Assembly: GCA_017646765.1 (NCBI GenBank) | Contig: JAGCMD010000074.1 | Location: 5,627 to 69,626, forward strand | Length of the DNA: 64,000 nt | Reading direction: 5' to 3' | From: Elusimicrobiaceae bacterium | GTDB lineage: Bacteria; Elusimicrobiota; Elusimicrobia; Elusimicrobiales; Elusimicrobiaceae | Shown here: positions 1-64,000 of the stretch, in pieces | How positions within the stretch are numbered: position 1 is the first letter of the stretch | How the letters are laid out: every line of letters starts with the position of its first letter | Program-made: the position numbers and the translations under genes | Notes under the pieces: model-generated | What the model saw: only the letters and a program-made list of their open reading frames with translations | Database searches by the model: none | What the model was told of the DNA's origin: nothing

Positions 1-82
1 ACCAACTACTGCAATTACCAGTTTCTTCATTGACATCTCCTTTTGTTAATATAGACGGCGGGGTTCTTTACCGTCTTTTACT

Positions 83-1276
83 TCAAATCTGCGGAGGGAG
101 CGGACCAACATCCCCGTTTTCCGCTGCCCGGTAGGGCGTTTTGATAAGCGATTTGGCTAAATCGTCAAAGCCCCATTTATCCTTAAAGGATAATACATAT
201 TTATACTGTTGTAAAGCTTTTTCGCGCTGTCCGAGCACATCATACACTTGCCCTAAACGCAGCTCGTTCCATACACCCCAGCGGCTGGGCTCTTGCGCGG
301 CAACGGCTTTTTTGCCTTGTTCAAAAAGTTTCCGCGCTTGTTCAAAATTTCCTTGCGCCATTTGTACCGTGCCCAGTGCGGTATACGCACGGGAAATATA
401 AATATCTTTGTAGAATTTGCTTTGACCGATTTGGTCTAAAAAGAATTGCGCTTGCGCGGTTACTTCGTCGTAATTTTTCGTTTCGTACAGACAGATGACT
501 TCTACATAATGCATGAGCGGATTGGTGGGATATTTCGCACGCAACTGGCGGATAAACTCCAGCGACTTTTGCGGGTTATAGTATTTACTGCCGCGCGTGT
601 TCTGCACTTCAATTAAAATCAACTTGGCACTATCGGACGTAAAAGTGGCCTTTTCGCGCGCCAAATTAAGTTGTTTTACACCTTCTGCCGGGTCGCCTTT
701 AATAGCTACGATTTTAGCCAAAATTTTAATGACGCTGGGCAACGTGCCGGTAAAATACTGATAAATACCAAGCCCGAAAAAAGCATCATAATACGAAGGG
801 TCTATTTTTAACGACTTCTCCAAATTACTAATGGCTTTCCGCCCGGAGAAATACGCCGTTATCCAACTGCGGTTACGCATAGAAAACATCGCCCGCAACC
901 CGTACAACGCACCTATTCCCATATAACCGTTTGGGTCGTTGGGGTGTACTTTTATCCAACGCTTAATGCCGTCAATAGAATCATTTAAAATTTGTTCAAA
1001 AACTGCGCGTTGCTTGTCGTCACTCGTTTCAAATTCATATTCATAGCGGCTCCACGCAATCATCGCATTGCCAAAATGAGCAAACGGATGATCGGGATAT
1101 ACGGCAAAAACGCGTTGAATATTTTGCTGTGCAGTAGAATAATCTAAACTATACACGCCGTTGATGCCTTCTTTGGCCCACGCCATTACATCCGGCGGAA
1201 GTTTAATTTCCGCCCGGGCCGGAAAAGCAACTAACGCCACACAAATAACAGCGATTAGTTTTTTACACACGCGCAT
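83..1276 (-). CDS. Secreted TPR-repeat protein
   Basis: 397 aa ORF with N-terminal signal peptide and several TPR-like helical repeats (e.g. AYFSGRKAISNLEKSLKIDPSYYDAFFGLG); start overlaps the serS stop by 1 nt. Confidence 0.75.
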   Translation of the reverse strand: MRVCKKLIAVICVALVAFPARAEIKLPPDVMAWAKEGINGVYSLDYSTAQQNIQRVFAVYPDHPFAHFGNAMIAWSRYEYEFETSDDKQRAVFEQILNDSIDGIKRWIKVHPNDPNGYMGIGALYGLRAMFSMRNRSWITAYFSGRKAISNLEKSLKIDPSYYDAFFGLGIYQYFTGTLPSVIKILAKIVAIKGDPAEGVKQLNLAREKATFTSDSAKLILIEVQNTRGSKYYNPQKSLEFIRQLRAKYPTNPLMHYVEVICLYETKNYDEVTAQAQFFLDQIGQSKFYKDIYISRAYTALGTVQMAQGNFEQARKLFEQGKKAVAAQEPSRWGVWNELRLGQVYDVLGQREKALQQYKYVLSFKDKWGFDDLAKSLIKTPYRAAENGDVGPLPPQI

Positions 1277-2565
1277 TATTTTTTAGCCTCAATTTTATCT
1301 TTACCAAAATACGGACGCAAGGCTTTAGGAATAATCACAGAACCGTCTGCTTGTTGGAAGTTTTCTAAGATAGCCGCAAACGTGCGGCCCACGGCCAAAC
1401 CGCTGCCGTTTAACGTATGTAAGTATTCCTGTTTGCCAAGTGTATTTTTGTAGCGTAACCCCATCCGGCGGGCCTGAAAATCTAAACAGTTGGAGCAGGA
1501 AGAAATCTCGCGGAATTTATTTTCGCTGGGCATCCAAACTTCAATATCATACGTTTTAGCCGACGAAAAACCAATGTCTCCGCTACACAGTTCTACTATG
1601 TGATATGGAATTTCCAACGCTTTTAACACGTCTTGCGCATCAGACACCATTTGCTCCAACATGTCGTTGGAATTTTCCGGCTTGGAAAGCATTACCAGTT
1701 CCACTTTATCAAACTGGTGATTGCGAATTAAACCGCGCGTGTCTTTGCCGTACGTGCCCGACTCCTTGCGGAAACACGGCGAATAGGCGGTTAGTTTAAT
1801 CGGCAATTCTTCTTCCGGCACGACGCGGATGCGGTTTAGGTTGGTAAGCGGAATTTCCGCCGTGGAAATTAAAAATTGTTTCGGCTCGCCGGTCAATTCA
1901 TACATATCTTCGCGGAATTTAGGCAACTGCCCGGTACCGATTAAAATATCTTCGTTTACAATTACAGGCGGCAAAATTTCCGTGTATCCTTTTTTAGCGT
2001 GCATATCTAACATAAACGAAATAATCGCACGTTCCAGCCGCGCGCCTTCGCCTTTAAAAAGCGCAAAGCGGCTGCCGGACAAGGCCGCGGCGGCTTCAAA
2101 ATCTAAAATGCCCAATTTTTCGCCGACGGATTGGTGGTCCAGCGGTTTAAAATCAAACTGAGGCAGCGGCAACGAACACGGGATATATTCCGGGTTGTCT
2201 GCATCCGAAACGCCGACGGGGATTTTCTCGTTAGGTATATTGGGGATGGATAACAACAAATCGGTTACTTCTTTTTTAAGCGGCTCAAGTTCGCTTTCTT
2301 TGGCGGCCATTTCTTCTTTAATTTTACCTACTTCGGCCATCGCCGCTTTGGCAGCCTCGTCGCCTTGTTCTTTTTTAATTTTACCGATAGATTTAGACAT
2401 TTCATTGCGCTTGGCGCGCAATTCTTCCACTTTAGCTAAAACCGTTTTGTAGGCGGTATATTTGGTTAACACTTCCTCAATCTGCCCGGCAAGTTCCGGT
2501 TTGCGTAACGACAAACGTTTTTTAAATTCTTCGGGATTTTCAACAATTTTTTTAATGTCTAACAT
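1276..2565 (-). CDS. serS: Serine--tRNA ligase
   Basis: N-terminal coiled-coil arm; class II motifs FRKESGTYGKDTRGLIRNHQFDKVE, EISSCSNC and TLNGSGLAVGRT. Confidence 0.98.
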   Translation of the reverse strand: MLDIKKIVENPEEFKKRLSLRKPELAGQIEEVLTKYTAYKTVLAKVEELRAKRNEMSKSIGKIKKEQGDEAAKAAMAEVGKIKEEMAAKESELEPLKKEVTDLLLSIPNIPNEKIPVGVSDADNPEYIPCSLPLPQFDFKPLDHQSVGEKLGILDFEAAAALSGSRFALFKGEGARLERAIISFMLDMHAKKGYTEILPPVIVNEDILIGTGQLPKFREDMYELTGEPKQFLISTAEIPLTNLNRIRVVPEEELPIKLTAYSPCFRKESGTYGKDTRGLIRNHQFDKVELVMLSKPENSNDMLEQMVSDAQDVLKALEIPYHIVELCSGDIGFSSAKTYDIEVWMPSENKFREISSCSNCLDFQARRMGLRYKNTLGKQEYLHTLNGSGLAVGRTFAAILENFQQADGSVIIPKALRPYFGKDKIEAKK

Positions 2566-2581
2566 ACTATCCTCTTTAAGT

Positions 2582-2830
2582 TTAATCTTCTACCTGAATC
2601 AAATAGGGCTCGGGGAACAAATGGCGGTAGGGCTTAAAAGTAGCTACGGCATATTCCATCCCATAGGAAGTTAACAACCGCACACTGACCGGCGCCACCG
2701 AGCTTTGCCCCGCCACTAACACGCCCACCGTTAAAACAAAAAGAACTACCGCCAATTTTACCGCGGAAAAAAATACCTGCACTACAAAACGGCTTGCTTG
2801 CCAAGCCAACGATGATTTTGGAGGGGTCAT
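2582..2830 (-). CDS. Small membrane protein of unknown function
   Basis: 82 aa ORF with one hydrophobic segment; 4 nt overlap with the upstream lipoprotein stop; fills the gap before serS. Confidence 0.5.
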   Translation of the reverse strand: MTPPKSSLAWQASRFVVQVFFSAVKLAVVLFVLTVGVLVAGQSSVAPVSVRLLTSYGMEYAVATFKPYRHLFPEPYLIQVED

Positions 2831-3507
2831 TTTGTTTGCTGCCGTTTGGCGAGCTCCTTTTTAAAACTTTTTACCAGTTTATATGCAATACGGTCCGCGC
2901 TATCTAACGTGCTGGAAGAAGTATCATCTGCCGAACCAATCCATATAATTTCAGCCGTTTCCACATCCACCATTTTGGCAATCAACGCTACCCGCCCGCG
3001 AATGGTATATTCCGTCGGGCGAACTTCCGCCGTGCGGGAAACCTCCGTGCCCACATTGCGAATTACCCCCGCGTAAGAGCCGTCCGGCAAGCGCACTGTG
3101 TCTTGCGCATATACCGGTTTAGCTTGCGTTTTGCGCGAAGCGGTAAGTGTCAACTCGGTTCGTTCCGGCGTATAGGCGCTGACTTCGCCTATCAAAAGCA
3201 CATCCACTCCCAAAATTCGTCCGATTTCGCGGGTGGTTTGCGGGGATAAATAGCCGGATACCGCTATATTATGTTCGTTCAAAACACTTTCCAGCCGCGC
3301 ACGTTCCACGACCCGAAAACCACTGTTAAGCAAGTATTTAGCAAACAAATTTTCCACCCCTTGCATTTCCTGCCACGGGCTGTTAAACGCCATGATGCCG
3401 ATACGTTCCATATTGTCAAAATTGTAGGTTTGGCTAATGACTGTTTTGGGAGTACACCCTGCCAAAATAAACAAACCGGCTGCTAAAAAACTTGTGATTT
3501 TCTTCAT
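2827..3507 (-). CDS. CsgG/HfaB-like lipoprotein
   Basis: Likely start MKKITS at 3507; lipobox LAGC; CsgG-like motifs FRVVERARLESVLNE, GRILGVDVLLIG and KMVDVETAEIIW. Confidence 0.7.
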   Translation of the reverse strand: MKKITSFLAAGLFILAGCTPKTVISQTYNFDNMERIGIMAFNSPWQEMQGVENLFAKYLLNSGFRVVERARLESVLNEHNIAVSGYLSPQTTREIGRILGVDVLLIGEVSAYTPERTELTLTASRKTQAKPVYAQDTVRLPDGSYAGVIRNVGTEVSRTAEVRPTEYTIRGRVALIAKMVDVETAEIIWIGSADDTSSSTLDSADRIAYKLVKSFKKELAKRQQTK

Positions 3508-3686
3508 ATGTTTATTATATAATTTTTGGACACAGAAGAAGAGCCAAACCGCATGACGCAATAAAATTTTGTTCCTTTTTACCCAACAAGCCAACTTTTA
3601 AAGGCTTTTGTACCCCCGCGGCAACTGCCTATTGTAAAAGAACTGTAAAATTTTTAAAATATTAAGAGAGGTATATATAAAAAGTT

Positions 3687-4307
3687 ATGAAAAAATTATT
3701 ACTACTTGTTGTTTTATTTGCGGCCGCACCCGTTTTTGCGCAAGATTATTACGGTTTGCAAGAATACGGCCTTCGCAAAAACACGACCCGGGGGGAGGGG
3801 TACGGCGGCGTGGTTTTGCCCGGCAATAACTGGAACAAAAACGGTTACGATTTAGGCGGCACCGGTTGGACAGCCGGCCTGGGTTTTACCCGCAACCTCG
3901 TGCCTTTCTTCGGGCTTGGTTTGGACGGGAACTACGCGCAACTGGGTGACGGTGAAAAAGACAGCTCCGGCAATTATTACCGTACCGGCGTAATAACCGG
4001 GCTTGTGACCGGGCGCTTTAGCTTTTTCCCCTCGCAAGCGACTCGTCCTTACATCCCGTTTGGTTTAGGGTTAGGACACACCTTTGTACGCCAAAAATTA
4101 AATGACGGCGGACATGTAACCACCGACGGAACCGATATGGCCGGGATGTTGGGCGCCGGGTTAGAATTTGACCTGGATGACAACCTCATTTTTGGGGTAG
4201 AAGGCCGTTACTACCGGATTGAAACCGCCAGCAAAGTAAAAGAAGCTTTTGGCAAAGGGCATTACAACCATTATTCCGTTATGTTAAAAATGGGTTGCCG
4301 TTTCTAA
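3687..4307 (+). CDS. Small outer-membrane beta-barrel protein (OmpW/Ail-like)
   Basis: Signal peptide, alternating beta-strand pattern, C-terminal Phe (MLKMGCRF); upstream TTGTAA-N17-TAAAAT at 3632-3660. Confidence 0.75.
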   Translation: MKKLLLLVVLFAAAPVFAQDYYGLQEYGLRKNTTRGEGYGGVVLPGNNWNKNGYDLGGTGWTAGLGFTRNLVPFFGLGLDGNYAQLGDGEKDSSGNYYRTGVITGLVTGRFSFFPSQATRPYIPFGLGLGHTFVRQKLNDGGHVTTDGTDMAGMLGAGLEFDLDDNLIFGVEGRYYRIETASKVKEAFGKGHYNHYSVMLKMGCRF

Positions 4308-4319
4308 AGTAATTTAGTT

Positions 4320-4350
4320 AAATCCGCCGCCCGCAAGCGGCGGATTTTTT
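4320..4350 (+). terminator. Intrinsic terminator-like hairpin
   Basis: AAATCCGCCGC-ccgcaa-GCGGCGGATTT followed by T run. Confidence 0.7.
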
Positions 4351-4362
4351 ATAAGGAAAAAC

Positions 4363-4992
4363 ATGCAAGAATTTTTGATTAAAATTGTTATCTCTCTTGT
4401 ATTGGGCGGAGCCCTGGGTATGGAACGCCAATATCACGACAAGCCCGCCGGATATGCAACCAACTGTTTAATCTGTTTGGGTGCTATGTTGTTTACGGTT
4501 TTATCCGAATATATGGGCAATGCCGGAGGAGACCCCGGACGTATCGCCGCTCAAGTAGTTACCGGGGTGGGCTTTATCGGCGCCGGGTCTATTTTGCGCG
4601 ACGGAAATAAAATTTCCGGTTTAACCACCGCCGCTAATGTGTGGGCAGTAGCCGCTATCGGTATGGCAATTGGATATAACCAACTTTTCCTTGCCACCAC
4701 CACTACGGTTGCTATTTTGCTATTGCAGCTGTTTATGCGTCAAACCATCCATGTAATGGAACTTTTGAAACGTTACGACTCCATTTTTCTCGTATGCGAT
4801 CCAAGTTGGGATATCGTAGAAAAAATTTCTAAACAAATTGAAAAACAACATGTAACTATTTTAAAACAAGAAGTTACCAAACAAGATAATAAATTTCACG
4901 TAAACCTGGTAGCCACCTTTACCGGGCGTGAATTTCAAAAAATTACCAAAGAACTTTTGGAAATGCCGGAAGTTTATAGTTTATACAAATAG
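4363..4992 (+). CDS. MgtC/SapB family membrane protein
   Basis: LGMERQ..KPAG..T, DPGRIAAQVVTGVGFIGAG and GLTTAANVWAVAAIGMAIG motifs. Confidence 0.9.
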   Translation: MQEFLIKIVISLVLGGALGMERQYHDKPAGYATNCLICLGAMLFTVLSEYMGNAGGDPGRIAAQVVTGVGFIGAGSILRDGNKISGLTTAANVWAVAAIGMAIGYNQLFLATTTTVAILLLQLFMRQTIHVMELLKRYDSIFLVCDPSWDIVEKISKQIEKQHVTILKQEVTKQDNKFHVNLVATFTGREFQKITKELLEMPEVYSLYK

Positions 4993-5000
4993 GAGATTTT

Positions 5001-6128
5001 ATGACGGACAACACCCTTATTCCGCTGTTTAACCTTAAGGAACAGCACGACAGTTTAAAAGAACAAATCAACCAAGCTGCCGCCGAAGCGCTTAATTCTA
5101 TGCATTGGCTTTTAGGTCCGCAAACCGAAAAATTTGAAGAAGAATTCGCCAAAACCATCGGCGTCAAACATTGTATTACTTGCTCGTCGGGCGCCAGTGC
5201 TATTCAAATTGCTTTAAAAGCCGCCGGCATCGGCCCGGGAGACGAAGTAATTACTACGCCGTTTACTTTTATTGCCACCACATCTTCAGTCTCTTTGACC
5301 GGCGCTAAATTTGTATTTGCCGATATTGATCCGCGCACCTACAATTTGGATGTTACCGACGCGGAACGCAAAATCACCAAAAAAACAAAAGCTATTTTGC
5401 CCGTCCACCTTTACGGTTATCCCGCCGATATGAACGCTATTATGCACTTGGCTAACGAGCACGGCTTAAAAGTAATTGAAGATTGCGCCCAAGCCCACTT
5501 GGCTTCTTGCGGCGGAGTGATGGTAGGCGGCATCGGCGACGCCGGTTGCTTTAGCTTTTATCCGAGCAAGAATTTGGGCGCGTGCGGGGACGCCGGCTGT
5601 ATTACTACCAATGATGATGATATTGCCAATCGTTGCCGCTCGTTACGCCACAGCGGCCGCGCTATGGGCAAAGCCTATGAATACGACTTGGAAGGCTCTA
5701 CTTTACGTATGGACGAAGTTCAAGCCGCTATTTTGCGCGTGAAATTGCCGCACTTGGAAGAGTGGACGGAAAAACGCCGCAAAGCTGCCGCTTGGTATGA
5801 AGAAGGATTATCCGGCGTGCCGGTGGTTTTACCCCCCACCCCGCCGGCCGGCTCCTCCCAATCGTATTATGTGTTCACTATCCGCGCCGAAAAACGCGAC
5901 GAATTGCAAGCGTATTTAAAAGAACACAATATCGGCTCGGCCGTTTACTACCCGGTACCGCTTTACAAGCAACCGGCGTACGCGCATTTAAAATTAAAAG
6001 CAGCCGACTATCCCAACGCCGAAAAAGCGGCGCAAGAAGTGTTATCTATCCCTATGTTCCCGGAAATTACACAGGAACAAGTAACCCGGGTATGTGACAC
6101 GATCCGCGCCTTCTACGAAGAAAGATAA
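5001..6128 (+). CDS. DegT/DnrJ/EryC1/StrS family PLP aminotransferase
   Basis: IEDCAQAH and FSFYPSKNLGACGDAG (PLP lysine) motifs. Confidence 0.93.
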   Translation: MTDNTLIPLFNLKEQHDSLKEQINQAAAEALNSMHWLLGPQTEKFEEEFAKTIGVKHCITCSSGASAIQIALKAAGIGPGDEVITTPFTFIATTSSVSLTGAKFVFADIDPRTYNLDVTDAERKITKKTKAILPVHLYGYPADMNAIMHLANEHGLKVIEDCAQAHLASCGGVMVGGIGDAGCFSFYPSKNLGACGDAGCITTNDDDIANRCRSLRHSGRAMGKAYEYDLEGSTLRMDEVQAAILRVKLPHLEEWTEKRRKAAAWYEEGLSGVPVVLPPTPPAGSSQSYYVFTIRAEKRDELQAYLKEHNIGSAVYYPVPLYKQPAYAHLKLKAADYPNAEKAAQEVLSIPMFPEITQEQVTRVCDTIRAFYEER

Positions 6129-6149
6129 AAACGACGGGTGGTAACTTTT

Positions 6150-6532
6150 ATTTGCACACGAAACCTAAAACACAACGTTTTAGGTTTCGTTGCTTACAGA
6201 GGCAATCCTAAATTAAGTTTAAGATGACGCTCTTTTTTTGCGAGCTTGTGCGTACTTATAGAAGATAACAACTGCTGTTTAATTACAACATCTTATTTTT
6301 AAGGTGGCCTGCTTCCCCAAGACTAACTTTGCGTAAGTTTATATGATTTTTCAAAATCGCTTTTAGTTTGCGGGGCAAGTTGCCCGCATAGGCGTAGCGG
6401 TAGCTACGTCAAGGGCAAGGCACCGCAAAATAAACAGATTTTGGAAAATTGTATATCAGTAGCAAGTAACAAGGGCGCAAACGTAATGTTTGCACCCTTG
6501 TACGCGTTTATAGAAGATACCAACAGCCGTTA
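6150..6532. repeat. Mosaic of palindromic REP-like units between convergent genes
   Basis: Hairpin ACGAAACCTAAAA/TTTTAGGTTTCGT (6158-6190); long hairpin 6338-6457; hairpin 6468-6501; 36 bp direct repeat 6245-6280 vs 6497-6532 (28/36 identical). Confidence 0.75.
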
Positions 6533-7429
6533 TAACATTTTATTTTTCAAACGGCTGGCGATATTATCCAGCTCATCCAACGAGTGATAATGAATGACCA
6601 GCGTACCTTTCTTCATATTCTTGCCGTATTTCACTTCTACTTTGGTGCCCAGGGCAACTTGTAGGTCGTTTTCAAAACTTGCTACTTCCGTCGGTTTAGC
6701 CCCTTTAGCAGCCTTTTTGGAAGGCGCCATCAACGCGCGGGCGGCATCTTCGGCTTGCCGTACCGACATTTTGCTGTTTTTTAATTTCTTAAAAAGTTGC
6801 TCCCGTTTGGCCGGGTCCGACACCATTAAAAGCGCGCGGCCGTGCCCTTCGGTAAGCGTGCCTTCCTGCAGCGCATCTTGGATATGCGGTTCTAATTCAA
6901 GCAAGCGAAGCGCGTTGGAAATAGCCGCTTTGGACTTGCCGCAATAAGACGCTAAATCCGTCTGCGTGATATAAAACTTATTCATTAAATTGCGGTACCC
7001 GAGCGCGGTTTCTATGGGGTTTAAATCTTCGCGTTGGATGTTCTCAATTAACGCCAACGCGCACATTTCTTGGTCGCCCAAATGTTTGTGGACAATGGCA
7101 TCAATTTCCGTTAAGCCGGCAAGTTGCGTGGCGCGAAAACGCCGTTCTCCGACGACAATTTCGTATTTATCCAGCCCGGCATCATACACTACGACTATCG
7201 GTTGAGTCAACCCATGCTCTTTAATAGATTGCGCTAATTCTTGCAATTTTTCCTCGTCAAAAACGCGGCGCGGCTGAAAACGGTTGGGTACAATTTTGCT
7301 TACCGCAATACGGGAAACGACCGTCCCCGTCGGTGCGGCGGCCGTAACCTCCTGCGTTGTCATATTGGAAATTTCTTGCGTTTGTTTAATCAGGGCATCT
7401 AACCCTCTTCCTAAAGCCTGTCTAACCAT
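6530..7429 (-). CDS. parB: Chromosome partitioning CTPase ParB
   Basis: N-terminal LGRGLDALI peptide, PNRFQPR, GERRFRA CTPase motif, HTH domain, C-terminal dimerisation domain. Confidence 0.96.
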   Translation of the reverse strand: MVRQALGRGLDALIKQTQEISNMTTQEVTAAAPTGTVVSRIAVSKIVPNRFQPRRVFDEEKLQELAQSIKEHGLTQPIVVVYDAGLDKYEIVVGERRFRATQLAGLTEIDAIVHKHLGDQEMCALALIENIQREDLNPIETALGYRNLMNKFYITQTDLASYCGKSKAAISNALRLLELEPHIQDALQEGTLTEGHGRALLMVSDPAKREQLFKKLKNSKMSVRQAEDAARALMAPSKKAAKGAKPTEVASFENDLQVALGTKVEVKYGKNMKKGTLVIHYHSLDELDNIASRLKNKML

Positions 7430-7430
7430 A

Positions 7431-8264
7431 TCAGCCTCCGAAATCGTAATTAACGGCGCGTTCGCCGGTCATTTGGAAATTATGATAATCTTCTACATTA
7501 GCTCCGCGGCGGCCCAAAAATTCTATAGCCAGTTGCATATAGGCGTTGGCTCCGCGGCAAGCCGGGTCGTAATCAAAAATAGATTGCCCGAAGCTCGGCG
7601 CTTCGGCTAAACGGATATTACGCGGAATCGGCGTTTTATATACTTGATCACCGAAAAAGCGGCTTACTTCACCCAATACCTGTTTGGATAAATTCATGCG
7701 GGAGTCAAACATAGTAAGCACGCCGCCGTCCATCTTTAATTGGGGATGTAGAAATTGTTTTATTTTGGCTACCGTGCTGATAAAATGAGCTAATCCTTCC
7801 ATGGCATAGTATTCGCACTGGACCGGGGTAATAACGCTGTCGGCAGCCATCATAGCGTTTAAGGTAAGCAACCCCAAAGAAGGCGGACAATCTATAATAA
7901 TGTACTTATACATAGCGCGTAGCGGCTCTAACACTTCTTTTAACATATTCTCGCGGCCGCGTACATTAACAAGTTCTGTTTCCGCGCCCGCTAAATTTTT
8001 ACAGGCCGGGATAACATCTAAAAACTCATTGGAAGTCTGGCGGATCACTTGCCCGAAGGCGGCGGCTTTTATCAAAAAATGATAAACAGATTTTCCCCCC
8101 TCTTCCACGGTCACGCCTAAGCCGGAGCCGGCATTTCCCTGCGGGTCAAAATCAATTAGCAACACTTCTTGGTTTAAGCAAGCCAGCGCGTATGACAAAT
8201 TGATAGAAGTAGTTGTCTTTCCTACGCCGCCTTTTTGGTTAGCAACCACTACAATTTCTCCCAT
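7431..8264 (-). CDS. parA: Chromosome partitioning ATPase ParA/Soj
   Basis: Deviant Walker A KGGVGKTT, DFDPQGNA, IDCPPSLG, IPRNIRLAEAPSFG. Confidence 0.96.
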   Translation of the reverse strand: MGEIVVVANQKGGVGKTTTSINLSYALACLNQEVLLIDFDPQGNAGSGLGVTVEEGGKSVYHFLIKAAAFGQVIRQTSNEFLDVIPACKNLAGAETELVNVRGRENMLKEVLEPLRAMYKYIIIDCPPSLGLLTLNAMMAADSVITPVQCEYYAMEGLAHFISTVAKIKQFLHPQLKMDGGVLTMFDSRMNLSKQVLGEVSRFFGDQVYKTPIPRNIRLAEAPSFGQSIFDYDPACRGANAYMQLAIEFLGRRGANVEDYHNFQMTGERAVNYDFGG

Positions 8265-8323
8265 AATTCCTCCGAACTAAAGTATATATTTATTAAACAT
8301 TATTTAATATAAAAAATCAATGT

Positions 8324-8339
8324 GTTTTCACGTGAAAAT
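8324..8339. promoter_or_regulatory. Candidate parS site 1 (variant)
   Basis: GTTTTCACGTGAAAAT, 14 bp perfect core palindrome, just upstream of parA. Confidence 0.7.
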
Positions 8340-9310
8340 TATTTGACCGTTCCCATACGGCTCGGCGGCCAGTGAATTATCCACGCTTTACCTTTGATGT
8401 TTTTTTCCGGCACCGGACCCCAAAATCGGGAATCGCACGAATTATCCCGGTTATCCCCCATCGCAAAATAAGTTTTCTCCGGTACCGTAACCGGGCCAAA
8501 TTGGTCGCGCAGAAACATCCCCAATACGTGTTCCAATTCATGCTTTTCCCATAATTGTTGGTAATTGTCTGCCAGTACTTCCGGAACCTCTTTTTTATCA
8601 TAATGAGCACGTTGTACATCATCAAATTTTTCGTAAGGTTGCAATGGGGCTAATTCTCCGTTTACATAGGCCCGGGAATCTTTTACTTCCACCGTATCAC
8701 CGGGCAAGGCAATTACGCGCTTAACAAAATCACGCTTATATTGGCTGCCGCCGCAATTTTGTTGTTCGCGGGATTCAGCCGGGAATTCAAATATAATAAT
8801 ATCCCCCCGCTTAATGGGTTTAGCCCAAAGGCGCTTTTGTGTAAAAGGAATTTTTAAACCGTAGGCCATTTTATTTACAAACAAGTGGTCGCCTTCCAAA
8901 AGAGTATCCCGCATAGAGGCGGAGGGAATTTTGAAAGCCTGTAGAAAGAAAAACATAACAATAGAAGCCACAAATCCGGCAAAATAAACGGTATTACACC
9001 ACTCTAAAGCTGCTTTGATAAGCGGTTTTTGTCCTTCCTCATTTAAAGAGCGGTTTTTAAAGAAACTATATATAGTATACCCTAATATAGCCGCAGAGCC
9101 CAGTATAAATTTACCATAGGGGAAATCTCCCCCCGGCCCGCCGCTCATCACAAATAAAATTAAGTATAAGGCGGTATTTAGAATAAGTAGCAAATAAGCC
9201 GAGTGCCAATAGACAAAATGGGGCGCAAAATTTTTCTTATCCATTAGATAGCGGCTTATCTTATAAAAGACATACATAATACACGCTATGATAAACAATC
9301 GTAATTCCAT
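8339..9310 (-). CDS. lepB: Signal peptidase I with extended N-terminal membrane domain
   Basis: IPSASM catalytic Ser, DFVKRV catalytic Lys, MGDNRDNSCDSRFWG box. Confidence 0.93.
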   Translation of the reverse strand: MELRLFIIACIMYVFYKISRYLMDKKNFAPHFVYWHSAYLLLILNTALYLILFVMSGGPGGDFPYGKFILGSAAILGYTIYSFFKNRSLNEEGQKPLIKAALEWCNTVYFAGFVASIVMFFFLQAFKIPSASMRDTLLEGDHLFVNKMAYGLKIPFTQKRLWAKPIKRGDIIIFEFPAESREQQNCGGSQYKRDFVKRVIALPGDTVEVKDSRAYVNGELAPLQPYEKFDDVQRAHYDKKEVPEVLADNYQQLWEKHELEHVLGMFLRDQFGPVTVPEKTYFAMGDNRDNSCDSRFWGPVPEKNIKGKAWIIHWPPSRMGTVK

Positions 9311-9325
9311 ATATTCTCCTTTAGA

Positions 9326-10432
9326 TTAGTTTTCACGTGAAAACTCACCCGAAACCACCTGTTGATAAATTTGTTGATAATGTGTTAAATTGTCCGTTAT
9401 TTGAGATGCTTTTTCTAAGGAATTTTCTCCCATTTCTAAACGGGTACTCTCATTTTCAACCAATAGGTTTAAAAAGCAGCTGAGCAGTGTTATATCTTGG
9501 GGCTGAAAAACATACCCGTTTTTGCCATGTTCCACCCAATTAGGCATATCCCCTACATTACTAACTACACAAGGCAAACCGACTTGCAACGCTTCCAGCA
9601 AAGCCAACGGCAAGCTTTCCTCTAAGGAAGGCAAAACAAATACATCTGCCATATTCAAATAGGCGTTTACTTGACTTTGTTCCCCGGCTAAAATCACACA
9701 ATCTTTCATACCGCTTTGCCGGATATATCGTTCCATTTTAGCGCGCTCTTCCCCTTCCCCTACATATATTAAACGCACCTGCGGATGGCGCAACCAAACA
9801 TTGCGAAAAGCCTGTAATAATGTCATAGGGTCCTTAACTCCGGCCAGCCTTGCCACGCATATAAAAACAATAGTTTTCACGTGAAAACCATATCTGGCGC
9901 GTTCTTGTTCACGCAGGGTAATGTCTTTATAAAATTGAGTTTTATCTATACTGTTTGGCAATAAATAGACTTTATTCTTATCATATCGCTGATGTTTAAT
10001 AAGATAATCTGCTGTAGATAAAGACTCCGCCACGGTTAGTGTATCTTGAACTTTTAAAAAACGATCCAATAAACGTAGTAAAAATGGTTTTTTGGATAAA
10101 TCAAAATGAGGAGTAACTATTAGCTTCACTTTTGTTCCGGCACAAGCAAGGCGCGCGTATTCTATCGCGCGAAATAACATTGCATGGACTATATCCGGCT
10201 GAAAAGATTTTACTTCTTCCCGTATTTTTTGAATAACTTTTCCGGGCAATTTACTGTGAATGCTTTTTACTTCTATACCATTACGTTCCATTTCAACCGC
10301 TACATTTCCAAGCCGTTTAATACATAATACTTTTACTTGATTACCGGATTTAGATACGGCTTTCGTTAAAACAGAAAGCGCTTTTTCAGCTCCGCCGGTT
10401 TGCGTGGATGAAATGATATATAAAATCTTCAT
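9326..10432 (-). CDS. GT4 family glycosyltransferase
   Basis: GGAE N-terminal motif, VARLAGVKD, PSLEESLPLALLEAL. Confidence 0.9.
   Translation of the reverse strand: MKILYIISSTQTGGAEKALSVLTKAVSKSGNQVKVLCIKRLGNVAVEMERNGIEVKSIHSKLPGKVIQKIREEVKSFQPDIVHAMLFRAIEYARLACAGTKVKLIVTPHFDLSKKPFLLRLLDRFLKVQDTLTVAESLSTADYLIKHQRYDKNKVYLLPNSIDKTQFYKDITLREQERARYGFHVKTIVFICVARLAGVKDPMTLLQAFRNVWLRHPQVRLIYVGEGEERAKMERYIRQSGMKDCVILAGEQSQVNAYLNMADVFVLPSLEESLPLALLEALQVGLPCVVSNVGDMPNWVEHGKNGYVFQPQDITLLSCFLNLLVENESTRLEMGENSLEKASQITDNLTHYQQIYQQVVSGEFSREN
9328..9345. promoter_or_regulatory. Candidate parS site 2 (variant)
   Basis: AGTTTTCACGTGAAAACT, perfect 18 bp palindrome in the last codons of the glycosyltransferase. 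Confidence 0.75.
9873..9888. promoter_or_regulatory. Candidate parS site 3 (variant)
   Basis: GTTTTCACGTGAAAAC, perfect 16 bp palindrome inside the glycosyltransferase CDS. Confidence 0.75.
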
Positions 10433-10519
10433 ATTTGATATTATAGTATTTTTTTAGGACAAAACAACTTTTTCTCTTTTATACTAAAAAATAAATTTGT
10501 GGGAGGAAAACAGGATATG

Positions 10520-10550
10520 AAAAAAGTGCTTAAAAAATAAGCACTTTTTT
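10520..10550 (-). terminator. Intrinsic terminator of the oxygen-defence operon
   Basis: AAAAAAGTGCTTA-aaaaa-TAAGCACTTTTTT, 17 nt past the rubredoxin stop. Confidence 0.65.
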
Positions 10551-10567
10551 CAAAAACGCCCTAAATT

Positions 10568-10729
10568 TTAATTTTGAGCGGTAAATTGAGCCTTCCCTAC
10601 CCCGCAAACCGGGCATAACCAATCTTCTTTTACATCTTCCCAAGCTGTTCCGGCAGGAACTCCGTTTTCCGGATCGCCTACCGCCGGATCATATACATAA
10701 CCACAAACTTCGCAAACATATTTTACCAT
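10568..10729 (-). CDS. Rubredoxin (53 aa, below the ORF-track cutoff)
   Basis: Translated by hand: [53 protein letters not shown]; two CxxCG motifs; AGGAG RBS. Confidence 0.96.
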
Positions 10730-10751
10730 ACGAATCTCCTTTTTTTATTTT

Positions 10752-11270
10752 TTAAAATTGATGCGTTGCCCCGGGGGGAACTTTACCTTTTATAACGTGA
10801 TGATAATACTCATAAGTAAGCGGCACGCCCTCGGTATTAAAAACGCCGGCGTCTTTTACCGCACCCACAAAAAGCGTGTGCGTTCCGACGTCAAGCGTAT
10901 GTTCTACTTGCGCTTCTAAATACGACAATGTATGCAAACTAATCAACGGGCATCCTAACTCCCCCGTCGTAAAAGGGGCCTTAGCAAACTTATCAAAATT
11001 GCGCCCGGTGCGAAAACCGAAATTTCCTATAAACGGTAAGGTGGCCTTTTGATCTAAAGGCATGGCCGCAAAACGACGCGTACGAAGTAAAATTTCGTGC
11101 GTGAAACTTTGTTTGTTGACGGAAATAGCTACCCGCGGAGGCTGAGCTGTCACTTGGAAAACGGTATTTAAAATCATACCGTTTTTCTGTTCTCCGTCTG
11201 CAACCGTCACAATATACAAGCCATATGTGATAAATTGCAACCCTTGGTTAATTTGTGCGCATGTCATCAT
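10752..11270 (-). CDS. Flavin reductase-like protein (Hrb N-terminal domain type)
   Basis: ITYGLYIVT, GFRTGRNFDKF and GTHTLFVG motifs; likely start ATGA-coupled to the fprA stop. Confidence 0.85.
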   Translation of the reverse strand: MMTCAQINQGLQFITYGLYIVTVADGEQKNGMILNTVFQVTAQPPRVAISVNKQSFTHEILLRTRRFAAMPLDQKATLPFIGNFGFRTGRNFDKFAKAPFTTGELGCPLISLHTLSYLEAQVEHTLDVGTHTLFVGAVKDAGVFNTEGVPLTYEYYHHVIKGKVPPGATHQF

Positions 11271-12466
11271 ACGTTCAATTTTGCTGTAATTTTCCGGCTG
11301 ATTTCTTCGCCCAGTGCACGGCAATTATTGAGTGCTTCTTCGTCGGGAACAAACGATGTTTTCAAAGCCGGCGTGGCCAGTTCTATTTGCATACTTTCCA
11401 GTGTACGCATCAAATCTTCTATGGGTGCGCCGTTCCAACCGTATGAGCCAAAAGCCGTTCCGATTAAATTCTTTTTACGCAGTCCTTTCAAATAACAAAT
11501 TACATCCGCCATTGACGGAAAAATCTGGCTGTTTAATACCGGCGTTCCAATCAGCAATGCTGCGCTGTCTAATAATTCCAACGCAACATCACTACGATGG
11601 CTATGGTGCATAGAAAGCAGTTTTACTTGCGTGCCGCCGGCGGTAAGCCCGTCGGCGATTTGGCGGGCCATTTTTTCGGTACTTCCCCACATAGAATCGT
11701 ACACAATAACGGCTTTATTCGTCGGACGTTGGGCGGCCCACTTGGCATACAAATTCACAATCTTCGTCGGATCCTTGCGCCAAATAAACCCGTGATCGGG
11801 GGCAATCATTTTGGGAGCAAGTCCCATTTTTTTAACTTGTTCTAAAAATCGCAGTACAATATCCGAGTACGGCAAAACGATATTGGCATAGTATTTTTCT
11901 GCTTCGGTCAACCAGATACGTTCGTCGTTCTCGTCGTCAAAAAGCCGGTTGGTAGCCAGGTGCATACCAAAAACATCGTTACTAAATAAAATGTTTTCTC
12001 TTTCCAGATAAGAAAACATGCTATCCGGCCAATGCAGCATACGCGCTTCCACAAACGAAATGGTATCATCGCCCACATCAATACGGTCGCCGGTTTTGAC
12101 AACCTTAAATTTCAAATCTTTGTGTAAGTGCCCCATTAAATCTTTTAATCCCATGGCCGACACATATACTTCTTCGGGATTAACCGTTTTTACGGTTTCT
12201 ACCAAGGCACCGGAGTGGTCCAATTCCGAGTGATTGGAAATGATAATTTGAATTTTTGCCGGGTCTATGACGCTTTTAATACGCTCCATCATCTCATCGT
12301 AAAATTCGTGTTTTACCGTATCAATAAGCGTGGGTTTTTCGCTGAGAATCAAATAGGCGTTGTACGTCGTCCCCCGATGCGTGGCATACCCGTGAAAATC
12401 ACGTAAATTCCAATCAATAGCTCCTACCCAATATACTTTGTCCGAAATTTTGACCGCCTTCATCAT
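11267..12466 (-). CDS. fprA: Flavodiiron protein (FprA/Roo type O2/NO reductase)
   Basis: HSELDHSG, HWPD, PDHG di-iron ligands plus flavodoxin domain YDSMWGSTE. Confidence 0.95.
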   Translation of the reverse strand: MMKAVKISDKVYWVGAIDWNLRDFHGYATHRGTTYNAYLILSEKPTLIDTVKHEFYDEMMERIKSVIDPAKIQIIISNHSELDHSGALVETVKTVNPEEVYVSAMGLKDLMGHLHKDLKFKVVKTGDRIDVGDDTISFVEARMLHWPDSMFSYLERENILFSNDVFGMHLATNRLFDDENDERIWLTEAEKYYANIVLPYSDIVLRFLEQVKKMGLAPKMIAPDHGFIWRKDPTKIVNLYAKWAAQRPTNKAVIVYDSMWGSTEKMARQIADGLTAGGTQVKLLSMHHSHRSDVALELLDSAALLIGTPVLNSQIFPSMADVICYLKGLRKKNLIGTAFGSYGWNGAPIEDLMRTLESMQIELATPALKTSFVPDEEALNNCRALGEEISRKITAKLNV

Positions 12467-12484
12467 ACGTAGAAAACTCCCTTT

Positions 12485-12871
12485 TTAATCTTCCGCTTGC
12501 CACAACCCGTGTAAATTACAATATTCACGCGCAGTTACTTTTTCGGCCTTTGTTTCAAAAACAGCTTCCGGTTTATCTCCGGGATTTAAGTGTTTACGTT
12601 GTACACGACCGCAGGGTAAACATAATAATTCAATCCACTCAATATGGTGCTCGGCGGTAGAAGGATGTTCTACACTCCCTACCTTTACCTTGTAACCACC
12701 CGGCACTTTTTCAATAACCGGCACGTGTTTTTCAGCAGCACCGTCGCTTGTTCCGGCAATAGCCCGCTTCATAGGCTGCCCGCAGCATACCAACTCTCCC
12801 ACGGCAGCGTGTACCACTTCTATACGGTTGCCGCAAACCGGACAAACAAAAATATCATGTAATTGTGTCAT
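12485..12871 (-). CDS. dfx: Desulfoferrodoxin (superoxide reductase)
   Basis: CPVCGN..CCG centre I; EKHVP, HHIEWI and CNLHGLW centre II. Confidence 0.95.
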
Positions 12872-13116
12872 CCTTTCCCCCTTTTTTATTTCGTCGTAGT
12901 CAAAGTATATAATATTTCAGTGGTAACTAGCCACCCTTTTATTATAAAAAGGCTTTTCTTTCTAACTCAAGCCCAAAAAATGATTAGAATCTATATTTTA
13001 AGCAAAATTAAGCTCTATAAGTTTTTTTATTCATTAAAACAAAAAGGGCTATTTTTAAAAAAATCTTTAATTTAAGCGTCTTTTAATCATTTAAACACCA
13101 TTTCTGTTATTTTTAA

Positions 13117-13150
13117 TTGCCAAACCTTTCAATAAGTGGTAATATATAAT
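13117..13150 (+). promoter_or_regulatory. Putative sigma70 promoter of dnaA
   Basis: TTGCCA-N17-TAATAT, with TATAAT at 13145-13150. Confidence 0.45.
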
Positions 13151-13180
13151 AAGTTATTTTGTAATTAGGATGGTAAAGCT

Positions 13181-14548
13181 GTGCAGAATTTAGAGAAGTA
13201 CCCTCAACTCATCTCTGTTTTTCAAGATATTGAAAATATTATAGGCAAAGATGCATACGATATGTGGTTACGTCCGGCAGAAATAGATTTTGCCGGAAAT
13301 ACGCTTACTATTTTTTTACCCAATCAATTTTGGGGAAATACCATCCGCGAACGATATGAACACACCATTAAAGATGCTTTTTTGAAACATTTAGGCGCGG
13401 ATATTGAACTGGTTTATCAAATTGATGTAAAAACCCCTACCCCAACTGTGACGTCAGCACAAGATGTGTTGCCCGTTCAACCGGTGCAACCGGCGGCTCC
13501 TAAAATCAATCCTTTTGCGTCGCGGTTAAATTCATCATTTACGTTTGAAAATTTTATTGAATCTCCTTCAAACCGTTTTGCATATAAAGCCGCTCAGGCT
13601 GCATCTAAAAAATTAGGCGCGCGGGAAAATAATCCTTTAGTTATTTATTCCTCGCCGGGACTTGGTAAAACCCACTTATTACACGCTATCGGTAACCAAA
13701 TTTTGAAAGACAACCCGTCGGCCAAAGTTCTGTATATGTCCGGTGAAGAGTTTGTAAGTGAATTTATTGACTCTTTACAAAATAAAGTACATGATAGCTT
13801 TCGTAAAAAATGCCGCACATTGGACTGTTTCTTAATGGATGATATTCAATTTGTATCCGGTAAAGAGGCTTGTTTACAAGAATTTTTTGACACATTTAAT
13901 GCCCTGTTTGCCAGTGGTAAACAAATTGTTTTATCGTCCGATAGAACACCCCAACAACTGGAGTGGAATGAGCGGCTTTCTTCACGGTTGTTATCGGGAA
14001 TTACAGCGGAAATTAAACGTCCGAATTTAGAAACCCGTATTGCTATTTTACGTCAAAAGCGTGATTCTATCAACTTTGATATTGGTGATGACGTGTTGGC
14101 GTTTATTGCCGAAGGCGTCCAAACCAATGTACGTGAACTGGAAGGTTCTTTATTTAGGTTAGTAGCCTATTGTAGTATGCACGGAGTAATCCCCTCTATT
14201 GCAATTGCCAGGGAAGTTTTAGCTGATATTTTAGTGTCTAACGATACATTTTCCATTAACGTAAACAGTATTAAAAAGATAGTAGGTAAACACTTTAGTA
14301 TAAAAATGGAAGATTTTAATTCTAAGCGTAAAACGCAGTCTGTTGCGTGGCCGCGCCAAATTGCTATGTTTTTAACTACCGAATTAACCGATTTATCGTT
14401 ACCGGAAATCGGACGGGAGTTTAACCGCGATCACAGCACGGTTGTTCATGCGCGGGATACTGTGAAGGAAAAAATAAACACAGACCCATTTTTTGCCGCT
14501 GAAATTAACCAAATTATTTTGGATATTAAAACTGTGGATAATAAATAA
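13181..14548 (+). CDS. dnaA: Chromosomal replication initiator DnaA
   Basis: GTG start; GLGKTHL Walker A, DDIQF, RLSSRL, domain [11 protein letters not shown]. Confidence 0.97.
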
Positions 14549-14717
14549 CAAACAGTGGATAACCGGCTGAAAGAAAAGAAAAAAAGGGGTATAAAATTTT
14601 TAACTGTGTATAATGTGCATATAAAAAGTGGGTTGTACACAGTTAGATTATAAAATTTATAGAGGATAACTCACATAATCCACACTATAAACAGGACATA
14701 ATACAGGAAATATAAAT
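14533..14717. other. Probable oriC (dnaA-dnaN intergenic DnaA-box cluster)
   Basis: TTATCCACA (minus, 14533-41), TTATCCACT (minus, 14554-62), TTATACACA (minus, 14605-13), ATATGCACA (minus, 14614-22), TTGTACACA (14633-41), TAATCCACA (14676-84); AT-rich; gene-strand bias switches near here. Confidence 0.75.
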
Positions 14718-15826
14718 ATGAAAATAAATATTACTAAGTCAGTACTTTTGGAAGGTATCCAAGTTATTTCGGCAGGGGTATCTGCCCGCACTACATTACC
14801 TATTCTGCATAATTTTTTATTAGAAGCTTATAAAGGTAAATTAAAGTTAGTCCGCACGGATATGGAAATGGCCACGGTGCACTTTATAAATGCAGAAGTA
14901 GAAGAAGAAGGTAGTATTACTATTCCGATGAAGGAATTTTCGGATATTATTAAAAATCTTCCTGACGATAAAGAAATCAATTTGACTTTAGATGAGAATA
15001 ATAAATTTCATATTAAATCCGGTAAAAGTAAATTTTGGGTAATGGGTACACCTAAATCGGAATATCCGGCTGTTCCCGAAGTGGCTAGTGAAAACACCGT
15101 AGAATTAGATCCCCTTGAACTACAAAAAATGATTGAAAAAACAGCGTTTTCTGCCTCTACACAAGAAACCCGCTATATTTTAAACGGTCTATTATGGAAT
15201 AATACAGCGGATAAATTTGAAATTGTAGCCACCGACGGCGGACGTTTAGCGATTGCCTCACACGCGGCTTTGCCCGGTTCTGCGCCTTTTAAAATTATTA
15301 TTCCTACTAAAATTTTAAATGAAATTTGCCGGTATATTTCTCTTATTAAACCGGGTAAAGACAGTAAAATAAATGTAAGTGTTTCGGCTAATCAAGTTAG
15401 TTTTGTTATAAACGAAACCACGTTTATTTCCCGTTTAATTGAAGGAAATTTTCCAAACTATAACCAAGTAATTCCGACGAAGAAAAACATCTCTTTTGAT
15501 GTTTTTTCTAAAGAATTATTAGCTTCTACCCGTCGTTCTGCGCTCTGCTCGGACGAGTTTGGAAGTGTTGTTAAATATCAACTGGAAAATAATACACTTA
15601 CAGTTACTTCTAATTCTCAAACGATGGAATTTTCAGATGAACTTCCGGTAGTATATACGGCAGAAAGTTTTAACGCTGCTTTTAACCCGCAATACATTAT
15701 TGATGTACTTAAAAACATTTCATCTGAAAAAGTATCTTTTTCGTTTGTAAATGCTTCGCAGCCGGTACTTGTAGAACCGGTTGGAGACGAAATGTTTAAG
15801 TATGTAATTATGCCGGTGAGAGTGTA

Positions 15827-15827
<1 letters not shown>
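14718..15827 (+). CDS. dnaN: DNA polymerase III beta sliding clamp
   Basis: TTLPILHN, ETRYILNG, VATDGGRL, RLIEGNFPNY, C-terminal YVIMPVRV. Confidence 0.97.
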
Positions 15828-18623
<2,796 letters not shown>

Positions 18624-18687
18624 TTACTGCCGCCGCGGTTTGTTTCCGCGGCGGACAACGATTTGTCTTAATTAGGAGATTTTTAGC

Positions 18688-21210
18688 ATGAGTGAAGAAA
18701 ATACCAATCAACCGCAGTCCCAAGAAGTCAATGTAAACGTGGACTTGTTCGGCGATATCCAACAACGTGATATTGCCAACGAAATGCGTTCGTACTATAT
18801 TGATTATGCCATGAGCGTGATTGTCGGACGTGCTTTGCCCGACGTGCGCGACGGTTTAAAACCGGTACACCGCCGTGTATTGTATTCCATGAACGAAATG
18901 GGCTTAAAATACAATAAAGCCTACAAGAAATCGGCCCGTGTAGTGGGGGACGTACTCGGTAAATATCACCCGCACGGAGACACTGCCGTCTACGATACGC
19001 TTGTGCGTATGGTACAAGATTTTTCGCTTCGCAAACCGTTAATTGACGGTCAAGGCAACTTCGGTTCTATTGACGGAGACTCCGCCGCCGCTATGCGTTA
19101 TACCGAGTGCCGCTTGCAAAAAATTTCCGAAGAAATGCTCGGCGATTTAGACAAAGACACCGTCAAAATGATTCCCAACTACGACGGTTCCTTATTAGAG
19201 CCCTCGGTTTTGCCGGCCAAACTTCCGGCTTTGCTCGTCAACGGATCAGCCGGTATCGCCGTCGGTATGGCCACCAACATTCCTACTCACAACTTAGGCG
19301 AAGTCTGCGACGGCATTATCGCGTATATCAAAAACCCCGACATTACCGTCAAAGAGATGATGAAAATCATCAAAGGGCCCGATTTCCCGACCGGTGCAAT
19401 TATCCGCGGCACCAAAGGTATTTACGAGTATTTTGAAACGGGGCACGGCAGCGTTAAAGTGCAAGCCACGACGGAAATTGAAGAACGCAAACAAGGCCGC
19501 GAAGCCATTATCGTAACGGCTATCCCATATCAAGTAAATAAAACCTCACTTATTGAAAGCATCGTTGGTTTAGTGCGCGATAAAAAAATTACGGATATTT
19601 CCGATATCCGCGACGAGTCGGACCGCCGCGGTATGCGTTTGGTAATTGAAATTAAACGTGACGGAAATGCCCAAGTAGTACTCAATCACTTATATAAACA
19701 CACGCAATTACAAACGTCTTTTCCGGTGAATATGTTGGCCATTGTGGACGGACGTCCGCGCGTGTTGCCGCTTAAAGAAGTGATGAAGGCGTACGTTAAA
19801 CACCGCAAAGAAATCATCACCAACCGCACAAAATTTGACTTAAACAAAGCGCAAAAACGCGAACACGTATTAAACGGGTTACTTATTGCGATTGCGAATA
19901 TGGACGAAGTAGTAGCTATTATCCGCAAAGCCAAAGATCCGACGGAAGCCAAACTGACGCTCATGAAACGCTTTACGCTGACCGAAGTACAAGCGCAAGC
20001 GATTTTGGATATGCGTTTACATCAACTGACGCAACTGTCCGCCTTGGCGATTGAAAACGAGCGCAAAGAATTATTAAAACTCATTGAAGACCTAAAATAC
20101 ATTTTGGGTAATCCGCAAAAAGTGTTGGATATTATTGTGGAAGAACTCACTGACCTCAAAAAAACCTATGGCGATCCGCGCCGCACGCAAATCGGCCCGG
20201 ATATGACGGACTTCTCTATGGAAGACCTCATTGAAAAAGAAGAAGTGGTCATCACTATTTCCAACGACGGTTACGCCAAACGCATTCCGCTCTCTACCTA
20301 CAAGAGCCAAAACCGCGGCGGCAAAGGCATCATCGGCAGCAAAACCAAAGAAGAAGACTTTATGGAACACTTGTTCATTACTTCTTCGCATGCTACCATT
20401 TTGATGTTCACCAGCCGCGGCCGCGTATTTGCCTTACGTGCGTTTGAAATTCCCGAAGGCAATCGTATGTCCAAAGGTAAGGCCATTGTCAACCTCTTGC
20501 AAATCACCGGGGAAGAAAAAGTAACCTCGGCTATCGCCATAGAGGATTTTGACCCGAAACATTGTGAAAATACATACCTCACTATGTGCACGCGTTTAGG
20601 CAGTATTAAACGGGTGGAACTCAGCGAGTTTGCCAACATCCGCCGTACGGGTATTATTGCCATCGGCTTAGATGAAGGCGATGTATTAGTCAGTGTACAA
20701 ACTACCTATGGTAAATCGGATATTTTGGTGGCCACCAAGAACGGAAAATCCATCCGCTTTGATGAAAACCAAGTCCGCGCGATGGGCCGTCCGGCCCGCG
20801 GGGTGCGCGCCATTAACTTGGGCGAAGGGGACGTGGTCGTTGGTATGGAACAAGCTCCTAACGACGGCGGCTTGCAGCCGGATGTGCTTTCCGTATGTGA
20901 AAACGGTTTTGGTAAACGCACCGAATTTAGCGAATATAAACGCCAAAACCGCGGCGGTATGGGTGTTATTACGATTAAGACCTCCGCTCGCAACGGCTCG
21001 GTAGTCGGTATCAAGTTGGTAGATGAAACGAAAGACTTGATGATTGTTACCGAAAAAGGCATGACAATCCGCGTCCGTTGCGGAGATATCCGCTCCGTTG
21101 GCCGCAACGCGCAAGGCGTAACGCTGGCCCGGTTAGAGCCCGGCGATAAGATTGCCCGTATTGCGCCGGTTGTCAAAGACGAAGAGGAGAACGAAGAAAC
21201 CGCACAGTAA
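18688..21210 (+). CDS. gyrA: DNA gyrase subunit A
   Basis: [30 protein letters not shown] active Tyr, GyrA box QNRGGKG. Confidence 0.98.
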
Positions 21211-21212
21211 TG

Positions 21213-21332
21213 GTTTCCAAATTTGAGTCCTGAGCCGCCGACTTTCGCTTGCGTACTTGCGGTGCTTTGCACCGTCCGCGGGACGTACGCCGCGCTCAAC
21301 TTACGGCGGCTCATCATCTCAAATTTGAAAAC
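21213..21332. repeat. 120 nt long imperfect palindrome right after gyrA
   Basis: Arms 21213-27/21318-32 (14/15 pairs) and 21231-40/21304-13 (10/10); inner GCGTAC/GTACGC and GCGGTGC-ttt-GCACCGT. Confidence 0.7.
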
Positions 21333-21344
21333 ATACCCGAAAAA

Positions 21345-21543
21345 CTAATGGTTATTTCGTAAATTTCGTAAGCACGCACACGGGCACAACTAATCGTTGT
21401 GCCCGTGTTTGCGTGTTCCCGATAAACAAATTTTCACCTTTGGCCGTCTTGCGCGTCCCTGCCCCTTGACGGGATTACCACCACGCCTATACAGGGCACT
21501 TGCCCGTGCAATACGGCTCAAATCTGAAAAATCATATAAACAT
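21345..21543 (-). repeat. Second copy of the composite hairpin repeat at 6336-6532
   Basis: Reverse complement begins TTTATATGATTTTTCA (identical to 6338-6353) and shares the GGGCAAG-TGCCC-ATAGGCGT-GGTA-CGTCAAGGG core and a downstream 13-14 bp hairpin. Confidence 0.8.
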
Positions 21544-21615
21544 CTATTAACCTAATTTAAAAAACTATTTACAAATCTTCGTGAAATTGCTATAAAAGGA
21601 ATAAGGGGAAGTGTC

Positions 21616-23067
21616 ATGAGAACAAATCCGCACATATTAGAAATTGATACCCGCGCTTGGCTCAAACGTTTAGAGGCCAAACACGGGCGTGCGTTTACGT
21701 TGCGTGATATTCCCGAGCAATTTTTAGACACCATTGTTTCTATGGGGTTTGATGCCGTGTGGCTTATGGGCGTATGGCAACAAAGCCCCCTGGGTGTGAG
21801 TATCGCCCAAAACTCTGCGGAAATTCAAAACCAAGTCCGCGCCATTAAGCCTGACGTCAAGCCGGAAGATATTTCCGCATCCCCGTATGCAGTATACGAT
21901 TATACGGTAGACAGTTCGCTGGGCGGGACGGATGCTTTACAGGCGTTCCGTCAGCGTCTTCAGGACCGCGGCATTTTACTTTTATTAGATTTTGTAGGTA
22001 ACCACATGGCTATTGATTGTCCGGCCGTTTCTTCGGACCCGGACTTGTTTGTCAACACCGGTACGGCTGAGCCGGCGCATCACAAAGATTGGTTTTTTAA
22101 AAACCCCAACGGTGTTTATATCGCCCATGGACGCGACCCGTATTTTGCCCCGTGGACCGATACCGCGCAATTGAACTATTTTAACCCGAAAACGCGCGAA
22201 TATATGCTTAACAACTTGCGCCGCGTGGCACAGTTGTGTGACGGGGTACGTTGCGATTTGGCAATGCTGACGCTTAACAAAGTCCACCGCGATATTTGGT
22301 GGGAATTTATCGGCGGGACGTTACCTAAAGAAGAATTTTGGCATCAAGCGTTGTCGTGTATCCGCGAGGAATATCCGGAATTTACCTTTATTGCCGAAGT
22401 GTATTGGGGCTTAGAGTGGGAAGTACAGGAAATGGGTTTTGATTATACCTACGATAAAATTTTGTACGACCGCCTGCGTTTTTCCAGTTCGCAAGATATT
22501 AAAGGCCACTTGGGCGCAGAACATTTGTATCAGATGCGTTCCATGCGTTTTACCTCTAACCACGACGAGGAAGAACCCTTAAAAGCTTTCGGGCGCGAAA
22601 AGTCTTTGGCTGCCAGCACCATTATTGCCACACTTCCCGGTGCACGGCTGTTCCAATTTTTCCAACTTTTGGGCCGTCCGGCGCGTATGCCTATCCAATA
22701 CGTACAAGATTGGTTTGAAAAAGATGAAGGTGTTTTTGCGTATTATCAAAAACTGCTCAACATTGCTTCTTCGCCGGCTTTTCACGGCGGGCAATGGAGT
22801 TTATTTAATGTCGGTAACGCCGGCGACGATACAGCCCGTAACATTTTGTCGTGGCAATGGAAACAAATGAATACCGGCAAGCTGATTGTCATTAACTATA
22901 GTGATGCGCCTGCCAAATGCCGCTTGCCGTTAAAAAATGTGCGCGGCTCGTCGGTAAAGGAAGAATTTTCCGGCAATGAAATCCCGGTAACCGATGAAAC
23001 TAAAGTACAAGGCGTGGAGCTTACGCTTAAACCCTACGAGAGTAAAATTTTTACGTTTAACGTATAA
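21616..23067 (+). CDS. Cytoplasmic GH13 alpha-amylase family glycosidase
   Basis: DFVGNH, DGVRCDLAM (nucleophile), AEVYW (acid/base), NHDE; no signal peptide. Confidence 0.9.
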   Translation: MRTNPHILEIDTRAWLKRLEAKHGRAFTLRDIPEQFLDTIVSMGFDAVWLMGVWQQSPLGVSIAQNSAEIQNQVRAIKPDVKPEDISASPYAVYDYTVDSSLGGTDALQAFRQRLQDRGILLLLDFVGNHMAIDCPAVSSDPDLFVNTGTAEPAHHKDWFFKNPNGVYIAHGRDPYFAPWTDTAQLNYFNPKTREYMLNNLRRVAQLCDGVRCDLAMLTLNKVHRDIWWEFIGGTLPKEEFWHQALSCIREEYPEFTFIAEVYWGLEWEVQEMGFDYTYDKILYDRLRFSSSQDIKGHLGAEHLYQMRSMRFTSNHDEEEPLKAFGREKSLAASTIIATLPGARLFQFFQLLGRPARMPIQYVQDWFEKDEGVFAYYQKLLNIASSPAFHGGQWSLFNVGNAGDDTARNILSWQWKQMNTGKLIVINYSDAPAKCRLPLKNVRGSSVKEEFSGNEIPVTDETKVQGVELTLKPYESKIFTFNV

Positions 23068-23086
23068 TTTTGATTAACTATAAAGC

Positions 23087-23124
23087 AAAACACCTCCTGT
23101 ATACGCAGGGGGTGTTCTATTTTA
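23087..23124. terminator. Likely bidirectional terminator between the GH13 and pilin genes
   Basis: AACACCTCCTG-tatacg-CAGGGGGTGTT with A/T flanks. Confidence 0.6.
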
Positions 23125-23200
23125 AACTGAAATTAAAGAGGTGTGTTATAACACGCCGAAATGCTAGGGGCGCGTTGGTTTTCTGAAGTAAGAATTACAA

Positions 23201-23758
23201 TTAAGGTAATGTGTAAAGAGGCAAAGAATCGCTGTCTTCTAAGGAGCGACCATTTAACACTTTTTGACAATAACTACCTGTCGCCCCAGAGAAAATAATA
23301 CCACTTGCTTTCCTTTCTCCACATAAAAGACGACGATTTGTTTGCGGATTGGAAGCATTGAGCCAATATATAAAACCAGTGCCCTTATATTTCCCAGTAG
23401 TACGTCCCATCATAATAGCCAAAGACCCCGGGTCGGAGGCAGCCGTCGCTAATTGTAAGGTCCATTCCGGGCCGGAACGGGTGTCTTTGACGGCACTTGG
23501 CGCATTTAACCAAGGCGTATTTCCGGTATAAGACCCAGGTAAATCTATATCCAATACGCTAAAAGACTCTGCATAAACGCCATTACTCATTTTGTATCTG
23601 TCTTGTGCTTGGACAAGGGCGTTAATAAGAGTAAGCGCTTGCGCTGTGCGGCTTTTTTCTACGGATTTTTGATATTGCGGTAGTGCTACTGCGGCCAAAA
23701 TACCGATGATAAGTACGACGACTAGCAGTTCTATGAGGGTAAATCCTTTTTCTTTCAT
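23201..23758 (-). CDS. Type IV pilin (PilE-like)
   Basis: Class III signal KG/FTLIELLVVVLIIGILAAVALPQY; C-terminal Cys pair; GGAG RBS. Confidence 0.93.
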   Translation of the reverse strand: MKEKGFTLIELLVVVLIIGILAAVALPQYQKSVEKSRTAQALTLINALVQAQDRYKMSNGVYAESFSVLDIDLPGSYTGNTPWLNAPSAVKDTRSGPEWTLQLATAASDPGSLAIMMGRTTGKYKGTGFIYWLNASNPQTNRRLLCGERKASGIIFSGATGSYCQKVLNGRSLEDSDSLPLYTLP

Positions 23759-23781
23759 ATACAGCTCTCCTTTTGTCTTTG

Positions 23782-23943
23782 GGAAACCGTATACAAAAAC
23801 GGCTGATTATAATCAGGGCTATCCACAGACCTAACCATAACAGCCGTATCTGCCGTTTTTATAACGGCAGATAAAACACGGCTGTTTTTGGCGTGGATAG
23901 CATTTTCGGTTGTCCGAAAATTCTCCGTTTCTTAAACGGTTCC
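23782..23943. other. Multi-hairpin structured element upstream of the pilin gene
   Basis: At least six hairpins or inverted repeats in about 160 nt (detailed in findings). Confidence 0.6.
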
Positions 23944-24061
23944 AAAAACAGTTCAAATTTTAACTACACCGTTATTATAACAATTTTCTTGTGTATTATT
24001 GGAGTAAATTTCTTATAATATAAACATATACGCCTGCGCGCGCGTTCGGGCCGGAGGGAAA

Positions 24062-24298
24062 GTGTCGCTTAAAGATTTTTCTGCTAAAGACCATGTCGCC
24101 ATTACTACCTTAGGCTTAGAATTTGCCGCAGCCGAAATGCTTGGAGCGGGCGTCGGTTTTTGGCTGGATAAAAAATACCAATCTTCCCCGTGGTTTTTAC
24201 TGGCGGGTGCGGTGGTTGGGTTTATGTTAGGCATGTATATTGTGTGGCGTCGGACCAAAGAAATGGAACGAGACGAGAAGAAAAATGAACGTCGCTGA
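24062..24298 (+). CDS. AtpZ/AtpI family protein
   Basis: GTG start after GGAGGG; GFWLDKKYQSSPWFLLAG motif; first gene of the atp operon. Confidence 0.85.
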   Translation: MSLKDFSAKDHVAITTLGLEFAAAEMLGAGVGFWLDKKYQSSPWFLLAGAVVGFMLGMYIVWRRTKEMERDEKKNERR

Positions 24299-25046
24299 TA
24301 CCATAGCACATCACATTTTAGACCACGACTGGGGCGTAACTTTAGGCGGACTACGCGTGCCGGTTACTACCCACTCGGTCACTATTTTTGCCGTCAGCGT
24401 GCTAATGCTGATTGTTTTGGCGTGGGCCAGCCGCGCGCACACAAGTAAGGCCGGGCGCTTACTTACCACCTTGTTAGAAGAATATGTTTCCTTCATCCGC
24501 GACGGGCTTGTTTTGCCCAATATGGGGGCGGAAGGTAAGGGCTTTTTGCCGTATTTCTGCACGCTTTTCTTATTTATTCTTTCCGTTAATTTAGCCGGTA
24601 TGATTCCCGAAATGAAAACCGCCACGTCTAACATTTCCGTTACGGCGGCGCTTGCGCTTTGTTCCGGCGGAGTCATTTTATACAGCGGGCTTAAATACCA
24701 TGGGGTTATCGGGTTTTTAAAAGGGTTTGTACCGTCGGGCACGCCCGGCTGGCTTGTGCCGCTTATTTTCCCGCTGGAAGTTATCAGCACGATTATTAAA
24801 GTGTGCGTGCTCGCTATCCGTTTGTTTGCCAATATGCTTTCCGGGCACATGGTGCTGATTTGTTTACTCTTAATTATTTTTATCGTCGGGAAAATGAGCG
24901 TTTTTGCCGGAGCGGGGGCACTTATTCCGGCCATGGGATTAGAGATTTTTATGACGTGTTTGGAGTTGTTAGTTGCATTTTTACAGGCGTATGTGTTTAC
25001 GCTTTTGACGGCAATTTTTGCCGGCTCGGTAATTCATACGCACTAA
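24285..25046 (+). CDS. atpB: ATP synthase subunit a
   Basis: LAIRLFANMLSGH essential Arg; LELLVAFLQAYVFTLLT. Confidence 0.96.
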   Translation: MNVADTIAHHILDHDWGVTLGGLRVPVTTHSVTIFAVSVLMLIVLAWASRAHTSKAGRLLTTLLEEYVSFIRDGLVLPNMGAEGKGFLPYFCTLFLFILSVNLAGMIPEMKTATSNISVTAALALCSGGVILYSGLKYHGVIGFLKGFVPSGTPGWLVPLIFPLEVISTIIKVCVLAIRLFANMLSGHMVLICLLLIIFIVGKMSVFAGAGALIPAMGLEIFMTCLELLVAFLQAYVFTLLTAIFAGSVIHTH

Positions 25047-25087
25047 ATTTAATTTACGGGGATACCCCGAAAAAAGGAGAAAAAATT

Positions 25088-25315
25088 ATGGAACTTGCCG
25101 TCTTAAAATATATAGCCGCCGGGCTCGGTGCCGGGTTAGTGGTTATCGGTGCGGGTTTCGGTTTAGGTAAAATCGGTACGGCCGCCTTGGAAGGTACGGC
25201 CCGCCAACCGGAAGCCGGTTCGGCCTTACGCACGACAATGATTATCATCGCGGCGTTGTTAGAAGGCGCGGCCATGTTGGGCTTAGTTATTTGCTTACTG
25301 ACGATGGTGATGTAA
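25088..25315 (+). CDS. atpE: ATP synthase subunit c, H+-type signature
   Basis: 75 aa; GAGFGLG, ARQPE loop, ALLEGAA; lacks the Q...ES/T...Y Na+ signature. Confidence 0.95.
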   Translation: MELAVLKYIAAGLGAGLVVIGAGFGLGKIGTAALEGTARQPEAGSALRTTMIIIAALLEGAAMLGLVICLLTMVM

Positions 25316-25329
25316 TCTAAAGGAAAAAT

Positions 25330-25824
25330 ATGGAAGATTTATTGAAGCCCGACGTCGGGGTAACAATTCTTACCATTTGTAACTTTTTGCTGCTTGTGTA
25401 TTTGCTCAAAAAGTTTGCGTGGAACGGCATTATCGGTGCGCTTGAAAAGCGCGAAACGCAAATTGCCACCGATAAACAGCAAGCGCAACAGGCGCGCGAA
25501 GAAGCACAACAGTTAAAAGCGGAACTGGACGAAAAGTTAAACCGCGTGGCCGAACAAGCCGCCCAAAAAATGGCAGAGGCCGTTAAAACGGGCGAAGCGC
25601 AACGCGACCAGCTTATTGCCGCGGCGAAGGAAGAATCGCAACGGATGTTGGAACAAGCGCGTGAGCGCATAGAAGCGGAAAAAAATCACGCGCTGGCCGA
25701 TATCCGCGGCGAAATTGTCCGTACGGCGATATTGGCGGCCAAAAAAGTGGCACAAGAAGAATTAAATGACGCAAGTGCACGTGCCAGCGTAGAACGTGTG
25801 CTTAGTGAATTAAAAAATAAATAG
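25330..25824 (+). CDS. atpF: ATP synthase subunit b
   Basis: N-terminal TM then long coiled coil; position in operon. Confidence 0.93.
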   Translation: MEDLLKPDVGVTILTICNFLLLVYLLKKFAWNGIIGALEKRETQIATDKQQAQQAREEAQQLKAELDEKLNRVAEQAAQKMAEAVKTGEAQRDQLIAAAKEESQRMLEQARERIEAEKNHALADIRGEIVRTAILAAKKVAQEELNDASARASVERVLSELKNK

Positions 25825-25826
25825 TT

Positions 25827-26357
25827 ATGAATAACAGCACTGCCTGCCGCGCGGCTCAGCGTTACGCCGCCGCTTATGATAGCTTGAGCACCACCACGGA
25901 GCAAGCCGTTGTTCGTGCGGAAGAATTGTCAACCGCCGAGCAAGCGTTGGCAGGAGTAAACGATTTGCTCGCGTCGCCGTCTGTGCCGCTTACGCAAAAA
26001 CAAGCGGCGGTACAAGCGGCGCTAAAAAATTGGCCGCAAGTGGCTTCGTTCGTGGAAGTTTTATTAGCGGCCAAACGCTATAATTTGCTGGCTCAAATTG
26101 TAGCGGATGTGTACGCGTTAGCCGATAAACGGCAAGGTATTTTACGGGCGCAAATCGTGTCGGCTCGGCCGCTCTCAGACACAGAAAAACAACACGCGCA
26201 AAGGGTGCTTTCTACGCGCTACGGACAAGATGTAAAAGCCGTTTTCCGGACGGATAAAGAAGTTTTAGGCGGGCTTAAAATTTGGTGTAACGGAGAGCTC
26301 TTAGACGGAAGTTTCCAAGGGCAATTAAACCGTTTACAAGAAGAACTTATTAAATAA
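25827..26357 (+). CDS. atpH: ATP synthase subunit delta
   Basis: [14 protein letters not shown]-terminal VLGGLKI..LLDGS. Confidence 0.9.
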
Positions 26358-26367
26358 CGGGAAGAGT

Positions 26368-27894
26368 ATGGCAATCAGACCGGAAGAAATTACAAAAATT
26401 ATTAAAGAAAAAATAGAACACTTTGATACGTCTGTAGACGTAAGTGAAGTGGGTACCGTGATTCAAGTGGGCGACGGTATTGCCCGTGTACATGGGCTAA
26501 ACCATGTTAAAGCCTCCGAACTGGTAGATTTCGGAAACGGCATCAAGGGCATGGCGATGAACTTGGAGTACGACAACGTCGGTTGTGTGCTCATGGGTGC
26601 CGATACGCAAGTAAAAGAGGGCGACGTTGTTAAACGCACCGGCGAAGTAATCAGTATCCCTGTGGGCGCGGGCGTTATCGGCCGTGTGGTAGATCCGCTG
26701 GGCCGTCCGTTAGATGGCAAGGGGGAAATCCAGGCGGATAAAAATATGCCCTTGGATATTGTGGCCCCCGGTATCATTGACCGCCAACCCGTTAAGCAAC
26801 CCTTGCAAACCGGAATTAAAGCCATTGACTCTATGGTACCGATCGGCAAAGGACAGCGCGAACTTATCATCGGCGACCGCCAAACCGGTAAAACCGCTAT
26901 CGCTATTGATGCCATTATCAACCAGAAAAATATTCCGGAAAAAGAACGCTGTATTTGTATTTATATAGCCGTCGGACAAAAGCAAAGCACCGTCGCGCAA
27001 GTCGTCAAAACATTAACCGATTTTGGCGCGATGGATTATACGGTAGTTGTATCTGCTACCGCGTCCGATCCGGCCTCTATGCTTTATATTGCGCCATACG
27101 CGGGTTGTGCTATCGGCGAGTATTTTATGTGGCAAGGCAAAGATGTGCTGATTGTGTATGATGATTTGTCCAAACACGCACAGGCCTACCGCCAAATGTC
27201 GCTACTCTTGCGTCGTCCGCCGGGGCGTGAAGCGTACCCCGGAGATGTATTTTATTTGCACTCCCGTTTGTTAGAGCGTGCTTGCAAACTTTCTAACGAA
27301 AACGGCGGCGGGTCTATTACGGCTTTGCCCATTATTGAAACACAGGCCAACGACGTTTCGGCGTATATCCCTACCAACGTCATTTCTATTACCGACGGAC
27401 AAATTTACTTGGAAAGCAACCTCTTTTTAAGCGGAATTAAACCGGCGGTAAACGTGGGGTTGTCTGTATCGCGCGTGGGGGGAAGTGCCCAGCGAAAAAC
27501 GATGCGCAAAGTAGCGGGAACGCTTCGTATTGATTTATCGCAATACCAAGAGCTGGCCGGGTTTGCACAATTTGGCTCGGAATTGGATAAAGAATCGCAA
27601 CGCCAAATTTCGCGCGGTCAACGTATGACGGAACTATTAAAGCAAAACCAATACTCGCCACTGACGGTGGGAGAGGAAGTCCTTTCGTTGTATGCGGGAA
27701 CGCACGGGTATTTGGACGAATTAACCGTAGCCGATGTATTGCCGTATGAGAAGCAACTTTTGGCGTATGTGCGTGCCGAGCGAAAAGACGTGCTTGAAAC
27801 GCTTAATACGTCTAATGAATTAACAGCGGATTTAGAAAACAAAATAGTAACTTTATTAGACCAATTCAAGACGGTGTTCAAAGCCGGAAAATAG
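26368..27894 (+). CDS. atpA: ATP synthase subunit alpha
   Basis: [29 protein letters not shown]. Confidence 0.98.
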
Positions 27895-27903
27895 GAGAAA
27901 AAC

Positions 27904-28839
27904 ATGGAAACCAAATCAAAGAAAAAATATTTAGTTACCGGCGGCGCTGGCTTTATCGGCAGTAACATTGCTAAAACATTGGAAGCCGAAGGACACGAAG
28001 TTACTGTATTAGATGATTTTTCCAAAAACGGACACTTTAAAAACCTAATCGGTTTTAAAGGGGACGTCATTACGTGCGATTTGTTTACGAGCGTGCCGCA
28101 CGATATGTATTTTGATGCGATTTTCCACGAAGCCGCCATCACGGATACGACGGTTATGGATCAAAAAATAATGATGGAGCAAAATGTGGAAGCCTTTAAA
28201 AACTTGCTGGAGTTTGCCGCGGACAACGACATTAAAAAAGTGGTGTACGCTTCGTCCGCTGCCACATACGGAAACGGGCCGGTGCCTAATGTGGAAACAC
28301 AACCCACCCATCCGGAAAATGTATACGGTTTTTCCAAAGTGATTATGGATAACGTTGCCCGCCAATTTGCCGAAGATAATAACGATATGAAAATTATCGG
28401 TCTGCGTTATTTCAACGTCTATGGTCCGGGTGAATATCACAAAGGCAAAATGGCCAGTATGGTTTACCAACTCTACAACCAAATGAAAGCCGGGCAGCGT
28501 CCGCGCGTGTTTAAAAACGGCGAGCAACAACGCGATTTTGTGTATGTAAAAGATATTGTCAAAATCAATATGTGCGCGCTCAAAAACGGCAAAGAAACGG
28601 GCGTATTTAACGCCGCTACCGGCGTGCCGCGCGATTACAACGCCATTATCGCGTGCTTAAATAAAGAGCTCGGTACGAATTTGGAACCGGAGTATATTGA
28701 TAATCCGTATCCGTTCTTCCAACTTAAAACGCAGGCCGATATTACCAAGTCTAAAGAAAAACTCGGCTACGAGCCGGACTATACACTTGAAAAAGGTATT
28801 GCCGATTATGTGGCAATTTTAGAAGGTCGCAAGAATTAG
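27904..28839 (+). CDS. hldD: ADP-L-glycero-D-manno-heptose 6-epimerase
   Basis: TGGAGFIG, YASSAATYG, YGFSK, LRYFNVYGPGEYHKGKMASM, RDFVYVKD. Confidence 0.85.
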   Translation: METKSKKKYLVTGGAGFIGSNIAKTLEAEGHEVTVLDDFSKNGHFKNLIGFKGDVITCDLFTSVPHDMYFDAIFHEAAITDTTVMDQKIMMEQNVEAFKNLLEFAADNDIKKVVYASSAATYGNGPVPNVETQPTHPENVYGFSKVIMDNVARQFAEDNNDMKIIGLRYFNVYGPGEYHKGKMASMVYQLYNQMKAGQRPRVFKNGEQQRDFVYVKDIVKINMCALKNGKETGVFNAATGVPRDYNAIIACLNKELGTNLEPEYIDNPYPFFQLKTQADITKSKEKLGYEPDYTLEKGIADYVAILEGRKN

Positions 28840-28847
28840 GGAGTTTT

Positions 28848-31177
<2,330 letters not shown>

Positions 31178-31178
31178 T

Positions 31179-31592
31179 ATGGTTAAAAAACTAAAGCTCA
31201 ACCTCATCACACCGCAAAGGCAACTGCTTACCGACTTGGAAGTAGATATGGTGGTGTTGCCTGCTTTTGAGGGAGAGATGGGCATTTTGCCCGGGCATAT
31301 CCCGGTGCTTGTGCAACTGACCTATGGCGATTTGCGCTATAAAAAGGACGGTAAAGATTTTGATTTTGCCGTCATGGGCGGCTTTGTGGAAGTAAAAGAG
31401 GATGTAGTAAACGCGTTTGCCGAAGGTGCTGATTTGGCTGATGAGATTGACGAAGAAGCCGAAAGCCAAAAAATTAAAAAAGCCAAAGAAGCGCTTAGCA
31501 AAAAAGATGCGGACATTGATTTTGAGTTGGCGGAAATTGAACTAAAACAGGCCATTACGCGCATGAAAGTAAAACGGCGCAAAATGTCCTGA
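31179..31592 (+). CDS. atpC: ATP synthase subunit epsilon
   Basis: LITPQR, GEMGILPGH, GGFVEV. Confidence 0.95.
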   Translation: MVKKLKLNLITPQRQLLTDLEVDMVVLPAFEGEMGILPGHIPVLVQLTYGDLRYKKDGKDFDFAVMGGFVEVKEDVVNAFAEGADLADEIDEEAESQKIKKAKEALSKKDADIDFELAEIELKQAITRMKVKRRKMS

Positions 31593-31639
31593 TTTTTTAA
31601 AAATTCAAAAGGCTGTTTGCTAACAGCCGAGGAGAAATT

Positions 31640-32452
31640 ATGCGTAATGTAACCCCTGTGTCCACCGGAAGTTTTTGGTGGCTTTTGCCGCTTGTTGTTG
31701 CGGGACTTTTGATGATAGCGGCGTTTGAGTCGTATTTTACTGTATCTGCCGGGAACGTGGCTGTAAAATTGCGTTTCGGTAAATTGGTTGGTGCGTACGG
31801 CGAGGGCATCCATTACAAAGTGCCCTTTATTGATAATGTGGAAAAATTTTCCGTCCGCATTAAAAAAGATTCTTTTAATACAGAAGCTTTTTCTAAAGAC
31901 TTACAGACCGTCGGTTTAACGTTGGCCGTTAACCACCGTATTTTGCCTAACACGGTAGAATCTATTTATCGCAACTTAGGTCCGGAATATACCAACACCA
32001 TTTTGAAGCCGATGGTAGAAGAATGGACCAAAGCGGTTATTGCCAAATACTCGGCCGATAGTTTGATTTCCAACCGGGTGGAAGTCGCCAAAGAACTCAA
32101 CGAAATTTTGAAAGCGAAAATGGCGGAAAAAGAAGTGATTGTTTCCGATATTGCGATTACGAATTTTGAATTTTCCAAACAATTCCTAAAAGCGGTAGAA
32201 GAAAAACAAATTGCCGAGCAAGAAGCCAAACGCGCGACTAACTTGGTAGAAAAAGTCAAAAAAGAAGCCGAGCAGAAAATTTTACAGGCGGAAGCGGAAG
32301 CCAAGTCGCTGCGCTTACAACGGGAAGTTGTTTCGGATAACTTAATTAAACTTCGCCAAGTGGAAGCACAGCTTAAAGCTATTGATAAATGGGACGGTCG
32401 TATGCCGACGTATATGGCCGGCGATCAAATGCCTTTTGTTATGGTGAAATAA
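31640..32452 (+). CDS. SPFH/prohibitin family membrane protein
   Basis: N-terminal TM, GIHYKVPFID, AVEEKQIAEQEAKRA coiled coil, AIDKWDG. Confidence 0.88.
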   Translation: MRNVTPVSTGSFWWLLPLVVAGLLMIAAFESYFTVSAGNVAVKLRFGKLVGAYGEGIHYKVPFIDNVEKFSVRIKKDSFNTEAFSKDLQTVGLTLAVNHRILPNTVESIYRNLGPEYTNTILKPMVEEWTKAVIAKYSADSLISNRVEVAKELNEILKAKMAEKEVIVSDIAITNFEFSKQFLKAVEEKQIAEQEAKRATNLVEKVKKEAEQKILQAEAEAKSLRLQREVVSDNLIKLRQVEAQLKAIDKWDGRMPTYMAGDQMPFVMVK

Positions 32453-32466
32453 AAAAACACTTTCCG

Positions 32467-32492
32467 AAGGGGAGCCGGTGGCTCCCCTTCTT
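32467..32492 (+). terminator. Terminator-like hairpin after the SPFH gene
   Basis: AAGGGGAGCC-ggt-GGCTCCCCTT. Confidence 0.55.
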
Positions 32493-32507
32493 GTTAGGCG
32501 GCTGAAA

Positions 32508-33665
32508 ATGAAAACCTTTTTATTTTTCTTGCTGATGTGTGTAGCCGGCGGTTTGATTTATTGGGCGGGGTTTTATCAAACGCCCGAACAAAAACAATTT
32601 GCCGCCACACTTACCGCGGCCCAACAAGGTAATTTATCATCCCAAGTAAAAGCCGGCGATTTATACGCGCAGGGAACAGGCACGGCGCAAGACGGGGAGC
32701 AAGCTGTTTTTTGGTATCGCAAAGCCGCCATGGAAGGCGATAAAGAAGCTCTGTGGAAAAGCGCCCAAGCGTATATAGAGGGCAAATTAGTGCCGCAAGA
32801 TTTAGAAGAAGCTTTTCCGTTTTTAATGCTGGGGGCCAAGCAAAACGATCCGCGGGCGCTAATGGAAATAAGCCGCTTTTATGCGCAAGGCCTTGGCGGG
32901 GTTACCCGGCACCTCGGAGAAAGTTTATATTGGCTTTTTCAGGCGGATAAAGCATTAAACGGCGGTGCAAAAAACGAACTGCGGCTTGTAAAGCAAAGCC
33001 AACCGGAGCTGTACGAACAAGTAGAAAATTTTGTGCAAGATTTGGCCCAAGCACAAGCGGGAGACGCTCAAGCACGACTACGCGTGGCGTTGGCGTATGA
33101 ACAAGGTAATGCAATCACCCAAAATGCCGAGGAAGCTGTGCGTTGGTATACGTTAGCTTGGGAGGAAAACAAACTGCCGCAAGCCGGTTTTGCTTTAGCG
33201 CAGTTATATCAAAAAGGCGGGTTGGTAGAGCAAGATGAAAACAAGGCCGCTATCTTGTGGAATGAGCTTACCCAACTGCCGTATCCGCCGGCCCAATATG
33301 CACTGGGCGAAATGGCGTACCAAGCAGTGCCGCCGCGTTACGAAGATGCGTTTGCGTGGTTTTCCAACGCTGCGGCGGGCAACTATGCGCCCGGACAGTA
33401 TATGACGGGTTTTATGCTTATGCAAGGGCAAGGAACGGCGCGCTCTGTTAAATTAGCTACCACCTTTTTCCGTTCCGCGGCCGAGCAAGAATATGTTTCC
33501 GCCCAATACGTACTTGGACAGATTTATTGGAAAGGGTTAGGTGTTCCGGCGGACAAAAAAGCCGGTCGTAAATGGCTGGAAAAAGCGGCTCAAAACGGTA
33601 GTGAAGCCGCTCAAGCATTGTTAGAAGAGTCTTCAGTTTCTAATCAAAAACAATCCCTTAAATAA
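32508..33665 (+). CDS. Sel1-like repeat protein
   Basis: Repeated AQYxLG..Y..GxGv..D...A..W motifs; N-terminal membrane anchor; ATG at 32508. Confidence 0.9.
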   Translation: MKTFLFFLLMCVAGGLIYWAGFYQTPEQKQFAATLTAAQQGNLSSQVKAGDLYAQGTGTAQDGEQAVFWYRKAAMEGDKEALWKSAQAYIEGKLVPQDLEEAFPFLMLGAKQNDPRALMEISRFYAQGLGGVTRHLGESLYWLFQADKALNGGAKNELRLVKQSQPELYEQVENFVQDLAQAQAGDAQARLRVALAYEQGNAITQNAEEAVRWYTLAWEENKLPQAGFALAQLYQKGGLVEQDENKAAILWNELTQLPYPPAQYALGEMAYQAVPPRYEDAFAWFSNAAAGNYAPGQYMTGFMLMQGQGTARSVKLATTFFRSAAEQEYVSAQYVLGQIYWKGLGVPADKKAGRKWLEKAAQNGSEAAQALLEESSVSNQKQSLK

Positions 33666-33703
33666 ATTGCCTAAAAAGCTAAGCTGTTTCCAGGAGGATT
33701 TTT

Positions 33704-34297
33704 ATGACCCTACTGGAATTAGCCCAAAAACGTCGTTCCTGTTACGCGTTAGGCAATCATATTGCGCTTACGCCCCAGCAAATTACCGAACTGGTAGAAC
33801 AAGCTGTTAAACAAACACCGAGTGCGTTTAATTCGCAATCTGCGCGCGTGCTAATTTTACTGGACGAACAACACCAACGGTTTTGGTCCCTTATCAAAAC
33901 CGCTTTGCAAAAAATCGTACCGCCGGAAAATTTTGCGCCGACCGAAGAAAAAATAACCGGTTTTTCAAAAGCCGTCGGCACGTTGCTTTTTTATGAAGAT
34001 TGGTCCGCGGTGGAAGCACTCCAACACCGCTTTCCGCTTTATAAAGATTATTTTCCTACGTGGGCCTATCAGGCCAACGGGATGTTGGAGTATTTGATTT
34101 GGTTGGCGCTGGCCGAGCAAAATATCGGTGCGAACTTACAGCATTACAACGGCCTTATAGATGATGAAATCGCGCGTGCTTTTCAAGTACACGGCACGTG
34201 GAAGTTAATAGCACAAATGCCGTTTGGCAACATCATTGCCCCGCCTGCAGAGAAAGATTTCCTGCCGATAGATATGCGCGTGCGTGTCTGCGAATAA
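33704..34297 (+). CDS. Nitroreductase family protein (Frm2/Hbn1-like)
   Basis: KRRSCYAL, TPSAFNSQS, GANLQHYN, LIAQMPFG. Confidence 0.88.
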   Translation: MTLLELAQKRRSCYALGNHIALTPQQITELVEQAVKQTPSAFNSQSARVLILLDEQHQRFWSLIKTALQKIVPPENFAPTEEKITGFSKAVGTLLFYEDWSAVEALQHRFPLYKDYFPTWAYQANGMLEYLIWLALAEQNIGANLQHYNGLIDDEIARAFQVHGTWKLIAQMPFGNIIAPPAEKDFLPIDMRVRVCE

Positions 34298-34371
34298 AAA
34301 TGCTTTTGGCCGTTCTCTCCGGGCGATGCCCGGAATTTTTACGCTTGATAATTAGCACTCAAAAAAGGGGG

Positions 34372-34400
34372 TTGACAAAAATAAAATTATTACTTATAAT
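34372..34400 (+). promoter_or_regulatory. Consensus sigma70 promoter of the hrcA operon
   Basis: Exact TTGACA-N17-TATAAT. Confidence 0.85.
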
Positions 34401-34401
34401 A

Positions 34402-34428
34402 TTAGCAGTGACTAAATGCGAGTGCTAA
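34402..34428. promoter_or_regulatory. CIRCE operator (HrcA site)
   Basis: TTAGCAGTG-N9-GAGTGCTAA, two mismatches in the left arm; extra perfect half-site TTAGCACTC at 34352-34360. Confidence 0.88.
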
Positions 34429-34460
34429 AATAATAGGCGCTCAACACGAAGGTATCCCCT

Positions 34461-35561
34461 ATGAGAATTTTAAAACCGGAAGTAGCTAAATCGCGTAAAG
34501 AAAAAATTTTGCGGTGGGTTGTCCAACAATACGTGGAAACCCGCCGTCCGGTCGGCTCGCAAATGATCGCATCCGAAGCACTCCCCGATGTTTCCAGTGC
34601 CACGATCCGCAACATTATGGCGGAGTTGGAAGAAGAAGGATACCTCTATCAGCCGCATACATCCGGCGGACGTATCCCGACGGATAAAGCGTACCGCTAT
34701 TACGTGGACTATTTGGCAAACGTGCAAAAAATGGCCGCCAAAGAACGCGAACGCATTGAAGAAGCGTATGATTCGCGCGTAAATGAAGTGGATAATATGA
34801 TGGTGCAGACCTCGCGTTTACTGGCTATGTTGTCGGGCGCAGCCGGGTTTGTCTATACCTCTAACGTGCAAGAACAACGCGTGCAACGGCTTGATTTTAT
34901 CCCGCTTGCCCCGGGTGCGGTGCTTGCGGTACTGGTTACCGAATCCGGCACGGTACGGCATTGGCCGGTGCGTACCAATTATGTGGTAAACCCCACGCGT
35001 TTGCGGGTGTTGAGCCGCTTTATCAATGAGGAAATTGAAGGGCTCACGTTGACCCAAGCACGTCGTATTTTGTGGCAACACGTTCACTCGGGCCACCAGG
35101 AAATTGCCGGCATGGCCGACCTCGCCACGCAAGTATTAAAGGATATGGAACGCCCGCAAGCCGACAACGAATTATATGTAGAGGGTTTTGGGCAATTATT
35201 GGAAAACACATCCGAAGATGATTTTGAAGATTTAAAACAAATGATGCGCTTTGTGGAAGAGCGCGAGCGCTTTTCTAACTTGCTGAGTGAGAAAATGACG
35301 GGGATGGAGAAATCCAACCAAAAATTAAATGTTAGCATCGGTAGTGAAAATGAACTCAAAGAACTGAAAAACTTAAGTATCGTTTCTACCGCGTGCAAAG
35401 TGGGGGATAAAACGGTGGGGATGCTCGGTATCATCGGGCCGAAACATATGGAATATACGCGGGTGATGTCTTTAGTAAACTTTATCGGAAGTTTATTAGA
35501 GAGCTCACTGCAAAACTGGACGGCCTTACCGCCCACCGAAAAAGGGGAAGATTATGAGTAA
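34461..35561 (+). CDS. hrcA: Heat-inducible transcription repressor HrcA
   Basis: SSATIRNIMAELEEEGYLYQPHTSGGRIPTDKAYRYYVD; GIIGPKHMEY. Confidence 0.96.
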   Translation: MRILKPEVAKSRKEKILRWVVQQYVETRRPVGSQMIASEALPDVSSATIRNIMAELEEEGYLYQPHTSGGRIPTDKAYRYYVDYLANVQKMAAKERERIEEAYDSRVNEVDNMMVQTSRLLAMLSGAAGFVYTSNVQEQRVQRLDFIPLAPGAVLAVLVTESGTVRHWPVRTNYVVNPTRLRVLSRFINEEIEGLTLTQARRILWQHVHSGHQEIAGMADLATQVLKDMERPQADNELYVEGFGQLLENTSEDDFEDLKQMMRFVEERERFSNLLSEKMTGMEKSNQKLNVSIGSENELKELKNLSIVSTACKVGDKTVGMLGIIGPKHMEYTRVMSLVNFIGSLLESSLQNWTALPPTEKGEDYE

Positions 35562-36117
35562 GCACCATCATAAACATACAGAAGAAACCGACGAAGAATT
35601 GGAACTGTCCGAGCAGGAAATACCGGAAACAACCGAACCGGAAGAAACTCCTGCCCAGGAAACCAAGCCCGATTATTACGAACAATTTGTGCGTCTAAGC
35701 GCGGACTTTGAAAACTTCCGCAAACGCACCGAACGCGAAAAGGCCGCCTTCTTATCATACGGTAAAAAAGAACTGGCCGAAAAGTTGTTGCCGTCTTACG
35801 AAATTTTACTCAAACAAAACGAAGAACTAAATAAAAATGACGCTTTGAAAAAGGCGCCTAATGAGTTAAAAAATGTAGTAAGCGGGATACAACTGCTTTT
35901 AACGGAAATGCAAAAAGCGTTTCGCTCGGAAGGCATTGAAAAAATGGACGTCTTAAATAAACCGTACGATCCCGCCACGCAAGAAGTAGTGGCGATGATT
36001 CCGGCGGACGAAAAACAAGACGGAGTTGTATTACAAGAAGTGCAAATGGGGTTTATGCTAGACGGCAAAGTCTTGCGCCCGGCGCGGGTCATTGTCGGAC
36101 AGCACAACGAAAAATAG
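35554..36117 (+). CDS. grpE: Nucleotide exchange factor GrpE
   Basis: RLSADFENFRKRT, GKVLRPARVIV. Confidence 0.95.
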   Translation: MSKHHHKHTEETDEELELSEQEIPETTEPEETPAQETKPDYYEQFVRLSADFENFRKRTEREKAAFLSYGKKELAEKLLPSYEILLKQNEELNKNDALKKAPNELKNVVSGIQLLLTEMQKAFRSEGIEKMDVLNKPYDPATQEVVAMIPADEKQDGVVLQEVQMGFMLDGKVLRPARVIVGQHNEK

Positions 36118-36167
36118 ATTTTCACGCGGATAAACCCGCAGAAATTTAACTAAAAGGAGATAAACTT

Positions 36168-38045
36168 ATGGCTAAAATTATTGGTATTGACTTAGGAACT
36201 TCCAACACGGCAGCTGCCGTTATGGAAGGCGGCAGAGGGACGATTATTCCGTCTGCAGAAGGTAGCTCTATCGGCGGAAAAGCGTTTCCGTCTTATGTGG
36301 CGTTTACCAAAGACGGTCAACGGCTCGTCGGCGAACCGGCCCGCCGTCAAGCGATTGCCAACCCGGAAGGGACCGTAACCGCGTTCAAACGCAAAATGGG
36401 GGAAAACTATAAATACAACTTGCGCGGACAAGAATTTACGCCGCAACAACTTTCTGCTTTCGTCTTGCAGAAAGTAAAAAAAGATGCCGAAGCGTTTTTA
36501 GGTGAAAAAGTGGAAAAAGCCGTCATCACCGTTCCGGCGTATTTTAACGATAACCAGCGCCAGGCCACCAAAGACGCCGGACGTATTGCGGGCTTGGAAG
36601 TGGTGCGCTTAGTCAACGAGCCGACGGCGGCGGCGTTGGCTTTCGGTATTGATAAAGCCGGTAAAGAACAAAAAATTTTAGTATTTGACCTCGGCGGCGG
36701 AACGTTGGATGTAACCATTATGGAAATGGGCGCGGAAGGTACGTTTGATGTGCTCGCTACTTCCGGAGACACCCAACTGGGCGGTACGGATATGGATAAC
36801 GCCGTTATTGCGTGGATGGTAGATGAATTCCGCAAACAAACCGGTATTGATTTGTCTAAAGACAAACAAGCGGCCCAACGCTTAAAAGACGCGGCGGAAA
36901 AAGCCAAAATTGAACTGTCCTCCACCATGGAAACGGACATCAACTTGCCGTTTATCTCCGCCGGAGCCGACGGCCCGAAACACTTGGAATTAAAACTTTC
37001 CCGCGCCAAACTGGAAAGCTTGGTAGACGATATCGTCAAACGCTGCGGCAAGTCAGTAAACCAAGCGTTGTCTGACGCTAAATTATCCGCCAGCCAAATT
37101 GACCGCATTATTCTCGTCGGCGGTCCGACCCGTATGCCGATTGTGCAAAAATACGTGGAAGACCTCGTCGGCAAAAAGATTGAACGCGGCATTGACCCGA
37201 TGGAGTGCGTGGCAATCGGTGCGGCGGTACAAGCCGGTATTTTAACGGGTGAAGTAAAAGACGTGCTTTTGTTAGACGTTACGCCGCTGTCGCTCGGGTT
37301 GGAAACCTTGGGCGGTGTGTGCACGCGCTTAATTGAACGCAACACCACCATCCCGGTAAAGAAAACGCAAATTTTCTCTACCGCCTCTGACAACCAACCG
37401 GCGGTAACCATTAACGTCTTGCAAGGTGAACGCCCGATGGCTAAAGATAACGTGCCGCTTGGAAAATTTGACTTAGACGGCATCCCGCCGGCTCCGCGCG
37501 GCGTGCCGCAAATTGAAGTGACGTTTGATATTGATGCCAACGGTATTTTAAACGTGTCCGCCAAAGACTTGGGCACCAACAAAGAGCAACACATTACGAT
37601 CAGCTCGCCCAACAAATTAAGCGACACCGAAGTAGAGAAGTTTGTCAAAGACGCCGAAAAATTCGCCGAGGAAGACAAAAAACACAAAGAAGTAATTGAA
37701 GCCAAAAACCAAGGCGACGGTGTTTTGTATCAAACCGAAAAAGCACTGAAAGATTACGGCGACAAAGTCAGCCAAGAAGAACGGGGCAAGATTGACCAAG
37801 CGTTAAATGACTTGCGCGACGCACTCAAAGGCGACGACGTAGCCCGCATCAAATCGGCTACCGACGCGGCTTTGCAAGCCGGCCAAAAGTTGGGCGAAGC
37901 GATGTATAAAGACGCACAAGCCAAACAACAGGCCCAAGGCGCACAAGCCGGAGCCCAACCGGGTGCCGACCAAGCGCAAGCCAACGCTAACGCCAACGGC
38001 GGCAACAAAGAAGATGTCGTTGAAGCCGAAGTGGTAGATAAGTAA
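36168..38045 (+). CDS. dnaK: Chaperone DnaK
   Basis: [35 protein letters not shown]. Confidence 0.98.
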
Positions 38046-38065
38046 ATCGGTTGAAAAACAGATTA

Positions 38066-38096
38066 AAAACAGGGGGGCCAAACGCTCCCCTGTTTT
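38066..38096 (+). terminator. Terminator-like hairpin after dnaK
   Basis: AAAACAGGGG...CCCCTGTTTT. Confidence 0.6.
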
Positions 38097-38131
38097 GCGT
38101 TTCTTGTTTTTAAATTTACTACAATATCTCT

Positions 38132-38827
38132 ATGCCCCAATATTTTGCGGATATCAAAGAAAAAGAGTTTTTCCTGTTGGATGACGAAGCCCACCACGCC
38201 GCGTGTGTGGCGCGTCATAAAGAGGGCGATACGATTTTGGTTTTTGACGGTACCGGCCGCCAATACGACGCACGTATTGATAAAATCCAAAAAAATTTTG
38301 TGCGCGGTACATTATTAAACGAGCGCGAAGTGCGCCGCGTGCCGCTACAAATTACACTTTGCTTTGTGCCTAATTCCCGCGCGGGGCTGGAAGAAGTATT
38401 AGATAAATGTACACAGTTGGGCGTGAGCGTTTTTCAGCCGATTTTATCTTCGCGCAGCGAGTACGACGTAACTAAAAAATGGGAAGAGAAACAAACCCGC
38501 TGGCGTCAAATTATGCTCGGTGCGTGCAAACAATGTAACACGCCTTTTTTGCCCAAAATTTTGCCGCCGACCCCCTTTGAAAAATCACTTGCTGAAAAAA
38601 CGCCCGCTCTAATTACCTACGAGGCCGAATCCACGCACACCCTTTTTTGGGGTTTTGAGCAAATCGGCTCGCCGCAAAAATTACGCGTATTTGTCGGGCC
38701 GGCGGGCGGGTGGACGCAAGATGAAATTTCACTGGCAGCCACGCATCATATCCCGGCGGTTACGCTCGGTGTAAACATTTTGCGGGCCGAAACGGCGTGT
38801 ATCGCCGCATGTGCCAAACTTTTATGA
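38132..38827 (+). CDS. rsmE: 16S rRNA m3U1498 methyltransferase
   Basis: HHAACVAR, KCTQLGV, ACKQC, FVGPAGG, LGVNILRAETA SPOUT knot. Confidence 0.9.
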   Translation: MPQYFADIKEKEFFLLDDEAHHAACVARHKEGDTILVFDGTGRQYDARIDKIQKNFVRGTLLNEREVRRVPLQITLCFVPNSRAGLEEVLDKCTQLGVSVFQPILSSRSEYDVTKKWEEKQTRWRQIMLGACKQCNTPFLPKILPPTPFEKSLAEKTPALITYEAESTHTLFWGFEQIGSPQKLRVFVGPAGGWTQDEISLAATHHIPAVTLGVNILRAETACIAACAKLL

Positions 38828-40059
38828 CTTCTTTTTTTATTAAAACGTTCGGATGCCGTGTGAACCAAGTGGAAAGCCAAGCCTTATGGGAAGATTTTTT
38901 ACGTCACGGTTTTACGCCCGCCGAAAATTTTGAATCGGCGGATATTTGTTTGTTAAATACGTGCACCGTCACCCACCAGGCCGATAAAGATGTGGAAAAG
39001 TTAATCCGCCAAATTCTGCGCCGCAATCCGTCGGCGCGGCTTGTTTTAACCGGGTGTTACGCCGCCGCACATAAAACGCATATTCAGGGAATTTTTCCGC
39101 AAGCGGAAATTGTAGGAAAATATGAGTTGGGCCGCGTGCTTTTTAACGAAGACGACATTTGTTGGACTGTTTCCGGCCACGAAGGCCACAGCCGCGCTTT
39201 TATTAAAATCCAAGACGGGTGCGACGCGTTTTGTTCGTATTGTATTGTGCCATTTGCCCGCAGTGAAAAACGCTCCAAACCGGTAGCCGACGTATTAAGC
39301 GAAATTCAAAATCTCGTCAAAAACGGCTTTGCCGAAATTGTGCTTACGGGTATCAATATCGGTAATTACAGATGCCCGCAAACAGGCGCCGATTTAGCTG
39401 CTCTTTGCGAGGAAATTGCCAAAAAACCGGGCAATTTTCGCATCCGGTTTTCGTCCATAGAACTTCAAACGGTTACGGACGGAATTATTAACGCCATGAA
39501 AAATTTTCCCGCGCGGTTTTGTAATTATTTCCACTTGCCGCTGCAAGCCGGGTGCGATAGCGTACTAAAGGCTATGAACCGTCACTACGACACGGCAGCA
39601 TATGCCGCGCGCGTGAAAGATTTGCGCGCAAGTGTGCCCGGTATCGGCATTTTTGCTGATGTAATTGCCGGGTTTCCTACCGAAACGGAAAAAGATTTTG
39701 AACAGACCTGTAATTTTATCCGCGCGCAAAAATTAGCCGGACTTCACGTATTTAGTTATTCTCCGCGCCCGGGCACCAAAGCCGCTGAGCTGCCGCAACT
39801 GCCTGCTGCTGAAATCAAACGCCGCGCCGAGATTTTGCGTGCGCTTGATAAAGAACTGCGCGAACATTTTGCCGCGTCGCAGGTTGATACGGAGCAAACC
39901 GTATTTATAGAAGAATATAAAGAAGGCCAAACACGCGGGATAACGTCCAATTTCCAACCCGTTATATTAGAAAATGCTCCGGCTGATTTACACGGTTTAG
40001 TGCGTGTAAAAATTACCCGCGCGCAAGGCGCTGTTGTGTTTGGGGAAGTGTTATTTTAG
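38824..40059 (+). CDS. mtaB: tRNA t6A37 methylthiotransferase MtaB (MiaB family)
   Basis: TFGCRVNQVES, NTCTVT, TGC, radical SAM CDAFCSYC; follows rsmE with ATGA overlap. Confidence 0.88.
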   Translation: MTSFFIKTFGCRVNQVESQALWEDFLRHGFTPAENFESADICLLNTCTVTHQADKDVEKLIRQILRRNPSARLVLTGCYAAAHKTHIQGIFPQAEIVGKYELGRVLFNEDDICWTVSGHEGHSRAFIKIQDGCDAFCSYCIVPFARSEKRSKPVADVLSEIQNLVKNGFAEIVLTGINIGNYRCPQTGADLAALCEEIAKKPGNFRIRFSSIELQTVTDGIINAMKNFPARFCNYFHLPLQAGCDSVLKAMNRHYDTAAYAARVKDLRASVPGIGIFADVIAGFPTETEKDFEQTCNFIRAQKLAGLHVFSYSPRPGTKAAELPQLPAAEIKRRAEILRALDKELREHFAASQVDTEQTVFIEEYKEGQTRGITSNFQPVILENAPADLHGLVRVKITRAQGAVVFGEVLF

Positions 40060-40153
40060 CAGGTTTTTCTAAGACGGAAAAAACGACCCCTTTATTTTTT
40101 TGCTATAATATCTATAGGAATTTTGATTCTTTTTTAGGCAAGAGTTAAACAAA

Positions 40154-41557
40154 ATGGTAGCCAAAAAAAATCTGTGTGTACTTATTCTCGCGGCCGGTAA
40201 AGGCACGCGCATGAAATCTTCCCTTCCCAAACCGCTCCACGCGGTTTGCGGGGCTCCGATTATATCGTATATTTTGAAAGCTGCCCAGGCGCTAGGCCCG
40301 GCGGCTATCGGCGTTGTAGTCGGGCACGAATCGGCCCAAGTAATAGAGGCTGTCAAAGCCGGGCTTGCGTCCTGGGGTGTAACGGCACCGGTCGTATTTA
40401 TAGAACAAAAAGAGCTTACCGGTTCCGGCTCTGCGGTTAAAGCCGCTTTGCCGCTTTTGCAAAAATTTGAACAAGTCCTTATTTTAAACGGCGATACGCC
40501 GCTTTTGTCTGCTCAAACTTTACAACAAATGATGGATGATTTTTCCGCCAAGCGCAGCGCTGCTACGGTACTAAGCGTGAGCGTGCCTAATCCGTACGGA
40601 TACGGGCGTATCGTACGCAATACGCAAGGCGATTTTGAGTCTATTGTAGAAGAAGTAGACGCTGATGCGGAAATAAAAAAAATTACCGAAATCAATAGCG
40701 GTATGTACGTTTTTAATTCCAAGCTGTTGCAAGCGGCCCTTTCCCAACTCTTGCCGCAAGGACCCAAGAACGAATATTATTTGACCGATACCCTTTACTT
40801 TATTAAACAAATGAACGAGCCGGTATGCGTTTTTACCGCGCCCGATTTCACCGAGGCATTGGGCGTCAACAGTAAAGCGCAACTGGCCGAAGCCGACCAA
40901 ATCTTACGTGCTCGCGTGGCGGTGCGCTTAATGGAAGAGGGCGTCACGCTTATTAACCCGCAGGATGTGTATATAGACGACACGGTTAAAATCGGTGCGG
41001 ATACTATTATTTATCCCGGTACGTATATTTTAGGTAAAACGGTGATTGGTAAAAACTGCCACATTGAAGGCGGTGTATATATAAAGGATTCTACGATTGC
41101 CGATAATGTAACGCTTAAAATGGGTACCTATGTTGAAGAGTCCACGATAGAAGAAACCTGCCAACTCGGGCCGTATGCACATTTGCGCCCGCAGTCGGTT
41201 TTGAAAAAGGGCGCCAAAGTAGGCAATTTTTCTGAAGTTAAAAAGTCTGTTATCGGGGAAGGCTCCAAAGTCAATCACCTCAGTTATATTGGGGATACGC
41301 AAATGGGCGCCGGAGTAAATGTGGGCGCCGGAACCATTACCTGTAATTACGACGGTAAAAAGAAACATCAAACTATTATTGAAGACCATGTGTTTGTCGG
41401 GTCTAACGTCAATTTTGTAGCGCCGGTAACGGTGCGGCAATATGCCAAAATCGGTGCAGGGTCTACCATTACAAAAGAGGTGCCGGCAAGATCTCTGGGT
41501 ATCGCCCGCTCGCGCCAGGTTGTATTAGAAAACAAAGGTGTCAAAGAAAATGACTAA
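40154..41557 (+). CDS. glmU: Bifunctional UDP-GlcNAc pyrophosphorylase/acetyltransferase
   Basis: LAAGKGTRMKS, hexapeptide repeats, GNFSEVK, HLSYIGD. Confidence 0.97.
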   Translation: MVAKKNLCVLILAAGKGTRMKSSLPKPLHAVCGAPIISYILKAAQALGPAAIGVVVGHESAQVIEAVKAGLASWGVTAPVVFIEQKELTGSGSAVKAALPLLQKFEQVLILNGDTPLLSAQTLQQMMDDFSAKRSAATVLSVSVPNPYGYGRIVRNTQGDFESIVEEVDADAEIKKITEINSGMYVFNSKLLQAALSQLLPQGPKNEYYLTDTLYFIKQMNEPVCVFTAPDFTEALGVNSKAQLAEADQILRARVAVRLMEEGVTLINPQDVYIDDTVKIGADTIIYPGTYILGKTVIGKNCHIEGGVYIKDSTIADNVTLKMGTYVEESTIEETCQLGPYAHLRPQSVLKKGAKVGNFSEVKKSVIGEGSKVNHLSYIGDTQMGAGVNVGAGTITCNYDGKKKHQTIIEDHVFVGSNVNFVAPVTVRQYAKIGAGSTITKEVPARSLGIARSRQVVLENKGVKEND

Positions 41558-42494
41558 AAGTGTAAACGGTGATTTACGGATATTTTCCGGCAATGCCAAC
41601 ATTGCCTTAGCGCAGAAAATCTGCGAGCACTTAAATATGGACCTGGGTAAGCTGCGCGTAGAGCGTTTTGCCGACGGTGAAATTGATGTGCAAATTTTGG
41701 AAAGCGTCCGCGCGCACGACTGTTATATTATTCAACCGACGTGCCCGCCTGTTAACGAAAACTTGATGGAACTGCTCATTATGATTGACGCGTTCAAACG
41801 CGCCAGTGCGGGTAAAATTACGGCCGTAATCCCGTATTTCGGGTATGCTCGGGCAGACCGCAAGTCTTCTCCGCGTGTGCCGATAACAGCCAAGTTAGCC
41901 AGCAATTTAATTGCCGAGGCCGGTGCCGACCGCATTATGACGGTTGATTTGCACGCCGGGCAAATACAGGGATTTTTTGATATCCCGGTGGATCATTTGC
42001 GGGCGCGAAAAGTGTTTTTAGACTATTTCAAAGATTTTAATCACAAGGATATTGTGGTGATTTCGCCGGATGTGGGCGGCGTGGAACGCGCCCGCAAATT
42101 TGCGGCCCGTATGGATGCGGGGCTTGTTATTATTGATAAACGCCGCCCTAAACCCAACGAAGCGGTCGTTTACAATGTTATCGGCGACGTGAAAGATAAA
42201 GTAGCTATCATTTTTGATGATATCGTGGATACGGCCGGCACGCTGACGACCGTAGCCCAAAAAATCAAAGAACGCGGTGCGCGGGAAATCTATGCGGTGT
42301 GTACGCATGGGCTGCTGTCGCGCAACGCCATGGAACGGATCAATAAGTCCGATATCAAAAAGTTAATCATTTCCGATTCGCTTCCGATACGTGACTTAGG
42401 CCCGAAAGTAGATGTGCTGTCGGTTTCGTATTTACTTGCGGACGCGATTAAACGCAACCACGACGGCCGCTCTATCAGCGATATGTTTAATTAA
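41550..42494 (+). CDS. prs: Ribose-phosphate pyrophosphokinase
   Basis: FADGEI, YFGYARADRK, DLHAGQIQGFF, DDIVDTAGT; alternative GTG start at 41538. Confidence 0.97.
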   Translation: MTKSVNGDLRIFSGNANIALAQKICEHLNMDLGKLRVERFADGEIDVQILESVRAHDCYIIQPTCPPVNENLMELLIMIDAFKRASAGKITAVIPYFGYARADRKSSPRVPITAKLASNLIAEAGADRIMTVDLHAGQIQGFFDIPVDHLRARKVFLDYFKDFNHKDIVVISPDVGGVERARKFAARMDAGLVIIDKRRPKPNEAVVYNVIGDVKDKVAIIFDDIVDTAGTLTTVAQKIKERGAREIYAVCTHGLLSRNAMERINKSDIKKLIISDSLPIRDLGPKVDVLSVSYLLADAIKRNHDGRSISDMFN

Positions 42495-42524
42495 CCCTTT
42501 TTATAAAGGAACTTGGAGGAAAAA

Positions 42525-43214
42525 ATGGAAAAAGTAACAATACAAGCCGCTTCCCGCGAGGGGATTGGCGTTAAAGGGGCTCTTTCGCAGATTCGTGCGG
42601 AGAAAAAAGTCCCGGCCGTCGTTTATGGCGGTCATAAAGACCCTGCCAGCATTACCGTAGCTGTAAAAGATTTGGAAAAAATCATGAAAGCCGGTAAAAA
42701 TACCTTAGTAGAAATGACGTTAAACGGTGAAAAAGAATTGGTGCTCGTTAAAGAAGTACAATTCCACGCAGTAACCGATAACCCGATTCACGCCGATTTC
42801 CAACGCGTCAGCATGAAAGATAAAATGGACGTGGTCGTACCGCTCAAATTGGAAGGTACGCCGGCTGACGTGGCCCAATACGGCGCTATTATTGAACATA
42901 TCTTGCGCGAAATTGAAGTACGCGCGTTGGTCAGTGCTATCCCGCACGAAATTGTGCTTGATATTACGCCTATGACCATCAACAAAGGTCTTTTGGCCGG
43001 GGATATTAAATTGCCCGAAGGCGTAGAGCTCATTACGGACGCGCAAGCGCCGGTCGTGCACTTGGCTATCCCGAAAGACGACACGCCCGCTCCTGCGCCG
43101 GCTGCTGATGCCGCTGCGGCTCAACCGGAAAGCTCGTCCACCAAGGGTAAGAAAGACGAAGAAGGCAACTTGGCTAAAGACAATAAAGACGCCGCCAAGG
43201 ACGCCAAAACATAA
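42525..43214 (+). CDS. rplY: 50S ribosomal protein L25 / Ctc
   Basis: KVPAVVYG, VQFHAV..IHADF; long Ctc-type C-terminal domain; GGAGG RBS. Confidence 0.93.
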   Translation: MEKVTIQAASREGIGVKGALSQIRAEKKVPAVVYGGHKDPASITVAVKDLEKIMKAGKNTLVEMTLNGEKELVLVKEVQFHAVTDNPIHADFQRVSMKDKMDVVVPLKLEGTPADVAQYGAIIEHILREIEVRALVSAIPHEIVLDITPMTINKGLLAGDIKLPEGVELITDAQAPVVHLAIPKDDTPAPAPAADAAAAQPESSSTKGKKDEEGNLAKDNKDAAKDAKT

Positions 43215-43217
43215 TCT

Positions 43218-43778
43218 ATGGCAATTCTCCTGGCGGGGCTGGGGAACCCCGGTAACGAGTATGCGCGTACGCGTCACAACGCCGGATTTCGCGTGGCAGA
43301 TGCGTGCGGGGCAAAGTGGGGTGCCGAGTGGAAACCCTGGCAAAAGCTGGGAGAATATGCCAAAGTTTGTGTGGGCGGAACAGACGTATATCTGTTAAAA
43401 CCGCTTACCTATATGAACGAATCGGGTCGGGCTGTTAGCAGCCTGGCCCGGTTTTATAAAATCGCCCCGCAAAACTGCGTGATTTGTTTTGACGAAGTCG
43501 CGCTGCCGGTTGGGCAGTTGCGCTTGCGCAAAAGCGGTTCTGCCGGCGGTCAAAAAGGCATGAAAAGCGTGATTGAGCAGTTAGGCACACAAGATATTGT
43601 GCGTTTGCGCGTGGGTATCGGCCCCAAGCCCGAAAAAATAGATTTAGTTAATTTTGTACTTGGTAAATTTTCCGCTGCCGACGAGGAAGTTTTAACGCCG
43701 GCTATTGAAAAAGCCGTATCTGCTTTAGAAACTTATCTTTCCCAAGGTTTAGAAAAAGCCATGGGCCAAATCAATTAG
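43218..43778 (+). CDS. pth: Peptidyl-tRNA hydrolase
   Basis: GLGNPG..YARTRHNAGF, KPLTYMNESG, RLRVGIG. Confidence 0.95.
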   Translation: MAILLAGLGNPGNEYARTRHNAGFRVADACGAKWGAEWKPWQKLGEYAKVCVGGTDVYLLKPLTYMNESGRAVSSLARFYKIAPQNCVICFDEVALPVGQLRLRKSGSAGGQKGMKSVIEQLGTQDIVRLRVGIGPKPEKIDLVNFVLGKFSAADEEVLTPAIEKAVSALETYLSQGLEKAMGQIN

Positions 43779-43798
43779 TTTTTTGTTTTTTTACGCTG

Positions 43799-45046
43799 TT
43801 ATTTTAATTCTTCATACAACGGAAAGTTTTGCAAAAACTTTTTTACCTTCTCCGCGATTTGTGCTAAATAATTTTCGTCTGCAAAGTGCATCAGTGCTTC
43901 GTCAATAAACGCGGCCACTTGTTCCATATCTTTTTCCTTCATGCCACGTGTGGTAACGGCCGGGGTGCCAAGCCGCAATCCGCTTGTTACAAACGGTTTT
44001 TCCGGGTCAAACGGGATCGTATTTTTGTTGGCGGTAATGCCCGCTTTATCCAGCGCGGCCTCGGCCGCTTTGCCCGTCATATTTTTAGAACGCAAATCTA
44101 CACACATCACGTGTGAATCCGTGCCGCCCGCCACCAACCGGTATCCGCGCGTTTGCAGTGCGGCGGCTAACGCGGCAGCGTTTAATTTTACTTGGTGTTG
44201 ATATGCTTTAAATTCCGGTTTTAACGCCTCGCCAAAGCATACGGCTTTGGCGGCAATTACGTGCATTAAAGGCCCCCCTTGCACGCCGGGGAAAACAGCA
44301 CTGTCAATGGCTTTGGCTAAATTTTCTTTGCATAAAATCAGCCCGCCGCGCGGCCCGCGCAACGTTTTGTGCGTGGTGGTGGTAACAACGTCAGCATACG
44401 GAACGGGCGAGGGATATTCTCCGGCGGCAATTAGTCCCGCATAATGCGCCACATCACACGCCAAATACGCGCCGCAACTGTCGGCTATTTCGCGTAATCT
44501 CTTCCAATCAAACACGCGCGAATAATTGGACGCACCTGCTAAAATAAGTTTCGGTTTGTGTTCTTTGGCAAGTGCGGCGGCCTCGTCGTAATCAATTTCT
44601 TCCGTATCTTTGCGTACGTTCATGGCAATCATGTTGTAGAGTTTACCGGAAAAATTTAAGGGGTGGCCGTGCGTAAGGTGTCCGCCGTGAGAAAGATTTA
44701 ATCCAAGCACCGTATCGCCGGGTTTTAACAAGGCAAAATAAACCGCCATATTGGCTTGCGCGCCGGAGTGCGGCTGTACGTTAGCGTGTTCGGCACCGAA
44801 CAATTTTTTGGCGCGCTCGCGGGCCAATGTTTCCACGATATCCACATATTCGCACCCGCCGTAGTAGCGTTTTGCGGGGTATCCTTCGGCGTATTTGTTG
44901 GTGAGAATAGAGCCTTGCGCTTGCATAACGGCCAGCGAGGTAAAATTTTCGGACGCAATCAGTTCAATGCGTTCGCGTTGGCGTTGCAATTCTTGTGAAA
45001 CAGCGTTAAAAACTTCAGAATCGGTTTTTTGTAAATTCGGGTACAT
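43799..45046 (-). CDS. glyA: Serine hydroxymethyltransferase
   Basis: [28 protein letters not shown]. Confidence 0.98.
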
Positions 45047-45137
45047 AATTTCCTCCCATTTTTTACTATGAAAATTGCTCGTTATTTACTATAATTTACT
45101 AAATAGGAGTTAAATTCATCAAGAGGTGCAAAAAGAA

Positions 45138-46202
45138 ATGGCAAAACTGACAAAAAAAGACTTCCTCAAAAATACCATTAAACACATTGATTTGAAAAAA
45201 TACAACGTGGTCCCCATGGTAGAAGCATTTGAGGGTATGGCCTATGCGTCGCGCGAAGTGGCCCGGGCAAGCAAAATCTATAATATGATGCTTTCCGATA
45301 AAAACTGCTCGGTAATTTTGTGTATTGCCGGGTCTTTAGTATCCGCCGGTATGAAAAAAGTAGTGGTGGATATGATTCAAAACAACATGGTAGATGCGAT
45401 TGTTTCCAACGGGGCCAACATTGTAGACCAAGATTTTTTTGAAGCCCTTGGTTATAAACACTATATCGGGACTCCATACAATCAAGATGACAATTTGTTG
45501 CGTGATTTGCACATTGACCGCATCTACGATACCTATATTGACGAAGACCAACTCAAAAATTGCGACGAAACGATTCATAAAATCTGCAACTATTTAGAGC
45601 CGCGCCCGTACTCTTCCCGCGAGTTTATTTGGGAAATGGGTAAATGGCTTGAGAAAAATAAAAAAGGCAAAGATTCTATCGTTTACAATGCTTACAAACA
45701 CGGCGTGCCGATATTTGTGCCCGCGTTTAGCGATTGCTCGGCCGGGTTTGGTTTTGTAGCGCACCAAACCGAACACCCCGGAGCACACGTATCTATTGAC
45801 AGTGCCAAAGATTTTTTGGAGCTGACCAAAATCAAAATTAAGGCCAAAGAAACCGGTCTAATGATGTGGTCCGGCGGCGTGCCGAAAAACTTTGCGCAAG
45901 ATACGGTGGTAGCCGCCGAAATTTTAGGGGCCGAAATTCCCATGCACAAATACGCCGTACAAATTACGGTAGCGGATGTGCGCGACGGAGCATTGTCCGG
46001 CTCTACGCTCAAAGAAGCTTCTTCTTGGGGCAAAGTTTCCACCGCGCTGGAACAAATGGTTTATGGCGAGTGCACCACGCTAATTCCGCTCATTATCGGA
46101 TACGGTTATCACAAAGGCGCGTGGAAAAAACGCAAAGCGTCTAACTATGTAAAATTCTTACAAGACGAAGACGCCAAAATCGCTAAGTCCCGCAAAAAAT
46201 AA
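45138..46202 (+). CDS. Deoxyhypusine synthase-like protein (probable homospermidine synthase)
   Basis: PAFSDCSAG, GGVPKNF, DGALSGSTLKEASSWGKV (catalytic Lys); ATG at 45138. Confidence 0.88.
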   Translation: MAKLTKKDFLKNTIKHIDLKKYNVVPMVEAFEGMAYASREVARASKIYNMMLSDKNCSVILCIAGSLVSAGMKKVVVDMIQNNMVDAIVSNGANIVDQDFFEALGYKHYIGTPYNQDDNLLRDLHIDRIYDTYIDEDQLKNCDETIHKICNYLEPRPYSSREFIWEMGKWLEKNKKGKDSIVYNAYKHGVPIFVPAFSDCSAGFGFVAHQTEHPGAHVSIDSAKDFLELTKIKIKAKETGLMMWSGGVPKNFAQDTVVAAEILGAEIPMHKYAVQITVADVRDGALSGSTLKEASSWGKVSTALEQMVYGECTTLIPLIIGYGYHKGAWKKRKASNYVKFLQDEDAKIAKSRKK

Positions 46203-47056
46203 TGCAGCTTAAAACCGCGTTTTTAAGTTTCGCTTTACTGATCTGCCCGTGTGCGTTATGCTACGGGCAGCTCAGTTTTTTAGGCGTAAACGGAGAGCGC
46301 GGTTATTCGGCGATGCGGACAAAATACGAACTGGACTTGGATAACAATTTTATTTTTGTGCCATCTTACGAGTTTTACCGTCAATCAGATGACCCGGATG
46401 TGGAAAAAACAGGTTCTACCTATCGGTATGGATTAAAGGGGGCATATGATTTTTCGGACCGGTGGCTTGGATATACGGGGGTTTTTTGGCAGCCATGGGC
46501 CGTAGATAACGAAGCTGCCAGTGTATACCTGGGAGGCCTTTGGCGGCCTTTCTACCGCTTGGGTATAATCAAAGAACCCTTTGCGGATATACGCGCCGCG
46601 CATGCCAACCGGCGTTGCCGCATAGATTCTTCCGGAGCGCGATTGCCGGACACATACCAACGGGATGAAACGAGCTTACAGGTGTTGACGGGGGCGAAAG
46701 TAGGCTTTATAGATTTGGAAGCAGCGTGGTATAAAGTGATACAATATAGTAATCCAGCCCGGTCAGATATTTCTTTTAGCTGGGCAGACATCCCTTTTAT
46801 GACAGCCGTAGTGCAGGGAAGTTTGCGTCAGGCAACGGCGGTGCAAATAGGTATTGCGCTGGATTTTATTACCCCGTATGCTTCGGTAGTACGTTATGAG
46901 TATGCCGAAGTCAGCCATCCGGCCATGGCCGTACGTGCCGGAGCGGGTATCAAATGGGAAGAAGTGATTTTTGCCGGCGGTGTGGAAGTGTTTGAGCCGC
47001 GTAGAGAAGAGGAGCGCAAAACCTTTTTTTCCATGTCTATAGAAATCAATTTTTAA
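46202..47056 (+). CDS. Secreted protein, probable outer-membrane beta-barrel
   Basis: Signal peptide, aromatic-rich alternating strands, C-terminal FFSMSIEINF. Confidence 0.6.
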   Translation: MQLKTAFLSFALLICPCALCYGQLSFLGVNGERGYSAMRTKYELDLDNNFIFVPSYEFYRQSDDPDVEKTGSTYRYGLKGAYDFSDRWLGYTGVFWQPWAVDNEAASVYLGGLWRPFYRLGIIKEPFADIRAAHANRRCRIDSSGARLPDTYQRDETSLQVLTGAKVGFIDLEAAWYKVIQYSNPARSDISFSWADIPFMTAVVQGSLRQATAVQIGIALDFITPYASVVRYEYAEVSHPAMAVRAGAGIKWEEVIFAGGVEVFEPRREEERKTFFSMSIEINF

Positions 47057-47065
47057 GAGGCATAC

Positions 47066-47491
47066 ATGCAACAACTGGATTTACATTGCAAGATAGATGA
47101 AGACGTTTTTTCTTGGACGGTTTTTATAACCCGCGCATTAGTGGGCTTGGTGCTTTTGTATGTGGCGGTTGGCGGGCTGTTGTATTACCGGGAGTTTTTA
47201 TACAACGCCGCCTTGCTGGGTCTGCCCATGCCGGTAGCGGGGGGAATTTCTCTTCTTATAGTCCAAATTTTACTTGCGTTTATGCTGCTTTTAGGTTGGT
47301 TTACGCGGCTTGTCAGTACGCTAGGTGTATTTTGCATGGGAGCAATAGGTGTTATTTTCTTCGCCGGGGAAATAAACCATATTTTTGTTGCTTTGATGCT
47401 TCTTTTAATAACAGCCTTACTGCCTTCTGCTTTACTGGGGCCGGGTAAGATTAGTTTAGATTATAAACACGCAATCCGTCGGGCCAAATAA
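47066..47491 (+). CDS. DoxX family membrane protein
   Basis: Four TM segments, LLLGWFTR, C-terminal GPGKISLD. Confidence 0.75.
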   Translation: MQQLDLHCKIDEDVFSWTVFITRALVGLVLLYVAVGGLLYYREFLYNAALLGLPMPVAGGISLLIVQILLAFMLLLGWFTRLVSTLGVFCMGAIGVIFFAGEINHIFVALMLLLITALLPSALLGPGKISLDYKHAIRRAK

Positions 47492-47510
47492 ACATTTAGA
47501 GGTTAATTTT

Positions 47511-48776
47511 ATGGAAGATAAAACTACCAATTTCACATACATTAGTTTAGCCAACAAATACCGTCCGCAGAAGTTTGAGGATATGGTCGGGCAGGAAAGT
47601 ATTTCTAAGACGCTTCAAAATGCACTTAAATCCGGCCGTTTAGCGCATGCCTATTTGTTTTACGGTCCGCGCGGTTGCGGCAAAACCACGACAGCCCGCA
47701 TTTTAGCCAAAGCACTTAACTGTACGGGACACACAGACAATAAACCTACCGCCGAGCCGTGCGGTAAGTGCCCGCAATGTTTGGAAATTGCCCAAAGCGC
47801 CGACTTGGATGTGCTTGAATTAGACGCTGCCAGTAATACACAAGTGGAAAAAGTCCGCGAAGCCATTATTGATACAGTGGCGCTTGCGGCCTCGCGCGAC
47901 CGTTTTAAAGTATTTATTCTGGATGAAGTCCATATGCTTTCCGCCAGTTCTTTTAATGCGCTTTTAAAAACCATTGAAGAGCCCCCGGCCCATGTAGTTT
48001 TTATTTTAGCCACTACCGAAAAACACAAAGTGCCCGCTACAATTGTCAGCCGTTGCCAGACGTTCCGTTTCCGTCCGCTGACGACCGAAGAAATTACTAC
48101 GCATTTATTAGATTTATCCGGCGCGGAAAATATAGATTTAACGCCGGCCGCTGCCAAAATTATTGCTAAAAACGCGGGCGGTGCTATGCGCGATGCGCTT
48201 ACGCTGTTGGACCGTGCAATCGCATTTTGCGGCGGAAAGATTGACGAAAAAACAGTGGCCGATATGTTAGGGCTCACCCCGGATGAACTACTTAAACAAG
48301 CGTTGGGCGCGTTGGTGCAAAAAGATAATCAAGCGTTGCATCAAGTTTTTCAAACGATTCAAGCCGAAGGATTTGATGCTAATTCTTTTTTGAAAGATTT
48401 AAAAAATACACTGGGTGAATCTTTTTATTTTGTACTCGGGCAAGGGGATGCGCCGTTTGCCGGCGCCAAAGACGTGTTAGACGGTGTCAGCCCCGGTTTT
48501 TTGGCACAACTTTCACGCAAAATCAATAAACTTTGTGAAGAAGTAAAATTTTCCGATAATGCGCTTATTAGCGCGGAAGTTGGTTTGTTTACCGTGATGG
48601 ACAGTTGTTTGGATATTTCCGGTTTAATAAGCCGTTTGGAAGCGTTGGAACGCGGCGAATCATTGCCGCCCGCTACGCCGCGCGCGCGCGGCCCGGTTAG
48701 TACGGATAAACCGGCATCTCGTCCGGCGGAAACGACCGCCCGCAAAAAACAGACTTTGCGGCACCTGCGCCCGTAA
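47511..48776 (+). CDS. dnaX: DNA polymerase III gamma/tau, frame-0 part (421 aa, gamma-like)
   Basis: LANKYRPQKF, GPRGCGKT, CGKCPQC Zn module, DEVHML, SRCQ, GGAMRDA; stops at 48776. Confidence 0.95.
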   Translation: MEDKTTNFTYISLANKYRPQKFEDMVGQESISKTLQNALKSGRLAHAYLFYGPRGCGKTTTARILAKALNCTGHTDNKPTAEPCGKCPQCLEIAQSADLDVLELDAASNTQVEKVREAIIDTVALAASRDRFKVFILDEVHMLSASSFNALLKTIEEPPAHVVFILATTEKHKVPATIVSRCQTFRFRPLTTEEITTHLLDLSGAENIDLTPAAAKIIAKNAGGAMRDALTLLDRAIAFCGGKIDEKTVADMLGLTPDELLKQALGALVQKDNQALHQVFQTIQAEGFDANSFLKDLKNTLGESFYFVLGQGDAPFAGAKDVLDGVSPGFLAQLSRKINKLCEEVKFSDNALISAEVGLFTVMDSCLDISGLISRLEALERGESLPPATPRARGPVSTDKPASRPAETTARKKQTLRHLRP

Positions 48777-49228
48777 CCAAGCCCGCGGCCGTAGTTGCCG
48801 AGCCGGAAACGCCCGCATTACAGACCGCGGTTTCCAATCAAAAATTATGGGAAAAAATGCTCAAGCATTTTGAAAAAAGTCCGTTTGTGTATGATGTGAT
48901 GTTAAACAGTACCGTTACGTTTAACGAAACTTCATGGACGTTGTCCTTTGCGCCGGAAAAAGCATTTTATCAAATTCCCGCACAAAGCAAACTGCCCGAG
49001 TTGGAAAAAGCCGCTTTGGAATTGGGCGGGCGAAAAGTAACTATTCAATTAGCGGCGGCTATTGCGCCAACAGCAACGCCTGCCAAAACGGCTACTCAAC
49101 AATCAGTGGAAATTTTGGACGAAGAGCCCTTGCCGGTACCGCAGACGGTTATGCTTTCTTCCAACCAAAACGCACCGGAAGAAGTTAAAGAAGTGTTAGA
49201 TATGTTTCCCGGAGAGTTACTTGCGTAA
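48746..49228 (+). CDS. dnaX: -1 frame continuation of dnaX (tau-specific linker and C-terminal domain)
   Basis: Frame is open from 48710 to 49228; after the A6 run it reads KTDFAAPAPVTKPAAVVAEPETPALQTAVSNQKLWEKML; ends ..VLDMFPGELLA directly before recR. Confidence 0.7.
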   Translation, partial: KTDFAAPAPVTKPAAVVAEPETPALQTAVSNQKLWEKMLKHFEKSPFVYDVMLNSTVTFNETSWTLSFAPEKAFYQIPAQSKLPELEKAALELGGRKVTIQLAAAIAPTATPAKTATQQSVEILDEEPLPVPQTVMLSSNQNAPEEVKEVLDMFPGELLA

Positions 49229-49825
49229 ATGATGAAAAGTTTAGACCGTTTTGTCCGTGCGCTTCGTCGTTTACCGGGGGTGGGTCCCCGGCAAGCGGAG
49301 CGTTTTGCCGCGTATTTTTTGCGGGCTTCGCAGGGTGAAACGGAAGAATTTATTACCGCGCTTTCCTCTCTTAAACAAGATATTAAATTGTGTCCGGTTT
49401 GTTTTGCCTACAGCGATACGGAGCCGTGCACCATTTGCAGCGACCCGGACCGCGACCCCGGCCAAATCTGCGTGGTAGAAGATCCGCAAGATATTGAGGC
49501 CATTGAAAAAACAGGTGCTTACAAAGGTTTATATCACGTATTGCACGGGGCGATTTCCCCGCTGGACGGCCGCAGCGCCGAACATGTCAAAGTGCGTGAA
49601 CTTTTAGCCCGCGTGCAACAAGCCAAAGAGCCGGTGCGGGAAGTGATTATTGCTACCGATCCGGACAGCGAAGGAGAAACGACCGCGCTGTATCTGGCAG
49701 ATTTATTGCGTGGGCAAGTAGGGCAGATTACGCGTATCGGGTATGGCGTTCCGCTCGGCGGCGATATTGACTATATGGACGAGATGACATTAGGATACTC
49801 GCTCAAAGGCCGCACTAAAATTTAA
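49229..49825 (+). CDS. recR: Recombination mediator RecR
   Basis: LPGVGPRQA HhH, C4 zinc finger, YHVLHG.ISP TOPRIM, EGETTALY. Confidence 0.96.
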   Translation: MMKSLDRFVRALRRLPGVGPRQAERFAAYFLRASQGETEEFITALSSLKQDIKLCPVCFAYSDTEPCTICSDPDRDPGQICVVEDPQDIEAIEKTGAYKGLYHVLHGAISPLDGRSAEHVKVRELLARVQQAKEPVREVIIATDPDSEGETTALYLADLLRGQVGQITRIGYGVPLGGDIDYMDEMTLGYSLKGRTKI

Positions 49826-51639
49826 TGCATCCCTCTGTGTATAAGCGTCCGCTGTTGTGGCTGGTGTTGACGCTAATTGTAGGAATTTCTTTCTTTTATC
49901 ATCCCGCTCCCGGTAAGCGGGATGTTTCCCGTTTTATCTCATCACAAGAAGTAGCACTTGTCGGGCAAGTTACCGGTTTCCCGGTTGCTAAAAAAGACAA
50001 ACAAAATGTGTGGATAGATGTTGTGTCCGTCAACGGTACCCCAGCCAACGGACGTGTGTACGCCCGCATGAGTAATTTTATCCCCGAGTGGAAAGACACT
50101 TTGCAACTAACGGGACGTTTACAAACGCCATACAGCGTGCATTTACCGGGTAATTTTGATTGGAAAGATTATTTGGCGCGCAAACATACTTTTGCGGAAA
50201 TTAAAGTAATTCAAGCCAAACGTGTAAAACAAGCCGCTTGGTTGTGGCGTGTAATCCGTACGATACGAAAAGATATTTTACATACACTTAATGCGTCGTT
50301 CCCGCCGGGGCTGGCCCAGATTGCGGGGGGCGTGCTTTTGGGAGAGCGCGGAGATTTCCCGTCCGCTTTATATACTGCATTTCAAGACAGCGGAGCGATC
50401 CATTTGCTCGTAGCGTCCGGCGGCAATGTGGGGTTTGTAACGCTGATCACCTTGGCGGCGGGGGCGTTGGTTGGGTTGCGCCGTAAATCGTTACTGGTGC
50501 TTGCATTAGGCACCGCCGGAATGTATACGCTTATCGCCGGAGCCGATGCACCGTTACTTCGCGCGTATTTAATGACGGTGTGCGCGTGCGCGGGATATTT
50601 CTTGGGGCGTAACAGCGGCGTATTTCAAGGGTTATTATTATCGTGTTTGATTATTTTACTGGTTACGCCTTCGGCCGTATTTGATACCGGGTTTCAAATG
50701 TCGTTTTTGGCTACGTTGGCGATTGTGATTTGTCTGAATAATTACCGTGTGCCCGGTTCATGGCCGCGTGCCTGTCACTTCTTTGTGCCGATTTTCTTAG
50801 CCACCTTGTCTTCGCAATTGGCACTTCTTCCCGTTTTTACCAATGTGTTTTATAAAGTTTCTTTGACGGGATTACTGTCTAATATGTTACTTGTGCCATG
50901 GGCCTCTTTTGTAATGGGGCTTGGTTTTGCGTATTATACGTTTTCGCTGTTGCATATCGGGATAGTGTTATATTATCCGTGTTTGTGGAGTTTGGAATTT
51001 TTTAAAGTGGCGGTAGAATTTTTTGCCTCGTTTCAATTTTCTTCGCTATCGGCTACAGCTTGGAACGCGGGGAGTATTACGGCGTACTACATAATGTTGT
51101 TTTGGGCGCTGCAACTGCCGCATAAAAATTTTGCTAAGAAATTAGCATTACCGTGTTTGGTGGTGGCGGTGGGTGCTTTCGGCGTCGGGCGTATCCTACA
51201 AAACCGTCCGCAGGCGTATTTGCTTAGCGAGTGGAATAACCGCGCCGCTCTTGTGCGGGTAAACCGCAAAACAGCCGTAATATTTAACTTCGGCCTTGAT
51301 AAAGAGAAATTAGACCGCGCCTTGTATGCACTCGGGTTTTCGCAAGCGGTTCTTACGTTGCCTTTGTCGGGCGAAGAAGTGTTTGATACTATATGGCCCG
51401 AAGATACGTTTAATGTTCCCGGCGGTGTGGTGCGCGCCGCGTGGGAGCTCCGCCAAGCACTGGACGGACATATCTGGGAAGATACGGGCTATTCGGGCAA
51501 ACCGGGTAGCGGTCTTTCGTACTGCATACAGGTAAAAGAGAGAGCGCTTTGTATAGGTTCTCAGGCGCGGTTCTTGGTGTTGCCTGACGGGAAAACAATT
51601 TCCGGCGAACTAAACAATACCGTCAAAACAAATTGGTAG
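49825..51639 (+). CDS. comEC: ComEC/Rec2 family DNA uptake channel (no clear MBL domain)
   Basis: OB-fold region, HLLVASGGNV, PLLRA, GFQMSFLAT; multi-TM. Confidence 0.85.
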   Translation: MHPSVYKRPLLWLVLTLIVGISFFYHPAPGKRDVSRFISSQEVALVGQVTGFPVAKKDKQNVWIDVVSVNGTPANGRVYARMSNFIPEWKDTLQLTGRLQTPYSVHLPGNFDWKDYLARKHTFAEIKVIQAKRVKQAAWLWRVIRTIRKDILHTLNASFPPGLAQIAGGVLLGERGDFPSALYTAFQDSGAIHLLVASGGNVGFVTLITLAAGALVGLRRKSLLVLALGTAGMYTLIAGADAPLLRAYLMTVCACAGYFLGRNSGVFQGLLLSCLIILLVTPSAVFDTGFQMSFLATLAIVICLNNYRVPGSWPRACHFFVPIFLATLSSQLALLPVFTNVFYKVSLTGLLSNMLLVPWASFVMGLGFAYYTFSLLHIGIVLYYPCLWSLEFFKVAVEFFASFQFSSLSATAWNAGSITAYYIMLFWALQLPHKNFAKKLALPCLVVAVGAFGVGRILQNRPQAYLLSEWNNRAALVRVNRKTAVIFNFGLDKEKLDRALYALGFSQAVLTLPLSGEEVFDTIWPEDTFNVPGGVVRAAWELRQALDGHIWEDTGYSGKPGSGLSYCIQVKERALCIGSQARFLVLPDGKTISGELNNTVKTNW

Positions 51640-53061
51640 CTAGAGCGAAATGGGAAGTTGCCCTTTAGCCGGGCGGCTGCCCAGCAAAATTTCGGCGGCG
51701 GTTTCTTGAAATTCCGGAGCGGGACTAAACGTAAACAATGTACCGTGCGTGTGGGTTTTTGCCGGTAATGCCCACGGGCTGGCCAGTAGAACCGCTACCG
51801 AGGTGCGGCAATGCTGTAGAGCCGTTTGCAAGCGCGACTCGTCTTCTTGCTCTAAGGCTACGCTTCCGCGAAATGCTTTGTAGCGGCGCAAACAAACTAC
51901 CAGTAAATAGTCGGCTTTTCCTGTGAAAGGGGATAAGCAAACGCCCGCTTTTTTTAGTGCATCATATAGCGGCGTAGCGGATGTTTTGCCGTCGGAGCCG
52001 ATTTCCAAATAATGTACGGTTTGTCCGGCTTTGAGGGAAGGCGCCTGCCCGCAAAAAACGATTGCTTTTTGTGCGGTACGCCGGGTAAAATCATTGGGGG
52101 CAAACGCCTCTTGCGGTGTAGGGCGCGGCCCGGCATTTTTGGCTTTGGCGCACAGGGTATTTTGTAATTTTTCCGAGAGGGCTAAACAGTTCGCAGCCAC
52201 TTCGTTTTCTTCCAAAAAATCAATCAGTTCGCCGGGATTTTGCGGCACAAGCAAAATGTTTACGCCCGTTTGCAACGCACGCAAAGCGGCTTGTTTTTCG
52301 TCGCCGATGGCTTTCATTAAAAGTGCATCGGTTAAAACACAGCCTTGGTAATTTAATTGTTTTCGTAACATTTCCCCGGCAATAGCGGGCGAGAGCGAGG
52401 CCGGGTTTTCCGGGTCAATCTCCGGCAGCAATAAATGCCCCAACATAACGCTGTCCGCAAACGGCAACAGTTGTTGAAACGGGATAAGTTCACGTGTAAG
52501 AAGTTCTTCTTGGGTACGTTGCAAAACAGGCAGCGCGACGTGCGAATCGGTCGTTGTATCGCCGTGTCCGGGGAAGTGCTTAATACTGCTTAACGCGCCG
52601 TCTTGCGCAAGCCCTTTTAGAAAGGCGCGGCCCAAACGGATGACACGCTCCGGCGCTGCACCGAACGAGCGCGTATTTACAATCGGGTTAAGCGGATTGT
52701 TGGCTAAATCTAACACGGGTGCAAAGACCCAATCTACGCCCAAACTGCGCGCTTGGCGGGCGGTGATAAGTCCTTTTTCAAATGCTAAATTTTCATCGTT
52801 GGCGGCCCCTAAAGCCATATTGGAAGGCAGCAGCGGTGCGTCCGGTAACCAGCGTCCCAGGCCGTCTTCATAATCGGCAGAAATAAGCAAATAATCTAAC
52901 GGGGAGGCCGCCCGTACGGCGGCGGTAAATTCGGCTACTTGTTCTTTAGTTCCCCCGTATAAACAAAACCCGCCCACGCCGCGTTTGGCTAAATCTAATG
53001 CCTGTTGCATAGGTGTTTTATCAAACCAAAAACCGGGGTGAACAAGACGGGCGACATTCAT
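51640..53061 (-). CDS. nagZ: GH3 beta-N-acetylglucosaminidase
   Basis: APVLDL, RSFG, KHFPGHG..DSH, LTDAL; located in a peptidoglycan recycling operon. Confidence 0.85.
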   Translation of the reverse strand: MNVARLVHPGFWFDKTPMQQALDLAKRGVGGFCLYGGTKEQVAEFTAAVRAASPLDYLLISADYEDGLGRWLPDAPLLPSNMALGAANDENLAFEKGLITARQARSLGVDWVFAPVLDLANNPLNPIVNTRSFGAAPERVIRLGRAFLKGLAQDGALSSIKHFPGHGDTTTDSHVALPVLQRTQEELLTRELIPFQQLLPFADSVMLGHLLLPEIDPENPASLSPAIAGEMLRKQLNYQGCVLTDALLMKAIGDEKQAALRALQTGVNILLVPQNPGELIDFLEENEVAANCLALSEKLQNTLCAKAKNAGPRPTPQEAFAPNDFTRRTAQKAIVFCGQAPSLKAGQTVHYLEIGSDGKTSATPLYDALKKAGVCLSPFTGKADYLLVVCLRRYKAFRGSVALEQEDESRLQTALQHCRTSVAVLLASPWALPAKTHTHGTLFTFSPAPEFQETAAEILLGSRPAKGQLPISL

Positions 53062-54137
53062 AAGGTAATCTTCCCTAAAATAGATTTTTTACACGCACCG
53101 GTAGCGTGCGGACAATGGTTTGTTTTTTTATGCAAGGCAAGCCACGCAAATAGCGCAAACGCGGCGGCCTCCTTGGCTTGCGGATCTATGTGATAGTCCA
53201 GGGAGGTGGTAATTTTTATGTGCGGCAGTAATTCACGCAAAAAACAAAGCAGCGTTTTGTTGTGGCAACCTCCGCCGGAAACAATAATTTCTTTTTGATA
53301 ACGGCGCGGCACAAATCGGGTCATTTGGTCGGCAATAGCGGCGGCGGTAAAATAGGTAACCGTGGCCAAAAGATTATTTTTTTGTAAATGTGCAAAGTGG
53401 CGTGTTAAATACCTTTTTCCAAAATCATTTTTATCTAAACTCTTAGGCGGCTTTTGGGTAAAAAACGGTTGCTTAAGTAATTGGCCGACAAGTATTTTAT
53501 CCGGCGTGCCTTTGGCGGCAGAGGCTCCGTTTTTATCAAACGGTTTATGCAAAAATTGTTGGGCGCATAAATCAATAAGCGTATTGCCCGGGCCCGCATC
53601 AAAGCCCGTGGTTTTTATGTTTTTTCCGACGAGTGAAAAGTTGGAAATACCGCCGATGTTAAGTAAAATTTTCGGGCTTTTTTGTCCCCAAATATATTCA
53701 TCAAAAAAAGGCACAAGCGGCGCGCCTTGCCCGCCAAGCGCAATATCTTTAGCCCGGAAATCGCTCACTACCGGTACGCCAAGCTGTGCGGCTAAAAAAC
53801 CCGGCTCCGCAATTTGCAACGTATGCGGCGTGGTGGCGTGCGGTGCGTGCAAGACCGTTTGACCGTGCGAGCCGATTACTTCAATGCTGTTTGCGGACAA
53901 TTTAAATTCTTTTAAAAACCGTTTAACCAGTTTTGCATACAAGGCGCCTAATTCGTAATTAAGTTCGCTAAGCGGCGCGGCATTTAATTGATAAGCATTT
54001 AACAGGCGGCTTTGTAATTTTTTAGGATAGGAATAATTTTTAAAATGTATGATTTTAAACGGATGAATGTGTACCGCGCAGACGGTAAGTCCGTCGGCGC
54101 TTGTGCCGCTCATGAGTCCTAAAGCCAGTTTAGTCAT
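53058..54137 (-). CDS. anmK: Anhydro-N-acetylmuramic acid kinase
   Basis: GLMSGTSADG, GSHGQT, GGQGAPLVP, NIGGISN, DAGPGN, KEAAAFA. Confidence 0.94.
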   Translation of the reverse strand: MTKLALGLMSGTSADGLTVCAVHIHPFKIIHFKNYSYPKKLQSRLLNAYQLNAAPLSELNYELGALYAKLVKRFLKEFKLSANSIEVIGSHGQTVLHAPHATTPHTLQIAEPGFLAAQLGVPVVSDFRAKDIALGGQGAPLVPFFDEYIWGQKSPKILLNIGGISNFSLVGKNIKTTGFDAGPGNTLIDLCAQQFLHKPFDKNGASAAKGTPDKILVGQLLKQPFFTQKPPKSLDKNDFGKRYLTRHFAHLQKNNLLATVTYFTAAAIADQMTRFVPRRYQKEIIVSGGGCHNKTLLCFLRELLPHIKITTSLDYHIDPQAKEAAAFALFAWLALHKKTNHCPHATGACKKSILGKITL

Positions 54138-55014
54138 CCAGTGTTTTCCCTAAAAATCCGTTTGCGCTTTTTAATTTTTTTTCGGCACTTACGCGCGAAA
54201 TTTTTTTACGGTGCATAACGATGGCGGTTTTAACGTGCCCGCCGGAAGAAACCAATAATTTAGCGGCAGTTTTCTCATTTGTCTTGGCAATCAAACTAAT
54301 TAGCCGAACCGCGCGGGCCACTAATTTTTGGTTGGTAGGTTGCACATCTACCATTAAATTGCCGTACGTTTTCCCGCACAAGGCCATCGCCCCTGTGGTA
54401 ATAGCGTTTAACGCCATTTTGGTAGCGGTGCCGGCTTTTAAGCGCGTAGATCCGCTTAATGCTTCCGGTCCGGTAGGTAAATAAATGTGAATTTCGGCGG
54501 GTGTCGTATCGGCGTGTGGATTGCACGAAATAAGAGCGGTATGCGCACCCAGCTTTTGTGCTTGCTTAAGTGCGCCCAACACATACGGCGTGCGTCCGCT
54601 AGCGGTTAGACCTATTACAAAATCGTCTTTTTTAGCGTGTTTGGCAATTTGGCGTGCGCCTTGTTTGTCATCATCTTCCGCCCCTTCCTGCGAGCGGAAA
54701 ACGGCTTTTTCCCCGCCGGCAATCAACCCGATAATTTCATTTGGTTTTGTGCCAAAGGTAGGTACACATTCCACGGCTTCCAAAATACCGAGCCGTCCGC
54801 TGGTACCCGCGCCGATAAAAATAATTTTGTGTTTGCCGGCGTATGTTTGAGCCGCGCGGATAATAGCGGCGGCAATTTGTTTGCCTGCTTTTTTAACGGC
54901 GCGTGCGGCGTTAAAATCTTCCGCGTTAAACGCGCGCGCAAGCTGAGCCGGAGTTATTTGGTCCAGTTTTTTAGTACGCGGGTTTACTTGTTCGGTGGGC
55001 GACAGTTTTTTCAT
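54130..55014 (-). CDS. murQ: N-acetylmuramic acid 6-phosphate etherase
   Basis: TEQVNP, GAGTSGRLG..ECVPTFG, EGAED, GSTRLKAGTA. Confidence 0.95.
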   Translation of the reverse strand: MKKLSPTEQVNPRTKKLDQITPAQLARAFNAEDFNAARAVKKAGKQIAAAIIRAAQTYAGKHKIIFIGAGTSGRLGILEAVECVPTFGTKPNEIIGLIAGGEKAVFRSQEGAEDDDKQGARQIAKHAKKDDFVIGLTASGRTPYVLGALKQAQKLGAHTALISCNPHADTTPAEIHIYLPTGPEALSGSTRLKAGTATKMALNAITTGAMALCGKTYGNLMVDVQPTNQKLVARAVRLISLIAKTNEKTAAKLLVSSGGHVKTAIVMHRKKISRVSAEKKLKSANGFLGKTLDD

Positions 55015-56315
55015 TTTTGCTGAAATTTCTTTTCCGTTTCTTCTAGCGTTTTGATTTTAGCACACAGCGGCACAACCGCAAAAGATAACAAACTGATCAG
55101 TGCGGTGGCCCAGAAAAATTTTTCGTACCCAAGCGCCACTTGCATTTTACCCGATAGCATAGACGGCACCATCATCCCTAAAGCCATAATACCCGTGGAG
55201 ATAGCATAGTGCGAGGTTTTATATTTGCCTTGCGAAACATACATAATAAATACCGTTAGTGCCATCATTGCCAGCCCGTAGCCGAAGTTTTCCAGCGTAA
55301 TGAGTGCGGCAATCACGGTTAGCCCCGGTTTGGCTATTGCCAAATATACGTAAAAGAAATTCGGCAGTACGAGCGAACAGGCAAACGGCCAAATACATTT
55401 TTTAAAACCGTATTTGCCCAAGAGCCACCCGCCTAACAAATTCCCCGCGATAATACCGCCCAGCCCAATACCCTTAATCAGCCCGTAATTTTGCATGGAC
55501 AGGCCGAGTGCTCCTTCGCCAAGCGGTTTAAGTAAAAAGAGCGGAACGATTTTTTCCAGTAACGCTTCGCCGAAACGGTAGATTAAGATGAACAGTAAAA
55601 TATACAAGATATTTTGCTGGGTAAAATAAGAGGAAAACGCTTCTTTCCAGGCGGTAGCTTGTGGAACAGCGGCAGGTTTGTCGTCTTGTGGTTTGGGCAA
55701 AATATAAAAATGAAACGCGGTAAACGCTAAAAATAAAAGCCCCAAAAAACCAAATAAGCAGACCCAATTATACGGTTTGGGGGCAAGCCCTTTTTCGGCC
55801 AAGGCACCCGTGAGTGAAATAAAAATACCGCTGCCTAAAATCATTGCCAAACGATAGAAAATCGTGCGGATACCCACAAAGCGGCCTTGGTCTTGCGGAG
55901 TCAGTGCGAGTAGATAATATCCGTCGGTAGCAATATCCAACGTGGCCGAAGCAAACGCGCCAAAGAAAAAGCCAAATAACGTGAGGGTAAAAGTAGTTTG
56001 CAACCCGGCTTGCTCGGCATGCATAAACGCTTGGAACATCAGCACGGCGGCAATTGCCAAAAACACCGCGGATAATACCGTTTGCGCGGCCAGCAGCCAA
56101 CGGCGTTTAGTGCTGCGGGCATCCATCAACGGGCTCCAAAACATTTTTAAAATCCACGGCAAATACAGCCACCCGGTCCACAGCGTAATTTGGTCGTTAG
56201 GCAGGCCCAGATCCGCATACAAAAGTACAGACACCGTATTGATGATGATATACGGGAAACCTTCGGCTAAATACAATGTGGGGATAAAACCCCAAGGGGA
56301 AGTAATTTTTTTCAT
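55011..56315 (-). CDS. AmpG-like MFS muropeptide permease
   Basis: LYLAEGFP, KMFWSPLMD, ATLDIATDGY, HYAISTG; adjacent to murQ. Confidence 0.82.
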   Translation of the reverse strand: MKKITSPWGFIPTLYLAEGFPYIIINTVSVLLYADLGLPNDQITLWTGWLYLPWILKMFWSPLMDARSTKRRWLLAAQTVLSAVFLAIAAVLMFQAFMHAEQAGLQTTFTLTLFGFFFGAFASATLDIATDGYYLLALTPQDQGRFVGIRTIFYRLAMILGSGIFISLTGALAEKGLAPKPYNWVCLFGFLGLLFLAFTAFHFYILPKPQDDKPAAVPQATAWKEAFSSYFTQQNILYILLFILIYRFGEALLEKIVPLFLLKPLGEGALGLSMQNYGLIKGIGLGGIIAGNLLGGWLLGKYGFKKCIWPFACSLVLPNFFYVYLAIAKPGLTVIAALITLENFGYGLAMMALTVFIMYVSQGKYKTSHYAISTGIMALGMMVPSMLSGKMQVALGYEKFFWATALISLLSFAVVPLCAKIKTLEETEKKFQQK

Positions 56316-56317
56316 AA

Positions 56318-57334
56318 TTATTTAAAAGCGTATTTTCCGGCCAGTAAATTAGCCAAAGGGCGCGTGGTTTCGTGTTTCTCAAAAAACATTTTGATAATAG
56401 CTGTAAGCGGTACGGCCAACAGCGCGCCCATAATCCCCCAAACAAGCGCCCAGAAAATTAAGCACGCGAGTACGATAATAGGGTCCAAGTCCATGCCGTC
56501 TCCGAGCCATTTGGTTTCTAAAATGTTGCCGATTACAAAATGAATAGTAGTCAGTAAACAAAGTGCCAGCATAATGCGCCAATCAAACCCGTATTGTAAA
56601 AATAAAACCGGTAACGGCAAAGCGGTAGAGATAAAAGGCCCAATATTAGGAATGAAGTTTAATACAAAGGTAAGAACAGCCAACATAGAGGCCAATTCTG
56701 TTTTTATAGAGGCCAGCACAATCCATGTACAAACCGCCGCCAAAAGTGAAACAAAAATTTTAACAAGCAAGTAGAAAGAAATTTGCCGTTGGATGCTTCC
56801 GACGAGGGAATGCTTGTCTTCGGTTGCTTTTCCCATGAAGATAAAGATTACAAACAGCGTGATAAGCATGGAATTGGTAACAAGTGACATCAGCGTTCCG
56901 CCCAAACTTTTGACAAAATTAAATACGGGTAGTTTGGCAGCTGTTTCCAATACAAACTGTGCATTGATATTGATGCCGTATTTTTGTCCGTGTGCCAGCA
57001 GCCAATCCAAGGTGCTGTTTAAGCGATCGGCATATGTATCGGCCCCGGCCACAAAGCTCTCAATGGAGTTGGCAATAAATAACACCGACGTAGTAATAAG
57101 CGCTAAAAAGGCCAAGAAGCTAAGCACCAACCCGAGGGCATAAGGCACCCGCCATTTTTGTTTAAGTCTTGCCGCAAGCGTGCTTGCTACCATAGAAATA
57201 AACAGGGCAATAATAAACGGCATTAAAATAGTTTTGGTGTATACTAACACCGCTGTAGCGGCGGTGCCGGCTAAAATCATCAAACAAACATTGTTGATAG
57301 GGGCGAGTTTTTCCGTAGTTGTGTTTATGAGCAT
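56318..57334 (-). CDS. AI-2E family transporter
   Basis: FVLNFIPNIG, GNILETKWLG..L.P, FWALVWG..GALLAVPLT. Confidence 0.88.
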   Translation of the reverse strand: MLINTTTEKLAPINNVCLMILAGTAATAVLVYTKTILMPFIIALFISMVASTLAARLKQKWRVPYALGLVLSFLAFLALITTSVLFIANSIESFVAGADTYADRLNSTLDWLLAHGQKYGININAQFVLETAAKLPVFNFVKSLGGTLMSLVTNSMLITLFVIFIFMGKATEDKHSLVGSIQRQISFYLLVKIFVSLLAAVCTWIVLASIKTELASMLAVLTFVLNFIPNIGPFISTALPLPVLFLQYGFDWRIMLALCLLTTIHFVIGNILETKWLGDGMDLDPIIVLACLIFWALVWGIMGALLAVPLTAIIKMFFEKHETTRPLANLLAGKYAFK

Positions 57335-57437
57335 AGTTTTCTCCTAAAATTAGTATAGCATACCGGGGCGTGCTTTGACACGGATGATAATCTATTTAGA
57401 AAATGGGCGCGCGGAAAATTTTTAGTACACTATATAT

Positions 57438-58010
57438 ATGGGATATAAAAAAATACTTGTATTATCTTGTTGTGCGCCGTGCTCGTGCGCTGCTATCAAG
57501 CATTTAGCGGATAGCGGAGCAGATGTGTCGGTGCTTTTTTATAATCCCAACATTCACCCGCGACAAGAATATGAAAAACGGCGCGACGAACAAAAGCGTG
57601 TTTGCCAAGACTTAGGGGCAAAATTTATAGAACTACCCTATGAGCCGGAGAAATGGGATAAAGCTGTGTGCGGGTTGGAACACGAACCCGAACGCGGCAA
57701 GCGTTGCAGTGTTTGTTTTTATATGCGCTTAGTGCGCGCGCAGGAATATGCTAAAGAACACAAGTTTGAAGTATTAACTTCGGTGTTGGGGGTTTCGCGC
57801 TATAAAGATTTTAATCAAGTGAATACTGCGGCACGTTTAGCGTGGGCGCGTGTGGGGAAACCCTATTGGGCAAAAGATTGGCGCAAAGACGGATTAGAAG
57901 AATTGCGCCGGGCTCTTATCAAAGAATTTGAGATGTACAGGCAAACCTACTGCGGGTGTAAGTACAGTTTAGCGGCTGTTACCGCGCGCAAACAAGAGGG
58001 GGAAAAATGA
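57438..58010 (+). CDS. queH: Epoxyqueuosine reductase QueH
   Basis: CCAPCS, FYNPNIHP, PERGKRC..C, YRQTYCGC. Confidence 0.92.
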   Translation: MGYKKILVLSCCAPCSCAAIKHLADSGADVSVLFYNPNIHPRQEYEKRRDEQKRVCQDLGAKFIELPYEPEKWDKAVCGLEHEPERGKRCSVCFYMRLVRAQEYAKEHKFEVLTSVLGVSRYKDFNQVNTAARLAWARVGKPYWAKDWRKDGLEELRRALIKEFEMYRQTYCGCKYSLAAVTARKQEGEK

Positions 58011-60217
58011 AAAAAGTTTGGTTAAAACGGGCGGGAATAATGCTGCTTGTTTTGGGGCTGTTGCTGGGAGTTGCTGATGTGGGGCTGCATGTGTTATCCG
58101 GGCGGGCGTGGGTGCGCCGGAAAATAACGGAAAAATTATCCCAAGCAATCGGACGCGAAATACGCTTGGACCGGGTTGTTTTCAATTTGCGCGGAGGCGT
58201 TTTGGAAAATTTTGTTATTGCCAAACCCGGAGGTTTCGCCGAGGGGGAAATGTTTCGCATTGGGCATGCGCACATGAAAGTATCGCTTTGGCATTTATTG
58301 CACGGGGAATTGCACATCAGTGCCGTAGGAATAGAAGGGATTTCGTTACATATTGTACGGGATGAACAAGGCAAATTAAATACCGAGTTTTACCCGGAAG
58401 AACCGAAAATAGCCGAGGACTCCGCCGGGACTCCGCCGGATATTGCAGTGGAGGAATTAATAGCACGAAAAATTGAAATTACGTATTTGGATAAACAAAC
58501 TCAATTACAAGCGGAGTTAAAAGATGCTGAAATTTCTTTGCGTAATTTTTCGTGGGATGAGCCTTTTGAAGTGCGCGCGCAGGCCGCACTCGCTTACCAA
58601 CAAGACAAGCAACCGTTTTCTGCCAAAATGTCTTTGGGAGCAAGGGTGCTGTTGGCTGAGTTGGACTTGCCTAAGGCGTATGCCGAAATCTCTTCTTTTT
58701 CTTTCCGTAACGGAAGTATGCGGGCTACCCTTACCGGACAGGTGAAAAATTTAGAAAATCCCGAGTTTGATTTAAAATTAGATGGTCAAAAAATTTCACA
58801 CCAAGCTTTGGCTCCTTTTGTTTCGGAAGATTGGCCGCTGGATATCGCCCGCTTATCAATTTTAGCCAAAGGGGTCTTGTCGCCTGCCGACGGAAAATTG
58901 CAACTTGCGCAAGGGGAGTTTTCTTGCCCGGGGATAGAAACTACTTTGCAAGGAGAAGTGAATTGGAAACGTGAAAAATATGATATTTCCTTACGTTTGC
59001 AAGCCCAACTGGGTGAACTTGCCCAAGCGCTTTTATTCTTGCGCCCGTATGCGCCGGAAGGCCGGTTGGTGGCGGAAGGGCGGGTAACTTCCAAAATTAC
59101 CGTGCGTGCGGAAATGGCGGATGGCGGATTTCACGTACCGCAAGCCGGGAAATTTACAAATTTGCAAGCGGCTTTGGACGTTTCGGAAAATACCCTTTTT
59201 ACAAAAGGCCAAGGAGTATTTGGATTGCACGGCACATTAAACGGAGAAGATTTTAAAACTGATTTTTCGTTTACCCAAACCGCCAAAGAAATTGTGGCAA
59301 CGTTACATGCGGCGGCCGAAAAACTAATTTTGCCGCCTGCCAAAAAAGAGGAGTCGTCTTCGGATAAGGCCGCTTTGTCTGCCGCTGCTGAGGAAGAAAA
59401 ATTTACGTGGAAATGGCCGCCCATTACCGCGAAAGCAGATGTAAAGATAGGGGCCTTGGACGCGCCCTATATCAATGGGCAAGAGTTTGATTTTCAGTTA
59501 GATATGTCCGGCATTACTCCGCGGTTAGATTCCGCCCACGGGACGTTGGCCTTGTCCATGAATAACGGACAAATTACGGATTTATATCATTTAACAAATT
59601 CCAATGCCTTGATGAAGGTGTTGTTTATGTCTTTAAACGTAGTAGGCAAAGTGTTTAATAGTTTGGATGTTTTGTCGGTATTGAGCGGGTTAACCGGCAG
59701 TTCTCCCAACGGGCAGACAGAAGCGGTGATTAAAATGATTCCAAACGAAGAAGGAAAATTAGTGGCCGTTAGGGTGCCGGCTTCTTCGCGTAAAGTAGAC
59801 GGACATTTGGCGTACGATAAATTTGTAACGGATGTGCATTTTGAACACGGTGTGGCGACGATTAAAAAAGGAAGTTTTGTGTCAGATATGATGTCTTTTG
59901 ACTTGTCTGGTACTACAGATTTTAAGACGGAAAAAATTGATATGACCGTTCAGGCTGCCCCGGGTAGACACGAGACGGGTGGCGTGATGCCGCTGACGCT
60001 CAAAATTGGCGGTACAATTAGAGAGCCGACAGGAAATATGAGTGTAATGGGGTCGGTAGCCTCGTTGGTTACGCAGGGCGTAACAAATAATTTTGCTTCG
60101 CGTGCTATTAAAAAAAGCCTACGTGGGTTCTGGGGGCTTTTTAAGAAAAAAGAACGCCCCTTGGAAGAAACTTCTAAAGAGGAAATTTCGTCCCAATCGG
60201 CCGCCGAGCCGCAGTGA
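58007..60217 (+). CDS. AsmA family protein
   Basis: N-terminal TM anchor, long beta-rich body, C-terminal LPLxIGGT..P signature. Confidence 0.72.
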   Translation: MKKVWLKRAGIMLLVLGLLLGVADVGLHVLSGRAWVRRKITEKLSQAIGREIRLDRVVFNLRGGVLENFVIAKPGGFAEGEMFRIGHAHMKVSLWHLLHGELHISAVGIEGISLHIVRDEQGKLNTEFYPEEPKIAEDSAGTPPDIAVEELIARKIEITYLDKQTQLQAELKDAEISLRNFSWDEPFEVRAQAALAYQQDKQPFSAKMSLGARVLLAELDLPKAYAEISSFSFRNGSMRATLTGQVKNLENPEFDLKLDGQKISHQALAPFVSEDWPLDIARLSILAKGVLSPADGKLQLAQGEFSCPGIETTLQGEVNWKREKYDISLRLQAQLGELAQALLFLRPYAPEGRLVAEGRVTSKITVRAEMADGGFHVPQAGKFTNLQAALDVSENTLFTKGQGVFGLHGTLNGEDFKTDFSFTQTAKEIVATLHAAAEKLILPPAKKEESSSDKAALSAAAEEEKFTWKWPPITAKADVKIGALDAPYINGQEFDFQLDMSGITPRLDSAHGTLALSMNNGQITDLYHLTNSNALMKVLFMSLNVVGKVFNSLDVLSVLSGLTGSSPNGQTEAVIKMIPNEEGKLVAVRVPASSRKVDGHLAYDKFVTDVHFEHGVATIKKGSFVSDMMSFDLSGTTDFKTEKIDMTVQAAPGRHETGGVMPLTLKIGGTIREPTGNMSVMGSVASLVTQGVTNNFASRAIKKSLRGFWGLFKKKERPLEETSKEEISSQSAAEPQ

Positions 60218-60269
60218 GCATATAAAAACGTTATTTGCCAGCGCTTGTTCTTTTTTCTATACTACAACT

Positions 60270-60968
60270 ATGATTTACTTTTCACATCGCGGCGCAAATA
60301 AAATGCGCGTACAAAACACAGGGGCGGCCTTTGCTTTGGCGCACGCTCAAGGAGCGCGCTGTTTTGAATTGGATGTGCATTTACTTAAAGACGGGGCTTT
60401 GGCTGTTCATCATGATTATTCGTTACTCGGCACAGCCGGTAAAGATGTTAAACTGGCGGGCCTTACCTCCGCCGATTTAAAAGCCTATCCGCTTATCAAT
60501 CCCTTTTCCAAAGAAACCGTTTTTGTGCCGCTGCTTAGCGAAATTTTGCCGATTGTGGCGCCGGAATTGCAACTGCTTAATATAGAAATTAAAAATGATG
60601 ATAATGTTTATCCGGGGATAGAAAAAGCCTTGGTAAAAGCATTAGCCTTTCATCATGATTTATTGCCCCGGGTGCTTTTTTCCAGTTTTGACTACAATAC
60701 GTTGGACCGATTGCGCGCGGTGTTGCCTGGCGCGCGGCTGGGGCTTTTGACGCGTAACTTTGATGTGAAGAAAGCGCTTTTATTATCGGCGGAAAGTGTG
60801 CATATCAATCAAACGCGTTTTACGCCGTTGATTGCCCAAACGTGTCATGAACATGGATTAAAAATATATGTATATACTGTTAATGAGGTGGCTGTAGCTA
60901 AACAATTAGAACAAGATGGTGCGGACGGTATTTTTACCGATTGCATAGATTTGTTTTTAAGAGGATAA
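60270..60968 (+). CDS. Glycerophosphodiester phosphodiesterase
   Basis: SHRG, ELDVHL..DG.LAVHHD, NIEIK, SSFD, YTVN, DGIFTD; likely start MIYFSHRG. Confidence 0.9.
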   Translation: MIYFSHRGANKMRVQNTGAAFALAHAQGARCFELDVHLLKDGALAVHHDYSLLGTAGKDVKLAGLTSADLKAYPLINPFSKETVFVPLLSEILPIVAPELQLLNIEIKNDDNVYPGIEKALVKALAFHHDLLPRVLFSSFDYNTLDRLRAVLPGARLGLLTRNFDVKKALLLSAESVHINQTRFTPLIAQTCHEHGLKIYVYTVNEVAVAKQLEQDGADGIFTDCIDLFLRG

Positions 60969-60980
60969 GTTATTACGCGC

Positions 60981-61018
60981 ATAAAAAAACCCCCGCTTGT
61001 AAGCGGGGGTTTTTTATA
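60981..61018. terminator. Bidirectional intrinsic terminator
   Basis: AAAAAAACCCCCGCTT-gt-AAGCGGGGGTTTTTT between convergent genes. Confidence 0.85.
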
Positions 61019-61029
61019 TAAAGCAGCAT

Positions 61030-61425
61030 TTAGTAATCGTAGGCCTGTTCACCGCCGTTATCGCCCCCTTCTTGCATGCCGTAGTATTCTTCCGGCGTGT
61101 AGCGTTTGGGTTTTTTCCAAAGGCGTTTTTCTTTTTTATGGTCGGCATCGCTGGGTTGCCCCGGCACTTTAGGTTGTTGGCGCTCGTCAAAGAAATAGAC
61201 GGTCTTGTCCGTTTCCGGCACTACATTAAAAATATAATCCGACTCTACCAGCGGTTGTGCGGCCCGGCGTTCTTTTTCGGCTTGATTACCCAAATCTTCC
61301 AGGTAATCTTCTTCGGTTAGATAAATTTTACGGCGTTCGCGCGGGTCTTCGGTGTTTTGCGAAGCGCACGCGGCTAAAAAACTAATCCCTAATAAACATA
61401 AAATCATTTTGGTAACCGTTTTCAT
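61030..61425 (-). CDS. Small lipoprotein of unknown function
   Basis: Lipobox LAAC; GGAG RBS. Confidence 0.7.
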   Translation of the reverse strand: MKTVTKMILCLLGISFLAACASQNTEDPRERRKIYLTEEDYLEDLGNQAEKERRAAQPLVESDYIFNVVPETDKTVYFFDERQQPKVPGQPSDADHKKEKRLWKKPKRYTPEEYYGMQEGGDNGGEQAYDY

Positions 61426-61434
61426 AATTTCTCC

Positions 61435-62295
61435 TTAAATCTTTCTCTCTCCTGATAATATAATGTTTTCCAGCAGCACTGCAAGTGTTACGGGGCCGAC
61501 TCCGCCGGGAACGGGGGAGTAAGAAATGCCGGCTGCCTCTAATTCTTGTGCGTTGGCATCTCCGCAAAGCAGGTTGTTATTCCAATTAGTAGAAATATCA
61601 ATCACCACGGAACCTTTTTTAAGCCATTTGGTTTTGAGTAGCCCGGGCGAGCCGGCGGCCGAGCAAATAATATCTGCATTTTGCACGGCACGAGGTAAAT
61701 CGGAGTACGAGTGGCAAAGCTTCACGGTGGCATTTTTGCACGATAACAAATGCGCCAGCGGCCGGCCTACCGTAGAGGAACGTCCGATAACGACGGCTTC
61801 TTTTCCGGCCAATTCTATATGGTGAAAATCAAGCAGCCGCATCACAGCCAAGGCCGTACACGGCACAAAACCCGGCAAGCGCTCAATTTGCTCCCACGTC
61901 TTACACAAAAATAACCGGCCCGCGTTGGTGATGGACATACCGTCAATATCTTGCCGCGGGTTTAAGTAGTGGGCAAAATCGCTTTGGGCCAGTTGATCCG
62001 GCAGCGGTCGCGGAATTAAAACAGCGTCGGTGTCCGTGTGTTTGGCCAGTTCCTTAACGGCTTGGCAAAAACCGTCTGCGGGCGTGTTTTTATCTAAATC
62101 AAAGATATGGGTTTCAATGCCGATTTTTTGCGCGGCGGCCACTTCTTTTTTAAGATACAACCGTGCGGCGTAATCATCCGACGTGCCTAATGCACACAAA
62201 CAAATCGGGCGTCCGAGTTTTTGCCGTACATTATCAGCCCGCTGTTGCAACGGGGCGCGAATCTGCTGTGCCAGTGTTTTGCCTTCCAATATCAT
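61435..62295 (-). CDS. folD: FolD family methylenetetrahydrofolate dehydrogenase with an atypical cyclohydrolase site
   Basis: ILEGK, DIDG, PCTALAV, VIGRSSTVGRP, PVPGGVGPVT. Confidence 0.9.
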   Translation of the reverse strand: MILEGKTLAQQIRAPLQQRADNVRQKLGRPICLCALGTSDDYAARLYLKKEVAAAQKIGIETHIFDLDKNTPADGFCQAVKELAKHTDTDAVLIPRPLPDQLAQSDFAHYLNPRQDIDGMSITNAGRLFLCKTWEQIERLPGFVPCTALAVMRLLDFHHIELAGKEAVVIGRSSTVGRPLAHLLSCKNATVKLCHSYSDLPRAVQNADIICSAAGSPGLLKTKWLKKGSVVIDISTNWNNNLLCGDANAQELEAAGISYSPVPGGVGPVTLAVLLENIILSGERKI

Positions 62296-62430
62296 ACTAC
62301 TATTCTAGCAAATAACGGGCGCAGAACGAGAAAGTATCCTTGTGCAATAAAGTTTTTTCTTGCGGTGTTTTATACATACAGCGGATCAACCGATAATCGG
62401 GTAAAGGATAGCCATCCGCGAGGAGGTCTT

Positions 62431-63111
62431 ATGAAAAAACTTTTGACGATGTTGTTAATAGGCGGGTTGTTGGCTTGTGCGGGGCAAAGCTCCGCGCAAG
62501 GTATTGAAGCCGGCTCATCCCTGGTTAGTTTATATGCCGGGTTTGGCTCGGCCTTAGAAAAATCCGATATAGAAATTAACGGAGATAATTTGTCTTGGGG
62601 AAATATAGGCGGCGAGTTAGGTCTTTCGTATTTATTTTTTCCCACACCTTATTTGGGGCTGGGAGCCGATATCCGCTATGCGGGTTTCCAGGGCAGTGAA
62701 AAGACGGAGTATTGGGCCGGACGTTGGTTTTGGCATACGCTGGAAAGTGATTTTGAAACACACACCTTGCAACTCATGGCGGCGGGCCGTATTAACCTCA
62801 ATCCGGGCGCAAACGTGCGGTTGTATGTTCCGTTCGGGGCGGGGGTGGTATTTTCCCGCGGACGGATGGAATATACGTGGGATGATTATGCGTATGATAC
62901 CGAAACGGCTTCTAATACCTCTTTGGGTTGGTACGCCGGAGTGGGTATTGAGTTTGATACTTCCGACCGTTTTGCCTGGGGATTAGAGGCGCGGTATAAT
63001 ACGTTCCGGTATGACGACACCCGTTTGGCGCAGGATATAGGCGGACGTTCCTCCGGGAGTGAGAAAGACCGCAGCTATGTGTCGGTAGCTATCAAAGTGA
63101 GTTTTAAATGA
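62431..63111 (+). CDS. Small outer-membrane beta-barrel protein
   Basis: GGAGG RBS, signal peptide MKKLLT; similar to 3687-4307 (YVPFGAGV, GVGIEFD, GLEARY). Confidence 0.75.
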   Translation: MKKLLTMLLIGGLLACAGQSSAQGIEAGSSLVSLYAGFGSALEKSDIEINGDNLSWGNIGGELGLSYLFFPTPYLGLGADIRYAGFQGSEKTEYWAGRWFWHTLESDFETHTLQLMAAGRINLNPGANVRLYVPFGAGVVFSRGRMEYTWDDYAYDTETASNTSLGWYAGVGIEFDTSDRFAWGLEARYNTFRYDDTRLAQDIGGRSSGSEKDRSYVSVAIKVSFK

Positions 63112-63120
63112 CAAGGAATT

Positions 63121-63151
63121 AACAGCCCCGGTCTGTTCTGTCGGGGCTGTT
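63121..63151. terminator. Terminator hairpin between convergent genes
   Basis: AACAGCCCCG...CGGGGCTGTT. Confidence 0.65.
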
Positions 63152-63156
63152 AAATT

Positions 63157-63915
63157 TTAGGCAGGTTTATTTAATTTCACGTGCCACAAAAATTCGGTGT
63201 TGCCGTGCGTGCCTTTGATGGGACTTTCTATTACTTCGCCGGAAACGCCGCCGTATTTTTCTTTAATATTTTCAAAATAATCTCGCACACGTTTAACGGC
63301 AAGTTGTCTGTTTTCGTCGGTTTTTACAATGCCGTGCGGTACTTGTTTGGGGGATAACTCAAATTGCGGTTTGATTAAAAAAACAATTTCGCTTTTGTTT
63401 GCCAATACCTTAAAAAGCGGTTCCATAATCATTGTTAAAGAAATAAAAGACACGTCCACCGCGGCGAACTGCGGCGCGTTTTCAAATAAATCAGATGTCA
63501 TATAGCGTGCGTTTGTTTCTGGCCTAAAGTAGAAATTTTTGTAACGCCGCATTTCATCAGCGAGTTGCCCTTTGCCTACGTCCACGCCGTACACTTCTTT
63601 GGCGCCGGCTTGAATCATGCAATCGCTAAACCCGCCCGTTGCCACACCTATATCCACACACGTTTTCCCGGTTAAATCAATGTTCCAATGCTTTAAAGCA
63701 CCCGCCAGTTTTAAGCCGCCGCGCGACACATACGGACACGATTTTTCTTTTAAAGAAATTTTATCTTCCGGCAAAATAGTGCGATCAGCGCGGGTGTCAA
63801 CTTCGCCGTTTACTACTACTTCGCCTGCCATAATGGACGCCTGCGCGCGGTTTCTGCTGGTAAAAAAACCTTGCTCCACCAAGGCCATATCCAAACGTAA
63901 TTTTTTATTCGCCAT
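63157..63915 (-). CDS. tlyA: TlyA family rRNA 2'-O-methyltransferase/hemolysin
   Basis: S4 domain RLDMALV, YVSRGGLKL, DVSFISL, LIKPQFE, SPIKG..GNTEF. Confidence 0.93.
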   Translation of the reverse strand: MANKKLRLDMALVEQGFFTSRNRAQASIMAGEVVVNGEVDTRADRTILPEDKISLKEKSCPYVSRGGLKLAGALKHWNIDLTGKTCVDIGVATGGFSDCMIQAGAKEVYGVDVGKGQLADEMRRYKNFYFRPETNARYMTSDLFENAPQFAAVDVSFISLTMIMEPLFKVLANKSEIVFLIKPQFELSPKQVPHGIVKTDENRQLAVKRVRDYFENIKEKYGGVSGEVIESPIKGTHGNTEFLWHVKLNKPA

Positions 63916-64000
63916 CGGTCGTTTCCGCCAGGTCCGTATCAAAGGGCTCCGTCATCATTTCGGCCCCTTTCTTTTTCAGTTCTTCTACTTTAAATTTAAC
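63905..64000 (-). CDS. 3' end of probable exodeoxyribonuclease VII small subunit (truncated by window edge)
   Basis: Hand translation VKFKVEELKKKGAEMMTEPFDTDLAETTDGE*; resembles an XseB tail; overlaps the tlyA start. Confidence 0.5.
   Translation of the reverse strand, partial: VKFKVEELKKKGAEMMTEPFDTDLAETTDGE

What the first reader, a model, noticed from the sequence alone, without database searches (positions are those of the whole stretch)
6336..6532. ~200 nt composite repeat with conserved structure but diverged sequence, found twice 15 kb apart
Seen: 6338-6457 (+) and 21418-21540 (-) start with the identical 16-mer TTTATATGATTTTTCA. They share the core GGGCAAG(T)TGCCC-ATAGGCGT(A/G)G(C/T)GGTA-CGTCAAGGG. 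The stems differ in sequence but still pair: TTTAGTTTGCGG/CCGCAAAATAAA versus GCCGTATTGC/GCAAGACGGC, and CAAGGGCGCAAAC/GTTTGCACCCTTG versus CACGGGCACAAC/GTTGTGCCCGTG. Both copies sit just downstream of stop codons. Inference: selection on secondary structure, so either a non-autonomous mobile element (MITE or REP, possibly spread by an HUH/RAYT-type nuclease encoded elsewhere) or an uncharacterised 3'-UTR or ncRNA motif. I cannot match it to a named family.
Basis: partly seen in the sequence, partly recalled or inferred. Interest (0 to 1): 0.62.

Follow-up and report, generated by a model that had tools for sequence, protein, structure and literature searches.

The report
Structured hairpin cassette replacing gene terminators
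The repeat is real: it belongs to an undescribed 122-base folded element, found only in gut Elusimicrobiaceae, that sits in a small cassette which has replaced ordinary terminators at gene ends, often behind pilin-like genes; what it does is still unknown.

Summary
Window 6338-6459 (+) and 21419-21540 (-) are two members of a family of 122-nt rod-shaped hairpins, here called rods.

- **Distribution:** exact-pattern scans found it only in Elusimicrobiaceae MAGs and rumen/gut metagenomes. It matches no Rfam family, plasmid or phage.
- **Structure:** across 24 distinct copies, 97% of cells pair. 21 of 40 pairs show double compensatory changes. G-U pairs outnumber A-C by 111 to 9, so one strand is the folded one. 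The loops are invariant.
- **Cassette:** the rod is the core of a cassette of about 220-250 nt. It consists of a leader (AGACTAAC...), the rod, a spacer, a long locus-variable hairpin H and a tail X.
- **Position:** X ends at the stop codon of the convergent gene, usually a housekeeping gene, 70-76 nt after the rod in 11 loci.
- **Gain at gene ends:** for both window loci, relatives have an empty site with a canonical Rho-independent terminator. The cassette has therefore replaced terminators.
- **Arrays and neighbours:** cassettes form short tandem, truncated and recombined arrays. In 13 loci they lie just downstream of, and in the same sense as, a pilin-like gene.
- **Conservation:** orthologous cassettes are 97.5-100% identical where flanking genes are 81-95% identical.

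Best reading (about 50%): a transcribed 3'-UTR/terminator cassette whose rod acts as RNA with an unidentified partner. Rivals are a stand-alone small RNA gene and a single-stranded-DNA recombination site.

The parts
6311..6337 (+). Leader I (CTGCTTCCCCAAGACTAACTTTGCGTAAG); its core AGACTAAC lies 5' of most full and partial rods
   Evidence: apart from about five scattered matches, the motif AGA[CA]TA[AC][CT] lies next to rods in the loci; 100% identical to UBA1202; not significantly structured.
6338..6459 (+). Rod A: 122-nt four-helix hairpin with an invariant internal loop GCAUAG, apical loop GGUA and bulge AA
   Evidence: CM R1 137 bits. Fold -55.4 kcal/mol on the sense strand versus -40.0 on the antisense strand. 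Covariation.
6460..6501 (+). Spacer (6460-6468) plus long hairpin H1 (6469-6501); no U-tract
   Evidence: H differs in sequence between loci but always forms a hairpin at the same distance from the rod.
6502..6532 (+). Tail X (GTACGCGTTTATAGAAGATACCAACAGCCG) running into the parB stop codon TTA (6530-6532, opposite strand)
   Evidence: the rod end is 70 nt from the convergent stop here and 70-76 nt in 11 loci.
6237..6310 (+). Decayed direct repeat of the H1 3' half + X + the last ~8 codons of parB (pseudo-end ...LKNKML*); deleted in some strains
   Evidence: (family D4). Only 72% identical to UBA1202. The 61-nt deletion is seen in L030 and in run X3.
6129..6236 (-). Opposite-facing short module: X-like tail abutting the DegT stop (6129-6157), hairpin H0 (6158-6190), then spacer and rod-tail remnant plus a small-hairpin remnant (6191-6236)
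   Evidence: The assignment of the remnant is by eye, compared with the tail of L010.
21419..21540 (-). Rod B: second full copy, with three lineage-specific changes that weaken pairing
   Evidence: CM 126.5 bits. 97.5% identical to UBA1202.
21375..21418 (-). Spacer plus hairpin H of cassette B
   Evidence: 100% identical to UBA1202.
21342..21374 (-). Tail X of cassette B (GTGCGTGCTTACGAAATTTACGAAATAACCATT)
21205..21341 (-). Rod C: related rod with the same outer stems and junctions; the apical GGUA loop is replaced by a two-hairpin, three-way junction. It ends 2-4 nt from the gyrA stop
   Evidence: CM 24 bits, E = 0.002 in a 121-kb search. Homologue at L007 177-315. Fold.

Best explanation
Both copies belong to a lineage-specific intergenic cassette of gut Elusimicrobiaceae: leader I, a 122-nt rod hairpin, a spacer, a long hairpin H and a tail X. 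The cassette occupies the 3' end of genes and its X end stops exactly at the stop codon of the convergent gene. It has been gained at gene ends, where it took the place of ordinary Rho-independent terminators. It then persists, duplicates in tandem, loses its 5' part and recombines with other copies. The rod is selected to fold on one strand only, the strand that is sense to the upstream gene, which is very often a pilin-like gene. It has no recognisable promoter of its own. I infer that it acts as RNA. It would be transcribed as the 3'-UTR of the upstream gene and end at H. H would serve both convergent genes as a 3'-end or terminator structure. The invariant loops (GCAUAG, GGUA, CGUCAAG) would bind an unidentified partner that affects 3'-end formation, processing or stability. 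Shown here: structure, strand bias, cassette anatomy, gain and replacement, conservation, and the pilin association. Inferred: transcription by read-through, terminator function of H, and RNA-level action.
For: - **Covariation:** 97% of cells pair, 21 of 40 pairs have double changes, and 0 of 500 shuffles reach this. Slid controls pair about 40% of cells (independent MAFFT/RNAalifold result).
- **Strand bias:** 111 G-U cells versus 9 A-C cells. The CM scores 107-138 bits on the sense strand and 17-38 on the antisense strand. The sense strand folds at -55.4 kcal/mol, the antisense at -40.0.
- **Distribution:** only Elusimicrobi* MAGs and gut/rumen metagenomes hold the core. Viral contigs, plasmids, phages and Rfam hold nothing.
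- **Fixed geometry:** the rod end lies 70-76 nt from the convergent stop codon in 11 loci, and 102-118 nt where a small hairpin is nested in H.
- **Empty sites:** in L032 the parB-DegT gap is 59 nt and holds a canonical bidirectional terminator. L034 and L036 have a canonical terminator after gyrA. L035 has a truncated cassette there.
- **Conservation:** 6311-6538 is 100% identical to UBA1202, where DegT is 91.5%, parB 87.9% and parA 80.7% identical. Rod C, X, H and rod B are 97-100% identical, against 87-95% for their flanks.
- **No own signals:** neither gap holds a sigma-70-like promoter or a canonical terminator.
- **Pilin link:** the upstream same-strand gene is a pilin-like gene in 13 loci. 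The convergent gene is never one.
- **RNA:** metatranscriptome X26 has a 249-nt contig that runs X-I-rod-spacer contiguously, at a depth like that of neighbouring genes.
Against: - There is no strand-resolved or end-resolved RNA evidence. X26 is an undirected contig at depth 3.8 from a relative.
- In 5 loci, including window copy B, the upstream gene is divergent, so read-through cannot supply a transcript there.
- H lacks a U-tract on either strand, so its terminator role is only inferred from the missing canonical terminators.
- A plain stabilising hairpin would not need invariant loops, and no partner is known.
- The 100% identity over 228 nt could reflect recent recombination rather than selection.
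- A G-T bias would also suit a single-stranded DNA substrate.
Confidence: 0.5

Rival explanations
1. The rod is a free-standing small RNA gene family with about 2-6 paralogues per genome. The conserved leader I would be a non-canonical promoter and H the terminator. The RNA would act in trans, for example by binding or sequestering a protein through its invariant loops. The link to pilin genes would be regulatory.
For: The loops are invariant while the stems covary, and orthologues are highly conserved while paralogues diverge. Leader I is conserved and sits at a fixed distance from the rod, including TAACTTTG-like and TAGAAG-like boxes. Copies with a divergent upstream gene (W-B, L008, L022, L023, L029) would need their own promoter.
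Against: Before both window copies the scan finds no sigma-70-type promoter, although pilin genes in the same loci have clear TTGACA-N17-GATAAT promoters. The X26 RNA contig continues upstream of I into X. The loops show no excess complementarity to pilin 5' regions. RNA depth is no higher than for neighbouring mRNAs. Truncated and interrupted copies are common.
Confidence: 0.2
2. The rod works as DNA. One strand would fold, during replication or DNA uptake, into a hairpin recognised by a structure-specific recombinase or nuclease (HUH/RAYT-like, GIY-YIG/Ssn-like, or integrase as for attC). That enzyme would move or exchange the cassette and the neighbouring pilin genes. On this view it is a MITE/REP/attC-like mobility or recombination site.
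For: The cassette was gained at loci where relatives have an empty site. Direct repeats of 30-95 nt flank it. Copies truncated at the 5' end keep only the last 12-26 nt of the rod. Unit number varies in tandem arrays. Modules are shuffled between copies, and a different pilin sits upstream of an identical rod in L011 versus L017. The H loop is inverted between those two loci. A GIY-YIG nuclease gene flanked by small hairpins lies in one array. The 228-nt block is 100% identical between genomes about 10% apart. The single-strand asymmetry is also what attC sites show (own knowledge).
Against: No recombinase or transposase is adjacent in any of about 30 loci. There is no short target-site duplication and no RYYYAAC/GTTRRRY ends. 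Copy number is low and copies are old and diverged. No presence/absence polymorphism appears in four DNA metagenomes. The orientation is tied to the transcription direction of the pilin gene (13 to 0), which fits RNA better. The flanking repeats are explained equally well by tandem duplication followed by decay, or by Campbell-type homologous integration.
Confidence: 0.2
3. The element is a neutral palindromic repeat. Pairing would be kept by a mechanical process, such as hairpin-templated repair or gene conversion between the arms, without any function.
For: Palindromes can be homogenised by intramolecular templating. The region is a mosaic of decaying repeats.
Against: Arm-to-arm conversion would erase the four invariant G-U positions and the asymmetric loops, yet they are conserved in all 24 copies. 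The neighbouring junk repeat diverges to 72% while the cassette stays at 100%.
Confidence: 0.05

Closest known systems
ERIC / IRU elements of Enterobacteriaceae and Vibrio (about 127-nt imperfect palindromes in transcribed intergenic regions; own knowledge, Wilson & Sharp 2006)
   Same: Similar size and rod-like fold. Located in 3' and intergenic regions. Low to moderate copy number in some hosts. Pairing is conserved across copies. Gained and lost at orthologous sites.
   Different: No sequence relation and a different phylum. This rod has invariant internal and apical loops and sits in a fixed cassette with a second hairpin and a tail that ends at a stop codon. It is linked to one gene family, the pilin-like genes.
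Neisseria intergenic mosaic elements (NIME: RS units flanked by dRS3/NTS hairpins) and the Ssn GIY-YIG nuclease (PMC11893778)
   Same: Mosaic arrays of repeat modules cluster around pilin and surface-protein genes. Small hairpin repeats and a GIY-YIG gene occur in the same arrays (L020). The shared modules could serve as homology for exchanging the genes between them.
   Different: NTS/dRS3 hairpins are 20-50 nt and are recognised as single-stranded DNA. The 122-nt rod is a different, much larger module with RNA-like covariation. No Ssn target motif was shown in it.
Correia elements (CREE) of Neisseria (own knowledge)
   Same: Elements of 100-150 nt with inverted ends that fold into hairpins in mRNA and influence transcript ends and stability.
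   Different: Correia elements have 26-bp terminal inverted repeats, a TA target duplication and hundreds of near-identical copies. None of these holds here.
REP/BIME with RAYT transposases
   Same: They lie between convergent genes, are built as mosaics, and can act as transcript 3'-end structures.
   Different: REPs are 20-40 nt with a conserved tetranucleotide head and occur in hundreds of copies. No RAYT gene was seen, and the genome-wide test was not possible.
Integron attC sites
   Same: They lie 3' of a cassette gene, their fold is conserved on one strand while the sequence varies, and they measure 60-140 nt.
   Different: The rod has no R''/R' core sites, no integrase and no long cassette arrays. 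The neighbouring genes have their own promoters.

Membership tests
Any Rfam 15 family | Covariance-model score at or above the family's gathering threshold | tested here: not met
   0 hits in the window at gathering thresholds. The best sub-threshold hits are RT-3 at 16 bits (gathering score 40.5) and tpke11 at 23 bits (gathering score 43); the tpke11 hit lies on hairpin H only.
MITE | Terminal inverted repeats | tested here: met
   The outer stem TGATTTTTCA.../...TGGAAAATTGT is an imperfect inverted repeat conserved in all copies.
MITE | Short target-site duplication of fixed length | tested here: not met
   No consistent short duplication. The flanking repeats are 30-95 nt and include part of the element itself.
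MITE | Many near-identical copies per genome | tested here: not met
   The pattern scan found 1-2 copies per species genome. Metagenome depth suggests about 5-6 copies. Copies differ by many compensatory changes. A full census was not possible.
MITE | Parent insertion sequence with the same ends | not testable with these tools
Nothing was found in flanks, plasmids or phages.
REP/BIME-RAYT | 20-40-nt palindrome with a conserved head, in high copy number | tested here: not met
   The rod is 122 nt. H hairpins differ in sequence between loci.
REP/BIME-RAYT | RAYT (Y1 HUH) gene flanked by the repeats | not testable with these tools
None was seen among the 38 neighbouring proteins scanned.
Integron attC | RYYYAAC ... 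GTTRRRY core sites at the ends, and an integrase with a cassette array | tested here: not met
   The ends are ...GATGATTTTTCA and TGGAAAATTGT.... The next gene is convergent and there are no arrays.
Rho-independent terminator (for hairpin H) | G+C-rich hairpin followed by a U-tract | tested here: not met
   The hairpin is present, but the scan finds no terminator-like site in either gap. Function is inferred only because empty sites in relatives carry canonical terminators.
Structured functional RNA (generic) | Compensatory covariation above controls, plus strand-specific G-U pairs | tested here: met
Structured functional RNA (generic) | Transcript with defined ends | tested here: inconclusive
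   The only RNA evidence is an undirected 249-nt metatranscriptome contig from a relative.

The most novel reading that the evidence does not exclude
The rod could be the nucleic-acid component (RNA or folded single strand) of an unrecognised site-directed insertion or exchange system. That system would install pilin-gene cassettes, together with a ready-made terminator module, exactly at the stop codons of housekeeping genes. The 5'-truncated copies and long flanking repeats would be the footprints of its mechanism, for example template-primed copying that stalls at the rod, or integration of circular units.
Probability: 0.12. Interest if true: 0.8.

Novelty: new member of a known kind. Interest (0 to 1): 0.55.

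Why it matters
This is a cleanly supported new structured motif: 24 diverse copies, strong covariation and invariant loops, in a barely studied phylum. It rides on a cassette that substitutes for ordinary terminators at the ends of core genes such as parB, gyrA, fusA and hydrogenase genes. It also tracks a pilin-like gene family of roughly 100 paralogues. If the rod is an RNA with a specific partner, it points to a lineage-specific way of forming or controlling 3' ends. If it is a recombination site, it would help explain how pilin-like genes are spread and exchanged in these genomes. In either case it gives annotators a model for about 250-nt 'empty' gaps in Elusimicrobiaceae genomes.

Tried and rejected
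- **Rfam:** nothing at gathering or E-value thresholds.
- **Sequence searches:** blastn against plasmids and phages, and a viral-contig scan, found nothing.
- **Trans-antisense RNA against pilin 5' regions:** duplex energies equal those of shuffled controls.
- **Own sigma-70 promoter or canonical terminator:** none found. By eye, sigma-54 and Bacteroidetes-type boxes in leader I are not convincing.
- **Short target-site duplication:** short repeats at rod ends (TGTTTAT, TTGCC) are subfamily-specific flanks and are not consistent.
- **dif/Xer site in X:** X is not palindromic, occurs at many loci and lies near the origin, so I rejected this by reading.
- **Small ORF in the rod:** AUG AUU UUU CA... 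gives 5-40 codons of variable length, and the AUG is lost in some copies.
- **Group II intron domain 5:** the resemblance (GAGCCGUAU) is limited to one variant of a variable stem.
- **Structure in the region upstream of leader I:** z is about 0.
- **Presence/absence polymorphism in four DNA metagenomes:** none found, only a 61-nt deletion of the decayed repeat.
- **RNA runs:** only assembled, undirected contigs were available.

Full report

Yes. The 16-mer TTTATATGATTTTTCA lies at 6338-6353 (+) and 21525-21540 (-). The shared core ATAGGCGTNGNGGTANNNNCGTCAAGGG lies at 6388-6415 (+) and 21463-21490 (-), with no matches in 100 shuffles. The two stretches align over about 190 nt. Each folds as a long rod followed by a second hairpin, with z = -9.2 and -6.5. 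Rfam has nothing at gathering thresholds for the whole window and nothing credible at E up to 10.

**2. Where else is it?**

- An exact scan of one genome per prokaryotic species found the core in 8 places. All are Elusimicrobiaceae or Elusimicrobium MAGs from rumen, horse faeces and similar sources, with one or two copies per genome.
- A slightly looser pattern found 21 metagenome contigs and no viral contig.
- blastn against plasmids and phages found nothing.
- The sequencing runs that hold the window copy are gut or bovine metagenomes.
- A covariance model built from nine copies recovers 24 distinct full copies at 90-138 bits. The reverse strand scores only 17-38 bits.

**3. Structure**

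On the 24 copies, 97% of pair cells are standard pairs. 21 of 40 pairs show changes on both sides, in 161 cells. No shuffle out of 500 reaches these values, and sliding the partners by 1-3 columns drops pairing to 34-46%. An independent MAFFT/RNAalifold run on nine copies gave the same fold, with 17 covarying pairs.

G-U pairs number 111 against 9 A-C pairs, and four G-U positions are invariant or nearly so. So one strand is the folded one: + for copy A and - for copy B. That strand folds at -55.4 kcal/mol against -40.0 for its complement.

The stems vary freely, in several interchangeable versions. The internal loop GCAUAG, the GGCGU/ACGUC helix base, the apical GGUA loop and the CAAG bulge region are invariant or nearly so.

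A third element in the window, 21205-21341 (-), and a homologue at L007 177-315 match the model weakly (24-31 bits, E = 0.002 to 3e-5). They share the outer stems and junction sequences, but two hairpins replace the apical loop. This is a related 'type C' rod.

**4. The rod is part of a cassette**

Aligning the flanks of all copies shows a fixed order:

- a conserved leader I, with core AGACTAAC, which in the loci lies next to rods apart from about five scattered matches;
- the rod;
- a spacer (GAACAAGACA-like);
- a long hairpin H, whose sequence differs from locus to locus and which has no U-tract;
- a conserved tail X (GTGCGYRCTTAYRGAA..AACAGCCGTT).

The distance from the rod end to the stop codon of the next gene, which is on the opposite strand, is 70-76 nt in 11 loci. 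It is 102-118 nt in four loci where a small hairpin repeat is nested in the loop of H. The cassette therefore ends exactly at a stop codon.

The genes it abuts are housekeeping genes: parB, gyrA, fusA, two FeFe-hydrogenase genes, iPGM, ETF-alpha, a peptide-binding protein and Wzz.

In the window, the DegT-parB gap holds two modules facing each other. A short one (X-H0 with a rod-tail remnant) abuts the DegT stop. The full cassette A abuts the parB stop.

**5. Gain, loss and rearrangement**

I fetched relatives through ParB and the amylase-like protein.

At the parB-DegT gap:

- L030 (ParB 97% identical) has the cassette.
- L031 (92%) has it with a different middle helix. Its apical hairpin is split by an insert of about 290 nt with inverted ends of about 27 nt.
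- L032 (89%) has only 59 nt, holding a textbook bidirectional terminator (AAAAAAGGCCACC...GGTGGCCTTTTTTT).
- L033 (88%) has a pilin gene in place of DegT, and no rod.

At the gyrA gap:

- L034 and L036 have a canonical terminator followed by the amylase promoter.
- L035 has X abutting the gyrA stop, then H, the spacer and a 5'-truncated rod.
- The window has rod C, X, H and rod B.

So the cassette was gained in sub-lineages, and where it is present the ordinary terminator is gone. Neither window gap contains a canonical terminator or a sigma-70-like promoter.

Other signs of turnover:

- Direct repeats of 30-95 nt flank several copies. They consist of the last 12-26 nt of a rod plus spacer-H-X. 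In copy A the repeat also includes the last 8 or so codons of parB (6237-6310 versus 6489-6560).
- Pilin stop codons are often followed directly by such 5'-truncated units, and then by a full unit.
- Full units also occur in tandem (L010, 320 nt apart). One metagenome holds a form lacking exactly one unit.
- L011 and L017 share an identical rod, the same convergent fusA gene and a near-identical H-X. They have different pilins and leaders upstream, and the H loop is inverted between them.

These patterns fit tandem duplication followed by decay, or homologous (Campbell-type) integration between shared modules. I cannot tell which.

**6. Conservation**

Against UBA1202 (L002/L004), leader-rod-spacer-H-X (6311-6538) is 100% identical. 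By comparison DegT is 91.5%, parB 87.9%, parA 80.7% and the decayed left repeat 72% identical. At locus B, rod C, X, H and rod B are 97-100% identical against 87-95% for their flanks. This means either strong purifying selection on the whole cassette or recent homogenisation.

At a locus shared by L003 and L010, the rods differ by two double compensatory changes. That argues for long-term maintenance of pairing.

**7. Link to pilin-like genes**

In 13 loci the nearest upstream gene on the same strand is a type IV pilin-like gene (N_methyl; [25 protein letters not shown]). The convergent downstream gene is never one. The window has one such gene in 64 kb.

Depth in DNA-like runs suggests on the order of 100 pilin paralogues and about 5-6 rods per genome equivalent. 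This estimate is rough. In relatives, the amylase gene is followed directly by the atp operon, so the window's pilin gene (23201-23758) is itself an insertion.

**8. RNA evidence**

This is weak. Only assembled, undirected contigs were available. Metatranscriptome X26 behaves like real RNA: the pilin N-terminal region shows no multi-copy excess there, unlike in DNA-like runs. It holds a 249-nt contig that runs X-leader-rod-spacer at depth 3.8, against 9.7 for the neighbouring gene. This suggests the rod lies inside a longer transcript and is not an abundant discrete RNA.

**9. Interpretation**

- **Best supported (about 0.5):** a cassette-borne 3'-UTR/terminator module. Its rod acts as RNA on the transcript of the upstream gene, and H serves both convergent genes. 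The invariant loops imply a specific partner that is not yet known.
- **Rival 1 (0.2):** an independent small-RNA gene.
- **Rival 2 (0.2):** a single-stranded-DNA recombination or mobility site.
- **Rival 3 (0.05):** a neutral palindrome.

It works most like ERIC, Correia or BIME/NIME-type intergenic elements. It fails the defining tests for MITE, REP, attC and every Rfam family.

**10. Limits**

There was therefore no whole-genome census and no genome-wide search for a RAYT, HUH or other partner gene.

Noticed in passing
L031:3401-3950 (parB-DegT gap of a relative): The apical hairpin of the orthologous rod is split by an insert of about 290 nt bounded by inverted ends of about 27 nt (TGGGTTAGCAAGGAATTCTATTTGC ... 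GCAAATAGAACTCCTTGCTAACCCCA). This looks like a separate MITE-like element.
   Followed up: no
L020:11300-11610 (-): A 97-aa GIY-YIG nuclease gene (Pfam E = 5e-17) sits inside a repeat array and is flanked by small hairpins (atcccgcat...gcgggat). The same small hairpins are nested in the loops of H hairpins and in pilin leaders. This resembles the published Ssn/NTS pairing (PMC11893778).
   Followed up: partly
window 23201-23758 (-): The pilin-like gene between the amylase-like gene and the atp operon is absent from three relatives, where the atp operon follows the amylase gene directly. It is only 53% identical to its UBA1202 counterpart, while its neighbours are 87% identical.
   Followed up: partly
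window 6226-6288: A 61-nt deletion of the decayed direct repeat, between CTTAT microhomologies, is present in relative L030 and as a joint in DNA run X3. This is a strain-level polymorphism.
   Followed up: yes
L011:5128-5200 vs L017:5659-5731: The loop of hairpin H is inverted (ATTATT versus AATAAT) between two otherwise near-identical cassettes, a small inversion mediated by the hairpin arms.
   Followed up: no
L032:3401-3459; L034:1367-1500; L036:1374-1500: Relatives without the cassette carry textbook Rho-independent terminators at the same gene ends. The window's DegT, parB and gyrA have none.
   Followed up: yes
L018:3443-3565 in runs X28/X29: The conserved N-terminal coding region of the pilin-like family reaches a word depth of 5,000-9,500 against about 60 for single-copy contigs. 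This implies on the order of 100 paralogues per genome equivalent.
   Followed up: no
window 14599-14647: A long hairpin lies in an A+T-rich gap upstream of gyrB, with DnaA-box-like words nearby. It may be the oriC region, and the two rod loci lie on either side of it.
   Followed up: no

What the first reader, a model, noticed from the sequence alone, without database searches (positions are those of the whole stretch)
6880..9888. Divergent parABS: three GTTTTCACGTGAAAAC-type sites and a matching substitution in ParB's recognition helix
Seen: TTTTCACGTGAAAA occurs three times within 1.6 kb (8325-38, 9330-43, 9874-87) beside parAB and about 5-6 kb from the probable oriC; I saw no other copy in the window. 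Two copies are embedded in coding sequence. Canonical parS is TGTTTCACGTGAAACA; here the half-site GTTTTCAC has T where canonical has G at position 1. Established (from my recollection of the Caulobacter ParB/Noc structural work): specificity residues are R173/T179/A184/G201 for parS and Q/K/K/R for the Noc site, with R173 reading that G. This ParB aligns without gaps (GKSKAAISNALRLLE...TEGH) and has K/A/E/G; the Lys codon is at 6929-6931. Inference: a co-evolved, lineage-specific ParB-parS code that standard parS searches would miss.
Basis: partly seen in the sequence, partly recalled or inferred. Interest (0 to 1): 0.75.

Follow-up and report, generated by a model that had tools for sequence, protein, structure and literature searches.

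The report
Variant chromosome centromere with matching ParB change
This gut Elusimicrobiaceae bacterium, its whole family and at least two other phyla use an altered chromosome-partition site (GTTTTCACGTGAAAAC instead of TGTTTCACGTGAAACA), and in every case the ParB residue that normally reads the changed base (Arg173) is replaced, which looks like a natural, repeated rewiring of one of the most conserved protein-DNA pairs in bacteria.

Summary

- **Sites in the window:** there are three sites (8324-8339, 9329-9344, 9873-9888) directly upstream of parA-parB. They lie 4.7-6.3 kb from a DnaA-box cluster and GC-skew minimum at dnaA-dnaN. No canonical parS occurs in the 64 kb.
- **ParB:** it keeps all conserved DNA-contact anchors of Caulobacter ParB (Q162, G170, K171, S172, N178, R204, plus G201). 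It has Lys (codon 6929-6931) where Arg173 hydrogen-bonds guanine 1 of parS.
- **Family-wide pattern:** all 59 other Elusimicrobiaceae species loci have K173 and 2-4 copies of the variant site at the same place. Of 340 half-sites, 326 start GT and none has G at position 1.
- **Controls:** 101 other ParB loci, including one Endomicrobium locus, show only R173 and have G at position 1 in 199 of 202 half-sites.
- **Other lineages:** a groundwater Elusimicrobia MAG (K173), Omnitrophota (K173, GTTTCCACGTGGAAAC) and Fimbriimonadales (V173, GTTTTCATGTGAAAAC) show the same GT outer dinucleotide.
- **Selection on the DNA:** gene-embedded copies are invariant at synonymous positions and are read in different frames in different species.

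Two refinements apply: both outer positions change (TG to GT), and Val can replace Lys. Binding has not been tested. I rate it a new variant of a known kind.

The parts
8324..8339 (.). Variant parS site 1, GTTTTCACGTGAAAAT (15 of 16 palindromic). It is intergenic, 60 bp upstream of the parA start codon. Its last base overlaps the lepB stop codon.
   Evidence: a site at the homologous lepB-parA spacer is present in nearly all 59 relatives
9329..9344 (.). Variant parS site 2, a perfect GTTTTCACGTGAAAAC. It encodes the last five codons (FSREN) of the glycosyltransferase, next to its stop codon.
   Evidence: the same DNA is read in another frame (SFHVKTN) or lies just past the stop codon in other species
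9873..9888 (.). Variant parS site 3, a perfect GTTTTCACGTGAAAAC inside the glycosyltransferase gene (peptide GFHVKT). It was gained in the window's subclade.
   Evidence: all 16 nt are invariant in 10 species; third-codon identity is 100% in the site versus 49% in the flanks; species without the site have an unrelated variable loop there
6530..7429 (-). parB (299 aa) with ParB_N (including the GERRFRA box), HTH_ParB and ParB_C domains
6896..6940 (-). Helix-turn-helix recognition segment GKSKAAISNALRLLE, equivalent to Caulobacter ParB residues 170-184
   Evidence: gapless alignments to Spo0J, ParB and Noc structures; anchor residues named in PMC7383237
6929..6931 (-). AAA codon for Lys at the position of Caulobacter Arg173, the residue that reads guanine 1 of canonical parS
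   Evidence: K in all 59 relatives plus the window
6917..6919 (-). TCC codon for Ser at the position of Caulobacter Ala177, one helical turn from 173. It co-occurs with every non-Arg173 lineage.
7431..8264 (-). parA (277 aa), the Walker-type partition ATPase directly upstream of parB
14533..14684 (.). Cluster of four DnaA boxes in and next to the dnaA-dnaN spacer. With the GC-skew minimum, this marks the probable oriC.

Best explanation
This is a functional chromosomal ParABS partition system whose centromere and reader have changed together.

Shown:
- The three 16-bp palindromes upstream of parA-parB keep the 12 central bases of canonical parS and swap the outer dinucleotide of each half-site from TG to GT.
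- ParB keeps every other conserved DNA-contact residue but carries Lys instead of Arg173, the residue that hydrogen-bonds guanine 1.
- This pairing is fixed across Elusimicrobiaceae and recurs, with Lys or Val, in other phyla.
- The sites are under selection as DNA.

Inferred:
- ParB dimers nucleate on these three sites about 5-6 kb from oriC.
- They then close as CTP-dependent clamps (the GERRxRA box is intact), spread, and are moved by ParA. They probably also load SMC, as in canonical systems.
- Site 1, 60 bp upstream of parA, may also autoregulate the operon.
- Without Arg173 the protein no longer needs, and probably no longer favours, G at position 1. The aliphatic part of Lys or Val at 173 would pack against the methyl group of thymine 1.
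- The strongly conserved G at position 0 is read either by the Lys amine or, as the Val lineages suggest, by another contact not yet identified.
For: Window:
- The sites are real and non-random, and there is no canonical parS.
- The gene order is parA-parB-type, close to dnaA/dnaN, DnaA boxes and the skew minimum.
- ParB has all three Pfam domains.
- The K/A/E/G assignment comes from gapless alignment with conserved anchors.
- R173 contacts G1, and R173 was invariable among parS binders in the published selection.

Elusimicrobiaceae:
- The window and all 59 other species loci have K173 and 2-4 variant sites.
- There are 171 sites in 1.04 Mb. All lie 0.9-3.1 kb upstream of parB, except one 1-mismatch copy just downstream of parB in L041. 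Position 0 is G in 328 of 342 half-sites, and position 1 is T in 339 of 342.

Controls:
- In 101 other ParB loci, every helix-turn-helix that could be read has R173, and 199 of 202 half-sites have G at position 1.
- One Endomicrobium locus from the same phylum has R173 and TGTTTCACGTGAAACA.

Other non-Arg lineages:
- A groundwater Elusimicrobia MAG with K173, 48% identity and different synteny has 2 copies of GTTTTCACGTGAAAAC.
- Omnitrophota with K173 have GTTTCCACGTGGAAAC between gidA and parA near dnaA.
- Fimbriimonadales with V173 have GTTTTCATGTGAAAAC at the parB stop codon.
- These clades each have 100% bootstrap support and are not joined to each other in an NJ tree.
- R173 with S177 still goes with G1.

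DNA-level selection.
Against: - No binding, ChIP or genetic data exist for any of these proteins.
- Only 64 kb of this genome and about 20 kb per relative could be examined, so extra sites, including canonical ones elsewhere on the chromosome, cannot be excluded.
- Within environmental Elusimicrobiota, K and R forms are intermixed with weak tree support. The number of independent switches is therefore uncertain, and Elusimicrobiota versus Omnitrophota independence is not proven.
- The Val173 lineages show that the Lys amine is not needed for a GT site, so the chemistry of T1 and G0 recognition is unresolved.
- One K173 contig (L085) carries hybrid sites, TGTTTCAC|GTGAAAAC and ATTTACAC|GTGAAAAC. 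This hints that K173 ParB may tolerate a canonical half-site.
- The nearest R173 relatives sit on contigs too short to show their parS.
Confidence: 0.8

Rival explanations
1. The sites are the parS of this ParB, but residue 173 is not what sets the GT preference. Under this view the substitution is a passenger, or only relaxes specificity. The real determinant would be Ser177 or residues outside the helix, and the protein may bind both canonical and variant sites.
For: - Val173 lineages have the same GT sites, so no specific Lys-base hydrogen bond is required.
- S177 is present in 17 of 18 non-Arg173 ParBs against 16 of 142 Arg173 ParBs.
- A K173 contig carries a hybrid canonical/variant site.
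- G at position 0 is conserved, yet residue 173 was only shown to read position 1.
Against: - R173+S177 loci keep G at position 1.
- Every non-Arg lineage examined that has sites shows T1, and every Arg lineage shows G1.
- Published selection found R173 indispensable for canonical parS binding.
Confidence: 0.15
2. The palindromes are not centromeres. They would be binding sites of another CACGTG-recognising regulator, or structural elements such as terminators, that merely happen to lie near parAB.
For: - In one subclade the palindrome extends to 24 bp (AAAAGTTTTCACGTGAAAACTTTT) and sits after stop codons, so it could also form a hairpin.
- No binding data exist.
Against: - The central 12 of 16 bases are identical to canonical parS.
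- The sites are found only next to parAB, in 60 Elusimicrobiaceae loci and in three other lineages with different neighbouring genes.
- No canonical parS is available to serve this ParB.
- Copies inside genes cannot be terminators.
- The terminator scan found nothing at the sites.
Confidence: 0.03
3. The protein is a Noc-like nucleoid-occlusion paralogue with its own site, rather than the partition ParB.
For: The best NCBIfam hit by score is the Noc model, and the top PDB sequence hits are Noc proteins.
Against: - The Noc score of 241.9 is below the 315 cut-off.
- It has K/A/E/G rather than Q/K/K/R.
- The sites keep A6 (CACGTG) rather than the NBS CCCGGG.
- It is the only ParB homologue found in the window and it directly follows parA.
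Confidence: 0.02

Closest known systems
Canonical chromosomal ParABS (B. subtilis Spo0J/Soj-parS; Caulobacter crescentus ParB-parS, PDB 6T1F/6S6H)
   Same: - parA-parB operon near oriC.
- ParB with ParB_N (GERRxRA), HTH and C-terminal dimerisation domains.
- A few 16-bp palindromic sites clustered by the operon, some of them inside genes.
- Central 12 bp TTTCACGTGAAA identical.
- Contact residues Q162, G170, K171, S172, N178, G201 and R204 conserved.
   Different: - The outer dinucleotide of each half-site is GT instead of TG.
- Arg173, reported as invariable in parS binders, is Lys here (Val in Fimbriimonadales).
- Ala/Thr177 is Ser.
Noc-NBS of Bacillota (PDB 6Y93, 7NFU)
   Same: It is a natural re-specification of a ParB-family helix. 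The same residue 173 changes (R to Q) together with the same DNA position 1 (G to A).
   Different: - Noc arose by duplication and coexists with ParB. It also changes G201R with position 6 (A to C) and needs permissive Lys179/184.
- Here the single-copy partition ParB itself changed, position 6 and G201 are unchanged, residues 179/184 are A/E, and the new base is T with G moved to position 0.
Secondary-replicon ParB/parS pairs (Burkholderia cenocepacia chrII gTTTATGCGCATAAAc; Vibrio cholerae ParB2-parS2, the latter from my own knowledge)
   Same: These are ParB homologues with centromere sequences that are distinct from canonical parS and mutually non-cross-reacting.
   Different: - Those are distant paralogues on secondary chromosomes or plasmids, with largely different sites.
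- Here the primary-chromosome system differs by a minimal two-position change per half-site.

Membership tests
Chromosomal ParB (Spo0J) / ParABS | ParB_N domain with the CTP-binding GERRxRA box, an HTH_ParB domain and a ParB_C dimerisation domain | tested here: met
   Pfam PF02195, PF17762 and PF23552 all score above cut-off; TIGR00180 scores 179 bits against a cut-off of 58; VGERRFRA is present
Chromosomal ParB (Spo0J) / ParABS | Adjacent ParA Walker ATPase gene, with the operon close to oriC | tested here: met
   parA 7431-8264 lies directly upstream; dnaA, dnaN, DnaA boxes and the GC-skew minimum lie 5-7 kb away
Chromosomal ParB (Spo0J) / ParABS | A few 16-bp palindromic parS sites clustered near the operon and origin | tested here: met
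   Three sites lie within 1.6 kb and none elsewhere in 64 kb; the position is conserved in 59 relatives
Chromosomal ParB (Spo0J) / ParABS | Canonical parS consensus TGTTNCACGTGAAACA, with G at position 1 | tested here: not met
   No match within 3 mismatches; the sites are GTTTTCACGTGAAAAC; none of 340 family half-sites has G at position 1
Chromosomal ParB (Spo0J) / ParABS | Arg at position 173 of the recognition helix | tested here: not met
   Lys here; among the 150 nearest cluster representatives plus the query, 141 have R, 7 K, 1 V, 1 A and 1 Q
Chromosomal ParB (Spo0J) / ParABS | Specific binding to the sites, CTP-dependent spreading and ParA stimulation | not testable with these tools
   Needs biochemistry or ChIP-seq
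Noc (nucleoid occlusion protein) | Q173/K179/K184/R201 specificity residues and the NBS site TATTTCCCGGGAAATA | tested here: not met
   Residues are K/A/E/G; the sites keep CACGTG; the TIGR04285 score of 241.9 is below the 315 cut-off

The most novel reading that the evidence does not exclude
At least three phyla (Elusimicrobiota, Omnitrophota, Armatimonadota) may have converged independently on the same alternative centromere code. Under this reading, loss of Arg173 on a Ser177 background re-registers the half-site, so the conserved G is read one base pair further out by a contact absent from canonical ParB. The result would be a ParB-parS pair orthogonal to the near-universal one. That would insulate these chromosomes from mobile elements carrying canonical parS or ParB, and it would supply a ready-made second orthogonal ParB/parS labelling pair.
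Probability: 0.3. Interest if true: 0.75.

Novelty: new variant of a known kind. Interest (0 to 1): 0.62.

Why it matters
Chromosomal ParB-parS is treated as nearly invariant across bacteria, and genome annotation and parS searches assume the TGTTNCACGTGAAACA consensus. That assumption misses whole lineages: Elusimicrobiaceae, some Omnitrophota and Fimbriimonadales.

The finding gives a natural, replicated counterpart to the laboratory ParB-to-Noc specificity map. The same residue (173) and the same base (position 1) move together, but inside the essential single-copy system rather than after duplication. This raises the question of how a centromere and its reader can change without a lethal intermediate. 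Hybrid sites and Ser177 are candidate stepping stones.

It predicts simple, testable swaps (K173R, R173K/V, A177S). It may also yield an orthogonal ParB/parS pair for DNA-locus labelling tools.

Tried and rejected
- **Canonical parS search in the window** (up to 3 mismatches): none found.
- **Literature:** full-text searches for the 14-mers TTTTCACGTGAAAA and TTTCCACGTGGAAA, for parS/ParB with Elusimicrobia, and for 'non-canonical/divergent parS' found no prior description.
- **Metagenome scan:** I used an alignment of Elusimicrobiota-like ParBs to fetch the nearest R173 relatives. That sample was useful as a control but not for bracketing the switch.
- **Nearest R173 relatives** (P0124, P0125, P0127): their contigs are 1.5-4.7 kb, do not cover the region upstream of parA, and show no site.
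- **P0121/P0271** (K173, 55% identity): the contigs are also too short.
- **P0160** (Omnitrophota): no DNA could be fetched; I replaced it with its relatives P0384 and P0346.
- **P0204** (A173): no parA neighbour and no site, so it was left aside as a probable orphan paralogue.
- **KD values for Caulobacter ParB on a T1 site** (their 'site8', tTTTTCACGTGAAAAa): these exist only as a figure heat map and could not be read from the text.
- **Promoter and terminator scans** around the sites gave nothing above shuffle expectation.
- **Structure prediction** was not run, because the tool cannot model DNA and the gapless alignment already fixes the residue positions.
- **Rejected readings:** Noc-like function and a site for some other regulator (see the rival explanations).


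Full report
**1. The observation**

The 14-mer TTTTCACGTGAAAA occurs three times in the window (8325, 9330, 9874), against zero in 100 shuffles. The full 16-mers are GTTTTCACGTGAAAAT (8324-8339) and two perfect GTTTTCACGTGAAAAC (9329-9344, 9873-9888). The 64 kb holds no other copy with fewer than 3 mismatches. It holds nothing within 3 mismatches of canonical TGTTTCACGTGAAACA.

The neighbouring genes are on the minus strand:
- parB, 6530-7429
- parA, 7431-8264
- signal peptidase I, 8339-9310
- a GT4 glycosyltransferase, 9326-10432

Further on lie oxygen-detoxification genes, dnaA (13181-14548) and dnaN (14718-15827). Four DnaA boxes cluster at 14533-14684, and the cumulative GC skew turns at about 12-16 kb. 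The sites are therefore 4.7-6.3 kb from the probable origin.

**2. The protein**

ParB has ParB_N, HTH_ParB and ParB_C domains and an intact GERRFRA box. Its helix-turn-helix aligns without gaps to Thermus, Helicobacter and Bacillus Spo0J and to Noc.

Jalal et al. 2020 (PMC7383237) name Q162, G170, K171, S172, N178 and R204 as conserved DNA contacts, with 173/179/184/201 as specificity positions. All six anchors are present here at the right spacing. That fixes K/A/E/G at 173/179/184/201. The Lys codon is AAA at 6929-6931.

The same paper states that R173 hydrogen-bonds guanine 1 of parS. It also states that parS-specific variants in a four-residue library had an invariable R173.

**3. Family-wide pattern**

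The protein belongs to gut Elusimicrobiaceae. A scan of one genome per species returned 59 Elusimicrobiaceae loci (69-97% identity) and 21 outgroups.

- All 59 have K173 and 2-4 copies of the variant site upstream of parA, in a conserved glycosyltransferase-lepB-parA-parB arrangement.
- In 1.04 Mb of these loci there are 171 sites. All lie 0.9-3.1 kb upstream of parB, except one 1-mismatch copy just downstream of parB in L041.
- Per half-site, position 0 is G in 328 of 342 and position 1 is T in 339 of 342.
- The change is therefore TG to GT, not G to T alone. Equivalently, the G sits one base pair further from the dyad.
- The outgroups, including one Endomicrobium locus from the same phylum, have R173 and TGTTTCACGTGAAACA.
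- An unselected sample of 80 metagenomic ParB loci shows only R173 wherever the helix could be read, and G at position 1 in 134 of 136 half-sites.

**4. Selection acts on the DNA**

The internal glycosyltransferase site is present in 10 species of the window's subclade. All 16 nt are invariant there. Identity at third-codon positions is 100% inside the site and 49% in the flanks. Species lacking the site have an unrelated, variable loop at that position, such as GYTPQN or HFAKDD.

The site at the 3' end of the same gene is translated as ...EFSREN* in the window and as ...NSFHVKTN* in other species. In still others it lies just beyond the stop codon.

**5. Beyond the family**

Among the 150 nearest 50%-identity cluster representatives plus the query, residue 173 is R in 141, K in 7 (including the query), and V, A and Q in one each. 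I followed the exceptions to their contigs:

| Lineage | Residue 173 | Sites found |
|---|---|---|
| Groundwater 'Elusimicrobia bacterium' MAG (48% identity, different neighbours) | K | 2 copies of GTTTTCACGTGAAAAC upstream of parA |
| Unnamed contig L085 | K | Hybrid sites TGTTTCAC\|GTGAAAAC and ATTTACAC\|GTGAAAAC |
| Omnitrophota (GKDKSSISN conserved in about 70 clusters) | K | GTTTCCACGTGGAAAC between gidA and parA, about 5 kb from dnaA, in two species |
| Fimbriimonadales, Armatimonadota (GKSVPAISN; mostly V, occasionally L, A, T or Q) | V | GTTTTCATGTGAAAAC at the parB stop codon, in two species |

In a bootstrapped NJ tree the Elusimicrobiaceae, Omnitrophota and Fimbriimonadales clades each have 100% support and are not united with one another. 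Deeper nodes are unresolved, and K and R forms intermix among environmental Elusimicrobiota-like sequences.

So the association 'no Arg173 goes with GT; Arg173 goes with xG' is replicated. The exact number of independent events is uncertain.

**6. A second co-varying residue**

Ser at position 177, one helical turn from 173, occurs in 17 of 18 non-Arg173 proteins but only 16 of 142 Arg173 proteins. The nearest R173 relatives also have S177. Two R173+S177 loci (L158, L165) keep G at position 1. S177 therefore looks like a background or permissive state rather than the switch itself.

**7. Mechanism**

Shown: the sequence facts above.

Established (PMC7383237): R173 reads G1, and changing 173 changes the preference at position 1 (R to Q gives A1 in Noc).

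Inferred:
- This ParB nucleates on the three GT sites and then behaves as a normal CTP-gated clamp with ParA.
- Without the Arg guanidinium, G1 is no longer favoured.
- T1 is probably recognised through its methyl group by the aliphatic side chain, since K, V, L, A or T all occur at 173 in GT lineages.
The Lys amine could reach it, but the Val lineages keep G0 too.
- Whether K173 ParB rejects canonical parS is untested. The hybrid sites in L085 argue for some tolerance.

**8. Comparison and novelty**

The system works like canonical ParABS and passes every membership test except the two that define the recognition pair: the consensus parS and R173. It is not Noc. It scores below the model cut-off, has G201, keeps A6 in the site, is single-copy in the window, and follows parA.

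The closest conceptual parallel is the ParB-to-Noc switch at the same residue and base. Here, though, the change sits in the partition system itself.

Reviews list only G1-containing chromosomal parS. I found no paper containing these variant sequences and no description of them. I classify the finding as a new variant of a known kind.

**9. Limits**

- There are no experimental data.
- Only local DNA could be examined for each genome.
- The nearest R173 relatives lack usable context.
- The tree is a simple NJ tree.

Noticed in passing
L040, L043, L046, L048-L058 (about 0.9-2 kb upstream of parB in each locus): In the more divergent Elusimicrobiaceae subclade the site is embedded in a 24-bp perfect palindrome, AAAAGTTTTCACGTGAAAACTTTT. 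It often sits just after stop codons. This could mean extra ParB contacts or a dual role as a hairpin or terminator.
   Followed up: no
window 6917-6919 (Ser codon); alignment of 160 ParBs: Ser at Caulobacter position 177 accompanies every K/V/A173 ParB (17 of 18) but only 11% of R173 ParBs. R173+S177 loci (L158, L165) still have G at parS position 1.
   Followed up: partly
L085:2122-2137 and 2446-2461: A K173 ParB contig of unknown taxon has hybrid sites: ATTTACACGTGAAAAC upstream of parA and TGTTTCACGTGAAAAC inside parA. Each pairs one variant half-site with a canonical or degenerate one. It may be an evolutionary intermediate.
   Followed up: partly
L092:10001-10987: A ParB homologue with Ala at 173 and Gln instead of His202 has no adjacent parA and no parS-like site within 15 kb. 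It may be an orphan ParB-like paralogue.
   Followed up: no
L010, L011, L020: The record titles assign these contigs to Muribaculaceae, Acutalibacteraceae and Spirochaetes MAGs. They nevertheless carry parAB 86-87% identical to the window, with the Elusimicrobiaceae synteny and variant parS. They are probably mis-binned or mislabelled.
   Followed up: no
L149, L153, L162 (also L128, L134, L139, L154, L156, L167): ParB loci with the helix GKKR[TA]T[IV]ANYLRLLKL show no TTCACGTGAA core within the DNA held, which is up to 10 kb on each side. I guess these loci are Bacteroidota, but that was not checked. Their parS may lie elsewhere or differ.
   Followed up: no
window 10752-12871: Three oxygen or nitric-oxide detoxification genes lie between the parS cluster and dnaA: a flavin reductase, an FprA-type flavodiiron protein and desulfoferrodoxin. 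This fits an anaerobic gut organism.
   Followed up: no
window 14533-14684: Four DnaA boxes (one perfect TTATCCACA) lie in and next to the dnaA-dnaN spacer rather than upstream of dnaA. This suggests oriC lies between dnaA and dnaN.
   Followed up: partly
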